Notes under the pieces: generated by a model | Told to the model about the DNA's origin: nothing | The model's input: the letters and a program-made list of their open reading frames with translations, nothing else | The model's database searches: none | Part shown: in pieces, positions 1 through 32,000 of the stretch | How the letters are laid out: every line of letters begins with the position of its first letter | Position numbering within the stretch: position 1 is the first letter of the stretch | Made by a program: the position numbers and the translations under genes | Assembly: GCA_963699255.1 (NCBI GenBank) | Contig: OY969425.1 | Span: 660,001-692,000 of the forward strand | Length of the DNA stretch: 32,000 nucleotides | Direction: 5' to 3' | Source: an uncultured bacterium | Lineage (GTDB): Bacteria; Margulisbacteria; WOR-1; CAVSGV01

Positions 1-1080
1 TAAAAATGCCTCTATGAACACATCTATATTTCCGTCTATCACCTTCTGGACATCGCTTACCTCCGCGCCGGTCCTGTGGTCCTTTACCATGGTATATGGG
101 GCAAAAACATACGACCTTATCTGGTTCCCCCATCCGATCTCGCGCCTCTGCCCCCTCAGCTCTTCTATCTTTTCCTTCCTTTCCTCAAGGAGCATCTCAT
201 ATAGTTTTGCCTTCATGATCTTCATCGCGGCTTCCCTGTTCGCGTGCTGGGAGCGGTCTGACTGGCTCTGCGTCACGATACCCGTCGGAACATGGGTTAT
301 CCTTATTGCCGAGCTTACCTTATTCACGTTCTGGCCGCCGGGACCGCTTGCCCTGAAGGTATCTACGCGCAGGTCCGCCGGGTTTATCTCAACCTTGATA
401 TCTTCAGTTATTTCAGGGATCACTTCAACGGAAGCGAAAGAAGTATGGCGCTTGCCGTCAGCGTTAAACGGCGACATCCTCACGAGCCTGTGGATCCCTT
501 TTTCCGCCTTAAGATATCCGTAGGCATACAGCCCCGACACGATAACGGTGGCGCCTTTTATGCCCGCCTCTTCGCCGTAAGAAATATCCGGCATCTCAAC
601 GCCGTATCCTTTTGATTCCGCCCACCTGCCGTACATCCTGAGCAGTATCTGCGCCCAGTCCTGCGCGTCGGTGCCGCCCGCCCCGGCGTTTATCGATACT
701 ATCGCGCTGTTCTTGTCATACTCTCCCGCCATAAGGGTCATGAGCTCAAGAGAAGATATGTCGCCTGTTAGCCCCGTCAGGTCCTGGGAGAGATCTTTTT
801 CCGCCGATTCAAGTTTCTCCTCAACGGCCGTGTCTACAAGAACGGACAGGTCTTCCGCTTTTGTTCTCAGCTTTTTCCATGAAGCGACCTGATCTTCAAG
901 GGACTTCAGCTCCCGCAGCAGCTTCTGCGCTTCCTGAGCGTCCTTCCAGAGGTCGGCACCTGATGTTTTCATATGAAGCTCTTTTATCTTTGCTTCCTTG
1001 TTCTCTATATCAAGAAGCTTTGAAAGCTCGCCGACTTTTTTTTGCGCGGAATCTATTTTACTTTTTAATTCGTCCAACAT
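1..1080 (-). CDS. prfB: Peptide chain release factor 2, 3' end runs off the left window edge
   Basis: Absent from the ORF track because it has no in-window stop. The reverse complement from ATG 1080..1078 reads MLDELKSKIDSAQKKVGELSKLLDIENKEAKIKELHMKTS. I hand-translated RMSPFNADGKRHTSF (the RF2-type SPF motif) around 421-480 and TFRASGPGGQ (GGQ motif) around 331-360. The frame is open to base 1. Confidence 0.93.
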   Translation of the reverse strand, partial: MLDELKSKIDSAQKKVGELSKLLDIENKEAKIKELHMKTSGADLWKDAQEAQKLLRELKSLEDQVASWKKLRTKAEDLSVLVDTAVEEKLESAEKDLSQDLTGLTGDISSLELMTLMAGEYDKNSAIVSINAGAGGTDAQDWAQILLRMYGRWAESKGYGVEMPDISYGEEAGIKGATVIVSGLYAYGYLKAEKGIHRLVRMSPFNADGKRHTSFASVEVIPEITEDIKVEINPADLRVDTFRASGPGGQNVNKVSSAIRITHVPTGIVTQSQSDRSQHANREAAMKIMKAKLYEMLLEERKEKIEELRGQRREIGWGNQIRSYVFAPYTMVKDHRTGAEVSDVQKVIDGNIDVFIEAFL

Positions 1081-1129
1081 TTGCACATCCCGTTTCGCGG
1101 AGATAAACTCCGCTCTTCCAATCTACAAA

Positions 1130-1181
1130 GCAGAGCTTGCCCCGCAGAGATGCTCCGCATTCTTGCGGGGCTTGCCTCTGC
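1130..1181 (-). terminator. Stem-loop just 3' of the protease gene, possible terminator
   Basis: GCAGAG-CTTG-CCCCGCA (1130-1146) pairs with TGCGGGG-CTTG-CCTCTGC (1164-1181), leaving a 4-nt internal loop. On the minus strand only a weak TTTGT follows. Confidence 0.4.
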
Positions 1182-1187
1182 GAAGCT

Positions 1188-3263
1188 TTACTTCAATACT
1201 ATTATTTTCCCTTTCCCTATCGTTCGGCCCTCGGAAGCTATCCTGAAAAGATACACGCCATTCGCGACCGTTTCCCCGAAATCGTTTTTCCCGTCCCAGT
1301 AAACCCTGTTCGTTCCCTGGTTGCCTCCGTTCGTCCCGGATGAAAAGTATTTCCTGCAGATCAAGCTGCCTGATATATCAAAAAAGTAAATATAAGTTTC
1401 GGAATTCGCGTTAAGATCGTATTTGATCATTATCGATCCCTTGTTCGGATTGAACGGGTTCGGGCCGTACTGGGCCCGCGCCATAAGCAAAGGCGAGTCG
1501 GAAGACCCGGCATGAAAGATGATCATTTTTGCTTTTGACGTGAGATCGTTCAAAGTAAGTCTTACGGTCAAGTCGCCGTCTAATCCGGTCGAATCCAGGA
1601 CAGCCAAGGTCCCGTTAAGCACCGGGGTTGTGGAAGTCTCAAGTGTTGTCCATGTTGTCGGGCTGCTGCCTCGTCCGTATTCAACCACGTATTTGCTGAA
1701 TGTTTCACCAGTCGCGCTTCCAAGTATATTGATAACCCCATAGGCGGTCCCTTTATTCGCTGGAGAAGAAATGTATCCGTAAAGCCCGCCTAGTGACGCA
1801 AAAGCATTTATGCGTCCTTTGCCAAGCTTCCCTTCGTAACCGGGATTATACGCGTCAATATTATCCGCATAATCTTCAATCCTCTGGACCACCGCTTCAG
1901 CTGATATCCCGGGATACTTCGCGATAATAAGCGCCGCCAGCCCTGAAACAAAAGGCGTTGCCATGGAAGTACCTTCAAGCCATTCATCACTTACATCATC
2001 CCCGCCATACACGCTTAGTATCCAATGAACATATTCTGTATAACTGCCGTCGCCTCCCGGGGCAGACACATCAACAGATGAACCGTAATTGGAGTAACTT
2101 GCTTTGCGATCGTACGGATCAGTTGCCGCGACCGAGAGCACATGAGCATAAGCGGCAGGATAACTGGGGCTGGAAGTGTTTTCATTTCCCGCGGCGGCCA
2201 CAAGAACGCAGTCCGCTGTTGCGGCATAGGTGATGCCTTCCAATATCGTACTGCTCGCATCCCCTCCAAAGCTCATGCTGATGACATCGGCTGATGCGCT
2301 TACCGCCCATATCAACCCATTAAAGATATCCACTTCATTCCCCGATCCGCCTGAATCAAATGACTTTATCGGGATTATCCTGCAGTGCCAGTCAACTCCG
2401 GCAACGCCTTTACCGTTATCCGAATCTGCACCTATTATGCCTGAAACATGGGTCCCGTGATAACCTCGAAGGGCGGCATCGTCCATTGGATCGCTATTCC
2501 CATAAACGAAATTGTATCCTTCCAGGGAGTCCACTCTGTTAATCAGGTCCTCGTGATTGTAATTCACTCCCGTATCAATGACCGCCACCTTTACCGAGCT
2601 CTCCCCCGTGCACATATTCCAGCCGGAATTTCCCTCCTCAGTAGGGGTAAGCCATATCTTATAAAGCCCCCACTGATTTGGGTTGCTATCCGCGCTGCCC
2701 TCACCGGAGATATACCATGGATCGTTCGGGGTATATATGTGCATGATATAATTCGGTTCGGCGAATTCGACCGAAGGATCATTTTTGTATTCCTCCACAA
2801 CCGACTTCACGTCCGTATCCTTCGGGAATTCCAGAAGGAATATCCGCGACATGTCCGGCAGCTCAACAACACGCCCGCTCCTGAGCTTTTTCAGTTTGCG
2901 CTCTTTTTTCGCGAACGATCTGATGTTGCTTATCTTATATCTGGCGTTAAGCGCTTTTATCGATCCTGGCATTATTTCAACTTTATCCAGCGAAAAAACA
3001 CCGACGCCCTTTTTGTCCTTGACCGAAACCACATCCGGCTTGAATTTGACCATCATCTGCCCGGGCACGAATTCCTCCGCAAAACAGGGGAAACTGAAGA
3101 ATAATAAACAAAGAAGAACTAGGAACCTGCGACTGAAAGTCGCGGTTCCATTATATTGATTGGAACCGAGGCTTTTAGCCTCAGGTTCCAATAGCATCGG
3201 ATCCCTGGTCATAAATCTTTTCCGCAGCATTTTTTGTACTTCTTTCCGCTCCCGCATGGACAC
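1188..3263 (-). CDS. Secreted subtilisin-like (S8) serine protease with an N-terminal propeptide-like region and a C-terminal beta-sandwich (FlgD-Ig / T9SS-CTD-like) tail
   Basis: Catalytic triad contexts are VAVIDTGV (Asp), HGTHVSG (His) and [11 protein letters not shown] (Ser). A hydrophobic signal segment reads [16 protein letters not shown], and the C-terminus ends in NGVYLFRI. The start is uncertain: GTG 3263 overlaps secA, and the alternatives are ATG 3230, 3212 and 3197, of which only 3197 clears the secA stop. Confidence 0.88.
3122..3189. repeat. Two adjacent REP-like hairpins with GGAACC...GGTTCC termini
   Basis: 3122-3149 is GGAACCTGCGAC-TGAAA-GTCGCGGTTCC. 3162-3189 is GGAACCGAGGC-TTTTA-GCCTCAGGTTCC. 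The first is nearly identical to 11513-11539. Confidence 0.8.
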
Positions 3264-5710
3264 GGGTCGTTCCTTCCTATCTTATCGGTCTTCCTGACCG
3301 ATGATGATCTGCTCACGCGCGTCGGCTCTCCGTAAGTGACATTGCGCTTCCTCTGGAGGAGCTCCTCCTCGCCTTCCCTCACCACCTGGGCCTTGTATAT
3401 CACGCTGATGATCTCCTGCCTTGCGGCATCCATCATGTCCTGGAACATCTTGTAACCCTCTATCTTGTATTCAATGAGAGGATCCCTCTGCCCCCAGGCG
3501 CGCAGTCCTATTCCCTCGCGCAGGACATCCATGTTGTGGAGATGCTCTATCCACTTCGCGTCGATCTCCTTAAGCATAACAAGCTTCTCTATCTCACGCA
3601 TAGCATCACTGCCGACGAACTTCTCTTTTGCCTCATAAGCGTCCTTCAACATGCTTTCAAGGGCGCTCTTTATCCCGGCTCTGTCCTTATAGGCCGCAAG
3701 GCCGCTCATGTCCGCCGGCAGGAGTTCAGAAACGGCGGTCTTAAGCCCCTCGATGTCCGAAAGGGGATCTTTTTCCGGAACGAAAGCGTCCAGATAATTC
3801 TTGACCAGCTGATCGATCATCTCGAAGGCCTTTTGCTTCAGGTCCCTTCCCTCCAGGATCCTGCGCCGCAAAGCGTATATCGATTCCCTCTGCTTGTTCA
3901 TGACGTCGTCATATTCAAGGACCTGTTTCCTTATGTTAAAGTGATATTGCTCCACTTTCTTCTGCGCGTTCTCTATCGCCCTAGTTATAAGCGGATGTTC
4001 TATCGGCGTATTCTCCTCCATACCCATTCTTTCCATTATCCCGGCGATCCTGTCGCTGCCGAAAAGCTTCATCAGGTCGTCCTCAAGCGCCACATAAAAT
4101 CTGGACGAGCCCGGGTCGCCCTGACGGCCGCTTCGGCCTCTCAGCTGGTTGTCTATCCTGCGCGATTCGTGCCGCTCCGTCCCGATTATGTAAAGTCCCC
4201 CGGACTGGGCCACCCCTTCGCCAAGGACGATATCGGTGCCGCGGCCCGCCATGTTCGTTGCAATAGTGACGGCGCCCTTCTGCCCGGCTTTCGCGACGAT
4301 CTCCGCTTCCATTTCGTGATGCTTCGCGTTCAAAACGTTGTGGGGGATCCCCCGCCTTTTCAATATATCGCTTATATGTTCGGAATTCTCTATCGAGACG
4401 GTGCCGACAAGGACCGGCTGCCCGTTCTTATGGAGGCTTGCTATCTCGTCGGCGACGTTATTGAACTTTTCCTTCCTTGTCTTGTATATCACGTCATTCA
4501 GGTCTTTCCTTATCATGCGCTTGTAGGTGGGGACCTCCAGGACCTCCAGCTTGTATATTTTCCAGAACTCGCCCTCTTCGGTCTTCGCGGTCCCCGTCAT
4601 ACCGGCAAGCTTTTTGTACATCCTGAAATAATTCTGGAAAGTTATGGTTGCGAGCGTCTGGCTTTCTTCCTGGATGGTGACGTTCTCCTTGGCTTCTATC
4701 GCCTGATGAAGCCCGTCGCTGTAACGCCTGCCGATCATGAGGCGTCCGGTGAATTCATCCACTATGATCACCTCGCCGTCCTTGACGACATAATCGATGT
4801 CGCCCCTGTAAAGGTGCCACGCCTTAAGGGATTGGAGTATCTGGTGGGCTATTTCCATGTTCGCTATGTCAAAGAGGCTTTCAACTCCGAGGAATTTTTC
4901 CGCTTTCTTTGTCCCTGCTTCTGTCAGGACGGCGTTCTTCGTCTTTTCGTCAACGGTGAAATCCGCGCCTTTTGAAAGTTTTTTCGCGATATCGTTCCCC
5001 TTATAATATCCCTCCAGGCTTTCCTCCACCATTCCCGATATGATAAGAGGCGTCCTTGCTTCGTCGATCAAAATGCTGTCCACTTCGTCAACGATCGCGT
5101 AATTAACGTCCCTCTGAACGCACTGTTCTATGGTGACGGCCATGTTATCCCTTAAATAATCAAAGCCGAATTCGTTGTTGGTGCCGAAAGTAATGTCCGC
5201 GCCGTAAGCCGCTTTCCGCTCCGCATAGTCCATGTCGTGCTGGATAAGCCCGACCTCCAGGCCGAGGAACTTGTATATAGGGCCCATCCACTCGCTGTCG
5301 CGTTTCGCGAGGTAATCATTGACCGTTACTATGTGCACGCCCTTTTCTTCGAGAGCGTTAAGATATACGGGCAGTGTCGCGACAAGGGTTTTTCCTTCGC
5401 CCGTCTTCATCTCGGAGATCTTGCCCTGATGGAGTACTATGCCGCCCACAAGCTGAACGTCGAAGTGGCGAAGTCCTGTTGTCCTGACGGATGCCTCCCG
5501 AACAGCGGCAAAAGCCTCCGGAAGGATACTGTCCAGTGACTCGCCTTTTTTGAGCCTCCCTTTGAACTCGGATGTCTTGGCCTTAAGCTGTTCGTCGCTC
5601 AGAGCCTTCATTTTCGCTTCGAGGCTGTTTATCTTAAGGACGAGCGGCTGGATCTTCTCCAGTTTTTTTTCATCTGTCTCGCTCAATAAATTTATAAGCC
5701 ATTTGAACAT
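3209..5710 (-). CDS. secA: Preprotein translocase ATPase SecA
   Basis: 833 aa. Walker A is MKTGEGKTL, the protein shows SecA-wide similarity, and the C-terminal zinc motif is [14 protein letters not shown]. Confidence 0.98.
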
Positions 5711-5724
5711 TGTGTTTACTTCTA

Positions 5725-5848
5725 CCTCATCCCCTGCCTGCCGGTAGGCAGGCTAGCCCTTCTCCAATCAATAGGAGAAGGGAAAGGATACTATACTATA
5801 TCCTCACTTCTCCCTCTCATTCCAGGAGAGGGGTCAGGGGTGAGGAAA
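5725..5848 (-). promoter_or_regulatory. Highly structured region upstream of secA (putative 5' leader)
   Basis: Nested hairpins: GCCTGCC-GGTA-GGCAGGC (5736-5753), CCCTTCTCC-N8-GGAGAAGGG (5757-5782), and CCTCAC..TCCCTCTC-loop-GGAGAGGG..GTGAGG (5802-5845). In addition, CCTCATCCCCTG (5725-5736) can pair with CAGGGGTGAGG (5835-5845). Confidence 0.45.
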
Positions 5849-5882
5849 TAAAAAGGGAGATAAGCGAACAAGCCCGCTTATC
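5847..5882 (-). terminator. Rho-independent terminator of hpf
   Basis: Stem GATAAGCG (5859-5866) pairs with CGCTTATC (5875-5882). On the minus strand it is followed by TCCCTTTTTATTT. Confidence 0.6.
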
Positions 5883-5901
5883 CCCCTTTTGGATCAGAGC
5901 G

Positions 5902-6480
5902 TCACTGAAGTTCTGGTTCTATCAATCCGTAATTGCCGGTGCTTCTCCTGTAAATGGTATTGACCTCGCCGGTCTTTGAATTTAGGAACATGTAGAAGTC
6001 ATGCCCCAGAAGTTCCATTTCCTGTGAGGCCTCTTCCGGCGTGATCGGGGTCATTGCGAACCGTTTTACCTTAACGACAACGGGACCGGGGGTTTCTTTG
6101 GGTTTTATCGTTTCCGCATTGATCCCCTCAGCCATCATCTCCCTGACATGTTCCTTGGTTTTTCCGCCCTTCCTGCGAATTTCTTTAACCAGTTTTTCCT
6201 TGTGTTTTTCTATCTGCCTCTCCAGCTTGTCAAAAACCTGGTCGATGGCGGCGTACATGTCGGACGCTCCGTCGGTCGCCCTTACGATCTTTCCCGCGGT
6301 CCATACCGTGACCTCCGCGACCTGGTTCCTTAATTGATCATCGTTCTTCCTGACATCCAGTGTCACTTCGGCCTTCTGGATATTACCGAAATATTCATCA
6401 AGCTTGCCCAATTTCTTTTCGGCATAATCCCTGAGCGGAGCCGTAACATCCATACCGTGCCCTTGAACTATCACATGCAT
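5902..6480 (-). CDS. hpf: Ribosome hibernation promoting factor, long form
   Basis: MHVIVQGHGMDVTAPLRDYAEKKLGKLDEYF is followed by the long-HPF C-terminal domain. ATG 6480 is preceded by AGGAGG. The 245-aa track ORF is an upstream extension overlapping comF. Confidence 0.93.
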   Translation of the reverse strand: MHVIVQGHGMDVTAPLRDYAEKKLGKLDEYFGNIQKAEVTLDVRKNDDQLRNQVAEVTVWTAGKIVRATDGASDMYAAIDQVFDKLERQIEKHKEKLVKEIRRKGGKTKEHVREMMAEGINAETIKPKETPGPVVVKVKRFAMTPITPEEASQEMELLGHDFYMFLNSKTGEVNTIYRRSTGNYGLIEPELQ

Positions 6481-6511
6481 AAATAATCCTCCTGTCTGAA
6501 TATCTGGATAA

Positions 6512-6540
6512 ATTATATACTGTTTTCGATCAATCCTCAA
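6512..6540 (-). promoter_or_regulatory. Sigma70-like promoter for hpf
   Basis: The minus strand reads TTGAGG-17 nt-TATAAT. The -35 lies within the last comF codons. Confidence 0.5.
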
Positions 6541-7273
6541 CCGCTCTTGCCAAAGTGAGGGCATAAATGTTCTTCGCCCCCGCTGCTTTAAGCGCTTTCG
6601 AAGCTTCACGCACGGTAGCGCCGGTCGTATAGATATCATCGATCAACAGAACGTTCTTTCCCGTCAGCGCAGACGCCTGGAAAGCGCCCCTGACGTTCTG
6701 GAGCCTTTCCTTTCTTGAGAGTTCGAACTGGGGAGTGACATCCTTTATTTTTTTAAGGGAGCGGCTGTCGAGATATATTGAACATTGCCTGGAAATTTCC
6801 TCCGCAAGCATTTTTGACTGGTTATACCCTCTTTGTTTCTCCCTCTTTGCCGACAGCGGGATCGGGATCATAAGATCGATCTCTTTCGCGGGAATGTCCC
6901 CGTATCGCAAATAAGAAACGAGGAGCTTGCCGAGAAATGAGGAGAGCGTCCTCTTTCCGTCAAATTTGAATTTATGGATCGCCTCCTTCAGCACGCCGTC
7001 GTATAACGCGACCGATCTGGCCAGGGTAAAAGGGACGCCTCCCCTGCCGCAGTCCTCGCACAGATCCCCGGCAAAGTATTTATCCCTGGGCTTTCCGCAG
7101 AGCCCGCATATCGGCGGCTTAAGGTAAACGACTTTGTTCACGCAAACATCGCAGATGATCTTCCGGCTTTTGTTCTTGCATATTACGCAGCATGGCGGGA
7201 ATATCAGGTCGATAAGATGGTCGAACGGGCTGGGCATGATGAAATTATAGCCGCTTGCTTGAAATTTTGCCAC
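6530..7273 (-). CDS. comF: ComF family protein (phosphoribosyltransferase-like, ComFC type)
   Basis: N-terminal Cys clusters are CCVIC...CDVC and CGLCG...CEDCG. The PRTase motif is VLLIDDIYTTGAT. The start is either GTG 7273 or ATG 7237 (MPSPFDHL). Confidence 0.88.
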   Translation of the reverse strand: MAKFQASGYNFIMPSPFDHLIDLIFPPCCVICKNKSRKIICDVCVNKVVYLKPPICGLCGKPRDKYFAGDLCEDCGRGGVPFTLARSVALYDGVLKEAIHKFKFDGKRTLSSFLGKLLVSYLRYGDIPAKEIDLMIPIPLSAKREKQRGYNQSKMLAEEISRQCSIYLDSRSLKKIKDVTPQFELSRKERLQNVRGAFQASALTGKNVLLIDDIYTTGATVREASKALKAAGAKNIYALTLARAVED

Positions 7274-7293
7274 TAGTATGATATATTTTAAAC

Positions 7294-7908
7294 ATGATCT
7301 GGGATGAAATCATTCTGCTTCTCGATCAGGGAGAAGGACAACAGGTGGAGTTCGACAAAACCATCCCATCCACGGACGATATCGCAAGAGAATACGTCGC
7401 CTTTGCGAATTCCGACGGCGGCCACCTGATCCTGGGAATTGACGATAAGAACAAACACCTCATGGGAGTTGACCTGGCGGATGACTCCGTGGATAAGCTG
7501 ATGAAGATAGGAAGCGAGAAATGCGTGCCCGCAATTACCCCTCACATTGAAACAATGGAAAAAAACGGGAAAAAAGTAATAGACATAATGATAAACGAAG
7601 GCGATGAGAAGCCGTACAGGACCGACGAGATCTGCTATATAAGGGACGGCAACATCTCGCGTCCGGCAAGGGAAAGAGAAGAAGAAGAGATAAAGAGCCC
7701 GTGGGCGGGGAAAGACCTGAACAAGCGGCAAAAAAGGGCGCTGCAGTTCATAACCGAACACGGATCCATTACCAACAGGGAATACAGGGAAGCTTTCAAC
7801 GTCTCTCATAAGACAGCTCACATTGAAATGACGCTTCTTTCGGAGAAAAAACTTGTGGAGGCTCAGGGAGCGGGTCGGAACACCCACTACGTCCTTCCGC
7901 CGCAGTAA
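7294..7908 (+). CDS. AlbA_2 (Schlafen-like) domain protein with a C-terminal winged-helix/HTH
   Basis: The N-terminus is EFDKTIPSTDDIAREYVAFANSDGGHLILGIDD. The C-terminal HTH-like segment is KRQKRALQFITEHGSITNREYREAFNVSHKTAHIEM. Confidence 0.8.
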   Translation: MIWDEIILLLDQGEGQQVEFDKTIPSTDDIAREYVAFANSDGGHLILGIDDKNKHLMGVDLADDSVDKLMKIGSEKCVPAITPHIETMEKNGKKVIDIMINEGDEKPYRTDEICYIRDGNISRPAREREEEEIKSPWAGKDLNKRQKRALQFITEHGSITNREYREAFNVSHKTAHIEMTLLSEKKLVEAQGAGRNTHYVLPPQ

Positions 7909-7931
7909 CCGCGTTTGAGAGAACTAAAAAC

Positions 7932-7960
7932 TTGAAAACAAAATATACAAATGCTATGAT
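7932..7960 (+). promoter_or_regulatory. Sigma70-like promoter for tpiA-fba
   Basis: TTGAAA (7932-7937), 17 nt, TATGAT (7955-7960). Confidence 0.6.
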
Positions 7961-7991
7961 AAACCTCGTTCCATTTGAAACTTAGATAGGA

Positions 7992-8750
7992 TTGAACAAA
8001 TTGAGAAAACCCATAATCGCCGGCAACTGGAAGATGTACAAGACCATAGTGGAATCAGTCTCAACCGCCATAGATCTGAAAGCACAGGTCTCCGGAATAT
8101 CCGACAGGGAAATAGTGATCTGCCCCGTTTTTACCTCTCTCAAATTCGTCTGCGACGCCCTGGTGAATTCCAACATCAGTGTCGGCGCCCAAGACCTTTT
8201 CTGGGAGGACAAGGGAGCGTTCACCGGGGAAATTTCCGCGCCCCAGATAAAAGACACGGGATGCGCCTATGTGATAATAGGCCATTCTGAAAGAAGGCAG
8301 TATTTCCACGAGACGAACGAAACCGTCGGCAAAAAGACCCTCTCCGCGCTTAAAGCCAGACTGATACCGATCGTTTGCGTGGGTGAAACCCTTGCCGAAA
8401 GAGAATCCGGAAAAACTTTTTCGGTCATTGAAAAGCAGATCAGGGAAGGGCTCGGCTGCCTCTCGGCGGAACAGGCGAAAATGATAGTTGTCGCTTACGA
8501 GCCGGTCTGGGCCATAGGGACCGGCAAGGTCGCCACCCCCGCACAGGCTGAAGAGGTCCATATCTGCATAAGGAAAACCGTCGCGAACATGTTCGGCCAG
8601 GACCTGGCGGACGGCATGAGGATACTTTACGGCGGGAGCGTAAAGCCGGAGAACATCGCGGTGCTCATGGAACAGAAAAATATCGACGGGGCGCTGGTCG
8701 GCGGCGCAAGCCTGGATGCAGCGTCTTTCGCGAAAATAATCAAATATTAA
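7992..8750 (+). CDS. tpiA: Triosephosphate isomerase
   Basis: Motifs IAGNWKMY, IIGHSERR and AYEPVWAIGTG are present. The start is TTG at 7992 or 8001. Confidence 0.96.
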   Translation: MNKLRKPIIAGNWKMYKTIVESVSTAIDLKAQVSGISDREIVICPVFTSLKFVCDALVNSNISVGAQDLFWEDKGAFTGEISAPQIKDTGCAYVIIGHSERRQYFHETNETVGKKTLSALKARLIPIVCVGETLAERESGKTFSVIEKQIREGLGCLSAEQAKMIVVAYEPVWAIGTGKVATPAQAEEVHICIRKTVANMFGQDLADGMRILYGGSVKPENIAVLMEQKNIDGALVGGASLDAASFAKIIKY

Positions 8751-8768
8751 ACAGGAAGGAGCAAAAAA

Positions 8769-9734
8769 ATGACAGCATTTAAAGATCTTGGACTGGTGAA
8801 CACAAGGGAGATGTTCAAGAAAGCCGTTGACGGTGAGTACGCGATCCCCGCCTACAATTTCAATAACATGGAGCAGCTGCAGGCGATCATGATGGCCTGC
8901 GCCGAGACAAGCTCGCCGGTCATAATCCAGGTCTCTTCGGCGCGAGAAAGTACGCGAACGCCGACAATGCTGCGCTACATGGCGCAGGGCGCGGTGGAGA
9001 TGACAAGGAAAGACCTTAAATCGAACATCCCCATATGCCTGCACCTTGACCACGGCGATACCTTTGAGCTCTGTGTCTCCTGCATAGAATACGGATTTTC
9101 ATCAGTGATGATCGACGGAAGCCACCTTCCCTATGAGGAAAATGTCGCGCTGACAAAGAAGGTCGTGGAATACGCGCACAAATATGATGTGACCGTGGAG
9201 GGAGAGCTCGGGGTGCTCGCCGGGATCGAAGACGCGGTGAAAGCCGAGAAACACACCTACACCCAGCCCGAAGAGGTCCAGGACTTTGTCAAGAAGACAG
9301 GGGTTGATTCTCTGGCTATATCAATAGGAACATCGCACGGCGCGTATAAGTTCAAGCCGGGCACAAAGCCGGAGATCAGGCTGGACATTCTTCACGTAAT
9401 AGAAAAAAGGATCCCCGGTTTCCCGATAGTCCTTCACGGCTCTTCTTCCGTACCACAGGATTTGGTGAAGCAGATCAATTCGAACGGCGGGAAACTGAAA
9501 GACGCCATCGGCATACCCGAAACCCAGCTGAGGGAAGCGGCAAAGTCCGCCGTATGCAAGATAAACATCGATTCTGACGGCCGGCTGGCCATGACCGCGG
9601 CGATAAGAAAGGTCTTTGTCGAAAAACCGGAGGAGTTCGACCCCAGGAAATATCTAGGTCCGGCGAGGGACGCGCTGAAAGAACTTTACAAGCACAAAAA
9701 TATCAATGTCCTCGGTTCCGCGGGAAAAGCTTAG
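8769..9734 (+). CDS. fba: Class II fructose-bisphosphate aldolase
   Basis: Contains LHLDHG, GELG and IVLHGSSS, with class II ketose-bisphosphate aldolase similarity throughout. The RBS is GGAAGGAG. Confidence 0.94.
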   Translation: MTAFKDLGLVNTREMFKKAVDGEYAIPAYNFNNMEQLQAIMMACAETSSPVIIQVSSARESTRTPTMLRYMAQGAVEMTRKDLKSNIPICLHLDHGDTFELCVSCIEYGFSSVMIDGSHLPYEENVALTKKVVEYAHKYDVTVEGELGVLAGIEDAVKAEKHTYTQPEEVQDFVKKTGVDSLAISIGTSHGAYKFKPGTKPEIRLDILHVIEKRIPGFPIVLHGSSSVPQDLVKQINSNGGKLKDAIGIPETQLREAAKSAVCKINIDSDGRLAMTAAIRKVFVEKPEEFDPRKYLGPARDALKELYKHKNINVLGSAGKA

Positions 9735-9745
9735 GATACAAAAAA

Positions 9746-9829
9746 CGAATGTCCTAAAGTCCGAATATCCGAACAATGAAAAATACAATATAAATTCCTT
9801 GTTAGGACTTTCGGATTTCTGACATTCGG
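9746..9829. repeat. Long imperfect hairpin between fba and pfp
   Basis: The outer stem CGAATGTC (9746-9753) pairs with GACATTCG (9822-9829). The inner arms are built from GTCCTAA / TCCGAA units and their complements TTAGGAC / TTCGGA. The hairpin is followed by AATTATTTTAT. Confidence 0.65.
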
Positions 9830-9855
9830 AATTATTTTATAAGTAAGGGAAAGAC

Positions 9856-11502
9856 ATGACGCTGGAAAACGACCTGAAAAAGATGGAAAAGAACAATTCT
9901 CTGTTCGAGGAGAATATCCGCAAGATAAGAGTTCCGGTCCTTAAAAAGTTCCAAAGCAAGGGCAAGCTGGTCCCTTTGTCATTTGAGCCGACAGGTAAGA
10001 TATTGGAGACTAAATACAGCGCCGCTGTGTCTAAGGCGTTCCCTAAAGTTGTCGGTGCCGGCAAGAACAGATTGCTCTCCGGCTCTAAACCCAATAAGAA
10101 ACCGGCTAAAGGCAAGCGTGTTGCCGTGTTGTTCTCCGGCGGTCCGGCAGCCGGCGGCCACAATGTGATCGCCGGTTTGAAGGCCATACTGGGCAAGAAC
10201 AATACATTGCTTGGAGTTAAAGCCGGGCCCAAGGGTTTATTGGCAGGTGAGCTTTTTGAGATCACCGATGAAGCCGTGAAGCGTATCTTGAATACCGGCG
10301 GTTTTGATTTTTTGGGCTCGGACCGCACCAAGATCAAAACCGATGATCAATTCCGGCAGGTCAAGAATGTTTGCGGGAAGAACGAACTGGATGCGATAGT
10401 GATCATCGGCGGCGACGACTCCAACACCAATGCCGCTGTGCTGGCTGAGCATTTCTATGGCAAAGTCCAGGTGATCGGCATCCCCAAGACCGTTGACGGC
10501 GATCTGCAGGTCGGCGGGCTGCTGCCGATCTCGTTCGGTTTTGATACCGCGACCAAGATCTATGCTGAGATGGTCGGCAATATTTTGCAGGACACTCGAT
10601 CTTCCCTCAAGTACTGGCACTTTATTAAGCTGATGGGCCGTGCTGCTTCGCACGTGGCTCTTGAGGTCGCGCTGCAGACCCGTCCGCCGGTTTGCCTGAT
10701 ATCTGAGGAGATCGCGGAGAAGAGATCGTCCCTGGGCGAGATCATTGATTCTATCGCCCAGATCGTTGTTGCCAGGGCAAAGAAAAAGATCAATCACGGG
10801 GTTGTGCTCATCCCGGAAGGCATCGTTGAGTTCATTCCGGAAATGAACGTTTTGATCTCTGAGTTGAATGATGCTTTGGCTCATTACGGCCAGACCAAAG
10901 CAGTGGACCATCTATCCGCGGCCAGTGCGCAGCTATTCAGATCCTTGCCTGCGTATATTCAGGAGATGTTGCTGGCTGAAAGGGATTCTCACGGCAATCT
11001 GCAAGTTTCTTTGATCCCAACCGAGCGATTGATCATCGATATGGTCGCTCGCCGCGTCAAAGAGATCGATCCGGGTGTTAAGTTCAACACGCTGCATCAC
11101 TTCTTTGGTTACGAAGGACGCTGCGGTGCGCCTTCTTTATTTGATGCCGCTTATACCTACAACCTTGGTTTGGTCGCTGGCTCTCTGATCCTGGACGGCA
11201 AAACCGGCTACCTGGCTGCCCTGACCGATCTATACAAAGGCGGTAAAGCTCTGGGTATACCTTTGACAGGTCTGCTCAATGTCGAGCATCGTCATGGCAA
11301 AGATGAAATGGTCATCGAAAAAGCTCTGGTCAGGACGGATTCTCCGGCTTTCAAATTCTTTGCTTCGCGGCGTGAGGATTGGGCTGATGATGACAGGTTC
11401 ACTTCTCCTGGTCCGCGCCAACTATGGGGGCCAACGACCAAACAGCTCCCGATATCTGTTGCTTTAAATCAAGGCTATAAAGGCCTGGAATTCACTCTGT
11501 AA
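9856..11502 (+). CDS. pfp: Pyrophosphate-dependent phosphofructokinase (diphosphate--fructose-6-phosphate 1-phosphotransferase)
   Basis: 548 aa. Contains GGDDSNTNA (the Asp-containing PPi-type motif), PKTVDGDL and MGR. Confidence 0.92.
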   Translation: MTLENDLKKMEKNNSLFEENIRKIRVPVLKKFQSKGKLVPLSFEPTGKILETKYSAAVSKAFPKVVGAGKNRLLSGSKPNKKPAKGKRVAVLFSGGPAAGGHNVIAGLKAILGKNNTLLGVKAGPKGLLAGELFEITDEAVKRILNTGGFDFLGSDRTKIKTDDQFRQVKNVCGKNELDAIVIIGGDDSNTNAAVLAEHFYGKVQVIGIPKTVDGDLQVGGLLPISFGFDTATKIYAEMVGNILQDTRSSLKYWHFIKLMGRAASHVALEVALQTRPPVCLISEEIAEKRSSLGEIIDSIAQIVVARAKKKINHGVVLIPEGIVEFIPEMNVLISELNDALAHYGQTKAVDHLSAASAQLFRSLPAYIQEMLLAERDSHGNLQVSLIPTERLIIDMVARRVKEIDPGVKFNTLHHFFGYEGRCGAPSLFDAAYTYNLGLVAGSLILDGKTGYLAALTDLYKGGKALGIPLTGLLNVEHRHGKDEMVIEKALVRTDSPAFKFFASRREDWADDDRFTSPGPRQLWGPTTKQLPISVALNQGYKGLEFTL

Positions 11503-11512
11503 AAAGATGCTT

Positions 11513-11539
11513 GGAACCTGCGACTGAAGTCGCGGTTCC
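11513..11539. repeat. REP-like hairpin, same family as 3122-3149
   Basis: GGAACCTGCGAC-TGAA-GTCGCGGTTCC lies between the convergent gene ends (pfp stop at 11502, minus-strand genes to the right). Confidence 0.8.
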
Positions 11540-11687
11540 ATTTCAGAGTTCAAGGTCTTTAAGTGTCTTTCGAAGTTCTTCTTTTTGAGCGGTCCTCTTC
11601 TTGAGCTTGTTCTTCCTGGATTGTATCACTTGAGTGGCGGTTTTTCTGGTGGAAGGCAGGCCCCACATCCTCATCTTCGGGACTTTC

Positions 11688-12173
11688 CTACTTCGCTGGC
11701 GCGGCATGGGATGCATCCCCGTTGAACTCGTACATCACCGCGGTTTCATTGCACTCATCGGGGAACTTGATGCAGTGGATGCATTCTCCCCAGATCTTCT
11801 GGGGCAGACGCCTTTTCTGGACGGTCTTGAAGCCGAGTTTATTGAAAAATTCCTTTATCAGGGTCAGGGCGAAGACTTTTTTGATGCCCAGATCCTTCGC
11901 TTCTTTCAAAGCTTCCTCAACAAGCTTTTTCCCCCACCCCTGCCCGCGCACCGATTCATCCACCGCGAGCGCTTTCACTTCCGCGAGATCGTCCCAGACT
12001 ATATTGAGGGCCACGCAGCCTTTTATCTTGCCGTCCACATCAACGACATAAAAGTCCCGTATGTTGTCATACAGATTGTTCAGCGACCTTGGAAGCATCA
12101 GGTCTTTATCGGCATAATGGTTCACCAGGGAATGGATGTGCTTCACATCGCTGATCTTTGCTTTTCTTATCAT
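11688..12173 (-). CDS. GNAT family N-acetyltransferase (short ArgA-like amino-acid N-acetyltransferase type)
   Basis: The acetyl-CoA motif is VRGQGWGKKLV, and the fold pattern is LAVDESVRGQG...KVFALT. Confidence 0.85.
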   Translation of the reverse strand: MIRKAKISDVKHIHSLVNHYADKDLMLPRSLNNLYDNIRDFYVVDVDGKIKGCVALNIVWDDLAEVKALAVDESVRGQGWGKKLVEEALKEAKDLGIKKVFALTLIKEFFNKLGFKTVQKRRLPQKIWGECIHCIKFPDECNETAVMYEFNGDASHAAPAK

Positions 12174-12184
12174 AACGGGGACAA

Positions 12185-12213
12185 AGTATATCAGGAAATC
12201 CGCGGTGATTCAA
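12185..12213 (-). promoter_or_regulatory. Sigma70-like promoter for the GNAT gene
   Basis: The minus strand reads TTGAAT-17 nt-TATACT. Confidence 0.55.
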
Positions 12214-12233
12214 ATGCTCCTTTTTGCCCCCAT

Positions 12234-12267
12234 AAAAAAAGAGACCCTGGCTTGTGTCCAGAGTCTC
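12234..12267 (-). terminator. Rho-independent terminator of the small Lys-rich gene
   Basis: The minus-strand RNA is GAGACTCTGG-ACACAAG-CCAGGGTCTC followed by a run of 7 U. Confidence 0.75.
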
Positions 12268-12292
12268 CTTTAAATCTTTAAAGATCCAAAAA

Positions 12293-12514
12293 CTACTTTT
12301 TTGCAGGGACCACAGGCGTCGCCGCCTTTTTGACCTTCTTTACCTTTTTAACCTTTTTAACAACGGCCTTCTTGGTCATCGTCTTCTTGGCCTTCATTTC
12401 CATTGTTGGGGTCTTTGTCTCGCTGGATTTCTTTCCGCCGATGCCCCACAGAGCAAAGGACGAAACTGAAAGAACGAAAATAGCGCAGAAAAGCAATGCT
12501 AATAACTTTTTCAT
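12293..12514 (-). CDS. Small secreted lysine-rich protein (73 aa)
   Basis: The signal peptide is MKKLLALLFCAIFVLSVSSFA and the tail contains KKVKKVKKVKK. It has the RBS GGGGGAGGTG, its own promoter and its own terminator. Confidence 0.75.
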   Translation of the reverse strand: MKKLLALLFCAIFVLSVSSFALWGIGGKKSSETKTPTMEMKAKKTMTKKAVVKKVKKVKKVKKAATPVVPAKK

Positions 12515-12540
12515 TTATTCACCTCCCCCGATCAGGACTA

Positions 12541-12569
12541 ACTATATTACCCGGAACGGACAATGTCAA
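12541..12569 (-). promoter_or_regulatory. Sigma70-like promoter for the Lys-rich gene
   Basis: The minus strand reads TTGACA-17 nt-TATAGT. Confidence 0.65.
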
Positions 12570-12586
12570 GCCTGAGTTGATTTTTT

Positions 12587-13027
12587 TCAATCCGACCAGT
12601 TGATCAGCGGCAATATCCTTGACCTGCTTATATTTATCAATCCTATCTGAAGACCGGACAGCTCTCCGGCGACGTTCACAAGCCCAATCTGGAGCCCCGA
12701 CATGCTGGCCGAATCATTGAACACGAGCGCGCACTGGAAGGGTCTTGTACGGCCTGTTATGTTAACCGCGCCGATCTGAACGGCATCCATCTCACCGGAA
12801 ACCCTCTGGACAAGCCCGCAATCGAGCCCGTAAACGTTCATGATATCCCCGTAGATCAGGTTCAACCTTACGCCCCTTACGGTGTTCAGCCCCGGCGGGA
12901 CCGCGTAAGGATGAAAGAACGATACCTGAACGGGGGCGCTGTTCTCCACAAAATAAGCGGCCTCCTGCGCGCTAACAAAAGAGACCGAAATAAAAAGCAA
13001 TATGAATGTCAGGAACATTTTTTTCAT
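12587..13027 (-). CDS. Secreted repeat protein with G-x-Q-I-G-x-(V/I)-N motifs
   Basis: The likely start is MKKMFLTFILLFISVSFVSAQE (ATG 13027), which includes a signal peptide. The repeats are DAVQIGAVNI, SGLQIGLVNV and SGLQIGLINI. The upstream 73 codons of the track ORF look non-coding. Confidence 0.7.
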   Translation of the reverse strand: MKKMFLTFILLFISVSFVSAQEAAYFVENSAPVQVSFFHPYAVPPGLNTVRGVRLNLIYGDIMNVYGLDCGLVQRVSGEMDAVQIGAVNITGRTRPFQCALVFNDSASMSGLQIGLVNVAGELSGLQIGLINISRSRILPLINWSD

Positions 13028-13134
13028 AAATTCGCCTATCCATGGCGCCCGGACATTATACCACAAAACCCTGTCCTGGCTGAAATTCCCGCGCAGATCA
13101 TACGATAAATATGCGGTTATACCAAGGAGCCTAT

Positions 13135-13821
13135 ATGGCCAGAATAGAAAGGATAAGAATAGCATACAGCGATCCCGCACTGCGGATCTCACTCGCGAAC
13201 ATAAAAAATGATCCCCTGAAAAAATCAAGGAACGAAGACCTGTCAAAGCACATCCTTAATATTGTCACTTTGGAAAATCTCAAGCACGGCAATATGGTGT
13301 TTAAATTTGACCGGTCGGGGTTCCCGACATACCTTCCTAAAAACAGCAACAATGCCGGTGTAGATCAGATCCTGTTCTCGTCCCGGACCGAAGATGTCAC
13401 CACAGACGCAAGCGCCTGCTCTTCGTACATGCTCTTCTGCGAGAACATGAGGCTGCTTGCGGCGGCGCACGTGGCAGGGTTCCACTCTCAGAATCCGCTT
13501 TTTCACAGGGAAATGCTGTTATACGCTTATGCCAACCTGCGTAAAATGGCTCCGGAAGATCCTATCTCGGCCTATATATCGGGAATGTATTTTTTCGCAC
13601 CATCTGAATTCCCGCATAGCCAGAAAGCCATGATAAACACGAACAGAACGAATCTCATGTCAGTGGTAGAGAATCTAATGAGCTGGGATGTGCGGATCAA
13701 GGTCATTGATATTGGAGGCCGTTATTGCAGACAGATATTTTCGCCAAAGACCGGGGGATACAAGCTCGAATTAATGACTTTCGATGCCGCTGATGTCAGA
13801 TCTTCTTCGCTGATAAAATAA
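13135..13821 (+). CDS. Hypothetical protein, distant CheD-like (glutamine deamidase fold) candidate
   Basis: ATG 13135 lies 6 nt after AAGGAG. The motif [29 protein letters not shown] gives Thr89-x5-Cys95-x16-His112. Later segments are ISGMYFFAP and [24 protein letters not shown]. Confidence 0.7.
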
Positions 13822-14395
13822 CTACGTCCTCTTCAGGAACATCTTCGAAAATTCCCACTGTATGGGTCGGGACGGCTTTTATAGCGTCCACAACATCCAT
13901 GCCGTCCGTCACTTTCCCGAATACGCAGTAGCCGAAACCCTGCTGGGTGTTGTCCCTGTGGTCAAGGAACGGGTTATCGACGACGTTTATGAAGAACTGC
14001 GCCGTGCCGCTGTCCACAACGTTCGTCCTGGCCATAGCCAGCGTGCCTTTCGTGTTAGAGAGGCCGTTGCCCGCCTCGTTCTTTATAGGGGTAAGCGTCA
14101 GCTTCTCAACCATTCCCTTTTGGAATCCGCCCCCCTGTATCATGAAGCCCGGAATGACCCTGTGGAATATGGTCCCGTCATAGAATCCCGAATTGACGTA
14201 AGACAGGAAGTTCGCGACCGTCACCGGCGCTTTGTCCGGATACAGCTCGAGCGTAATATTGCCTTTTGAGGTCTCCATCATAACTTTCGGGTTGCTGTTC
14301 ATTGTTTCTCCTTCCTTTGCCGGAGGCGTGCTCATAGCGAAGCACAGGCCTGATATCAAAACACACACTGCAATTGCCGCGAACATTTTTTTCAT
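13796..14395 (-). CDS. ppi: Cyclophilin-type peptidyl-prolyl cis-trans isomerase, secreted
   Basis: The signal peptide is [20 protein letters not shown], and [14 protein letters not shown] is present. The 3' end overlaps the convergent 13135-13821 gene by 26 nt. Confidence 0.93.
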
Positions 14396-14420
14396 TTGGT
14401 TCACCCTTTCCTTCTTCACT

Positions 14421-14449
14421 ATTCTACTATAAAGGAACGGACATGGCAA
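14421..14449 (-). promoter_or_regulatory. Sigma70-like promoter for the cyclophilin gene
   Basis: The minus strand reads TTGCCA-17 nt-TAGAAT. The -35 hexamer is the terminal TGGCAA of the hairpin element at 14443-14594. Confidence 0.5.
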
Positions 14450-14594
14450 TAAAGGCGATTTAGGGCAAAATAAGGCAACAGAAGACACAAGGCTTATGGC
14501 TCAGGGTAAAAGCAACTATTCTTTTGCCCTTAGCCATGTATCTTACGCCCTATCCCCTCCATCTCTTCATTTGCCTTCAATCGCCTTCAATATC
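14443..14594. repeat. Empty copy of the GGCGAT-unit hairpin element
   Basis: The left arm ATGGCAATAAAGGCGATTTAGGGCAAAATAAGG...GGCTCAGGGTAAAAGC, a 7-nt loop (AACTATT), and the right arm CTTTTGCCCTTAGCC...TTGCCTTCAATCGCCTTCAATAT. The arms resemble those at 16849-17358 and 17458-17606. Confidence 0.8.
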
Positions 14595-14628
14595 TTTTTA
14601 TTTGTCTGCTTTCAAACTTTCAATCAGC

Positions 14629-14656
14629 TTGAACTATCCCCCTCCGGGCGTATAAT
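14629..14656 (+). promoter_or_regulatory. Sigma70-like promoter for the beta-propeller gene
   Basis: TTGAAC (14629-14634), 16 nt, TATAAT (14651-14656). Confidence 0.6.
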
Positions 14657-14698
14657 TCCTTTTGCTTTGATCCTTCCCCATTAAAAGGAGTGTGCGAC

Positions 14699-15760
14699 AT
14701 GAAAAACAGGCAGTTTATTCCGGTCATAGTAGCTCTCCTAATCCTCTGTTCAATGGCTTTCCTTTACGGCTGCGGATCTAATACTTCAAGCAACGGAGGT
14801 TCGGTCGGCAGCCCGTGGATATATGTCGGCGCATCAAATGACAACGCCATCTCAATAATCGACGGTTCGACCAATACTCTCGCGGGAACGATAGAACTTT
14901 CGCCAAGAAAGCCGTATCATATTGCCGCTTCACCGGACGGGAAGCATCTTTATGTTTCCACGGACAGCCCAGAGGTCGTCGTGATAGATACGGCCACTAA
15001 TAAGATATCCGGCCTTATCACCACTGACGCCGATACGCAGTCTTACGGCATGGCGGTTTCCGTGAACGCCGCGCTCCTTTATTTTTCGAGATTTAACGAT
15101 AACAAGCTTGTAAAATCATATCTGAACAGCAATCCTGTAACCTCTGAAACCGTGGTCACCGCCGCTACGCCGTACGGGATGAGCCTGGCCCATAATGACG
15201 GAATAAGTATCGTGTGCGAACCATCGAACCTTGAATGTTTCGACAATTCTCTGTTTATGTCTGACGCCAGCGTAAGTAACTTGGGCTCCAATCTGTATAC
15301 TGTGGCCGTGAATAACGGATTGGCATTTGTCCCGCGATACGCGACGGGTGACGTTGCGATAGTTGATGTGGCGGACATCGTTAATCCAACCGCCGAGGTA
15401 ACTGTCAGCCTGATAACGCCAGAAAGCGCGGCTACTTCATTTTTTGGGATAGTCTCCATTCCTGGAAAGAACAAGCTTTATGTAAGCCAGTACAAGCCTG
15501 CCGGCACATTAAATATAATTGACGCATCTTCTACTCCGACATTTGAATCCAAGGTGATCACAGGGGGGGCGTTCACCATGTCAAATCCGACCTATATGAC
15601 CGCGACCGCTGACGGCAAATATGTATATGTTTATGATACTTCCACGATACACCACTCTCAGATCTGTGTTGTTGATGCCGCCGCGGATCAGGTCGTGCAA
15701 ACGATACCTGTAAATGTGGGCGATGATTTTGACAACAATCCGGTAATTATCTATAAGTAA
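14699..15760 (+). CDS. YVTN-family beta-propeller repeat lipoprotein
   Basis: ATG 14699 follows AAGGAG. The lipobox is FLYGC. The repeats SPDGKHLYVS..VVVIDTATNK, KLYVSQ..LNIIDASS and DGKYVYVYD..VVDAAADQVV are present. Confidence 0.85.
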   Translation: MKNRQFIPVIVALLILCSMAFLYGCGSNTSSNGGSVGSPWIYVGASNDNAISIIDGSTNTLAGTIELSPRKPYHIAASPDGKHLYVSTDSPEVVVIDTATNKISGLITTDADTQSYGMAVSVNAALLYFSRFNDNKLVKSYLNSNPVTSETVVTAATPYGMSLAHNDGISIVCEPSNLECFDNSLFMSDASVSNLGSNLYTVAVNNGLAFVPRYATGDVAIVDVADIVNPTAEVTVSLITPESAATSFFGIVSIPGKNKLYVSQYKPAGTLNIIDASSTPTFESKVITGGAFTMSNPTYMTATADGKYVYVYDTSTIHHSQICVVDAAADQVVQTIPVNVGDDFDNNPVIIYK

Positions 15761-15779
15761 CTGAAGCGTTCGGTAAAAG

Positions 15780-15816
15780 CCCGGTTTTATTCTTTCCGAG
15801 TAAAGCCGGGTTTTTT
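15780..15816 (+). terminator. Rho-independent terminator
   Basis: CCCGGTTTT (15780-15788) pairs with AAAGCCGGG (15802-15810) and is followed by TTTTTT. Confidence 0.7.
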
Positions 15817-15830
15817 GTTGGTTTTCCGAT

Positions 15831-16235
15831 CTAGATCGGAAGCGATATTTTGGACACGCCTATTTTTGAGGCGTCATCGATCCTGTTAAGCACTTCATCC
15901 GCCTTGCCGGGATGGGCGTTCAAATAAACGGACAGCTGCAATATTCCGGTTTGATTGGAGATATCGATCGTCATGGACTTTTTTTCGGCGGACCTTTCAA
16001 GCGGCAGATGGATCCTGGAAGAGCCCTTGCTTGCCGCGGTCGCCATCAATTTCGCTATTTTGTCCCCGCTGTTGGGATGCGTGTTCATGAAGTCGCTTAT
16101 TTTCAAGGCGTCCGAGCTGTTGAAAAAGTCCACCTGTTCGGAATTCGCGAGAGGCATATTGCTGCTGGCGGCTAACGGATTAATGGCCTGGATACCCGGT
16201 TCATCGGAGTCATTCCTCTTATCGTCAAAGCCCAT
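15831..16235 (-). CDS. Hypothetical protein with two internal repeats
   Basis: The probable start is ATG 16235 (MGFDDKRND). The repeats are FMNTHPNSGDKIAKLMATAASKGSSRIHLPL and YLNAHPGKADEVLNRIDDASKIGVSKISLPI. I recognise no family. Confidence 0.55.
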   Translation of the reverse strand: MGFDDKRNDSDEPGIQAINPLAASSNMPLANSEQVDFFNSSDALKISDFMNTHPNSGDKIAKLMATAASKGSSRIHLPLERSAEKKSMTIDISNQTGILQLSVYLNAHPGKADEVLNRIDDASKIGVSKISLPI

Positions 16236-16355
16236 ATCAGCACATCCTTTCTTAACAGGGGATATTATAGGCCTTAATAAGACAGAAGGCAAAACATGAA
16301 GGCGGGACATGAAGGCGATCGAGGAAGACAAAAGGCATTGGAATTCGGGAAACTT

Positions 16356-16469
16356 GGGATACGGTTTAGAGATATAGGAAAACAGGAATGAGGAAAACAG
16401 GAGTTCTTTTCTTCCTCTTTCCCCTTTTTCCTCTTTCCCTAAACTCAGTCCCTATATTCCTTTATCCCC
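16356..16469. repeat. Purine-rich / pyrimidine-rich imperfect palindrome
   Basis: GGGATACGGTTTAGAGATATAGGAAAACAGGAATGAGGAAAACAGGAG faces CTTCCTCTTTCCCCTTTTTCCTCTTTCCCTAAACTCAGTCCCTATATTCCTTTATCCCC. Pairing is only partly colinear. Confidence 0.5.
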
Positions 16470-16487
16470 ATTTCTCTAATATACCCC

Positions 16488-16848
16488 CTACTTCAAGAAT
16501 CCGATGTTCTTGACCGTTTTATCCGGTATTTCCATCAATTCGTTTATCGCGTCAAAAACCACCTTGAACTTGCCGTCGTATTTCTTTTCCATTTCCTCGA
16601 TCTTCCGCTTCAATTCCGCATGGCTGGAAAGTAATCGTCTTAACCTTGTGAATGTCCTCATGATCTGGATATTGACCTGAACGGCTCTTTCGCTGTTGAG
16701 CACTGAAGACAGCATTGCCACTCCTTGTTCAGTAAAGGCATAAGGCGAGAAGCGCCTCTTGCTGTATTTTGCGGTCACAAATTGTGACCGCAAATATTCA
16801 GACTCTTGCTCTGTCAACTGGAACATAAAATCATCAGGAAATCTCCGA
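16488..16848 (-). pseudogene. 5'-truncated ORF6N (KilA-N-related) domain gene
   Basis: [66 protein letters not shown] matches the C-terminal two thirds of ORF6N proteins. The roughly 45 N-terminal residues are missing, and homology stops at the hairpin-cassette terminus. Upstream codons of the track ORF are read out of the repeat arm. Confidence 0.7.
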
Positions 16849-17358
16849 ATGGCAATAAAGGCGATTGAGGGCGATAAAGGGCGATAGAAGGCACAGGGCT
16901 TATGGCTTAGGGCTGGCACTTGCGTTTTAAGGAATAAATAAGGCGGTTGAATAAGTATAAAGTTTTGATAGTTAGTCCTTCAAAATGATCAAAAACATCT
17001 TTTGATACGTACTTTTTCAAATATACATGCCGCGACCAATTTCCCAATTCCGCTAGAGATCTGCGGCTAAAGCCCAAAAATCTAATGTATTCCTTTATAC
17101 TGCCCGAATAATATCCTTCTACAAAGTTTGCGCTGACTGATGTTACCGCCCGATCAATTTGGTCTCTTAAACTAAAACAATTCTTCGGCACCAGCGGCAT
17201 TATTTCACGATAAAGATATGTTTCTATTTTTTCAATATTGCCCCATACGATCATTTTTTTGTGTCCCTGCATGCAATTGCCCCCTTCTTCCCGCCTTACG
17301 CCTTGAGCCTCAAGCCCTAACACTCCCCTATATCGCCTTCTTTTGCCCTAATTGCCAT
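16849..17358. mobile_element. IVS-like inverted-repeat cassette carrying a four-helix-bundle gene
   Basis: The perfect terminal inverted repeat is ATGGCAAT (16849-16856) / ATTGCCAT (17351-17358). The roughly 70-nt imperfectly complementary arms belong to the same family as 14443-14594 and 17458-17606. The single enclosed gene is 16907-17272. Mobility is inferred, not shown. Confidence 0.55.
16907..17272 (-). CDS. Four-helix-bundle protein (23S rRNA intervening-sequence protein / Avd family)
   Basis: [79 protein letters not shown] fits the family pattern (W..a......FP..e...l..Qi.RAa.Si..NiaEG......ke...Fl..a.gSl.El). The last codons extend into the left arm. Confidence 0.85.
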
Positions 17359-17457
17359 ACCTTAACCAGCAATTTTTATGCCAAGGGAAATAAACATAGA
17401 AAGATCGAATATGCAGCAGCTTTCGACAGATGGGTGTCGAGAAGGATGACATGAGAA

Positions 17458-17606
17458 AGGGCAATTAAGGCGATTGATGGCGATACAAGGTGGTGGAAGG
17501 CATATGGCTAAAGGCTCATGGCAAAAGGAAATTTGTTTCTTGCCTTTTGTCTTATATCGTAAGCCCTATATGCCCTCTTTTGCCTTCAATCGCCATAAAT
17601 CGCCCT
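17458..17606. repeat. Second empty copy of the GGCGAT-unit hairpin element
   Basis: The left arm AGGGCAATTAAGGCGATTGATGGCGATACAAGG...ATGGCAAAAGG, an 11-nt loop, and the right arm TTGCCTTTTGTC...TTGCCTTCAATCGCCATAAATCGCCCT. The reverse complement of the right arm starts AGGGCGATTTATGGCGATTGAAGGC. Confidence 0.8.
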
Positions 17607-18089
17607 TTATTTCTGCGCATTTCTTAAATACAAGAAGACTAATATTACTATAAGTATTGGAAGCAATAAATCGTTCAGGTATAGTATCGGCCCCGCGTTA
17701 TAAACGGCGGTATTGCCGGATGTGATTATATCTCGGATATGGCCTGTCCCCGCCCCTATTCCGAAGATTCCGCCTATTATTGCGATTGCGAGCCAGTAAG
17801 TGCCGCGGAACCAGAAGCTAAGGAGCGCGGCGATGCCGATGGCTATGTTGGCGACGCCGACTTCGTACTGGAACGGGCTTCCGGGAGCCCAGCCGATGCC
17901 GCGGGCGATGGCGGGTCCATTGAAGATGTGCTCAAGTCCAGCCATTGTCTGGCCGATACCGACGGCAATGATGAAGTAATCAAGAAGGATTATCTCGAGT
18001 ATGTTTGATATATTGCGAGTCTTCCTCGTCAGCGCGATATGGATGAGAATAATAAGTATCGTGATTGTCAGCATTATTATTGGGAACAT
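17607..18089 (-). CDS. Integral membrane protein (about 4 TM segments), function unknown
   Basis: Hydrophobic segments are FPIIMLTITILIILIHIAL, ILLDYFIIAVGIG, VANIAIGIAALLSFWF, WLAIAIIGGIFGIGAG and LLLPILIVILVFLYL. Confidence 0.75.
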   Translation of the reverse strand: MFPIIMLTITILIILIHIALTRKTRNISNILEIILLDYFIIAVGIGQTMAGLEHIFNGPAIARGIGWAPGSPFQYEVGVANIAIGIAALLSFWFRGTYWLAIAIIGGIFGIGAGTGHIRDIITSGNTAVYNAGPILYLNDLLLPILIVILVFLYLRNAQK

Positions 18090-18172
18090 GGGGGGATTAT
18101 AGCAAAGAAAATAATAGTTTAATAATAAAAAGTGGTATTTTCAGAATAAGAACGTGGTAGAATATTTTAATT

Positions 18173-19153
18173 GTGATTAAACAAAGAAATATTATAAACG
18201 AACTCACGAGAAGGCTATCAGAAGTAGAAACTTTTTCAAATCATCCAATCACTTCCAAAAAGACTGCCGAAGCATTCTTTTCAGGAATTGCTGATTATAT
18301 GAATTTTATCTTAACAAACCATAAGTTGAAGGGCTATTGTCAGCAATTAGAGAAAAAGCAAAAGGGACTAACCGTTAGTAAGGAATTATCAAAAGAAGAT
18401 GATTCGATGATAAAACAACTCAAGAAGTACTCCGATGATATTGAAGGAATAATTAAAGCGAATAATATAACTAACCTTCCCTATGACAAAATTATACCTC
18501 CTGGATATAGTGGATCAATATCTGCAGATCAAGCTCTTTCCCTCACTTATTGGAGAGCAAATTCATATGTTACTCGTAAAACTCATGTTGCAGGAGATGG
18601 CTATTCTGGAATAAGAGAGTTGAGGTATTTGACTGATGAACTGATGCTAAAAATTGGAAAAACACCTGAACTGGAAAAGATTTACAAAGATTGTCATAAA
18701 TTAGTTGAAAATTATGATAATAAATTAAAAACAAAATCACGTCTTGAGGCCTTCTTAAGACATGATGCCTACAAATCACTTTTAGAAGTATGGGACTATT
18801 TCTATAATGGGGAAAATTGGAAGAGTAACCTAAATTTCATAATAATGTATGGCTCATGTTTAGATTCAAATTCATCATCCGCGCTAAAGACTGAGGATGC
18901 TCAAAAGATTAATCGTGCAAAAGATGAATATTTATCATCATTACATAAAATGCACAATTACCTTTCGGATAAATACGATGAAACAAATATAGTATTTGAC
19001 ATACTCTCTCCAGCGATAAAAAGCTTTGCAACAACACTTGTTGGCCTTATTCTTATTGGGGTATTACTTGCAGCTCTTAATCTATTAAATTTTAAGCTGC
19101 CCATCAAACTAATAAATGCCGCAATGAAATACATTGCATTAGTAAAACAATGA
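18173..19153 (+). CDS. Low-GC orphan protein, helical, with a C-terminal transmembrane anchor
   Basis: A 326-aa ORF with a GTG start and no obvious Shine-Dalgarno. The C-terminal segment is FATTLVGLILIGVLLAALNLL. Base composition is far below that of the flanks. I recognise no family. Confidence 0.6.
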   Translation: MIKQRNIINELTRRLSEVETFSNHPITSKKTAEAFFSGIADYMNFILTNHKLKGYCQQLEKKQKGLTVSKELSKEDDSMIKQLKKYSDDIEGIIKANNITNLPYDKIIPPGYSGSISADQALSLTYWRANSYVTRKTHVAGDGYSGIRELRYLTDELMLKIGKTPELEKIYKDCHKLVENYDNKLKTKSRLEAFLRHDAYKSLLEVWDYFYNGENWKSNLNFIIMYGSCLDSNSSSALKTEDAQKINRAKDEYLSSLHKMHNYLSDKYDETNIVFDILSPAIKSFATTLVGLILIGVLLAALNLLNFKLPIKLINAAMKYIALVKQ

Positions 19154-19203
19154 TCTTTATCGCCCAACGATACTTCGCACATCAAATACTTATCTAATAC
19201 TTC

Positions 19204-19551
19204 TTATTCTTCTTCTCTCTCTCTTAAATTTTCTTTTTTCGTCCATCCGGATATGTTCACCTGGACCATATTCCCCTCGCTGCCCACCCTCTTTATTTCA
19301 GCGCCTTTTTGGCGTAAATATATGTAAGCTCGCCGTGAAATATACGCTCCAAACCTCACCTTGATCCACCCGCCCTTTTCATCGATATCCGTTATTTTTA
19401 TGTACTGGGTCTTCTGCAGAGTATAGACCAACATTGCCTTTACCGAAGGCCCTTTCCTTATATTGGCATGATCCCATCGAACAGCCCAGTCCGACGCGAA
19501 AACCGGCAGCGAAAGCACTATCAGGATCAGAACGATAAACGCTTTTTTCAT
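19204..19551 (-). CDS. Secreted bacterial SH3 (SH3b) domain protein
   Basis: The sequence runs MKKAFIVLILIVLSLPVFASDWAVRWDHANIRKGPSVKAMLVYTLQKTQYIKITDIDEKGGWIKVRF. The rest of the 340-aa track ORF is antisense to the pilin gene. Confidence 0.8.
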   Translation of the reverse strand: MKKAFIVLILIVLSLPVFASDWAVRWDHANIRKGPSVKAMLVYTLQKTQYIKITDIDEKGGWIKVRFGAYISRRAYIYLRQKGAEIKRVGSEGNMVQVNISGWTKKENLREREEE

Positions 19552-19602
19552 GAACAATATATACCACCGGCCGCCCGGCACATCAAGAGCAATATTTGGG
19601 TG

Positions 19603-19632
19603 TTGACATGCTTGCACCGTATAAGATACAAT
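19603..19632 (+). promoter_or_regulatory. Sigma70-like promoter for pilin gene 1
   Basis: TTGACA (19603-19608), 18 nt, TACAAT (19627-19632). Confidence 0.55.
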
Positions 19633-19677
19633 TTCCATAAAAGGTTCACATGTCCCAAAAGAAAGGCGGGATGAAAA

Positions 19678-20118
19678 ATGAAAAGCAGAGGATTTACCCT
19701 TATCGAGCTCCTTATAGTAATGGCGGTCATAGCGATCCTTATCGGCATAGCGCTGCCCAGCTTCAGGGGAATGCAGCAGGAAGCCAGGAAGACAAGGGCC
19801 CAGGGCGATGTAAGGACCATAAAGATGGCGGTGGAGGCATATTACATGGACCACCAGAACACCTATCCCGCCGAAGCAAATTACCAGGCGACCCTTCAGG
19901 CTTCCGTCCCGCAGATACTTACCAGCACCCTGTATGATCCTTTTGGCGCCACTTCCACGACGCAGTATCTGTATTCTCTGGACACTCACAACCCCGCCAC
20001 GGCAAATTATTATATTATTTCTTCGGTCAGCCCATCTGGTGTTGCTACCGCTACCGTTAGCACGACCGGAACCATAACCGCATCGTCCGATGCGATCTAC
20101 GCTTCGAACGGCCATTGA
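19678..20118 (+). CDS. Prepilin-type N-terminal cleavage/methylation domain protein (GspG / type IV pilin-like), copy 1
   Basis: The class III signal is MKSRG/FTLIELLIVMAVIAILIGIALPSF, followed by a GspG-like AQGDVRTIKMAVEAYYMD...YP. Confidence 0.9.
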   Translation: MKSRGFTLIELLIVMAVIAILIGIALPSFRGMQQEARKTRAQGDVRTIKMAVEAYYMDHQNTYPAEANYQATLQASVPQILTSTLYDPFGATSTTQYLYSLDTHNPATANYYIISSVSPSGVATATVSTTGTITASSDAIYASNGH

Positions 20119-20137
20119 TATTAAATGATGCTGAGCT

Positions 20138-20190
20138 CTAGATCTTAACGCCGGGTTGTTTGGCTTTCTCGAGCTTCGAGCCCGGCTCCG
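20138..20190 (-). pseudogene. Relic of the ligA 3' end, copied with the pilin duplication
   Basis: The minus strand reads [14 protein letters not shown]-stop, against the authentic ligA tail [26 protein letters not shown]. The nucleotide match is CTTAACGCC..TTTGGCTTTCTCGAG.TTCGAGCC.GG at 20144-20185 versus 20791-20832. Confidence 0.75.
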
Positions 20191-20253
20191 TATCGCCCTA
20201 ACTGCCGAGCCTTTAAATTGCAGCACTTTTTTGGCGTTTGAAACGCGAAAATA

Positions 20254-20262
20254 TGATATAAT
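20254..20262 (+). promoter_or_regulatory. Extended -10 promoter element for pilin gene 2
   Basis: TGATATAAT matches TGnTATAAT. No good -35 lies at the proper spacing. Confidence 0.45.
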
Positions 20263-20299
20263 TTTTAAATAAGACCCTCAAGAAAGGCCGGATAAAAAA

Positions 20300-23420
<3,121 letters not shown>

Positions 23421-23432
23421 AGAAATAAATCT

Positions 23433-23547
23433 CACAAATTACAATAAACAAATCACAAACAATAAACAATCAACAAATTACAATGTTTGTCAGATTGTAT
23501 ATTGTAAATTGTTTGTAACTTGGGATTTGTTTATTGTGTATTATTTG
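23433..23547. repeat. A/C-rich versus G/T-rich long hairpin filling the nrnA-truB gap
   Basis: The left arm is CACAAATTACAATAAACAAATCACAAACAATAAACAATCAACAAATTACAAT. The right arm is ATTGTATATTGTAAATTGTTTGTAACTTGGGATTTGTTTATTGTGTATTATTTG. The core ACAATAAACAAATCACAA pairs 17/18 with TTGGGATTTGTTTATTGT. The arms show a roughly 7-nt ACAAnnn periodicity. Confidence 0.75.
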
Positions 23548-24485
23548 ATCACCCTGAACACTTCGGCCAGCGTTTTTTCTTTCGCGTCTTCAAGCTTTCC
23601 GTTGAGTATCGCCCCGGACGCCCTTATGTGCCCGCCGCCGCCCAGCTTCTTCGCTATGTCGGATACGTTCACCTTGAATTTGGAGCGGAAATTCACTTTT
23701 ATCCCGTCACCTTCCTCGCGGAAAAGGACCGCCACCTCAACGCCTTTTATTGAGCGTATCTGATCCACAATGCCCGTAAGGTCCTCGCTCTTCGCCCCGA
23801 TCGAATCCATCAGCTTCCGGGGGAGGACCGTCCACGCGACCTTCCCGCTCTTTGTGGTCTCCAGCCTGTACATCGCGGCCCCGAGCACTTTCACGGAAGA
23901 TTTCGTCTTTGACTCATAGACCGCCATCGCGATCCTGCTTATGTCCGCACCCGCCCTCGCGAGGAACGCGGCGACGTCAAAGGTCCGGGCGGTCGTGTAG
24001 TCATAACGGAAATTCCCCGTGTCTGTCATTATTCCCGCGTAAAGGCACGCCGCGATATCCTTTGATATCCTGATGTTCATTTTCCTGAATAAATTGAATA
24101 ATATCTCAGAAACGGAAGAAATATTCTCGATCAGATTTATATCGCCGAATTCCGTGTTGTCAGGATGGTGGTCTATATTGATGATCTTATGCGCCAGGGC
24201 CTTGAGGTTTATTTTCTTCCCCACCCTGTTCTCGCCGCCGCAGTCAACCGCAACGGCAAGATCGAATTTCCCCCTGCCTAAAGAATGCTTCACTCTGGCC
24301 GACTGCGGAAGGAACCTGTATATCTGGGGCACCTTGTCCCTGCAGTACATCGTGACCTTTTTGCCCGATGCCTTCAGCGCGAGGTACATCGCCAGCATGG
24401 ATCCCACGGCGTCGCCGTCCGGATCCGTGTGGGTAACGATCAGCGCGCTGCCGGCTTTTTGTATCGCCTTTATGACTTCTTGCAT
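23541..24485 (-). CDS. nrnA: DHH-family phosphoesterase, NrnA-type oligoribonuclease / pAp phosphatase
   Basis: Contains DPDGDAVGS, NIDHHPDN (DHH motif) and GGGGHIRASGA (DHHA1 GGGH). Confidence 0.88.
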   Translation of the reverse strand: MQEVIKAIQKAGSALIVTHTDPDGDAVGSMLAMYLALKASGKKVTMYCRDKVPQIYRFLPQSARVKHSLGRGKFDLAVAVDCGGENRVGKKINLKALAHKIINIDHHPDNTEFGDINLIENISSVSEILFNLFRKMNIRISKDIAACLYAGIMTDTGNFRYDYTTARTFDVAAFLARAGADISRIAMAVYESKTKSSVKVLGAAMYRLETTKSGKVAWTVLPRKLMDSIGAKSEDLTGIVDQIRSIKGVEVAVLFREEGDGIKVNFRSKFKVNVSDIAKKLGGGGHIRASGAILNGKLEDAKEKTLAEVFRVIK

Positions 24486-24832
24486 GGCTTCTTCTTTTCC
24501 TTGTGAAGCTTGTTTATGATCGCGAAGACCTTCGCTCCCCGCTCGATGGAGGTGTCCTGCTTGAACAATATCTCCGGAACATCGCGCAGCTGGAGCCTGC
24601 TGCCCAGCTCGCGGCGGACGAATTTTGTGGCGGAATACAGCGCGGACATCGTGTCGTTCTGTTCCTTCTGGGTGCCGTAAACACTGACGAATATCTTCGC
24701 GTTCTGGAGGTCGGGCCCGACGTCGACCGAGGTGACTGACGCGAATCCGATGCGCGGATCATTGAGTTTTCTGGAAATTATGTCGCTGACTTCCTGCTTG
24801 ATAAGCTCCGCGACCCTGTCTGCTCTGGTCAT
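24470..24832 (-). CDS. rbfA: Ribosome-binding factor A
   Basis: MTRADRVAELIKQEVSDIISRKLNDPRIGFASVTSVDVGPDLQNAKIFVS. ATG 24832 overlaps the infB stop (TAATG). Confidence 0.92.
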   Translation of the reverse strand: MTRADRVAELIKQEVSDIISRKLNDPRIGFASVTSVDVGPDLQNAKIFVSVYGTQKEQNDTMSALYSATKFVRRELGSRLQLRDVPEILFKQDTSIERGAKVFAIINKLHKEKKKPCKKS

Positions 24833-26841
24833 TAGAGTTTCCTTGCGGATGTCCTTATTTCGAAACAATCAACGGTATCGCCTTCGGCAAAGTCGGAATA
24901 TCCGGAGATGGAGATGCCGCACTCATATCCAGCCTGGACTTCCTTAGCATCTTCCTTGAACCTCTTAAGCGATTCAAGCCGGCCTTCATAGATCTTCTTT
25001 CCCTCTCTCCAGATCCTTATGCTGGCGCCCCTCTGCATCTTTCCGTCCTTGACGGTGCATCCGGCGATGACGCCCACCTTCGAATACTTGAAAAGCGCCT
25101 TCACCGTCGCGTGCCCGAGGACCACCTCTTCCTTTACCGGCTCAAGCAGGCCCGTCATCGCGGCCTTAACGTCATCCGCGATCTGGTAAATTATGTTGTA
25201 TATCCTCGCGTCCACGCCCTTGTCATCCGCGAGCAGCTTGGCGCCGCCCTCAAAAGGCACGTTGAAACCTATGATTATGCCCTTTGTCGTGAGCGCGAGC
25301 AGGACGTCGCTCTCGGAAATGCCTCCCGCGCCGCTGTGGATTATATTCACCCTTACGTCCGCGGTTGTCAGGTTCTGGAGAAGCGTCTTTATCGCTTCAA
25401 CGGAGCCCTGCACATCGGCCTTAAGGATGATGTTCAGGTCCTTTCTTACACCTTCCTTCACCGCGCGGGAAAAATCCTCAAGTGTAAGCACTTTCCCCCG
25501 CATCTGCTTGAATTGTTCGATCTCGAGGCGTTTTTTCTCGGAAAGTTTTCTCGCCGTCTGGTCATCGCGGACCACCCTGAACAGCTCGCCAGGCACGGGC
25601 ACGGTTTCCGCACCGAGGACTTCCACGGGCTGGGACGGAAGCGCTTTTTTTATGTTCTTGCCTTTGTCATCGATCAACGCCCTCACTTTTCCGGAAACTC
25701 CCCCGACATAAAAAGTGTCCCCTATCTTAAGGGTGCCGTTGCCGATAAGGACGGTTGCGACAGGGCCTCTTCCTTTGTCGAGCTTTGCCTCTATGACTAT
25801 ACCGGACGCGGACCTTGAAGGGTTGGCTTTCAGCTCCAGTATATCGGCTGTAAGGAGTATCATGTCGAGCAGTTCATCGATCCCGGTCCCCTGCTTCGCG
25901 GATATCGGGACAACGACCGTTTTACCTCCCCACTCTTCCGGAGTAAGGTCGTATTCCGTCAGCTGTTTCTTTACGCGCTCGATGTTGGCTTCCGGCTTGT
26001 CTATTTTGTTGATGGCGATGATGATCGGCACTCCCGCGGCTTTCGCGTGGTTTATGGCTTCCACGGTCTGGGGCATGATCCCGTCATCTGCGGCAACTAC
26101 AAGCACAGCTATGTCGGTCACCTTCGCTCCCCTGGACCTCAGCGCCGTGAAAGCTTCGTGGCCCGGAGTATCAAGGAACGAGACCTTTCTGCCCTTCACT
26201 TCCACCTGGTACGCTCCTATGTGCTGCGTGATCCCTCCCGCCTCGGTTGCCATCACGTTCGTCTTCCTTATCGCGTCAAGGAGCTTTGTTTTTCCATGGT
26301 CGACGTGGCCCATTACGACAACGATGGGAGGCCTGGGCACGAGATGCGCCGCTTCTTCCTTCTGGACCGCGGCGGCGGGGCCCGCCTCTTTTTCCTCTGA
26401 CAGGACGTCGATATTGAATACTTTCGCGACCGCCCTGGCCACGTTCACATCCACCCTCTGGTTTATCGTCGCCAGTATCCCCAGCCTCATGAGTTCCTTG
26501 ATCACGTCGCTCGCCTTTGATTCAAGTTTTTCCGAAAGTTCCTTCACGTTGATGTCGCCGATTATCGATATCGTCTTTTTCGGGGGCGCTTTTACTTCAA
26601 CGGGAGGCTCCGCTTTCGCGGGTTCAGGCGCTTTTACAACGGGGATATCCACGGCCTTCTTTTCCTCTTTTTTACCTTTGGACAGCAGGTCTTCAGCCGA
26701 CTTGGCATCTTCTTCGCTTATGACGCTAGCCGTGGTCTTTGCCGCGACCCCAAGTTCCTTCAGGCTCTTTAAAAGATCCTTCGGGTCGAGCTTAAGGTCT
26801 TCCGCAAGCTTTGATACTTTTATTCCTTTTTTTGTCGCCAA
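24832..26841 (-). CDS. infB: Translation initiation factor IF-2
   Basis: G-domain motifs GHVDHGKT, DTPGH and NKID are present, with full-length IF-2 similarity. Confidence 0.98.
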   Translation of the reverse strand: MATKKGIKVSKLAEDLKLDPKDLLKSLKELGVAAKTTASVISEEDAKSAEDLLSKGKKEEKKAVDIPVVKAPEPAKAEPPVEVKAPPKKTISIIGDINVKELSEKLESKASDVIKELMRLGILATINQRVDVNVARAVAKVFNIDVLSEEKEAGPAAAVQKEEAAHLVPRPPIVVVMGHVDHGKTKLLDAIRKTNVMATEAGGITQHIGAYQVEVKGRKVSFLDTPGHEAFTALRSRGAKVTDIAVLVVAADDGIMPQTVEAINHAKAAGVPIIIAINKIDKPEANIERVKKQLTEYDLTPEEWGGKTVVVPISAKQGTGIDELLDMILLTADILELKANPSRSASGIVIEAKLDKGRGPVATVLIGNGTLKIGDTFYVGGVSGKVRALIDDKGKNIKKALPSQPVEVLGAETVPVPGELFRVVRDDQTARKLSEKKRLEIEQFKQMRGKVLTLEDFSRAVKEGVRKDLNIILKADVQGSVEAIKTLLQNLTTADVRVNIIHSGAGGISESDVLLALTTKGIIIGFNVPFEGGAKLLADDKGVDARIYNIIYQIADDVKAAMTGLLEPVKEEVVLGHATVKALFKYSKVGVIAGCTVKDGKMQRGASIRIWREGKKIYEGRLESLKRFKEDAKEVQAGYECGISISGYSDFAEGDTVDCFEIRTSARKL

Positions 26842-26847
26842 TTATTC

Positions 26848-28137
26848 TTACCCCTCTTTTTCAACGTCCTCATCGCCAACGGCATCTTCTTTTGCTTCTT
26901 CCGCTTTTTTCTCTTCCGGGGCCTCTTCCGCTTTTTCCTCTTTTACCTCTTCCGTAACTTCCTCTTTTTTGACTTCTTTAGTTTTTTTGACCTTTTTCTC
27001 TTCTTTTGCCTCTATTACATCTTCCACTTTTTCCCCTTCATTAACTTCTTTAACCTCTAGCTCTTTTAGCTCCTCTTTTGCTTTCTTCTCCTCTTTCGCC
27101 TTCTTCTGCCCTTCCTCTGATAATATGTCTATTTTCCATCCGGTCAGTTTTGCGGCAAGCCTGACGTTCTGGCCCTCTTTCCCTATGGCGAGGGAAAGCT
27201 GGCTTTCCGGAAGGATAACGTGCGCTATATTTTCCGCCGTATTGAGGTCTATTTTCGTCACCTTGGCCGGAGAAATAGCATTTGTGATGAAAGTTTTAAT
27301 GTCCTCGCTCCACTCGATAACGTCTATTCTCTCGTTGCCCACTTCCCTGACGATATTCTGTATCCTTGCCCCCATATGGCCTATGCAGGTCCCGACGGCC
27401 CCCACATTCTTGTCTTTTGACATCACGGCGACCTTCGCTCTCCTGCCGGGTTCCCTCACTATCCCTTTGATCTCGATCGTCCCCTGCAGAACTTCCGGGA
27501 TCTCCAGCTCGAAGAGCTTCTTAAGGAAATTCGGGTGCGCCCTGGAAATGGATATGACGGGACCCCTGGGCGTTTTTTTTGTCTCAAGCACCAGCACCTT
27601 TATCCTGTCCTTGGGCCTGTAGTTCTCCCCGGGTATGCTCTCCGAAAAAGGAAGGAGCGTTTCAACTTTGCCGAGATTGATCAGGTAGCCGTTCGCTTCT
27701 TTCCTCTGCACGATCCCTCCAAGGAGCTCGCCCTGTTTCTTTACATACTCCTCGTATGCGCCCTCTTTTTCAGCTTCCCTTATCCTCTGGATGATCACCT
27801 GTTTTGCGGTCTGCGCGGCGAGGCGGCCGAAACCCGAAGGCGTGACGTCTATTTTTACCTCATCCCCCACCTTCGCGTCTTTTTTTATTTTCACCGCTTC
27901 TTTTTTGGATATCTCAAGGAGGCTGTCCTTGACCTTCATCACGACGGTCTTCCTTGCGAGTATCATGAACGTCCCGTCCTCCTCCATGGAGGATTCCAGG
28001 TTTTCCGCGTGCTCGAGCTTCTTCTTGGACGCGGAAAGCAGAGCGGCGGACACCGCGTCTATAAGGACCTTTTTGTCCACGTTGCGCTCTTTCTGGATCT
28101 CTTCAAGCGCCCTGTTGAACCCTTCTATTTTGATCAT
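26848..28137 (-). CDS. nusA: Transcription termination/antitermination factor NusA with a long Lys/Glu-rich C-terminal tail
   Basis: ATG 28137 follows GGAGG. The S1 and KH regions include IGKEGQNVRLAAKLTGWKIDI. The C-terminal roughly 90 aa are low-complexity K/E. Confidence 0.95.
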   Translation of the reverse strand: MIKIEGFNRALEEIQKERNVDKKVLIDAVSAALLSASKKKLEHAENLESSMEEDGTFMILARKTVVMKVKDSLLEISKKEAVKIKKDAKVGDEVKIDVTPSGFGRLAAQTAKQVIIQRIREAEKEGAYEEYVKKQGELLGGIVQRKEANGYLINLGKVETLLPFSESIPGENYRPKDRIKVLVLETKKTPRGPVISISRAHPNFLKKLFELEIPEVLQGTIEIKGIVREPGRRAKVAVMSKDKNVGAVGTCIGHMGARIQNIVREVGNERIDVIEWSEDIKTFITNAISPAKVTKIDLNTAENIAHVILPESQLSLAIGKEGQNVRLAAKLTGWKIDILSEEGQKKAKEEKKAKEELKELEVKEVNEGEKVEDVIEAKEEKKVKKTKEVKKEEVTEEVKEEKAEEAPEEKKAEEAKEDAVGDEDVEKEG

Positions 28138-28221
28138 ATTTTCCTCCAATATTACTTTAAATAAAAAAGAGTGGCGTTCTTCCACTCTCTGCTGCAGTAC
28201 CTATTTCTTCTTAGCCGTGTA

Positions 28222-28250
28222 AATATAGCACGATCGAGCCTGTCTGGCAA
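28222..28250 (-). promoter_or_regulatory. Sigma70-like promoter for the nusA operon
   Basis: The minus strand reads TTGCCA-17 nt-TATATT. Confidence 0.45.
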
Positions 28251-28352
28251 GGTCAATTGAGATGAAATTTTCACCCGTTTTTGACGATATAAGCGCACAA
28301 GGCGAGGAGATCTTAAAGCCCAAGATCAATGGGGTCAAAGGGGGAATAAAAC

Positions 28353-29390
28353 ATGGGCATGGAAATAAGAAGAGTTCAGCGTTTTTTCAATAAGATAACC
28401 GCTGGCATGAATGCCGGAGTCCATAACGCTCGAGCCGACGCTTATTATAAACAAGGAAAATTGGATAATGCGATATTTGAGCGCAAAAAAGCCATAGAGT
28501 TCAAACCGAATCGTGTAGAGTTTCACGCCAACTTAGCTTCTCTTTATGAAGAATGTGGAAAATCATATGAAGCAATAGTTGAATACAATAAAACCTTGGG
28601 GGTTGACCCGAATTTTCCGAACGCTAACTACCAGTTAGGCCGTCTTTGTTGCCAGAAAGGAAGATTAACTGAGGCGATCCCGGCTCTCGAAAAAGACATT
28701 AAGAGCAATCCGGATCACGCGGAAGCTTACGCCTGTTTAGGTATCGTTTATGAACAACAGGGGCCATTATACATGGCAATATTTAATTACGAAAAAACCC
28801 TGGAGATCGACCCGAATTTTCCGAACATTAACTACCAGTTAGGCCGTCTTTGTTGCCATGAGGGAAGATTAACTGAGGCAATCCCGGCTCTCGAAAAAGA
28901 CATAGAGAGCAATCCGGATCACGCGGAAGCTTACACCTGTTTAGGTCTCGTTTATGGACAATTGGGGGAATTTGACGATGCAATATCAAAGCTCAAAAAA
29001 GCGATAGAGCTTAAGCCGGATCTTGCAAGACCCCACTTTAATTTAGGTTGTATATATTATCAAAAGGGGGAATTGTATAAGGCCGAGCTTGAATTTACAA
29101 TAGCCATCCAAATTGACCCTGATTATTATGAGCCTCCTCTCCAAGTCTCAGGTGCCGGACATTTTGATTATGCATACCGTATAAATAATTACCACACGCA
29201 TCTAACGGAAGATATCATTGCTTCTAAATTTGGAACGGAAAACGCCATGACGATCGAGCCGAGTCATGTAAATAAACATCGCAATCCGCGAAATGTTTCT
29301 GCCGAAGTGTCACTTATTTTAAAAAGAAGAGCGGGTTTAACGGCAAACGGCTCACAGATCGTTCATCGATCCAGTGCGGTAACCGCCTAG
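28353..29390 (+). CDS. Tetratricopeptide repeat protein
   Basis: Multiple 34-aa TPR units are present (A..YY.QG....AI....KAIE..P). The non-TPR C-terminal roughly 90 aa overlap the convergent larE 3' end by 39 nt. Confidence 0.85.
   Translation: MGMEIRRVQRFFNKITAGMNAGVHNARADAYYKQGKLDNAIFERKKAIEFKPNRVEFHANLASLYEECGKSYEAIVEYNKTLGVDPNFPNANYQLGRLCCQKGRLTEAIPALEKDIKSNPDHAEAYACLGIVYEQQGPLYMAIFNYEKTLEIDPNFPNINYQLGRLCCHEGRLTEAIPALEKDIESNPDHAEAYTCLGLVYGQLGEFDDAISKLKKAIELKPDLARPHFNLGCIYYQKGELYKAELEFTIAIQIDPDYYEPPLQVSGAGHFDYAYRINNYHTHLTEDIIASKFGTENAMTIEPSHVNKHRNPRNVSAEVSLILKRRAGLTANGSQIVHRSSAVTA
28590..28961 (+). repeat. Near-identical 204-bp in-frame tandem duplication (two TPR units) inside the TPR gene
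   Basis: GACCCGAATTTTCCGAAC...AATCCGGATCACGCGGAAGCTTAC occurs at 28605 and again at 28809, an offset of 204. The peptides are DPNFPNANYQLGRLCCQKGRLTEAIPALEKDIKSNPDHAEAY and DPNFPNINYQLGRLCCHEGRLTEAIPALEKDIESNPDHAEAY. Confidence 0.9.
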
Positions 29391-30161
29391 GTCGATGGTC
29401 ACGAATTTGTAGCCCAGATCCCTGAACTTCCTGTCTATCCTGTCCGCTATCCCGTCCTCGACAAGCGACGGCAGATCGCTCTTGTCCACTTCTATCCTGG
29501 CAAGATTCCCGTGATGGCGGACCCTTACCTGCGTCAAACCCAGGCTTCTCAGGAATTTCTCGCCTCTATCGATCCTTTTCAATATCTCCTTCGTTATCCT
29601 TGTTCCGCAAGGTATCCTAGACGCCAGGCATGCAAGCTGGGGTTTGTTCCAGGTGGGGAGTTTGAGTTCCTTTGAAAGTTTCCTGATGTCCTCTTTGGTG
29701 AAACCGGCTTCCCTCAACGGGCTTCTTATTCCATGTTTTTTTGACGCGTTCTCTCCCGGCCTGAAATCGGACAGATCGCTCACGTTAGAGCCGTCAGCGA
29801 TGTATTTTATGCCTTCTTTCTTGGCGACCGCGCGGAGTTGCGAAAAAAGCTCATCCTTGCAGTAGTAGCAGCGCTCGGGCGGGTTTGAAAGGAACCTTTC
29901 ATCATTGAATTCTTTTGTGCGGATAAGCTTATGTCTAATCCCGAGATTCCTGGCGAATTTTACGGCTGCCCTGCCCTCGACTTGCGGATACGTTTCAGAC
30001 CCGGCGATGACGGCCAGCACCCTGCCGCCCAGAACATCATGAGCCACCTTCAGGAGGAGGCTTGAGTCAACGCCGCCGGAAAATGCAACAAGGAGACTCC
30101 CGTATTTCCCGAGAATCTCCTTGAGCTTATCGTATTTCGATCGAATTACCGAGAAGGACAC
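29352..30161 (-). CDS. larE: PP-loop ATP pyrophosphatase of the LarE (sacrificial sulfur transferase) family
   Basis: The PP-loop is AFSGGVDSS, RCYYCK is present, and the cysteine motif is LACLASRIPCG. The GTG start overlaps the upstream stop (TAGTG). Confidence 0.85.
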   Translation of the reverse strand: MSFSVIRSKYDKLKEILGKYGSLLVAFSGGVDSSLLLKVAHDVLGGRVLAVIAGSETYPQVEGRAAVKFARNLGIRHKLIRTKEFNDERFLSNPPERCYYCKDELFSQLRAVAKKEGIKYIADGSNVSDLSDFRPGENASKKHGIRSPLREAGFTKEDIRKLSKELKLPTWNKPQLACLASRIPCGTRITKEILKRIDRGEKFLRSLGLTQVRVRHHGNLARIEVDKSDLPSLVEDGIADRIDRKFRDLGYKFVTIDLGGYRTGSMNDL

Positions 30162-30682
30162 TATTTGCCCTTTTTCTTCGCTTTTACTGTCTGAGCAGGA
30201 GCTTTTATTACCGCTGCGTTGCGTTGATTTTGCATCTGCTGCATTCGGTTCATCGCCCTTGTCTTACGGTCAGCGTTGATCTGCTGCATCTTCGTTTTCT
30301 GATCCGCCGTTAATACGTTACTCGCATCCTTTGCCGCAGAAAGCCTGTTCAGTATTATCTGAGGCCTGACATTTTCAAGGTCGCGGACCTTTGATGCGAC
30401 CTGATCATAATCAGGATTATCCGCCCTCACAAGATCCCTTATTGACTTTGTCAGGTCGTCCCTTTGCTTAATAAGATCGGCATTTTGCTTTTTCAGATTG
30501 TCCCTGATGCTGTTCAATTTTACGACCTGATCGTTCGTCAGGCCGAGCTGGTCCTTTACCGAGACATATCTGGCAGTGTTATCGGTAGCTATAGCCACCG
30601 AATCGTCAACCATGTCCTGAGCGAACGAGGCAAACCCCAATAGCAACAACATGCAAACAGATAAAACCATGTATCTTTTCAT
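30161..30682 (-). CDS. Periplasmic Spy/CpxP-family (LTXXQ motif, metal-resistance type) protein
   Basis: The signal peptide is MKRYMVLSVCMLLLLGFASFA. Two LTXXQ motifs are present (LTNDQ and LTADQ), in a helical, Gln/Lys-rich protein. Confidence 0.8.
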   Translation of the reverse strand: MKRYMVLSVCMLLLLGFASFAQDMVDDSVAIATDNTARYVSVKDQLGLTNDQVVKLNSIRDNLKKQNADLIKQRDDLTKSIRDLVRADNPDYDQVASKVRDLENVRPQIILNRLSAAKDASNVLTADQKTKMQQINADRKTRAMNRMQQMQNQRNAAVIKAPAQTVKAKKKGK

Positions 30683-30840
30683 TTTTTCACCTCCTCGTTC
30701 TTTATATATTTTTCGGGATTCCTGTCAAATTCCTTCTTGCATGTGGCCGAGCAGAAAAAATAATTCCTGCCCTTGTAAAAGGTCTTCTGCGTCACTTTTT
30801 TCTCGTCCACATCCATTCCGCAAACGGGATCTTTGGCCAT
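30679..30840 (-). CDS. YHS (TRASH-type) metal-binding domain protein, 53 aa
   Basis: Not in the ORF track because it is under 60 aa. My translation is MAKDPVCGMDVDEKKVTQKTFYKGRNYFFCSATCKKEFDRNPEKYIKNEEVKK. DPVCGM...FCS..C is the YHS signature. Its stop overlaps the next start (ATGA). Confidence 0.85.
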   Translation of the reverse strand: MAKDPVCGMDVDEKKVTQKTFYKGRNYFFCSATCKKEFDRNPEKYIKNEEVKK

Positions 30841-30852
30841 AAATAAAACCTC

Positions 30853-31176
30853 TTATTTGCTTTTTTTTATCATGCCCTTATGCATCATTCCCTTCTCTTT
30901 CATCATATCCTGCATCATTGAAGGGTTCTTTTCCATTTTCTCCATCATCATTTCGCATTTCGCGCATTTCTCTCCCATCATGCCCCTGCCCATCATTCCA
31001 TAATGTCCTCTTCCCGTTGCCCCTAATACAAGGACCATTACGGCAATAAGCGCGACAAGAACGGCTATTATCTGGCCCGCGAGCTTCATGTTCCCGGATT
31101 CTTTATTTGCGAGGGCAAGCACTATGTATGCAAAAGCGAGGATGAATATCACTAATGTGATCATTCCATATATCAT
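30853..31176 (-). CDS. Small two-TM membrane protein with a Met-rich, CxxC-containing tail (putative Cu(I) binding)
   Basis: Two hydrophobic helices are followed by GHYGMMGRGMMGEKCAKCEMMMEKMEKNPSMMQDMMKEKGMMHKGM (15 Met in the last 53 aa by my count). The RBS GGGGAGGTG sits inside the copA end, and the gene starts 2 nt after the copA stop. Confidence 0.75.
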   Translation of the reverse strand: MIYGMITLVIFILAFAYIVLALANKESGNMKLAGQIIAVLVALIAVMVLVLGATGRGHYGMMGRGMMGEKCAKCEMMMEKMEKNPSMMQDMMKEKGMMHKGMIKKSK

Positions 31177-31178
31177 TC

Positions 31179-32000
31179 TTATTCACCTCCCCTTACAGAA
31201 AACTTATACCTTCTCATTAAAAGCGCATTGGCAACGACCGAAACAGAGCTGAATGCCATTGCGGTGCCAGCAATTATAGGATTAAGCAGGAATCCTGTAA
31301 AGGGGTAAAGTAATCCGGCCGCGACGGGGATGCCTACGATGTTATAAATGAACGCCCAGAACAATCCCTGCTTTATCTTTCTCATGGTGTAACCGGAGAG
31401 GTCTATGGCCATCGCCACGTCCCTTAGATCCCCTTTTATCAGGACTATATCGGCCGATTCTATCGCCACGTCGGTCCCGGAACCTATTGCTATACCCACA
31501 TCGGACTGCGCGAGCGCGGGAGCGTCATTTATCCCGTCGCCCACCATTGCGACGATGTTCCCTTCGCTCTGAAGTTTTTTTATCCGGTCTGATTTATCGG
31601 CGGGAAGGACATCGGAGATGATCCCGTCCGCGCCGACCAGCCTGCCGATCGCCTGCGCCGTCCTGGAATTATCGCCCGTGATCATCATCACCTTCTTGCC
31701 TGTCCTGTGAAGCATTTCAACTGCCGGTATCGAGCTTTCCTTCAAGGTATCGGCGACCGCGATAAGTCCGGCGGCTTTCCCGTTCACGGAGACGATCATC
31801 GTCGTCTTGCCCTGGTCTTCGAGTTCCTCCAGCTTTAAAGAAATAGAGGAGATATCGATATTCCTCTCCGACATCAGCTTCCTGTTGCCGAGAAGCACCC
31901 GTTCACCCCGTAAACTGATCTCAACGCCCTTCCCGGAGATCGAATTGAACGATTCAGGGTCGGGAACATCTATATTGAGAGATCTTGCCCTGCTCATGAT
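31179..32000 (-). CDS. copA: Heavy-metal (copper-type) P1B-type ATPase, C-terminal part; the 5' end is off the right window edge
   Basis: Contains MITGDN, VAMVGDGINDAPALAQ and the last two TM helices. The frame is open to base 32000. Confidence 0.92.
   Translation of the reverse strand: MMSRARSLNIDVPDPESFNSISGKGVEISLRGERVLLGNRKLMSERNIDISSISLKLEELEDQGKTTMIVSVNGKAAGLIAVADTLKESSIPAVEMLHRTGKKVMMITGDNSRTAQAIGRLVGADGIISDVLPADKSDRIKKLQSEGNIVAMVGDGINDAPALAQSDVGIAIGSGTDVAIESADIVLIKGDLRDVAMAIDLSGYTMRKIKQGLFWAFIYNIVGIPVAAGLLYPFTGFLLNPIIAGTAMAFSSVSVVANALLMRRYKFSVRGGE

Follow-up and report, generated by a model that had tools for sequence, protein, structure and literature searches.

The 32,000-nucleotide stretch of DNA analyzed here (the window) contains a chromosomal cassette that resembles a 23S rRNA intervening sequence (IVS), in which a gene of the four-helix-bundle (4HB) family lies between two complementary arms made of a short repeated motif, among protein-coding genes. 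With confidence that falls just short of even, we favor a model in which this is a resident chromosomal element of the IVS type, whose transcript would fold into a panhandle and whose repeats are probably read by its own 4HB protein, by RNase III, or by both. We know of no function assigned in about 30 years to the proteins encoded by rRNA IVSs, and the model gives a testable hypothesis, recognition of repeats by a protein on panhandle RNA, with a defined substrate. The first-pass annotation knew of no description of such an element; we found none in the literature either, and as far as could be found, the repeat-armed 4HB cassette has so far gone undescribed. The cassette comprises the following features.

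16907 to 17272, minus strand: four-helix-bundle protein gene (121 aa, pI 9.7).
17285 to 17358, minus strand: 5' arm, which is the 5' UTR on the gene's strand, with about 8 to 9 purine-rich units of ~10 nt.
16849 to 16925, minus strand: 3' arm, with units complementary to the repeat (ATCGCC/TTGCC every ~10 nt) and ATTGCCAT at its end.
17368 to 17383, minus strand: sigma-54-type -24/-12 promoter-like motif TGGCATAAAAATTGCT, from which transcription is predicted to begin at or near the first base of the 5' arm.
17384 to 17440, minus strand: conserved spacer upstream of the promoter-like motif, common to the related contig L001 (alignment A2).

The ends of the cassette carry a perfect 8-nt inverted repeat, ATGGCAAT at 16849-16856 and ATTGCCAT at 17351-17358, and its arms of ~70 nt consist of GGCGAT/GGCAAT-type units at 10-nt spacing, according to the repeat families computed in the window. 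The unit consensus is RGGCRAT. The 5' arm runs through ATGGCAAT, TAGGGCAAA, AGAAGGCGAT, and further units to a Shine-Dalgarno-like GAAGAAGGGGG at its end. Downstream lies the reverse-complement array, which takes in the final ~6 codons of the 4HB gene, the sole gene between the arms. The pattern GGCGAT-N4-GGCGAT-N4-GGC, with three or fewer mismatches, has 13 matches in the window against 1.36 expected; 12 lie in or beside the arms and related hairpins (14454-14595, 16314-16336, and 16860-17614), and the thirteenth, with three mismatches, is inside a beta-propeller gene (15408-15430). The unit was originally drawn at 16849-17358, and its arms, gene, and ends are real, but that boundary is too short, as the element reaches at least 17383 with the promoter-like motif. 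The flanking genes encode DUF6790 and ORF6N. Rfam at gathering thresholds finds no family in the window, LSU rRNA included, and at E ≤ 1 the interval 14000-18200 yields just two chance miRNA-like matches, both on the 16356-16452 hairpin. With no rRNA in the window and protein-coding neighbors, an insertion in 23S rRNA helix 25 or 45 is ruled out.

Profile searches and predicted fold agree in placing the gene in the IVS-protein/Avd family, as had been suggested. The 121-aa protein matches PF05635 (E = 3e-16, 59.9 bits; curated cutoff, 33.8) and TIGR02436 (E = 1.5e-16, 60.5 bits; curated cutoff, 24), and its AlphaFold monomer model (pLDDT 96.2) has four long helices. The top Foldseek matches of the model are 2GSC, which is Xanthomonas campestris XCC0516 and the best of them (TM 0.89/0.94, rmsd 1.1 Å), 2RLD, and Avd 4DWL; TM scores against Avd 4DWL and 8UB7-type RNP structures are 0.78 to 0.87, and a profile search with the protein also retrieves 2GSC and 2RLD. 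Homologues in alignment A1 are all basic (pI 9.15 to 10.09), and a dN/dS of 0.045 between the gene and its counterpart in L001 shows strong purifying selection on the protein.

A stem with an ORF in its loop is the arrangement of ORF-bearing 23S rRNA IVSs (PMC4990558), and the cassette has it as first proposed, yet among protein-coding genes. As in the IVSs of Leptospira, Coxiella, Xanthomonas, and Brucella, the ORF belongs to the PF05635/TIGR02436 family, and its complementary flanks make a stem whose loop holds it. The short tandem purine-rich repeats upstream of the 4HB gene also have a counterpart in the Coxiella IVS, where tandem heptamers (GACAGAT, three to four copies) precede the ORF, and the stem of ORF-bearing rRNA IVSs is cut by RNase III (PMC4990558). 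Unlike an IVS, the cassette stands between protein-coding genes, often inside operons; its arms, of 70 to 190 nt against a Coxiella stem of 28 bp, repeat a ~10-nt motif and have several pairing registers; and the Margulisbacteria cassette has its own -24/-12 promoter-like motif. Excision by RNase III is shown for IVSs and is a prediction for the cassette. The short IVSs of Salmonella and Campylobacter, which have no ORF, are the gene-less counterpart. With Avd, the cassette protein shares a homologous four-helix-bundle fold and a basic character. The relation of IVS proteins to Avd, a protein of diversity-generating retroelements (DGRs), is only structural. Avd forms a positively charged barrel of five subunits, which binds a stem-loop in RNA, and in DGRs the 3' end of avd and the downstream spacer RNA form duplexes (bioRxiv 10.1101/2023.10.23.563531). 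In contrast to DGRs, the cassette has no reverse transcriptase or template/variable repeat pair in the window, and none is evident in related loci; its repeats are periodic arrays flanking the gene itself. A DGR was rejected as an identity for the cassette, since no RT domain was found in the 20 scanned window ORFs of at least 150 aa or in the ORFs around the cassette, and the direct repeats found are arm units only.

The same succession of purine-repeat arm, 4HB gene, and complementary arm is found at most of 37 homologue loci from at least eight named lineages (Margulisiibacteriota/WOR-1/Saganbacteria, WOR-3, Patescibacteria, Chloroflexi, KSB1, TA06, Planctomycetes, and a gammaproteobacterium), with inverted-repeat z scores of up to 28 and arm duplex energies of -37 to -150 kcal/mol. 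Across ~270 kb of these loci, detected arm pairs bracket or directly follow 4HB genes, the single exception being a weak extra pair in locus L028. In the Mrp operons of WOR-3, genes of a second 4HB subfamily are arranged in the same way, with GGGTAAA-type units (GGCT-type in L034). The cassettes mostly share the orientation of neighboring genes (the upstream gene in 28 of 34 loci, p = 2e-4; the downstream gene in 26 of 35, p = 0.006), which speaks for the resident-cassette model. None of the 20 related loci scanned contains rRNA. A metagenome scan with the 4HB protein for orthologous loci returned one contig, which was nonsyntenic and without arms. Across many phyla, and outside rRNA, genes of at least two 4HB subfamilies normally reside in the gene-in-hairpin layout known from IVSs.

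The arms of these cassettes are conserved arrays of a ~10-nt motif, not arbitrary stems. Compared with L001, the 5' arm is 80% and the 3' arm 81% identical, whereas 54% of synonymous sites in the adjacent ORF differ, so by this measure the arms are conserved far above synonymous sites. The GGC core is kept across phyla. A period of 10 nt, which is not a codon multiple, characterizes 32 of 75 arms beside 4HB genes, and 49 of 75 have a period of 9 to 11 nt. The complementarity of the arms, in turn, is for the most part not specific to each copy but follows from having one periodic motif in two orientations: arms from different phyla pair strongly with each other, and the second-best pairing register scores almost as high as the best. 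Of the stem that had been proposed between the arms, what holds is a pair of complementary termini with an ORF in the loop, not a precisely maintained helix.

How the arms pair also bears on a rather unlikely alternative, in which the cassette is purely an IVS-like RNA module: only the double-stranded stem would matter, an RNase III site would excise or process the RNA, and the repeats would be incidental, from slippage for example, with no protein to read them. The layout is identical to that of ORF-bearing rRNA IVSs cut by RNase III, the predicted duplexes are very stable, and cassettes lie inside operons in the orientation of their neighbors, all of which speaks for such a module. A copy-specific pairing signal is present but weak. 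Arms from one locus pair better on average than arms from different loci (-63.6 versus -50.7 kcal/mol), and in 11 of 33 loci no arm pairs better than the own partner, but the two arms in the window rank only 19th of 33 as mutual partners. Covariation among four related copies is modest, with 91.4% of cells paired versus 87.6% in shuffles and seven pairs changed on both sides; between the window and L001, however, there are no compensatory changes and 11 pairs are broken, the minimum-energy fold of L001 takes another register, and chimeric window/L001 arms fold equally well or better. No G:U bias is detected on the sense strand (119 G:U-type versus 135 A:C-type mismatches, p = 0.35), nor any significant bias between sense and antisense duplex energies (p = 0.12), so that nothing in the sequence marks the sense RNA as the selected molecule, which counts against the resident-cassette model too. 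The near equality of registers also tells against a stem-only module, as do the GGC core shared across phyla and the excess of arm identity over synonymous identity, because a helix alone needs neither.

The cassette in the window has a candidate promoter of its own. The motif TGGCATAAAAATTGCT agrees with the sigma-54 consensus TGGCAC-N5-TTGCW in its GG/GC spacing and its fixed position upstream of genes, and it is the single match to TGGC-N7-TTGCW in the 32-kb window. In 10 related loci the -24/-12 motif, with consensus TGGCaatAaaATTGCTGG, precedes the start codon of the 4HB gene by 94 to 178 nt; the ORF6N genes of L070 and L071 also have it, and L069 has the near-match CGGC-N7-TTGCT. Such gene-upstream positions account for 12 of 18 matches in 680 kb of distinct-locus strands, and the spacer and promoter region is 76% identical to L001, compared with 61% for neighboring ORF6N coding DNA. 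Sequence comparison thus shows that Margulisbacteria retain the motif ahead of 4HB and ORF6N genes, just beyond the outer end of the 5' arm. No sigma-70-like site was found upstream of the 4HB gene. RpoN-box and GAFTGA motifs are absent from the 434 kb of sequence searched, and a literature search found nothing on sigma-54 in Margulisbacteria. An inverted, weaker copy of the motif, AAACTTGCAT, lies outside some 3' arms; we dropped its reading as a promoter because the -24 spacing is lost in several loci.

According to the resident-cassette model, transcription would start from the sigma-54-type motif in Margulisbacteria and come from operon read-through in other phyla. The RNA in the window would have its 5' end at or near the start of the 5' arm, and pairing of the two arrays would close a long, imperfect panhandle that tolerates shifts of register and holds the ORF in its loop. 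That the arms are kept as motif arrays and not pair by pair, and that a second 4HB subfamily has a different unit, suggests that a protein reads the repeats. The candidate reader is the cassette's own 4HB protein, positively charged and presumably pentameric, which is the most economical choice because its relative Avd binds an RNA stem-loop; such binding would give autoregulation or an RNP. RNase III cleavage of the stem is likely, in a secondary role. In TRAP- and CsrA-type regulation, a ring or dimer protein reads periodic short RNA motifs. The cassette would resemble these systems, if the hypothetical binding occurs, in pairing a small oligomeric protein with a regularly spaced array of short motifs in a leader RNA, but the folds are unrelated and the cassette also has a complementary array downstream. 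A bolder extension, which we consider doubtful, is that IVS/Avd-family 4HB proteins are sequence-specific readers of ~10-nt arrays bracketing their own genes, forming a particle of ring protein and panhandle RNA (or DNA), with ORF-bearing rRNA IVSs and the DGR Avd-RNA complex as specialized offshoots of one widespread and so far unrecognized element, found in at least eight named lineages and able to reside in ordinary operons.

Further copies of the arms surround the cassette, so that four arm-bearing units lie within 3.2 kb, a copy count taken from 32 kb of the genome.

17458 to 17606, no strand assigned: gene-less hairpin of the cassette-arm family, with an 8-nt loop, directly 3' of the DUF6790 stop codon.
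14443 to 14594, no strand assigned: gene-less hairpin of the cassette-arm family, between divergent PPIase and beta-propeller genes.
16488 to 16848, minus strand: 5'-truncated ORF6N gene, a remnant of a neighboring cassette, covering PF10543 profile positions 36-86 only.
16346 to 16482, no strand assigned: inner hairpin of another repeat type (GGGA/GGAAAA units), just downstream of ORF6N.
16283 to 16342, no strand assigned: solo arm, GGC-type on the plus strand and GCC-type on the gene's strand.

Loaded and empty forms do stand side by side, and the two gene-less copies fold back on themselves with 8-nt loops, much as first described. In repeat family D2, with 14443-14506 as the reference arm, the loaded cassette's arm 16849-16912 is 84% identical and hairpin 17458-17606 is 72% identical. 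Neither gene-less hairpin was matched in stability by any of 200 shuffles (17458-17606: -58 to -60 kcal/mol, z = -5.2/-6.4; 14443-14594: -49 kcal/mol on the plus and -65 on the minus strand, z = -5.4/-7.6), and the inner hairpin reaches -46/-53 kcal/mol (z = -2.5/-4.2). The whole cassette folds at -145 kcal/mol and stands out from shuffles on the plus strand (z = -4.9) but not on the gene's sense strand (z = -1.2). This sense-strand result counts against the resident-cassette model, as do the empty hairpins, which have no adjacent 4HB gene. Predicted divergent promoters flank hairpin 14443-14594, which may therefore not be transcribed; a DNA-level role fits it better.

The loaded copy was thought to end exactly where homology to a truncated ORF6N gene begins. 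The match does begin at profile position 36, with the residue right after 16849, but the cassette was not inserted into ORF6N. Related loci L001 and L068 have a full ORF6N gene preceded by its own GGC-type arm, and the window lacks 222 alignment columns there; on this comparison the abrupt junction is a deletion of ~220 nt that took ORF6N's own 5' arm and about 47 codons, and the cassette adjoins the truncated gene because of it. The solo arm (repeat families D1 and D3, with the pattern match at 16314-16336) is by the same comparison the 3' arm left over from the truncated ORF6N cassette, its partner being present in L001 and L068 and deleted in the window. Three units, of which one is truncated, would then make up the locus 16283-17606 as a short array, and the gene-less hairpins and solo arm may be decayed or deleted derivatives of such cassettes.

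This neighborhood also invites the explanation, in our judgment quite unlikely, that the cassette is a mobile DNA element: a recombinase whose gene lies elsewhere would bind repeated sites in the arms, which would be subterminal arrays in inverted orientation, with the gene-less hairpins as MITE-like derivatives and the 4HB gene as cargo or an accessory factor. Subterminal arrays of binding sites are found at the ends of Tn7, Mu, and Ac/Ds. The perfect terminal inverted repeat with its subterminal repeats, gene-less copies within 3.2 kb with near-identical outer ends (14443-14464 versus 16849-16870), the deletion endpoint at an arm terminus, and a symmetric mismatch pattern that fits double-stranded DNA or action on both strands are all in keeping with it. 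So are the many homologues on ~1-kb contigs, which are common for repeats. However, no transposase, integrase, or reverse transcriptase was found in the 20 window ORFs of at least 150 aa that were scanned or in ORFs around the cassette, no relatives of the 4HB protein were found in viral and plasmid collections, and no target-site duplication is visible at the window copies. Integron attC sites were rejected as well: the core sites GTTRRRY/RYYYAAC are missing, the hairpin ends are ATGGCAAT/ATTGCCAT, and the scanned ORFs encode no integrase.

The best case for movement comes from L003 and L007, where orthologous neighbors are 55 to 57% identical and the 4HB cassettes 75% identical; relative to an acyltransferase gene, the two cassettes lie on opposite sides and point in opposite directions. 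The L003 copy is flanked by a 22-bp direct repeat that restores both gene ends, although a duplication of 22 bp is atypical for transposition. Among the 36 loci searched, L003 alone has direct repeats flanking the whole cassette; those flagged in L011, L015, L021, and L028 are arm duplications. Positions are otherwise stable: identical 4HB proteins always occur in one genomic context, on up to 24 contigs, arms are without polymorphism across 18 contigs of two proteins, and WOR-3 genomes have the cassette at one orthologous operon position. Of the suggestion that the cassette is mobile or recombinogenic, the L003/L007 relocation survives, and the evidence for mobility is thin. The gene-less forms do resemble MITEs and the Correia, ERIC, REP, and BIME elements in being intergenic hairpins of ~150 nt with terminal inverted repeats and outward-facing -35-like boxes at their ends. 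Some small palindromic elements, such as Correia, are RNase III substrates. The cassette and its gene-less forms differ from these families in their 10-nt periodic substructure, in having a loaded form with a conserved nontransposase gene, and in showing no target-site duplications and no high copy number evident so far.

That low-complexity purine/pyrimidine tracts or palindromic misassemblies produced the pattern is extremely improbable: the comparison sequences are mostly metagenome assemblies and purine-rich and pyrimidine-rich tracts pair trivially, but the cassette recurs in assemblies that different pipelines produced independently (L001 from JGI, L002 and L068 from ENA) and in curated complete MAGs, composition-preserving shuffles lack such folding or inverted-repeat scores, and the 10-nt periodicity and motif are specific.

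The repeat arms also matter in practice. They add false N-terminal extensions to called ORFs, may break metagenome assemblies, and provide neighboring genes with -35-like boxes.

The cassette at 16849-17358, a four-helix-bundle (4HB) gene between two repeat arms, belongs to a region that reads on the minus strand, from the DUF6790 gene to the 166-aa ORF, as a short array of elements.

Elements of the array in minus-strand order
17606 to 17458, minus strand: gene-less hairpin, first element
About 80 nt, between that hairpin and the motif: conserved spacer
17383 to 17368, minus strand: -24/-12-type motif
After the motif: 5' arm, 4HB gene (ORF 16907-17272, minus strand, 121 aa), 3' arm
16848 to 16488, minus strand: 5'-truncated ORF6N gene
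16482 to 16346, downstream of ORF6N: inner hairpin of a different repeat type
16342 to 16283: solo complementary arm, last element

As the first-pass annotation described, the cassette ends in a perfect inverted repeat (ATGGCAAT, 16849-16856; ATTGCCAT, 17351-17358), and its arms are about 70 nt of GGCGAT/GGCAAT-type units at a spacing of 10 nt (repeat family D1). A three-unit pattern with at most 3 mismatches matched 13 times in the window, compared to 1.36 expected; 12 of these 13 matches lie within or adjoin arms and hairpins (14454-17614), and the other (15408-15430) is inside a beta-propeller gene. The remaining window is ordinary bacterial chromosome (SecA, HPF, TPI, FBA, PFK, LigA, TruB, IF-2, and NusA), and a scan of 20 window ORFs of at least 150 aa turned up no integrase, transposase, or reverse transcriptase. 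The ORF at 19678-20118 (+) opens with MKSRGFTLIELLIVMAVIAILIGIALP, which reads as a typical prepilin-type N-terminal cleavage/methylation signal.

The 4HB product passes the curated thresholds of both PF05635 and TIGR02436, bearing out its family assignment, but the longer, GTG-started ORF proposed earlier extends into an arm and is replaced here by 16907-17272. The predicted structure has four long helices (pLDDT 96) and superposes best on Xanthomonas XCC0516 (2GSC; TM 0.89-0.94, rmsd 1.1 A), as well as on Bacteroides BT_0352 (2RLD) and the diversity-generating retroelement (DGR) protein Avd (4DWL, 8UB7-type RNP structures). The protein is basic (pI 9.7), as are all aligned homologues (31/31; pI 9.15-10.09). 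Compared to the 93%-identical homologue on the related contig L001, dN/dS is 0.045, with differences at 54% of synonymous sites; from this we conclude that the gene is functional and under selection. In contrast to the decay reported for the Coxiella ORF in a 23S rRNA intervening sequence (IVS) (PMC4990558), it shows no decay. Much of the closest-homologue set sits on contigs roughly 1 kb long, consistent with repeat arms breaking short-read assemblies. Many of the annotated products exceed the 121-aa core by 10-70 aa, the extra N-terminal length apparently being stop-free purine arms read as coding.

A homologue search covering one genome per species yielded 37 loci of this 4HB subfamily, with nearly all comparison data coming from metagenome assemblies and the source genome represented by 32 kb. 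The nearest homologues (50-59% identity) belong to Margulisiibacteriota/WOR-1/Saganbacteria, and further loci occur in WOR-3, Patescibacteria, Chloroflexi, KSB1, TA06, Stahlbacteria, Planctomycetes, and one gammaproteobacterium. At most loci the 170 nt upstream are GGC-rich and the 170 nt downstream GCC-rich; complementarity of these flanks is well above shuffles (z up to 28), with predicted arm duplexes of -37 to -150 kcal/mol. Detected arm pairs bracket or directly follow 4HB genes, except for one weak extra pair at L028. Of 75 arms, 32 have a dominant period of 10 nt, which is not a multiple of codon length, and 49 have one of 9-11 nt. The gene shares the orientation of its upstream neighbor at 28/34 loci (p=2e-4) and of its downstream neighbor at 26/35 (p=0.006), and gaps are often tiny, which points to a position inside operons. 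The location outside rRNA holds more widely, as 0 of 20 loci scanned contain rRNA; viral and plasmid collections yielded no relatives of the protein.

The same layout recurs with other repeat units. A second 4HB subfamily in WOR-3 lies between Mrp antiporter genes and carries GGGTAAA-type units (GGCT-type in L034). In four genomes its cassette, which encodes a distinct PF05635-like protein between arms of ~10-nt repeats, is about 1.2 kb from the first, between Mrp/Mnh-like subunit genes (L025 5268-5928, L027 3197-3797, L034 4675-5286, L046 5232-5834). One Margulisbacteria ORF6N+4HB pair has GAGTTA-type units.

One explanation of the arms is a stem-only RNase III module, which we consider unlikely. 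rRNA IVSs are excised by RNase III (PMC4990558), and the gene-less copies at 14443-14594 and 17458-17606 fold stably (-49 to -65 kcal/mol, z -5.2 to -7.6, no shuffle equaling them). Folding of the entire cassette gave about -145 kcal/mol on both strands, which stood out clearly from shuffles on the plus strand (z -4.9) but not on the gene's sense strand (z -1.2). Wobble-type mismatches showed no strand bias (119 G:U-type versus 135 A:C-type, p=0.35), and sense and antisense duplex energies did not differ (p=0.12). The two arms of a locus match at about 23/30 in their best 30-nt register, about 22/30 in a second, and about 23/30 with the best arm from another locus; the window's own arms rank only 19th of 33 as partners. 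Compared to L001 there is no compensatory change and 11 predicted pairs are broken; L001 folds optimally in a different register, and chimeric arms fold equally well or better. Even arms from unrelated phyla pair, at -50.7 kcal/mol on average. These tests argue against a conventional helix conserved pair by pair. A copy-specific layer of pairing does exist: own-arm duplexes average -63.6 kcal/mol, in 11 of 33 loci an arm's best-ranked partner is its own, and in four related copies 91.4% of cells are paired (shuffles, 87.6%) and both sides have changed in 7 pairs.

The arms are 80-81% identical to those of L001 and the spacer plus promoter region 76%, against 61% for neighboring ORF6N DNA and differences at 54% of the synonymous sites in the adjacent ORF. 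We conclude that the arms are oriented-motif arrays under constraint; base pairing follows automatically from this arrangement and tolerates changes of register.

The window contains a single TGGC-N7-TTGCW match, TGGCATAAAAATTGCT (17368-17383, minus strand), a promoter-like motif that agrees with the sigma-54 -24/-12 consensus. Ten related Margulisbacteria loci have the motif (consensus TGGCaatAaaATTGCTGG) at the outer 5'-arm edge, 94-178 nt ahead of the 4HB start codon, and it recurs ~25-50 nt upstream of two Saganbacteria/Margulisbacteria ORF6N genes (L070 ~2937-2952, TGGCATCCAAATTGCT; L071 ~2961-2976, TGGCATGGTTTTTGCA), with a near-match in L069 (~2958-2973, CGGCAAGATAATTGCT). Across 680 kb of distinct-locus strands the pattern has 18 matches, 12 of them at these 4HB and ORF6N positions. 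Assigned solely by consensus matches, small ORF6N and 4HB genes of Saganbacteria/Margulisbacteria appear to share a sigma-54-type promoter; given the usual -24/-12 geometry, transcription would start near the first base of the 5' arm. No sigma-70-like site was predicted upstream of the window's 4HB gene. In WOR-3 and other phyla the motif is absent and the arm begins directly after the upstream gene, implying read-through transcription.

Outer ends of a hairpin and an arm (TTGCCA, TTGCCT) form -35-like boxes (14449-14421 and 16292-16264, minus strand), each with TAGAAT or TATAAT at a spacing of 17 nt. The boxes point away from the units, to the PPIase gene and the 166-aa ORF; such units may supply hybrid promoters to neighboring genes. 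A conserved AAACTTGCAT (reverse-strand reading) lies outside the downstream arm in L007, L012, L014, L017, L020, and L041 and at the gene-less junction of L003. Its sequence is similar to the -12 half of the motif upstream, with the correctly spaced GG missing in several loci.

The first-pass annotation had noted the sharp ORF6N boundary. In L001, L002, and L068 the same cassette is followed by 12 nt, another arm of GGC type, and an ORF6N gene of full length. Relative to these contigs 222 alignment columns are absent from the window, which makes the boundary a deletion endpoint, not an insertion site. Lost are the cassette's outermost 12-13 nt at that end, the ORF6N 5' arm, and ~47 codons, with AT microhomology at the junction; the solo arm at 16283-16342 is the orphaned partner of the deleted arm.

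Evidence that the cassette is mobile is thin: one relocation favors it, but positions are otherwise stable. Two genomes (L003, L007) have acyltransferase and 100-aa genes that are orthologous (55-57% identical), and their 4HB cassettes (75% identical) sit one on each side of the acyltransferase gene, inverted relative to each other. In L003 an insert of ~735 bp (the cassette plus ~140 nt) lies between 22-bp direct repeats, AGATCATGAGACGCGTATTTTA (2664-2685 and 3404-3425; reverse-complement coordinates 4911-4932 and 5646-5667), which duplicate the overlapping stop/start (ATGA) of two neighboring genes, so that both are intact. No direct repeat surrounds the whole cassette at the other 35 loci searched, identical proteins, on up to 24 contigs, have one genomic context and invariant arms, and the operon position of the cassette is the same in four WOR-3 genomes. 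A mobile element acting at the DNA level, with subterminal binding sites, seems quite improbable, the best arguments for a DNA-level role being the hairpin at 14443-14594, between predicted divergent promoters, and the strand-symmetric mismatches.

We tentatively prefer, at not quite an even chance, a composite of transcription, panhandle RNA, and a repeat-reading protein. The unit would be transcribed from the -24/-12 motif in the window and by read-through elsewhere, and its RNA would fold into a long, imperfect panhandle whose loop holds the ORF, like rRNA IVSs. A protein would read the periodic repeats, the most economical candidate being the cassette's own basic, putatively ring-forming 4HB protein, because the 4HB relative Avd binds an RNA stem-loop (bioRxiv 10.1101/2023.10.23.563531) and the other 4HB subfamily has another repeat unit. 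Avd also adjoins duplexes of sequences flanking its partner RNA (bioRxiv 10.1101/2023.10.23.563531). The cassette would work much as ORF-bearing rRNA IVSs do, but it differs in lying away from their defining 23S rRNA location. DGR and integron cassette identities were rejected, and the cassette is not demonstrable as a transposon. Our incomplete coverage of the IVS/Avd literature contained no description of repeat-armed 4HB cassettes outside rRNA; an earlier one is possible, and we regard the cassette as a variant of IVS-type elements apparently undescribed outside rRNA.

Several loci show further arrangements. A recurrent variant in L007, L011, L020, L028, and L042 has two arms 3' of the 4HB gene, in the order arm, gene, the same arm again, complementary arm. 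The last two form a complete gene-less hairpin, but the complementary arm could pair with either of the two upstream copies, which gives an alternative-pairing geometry. At the junction where L003 has its cassette, L007 has a hairpin of opposite polarity (8964-9080), with a pyrimidine-rich left arm (CCTCACCCCTAACCCC) and a purine-rich right arm. Identical 34-nt palindromes (AAGGCGGCAGTTAAGGAAACTTAGCTGCCGCCTT; L007 11908-11941 and 12524-12557) surround a 114-aa ORF without Pfam hits, possibly another hairpin-bracketed small gene. The L071 ORF6N gene lies between other short periodic repeats (2770-2905 and 3525-3590), CATGGAACA and CAAATAGCAAAT units upstream and CAGTC units of 6-8 nt downstream, the two sets being mutually noncomplementary.
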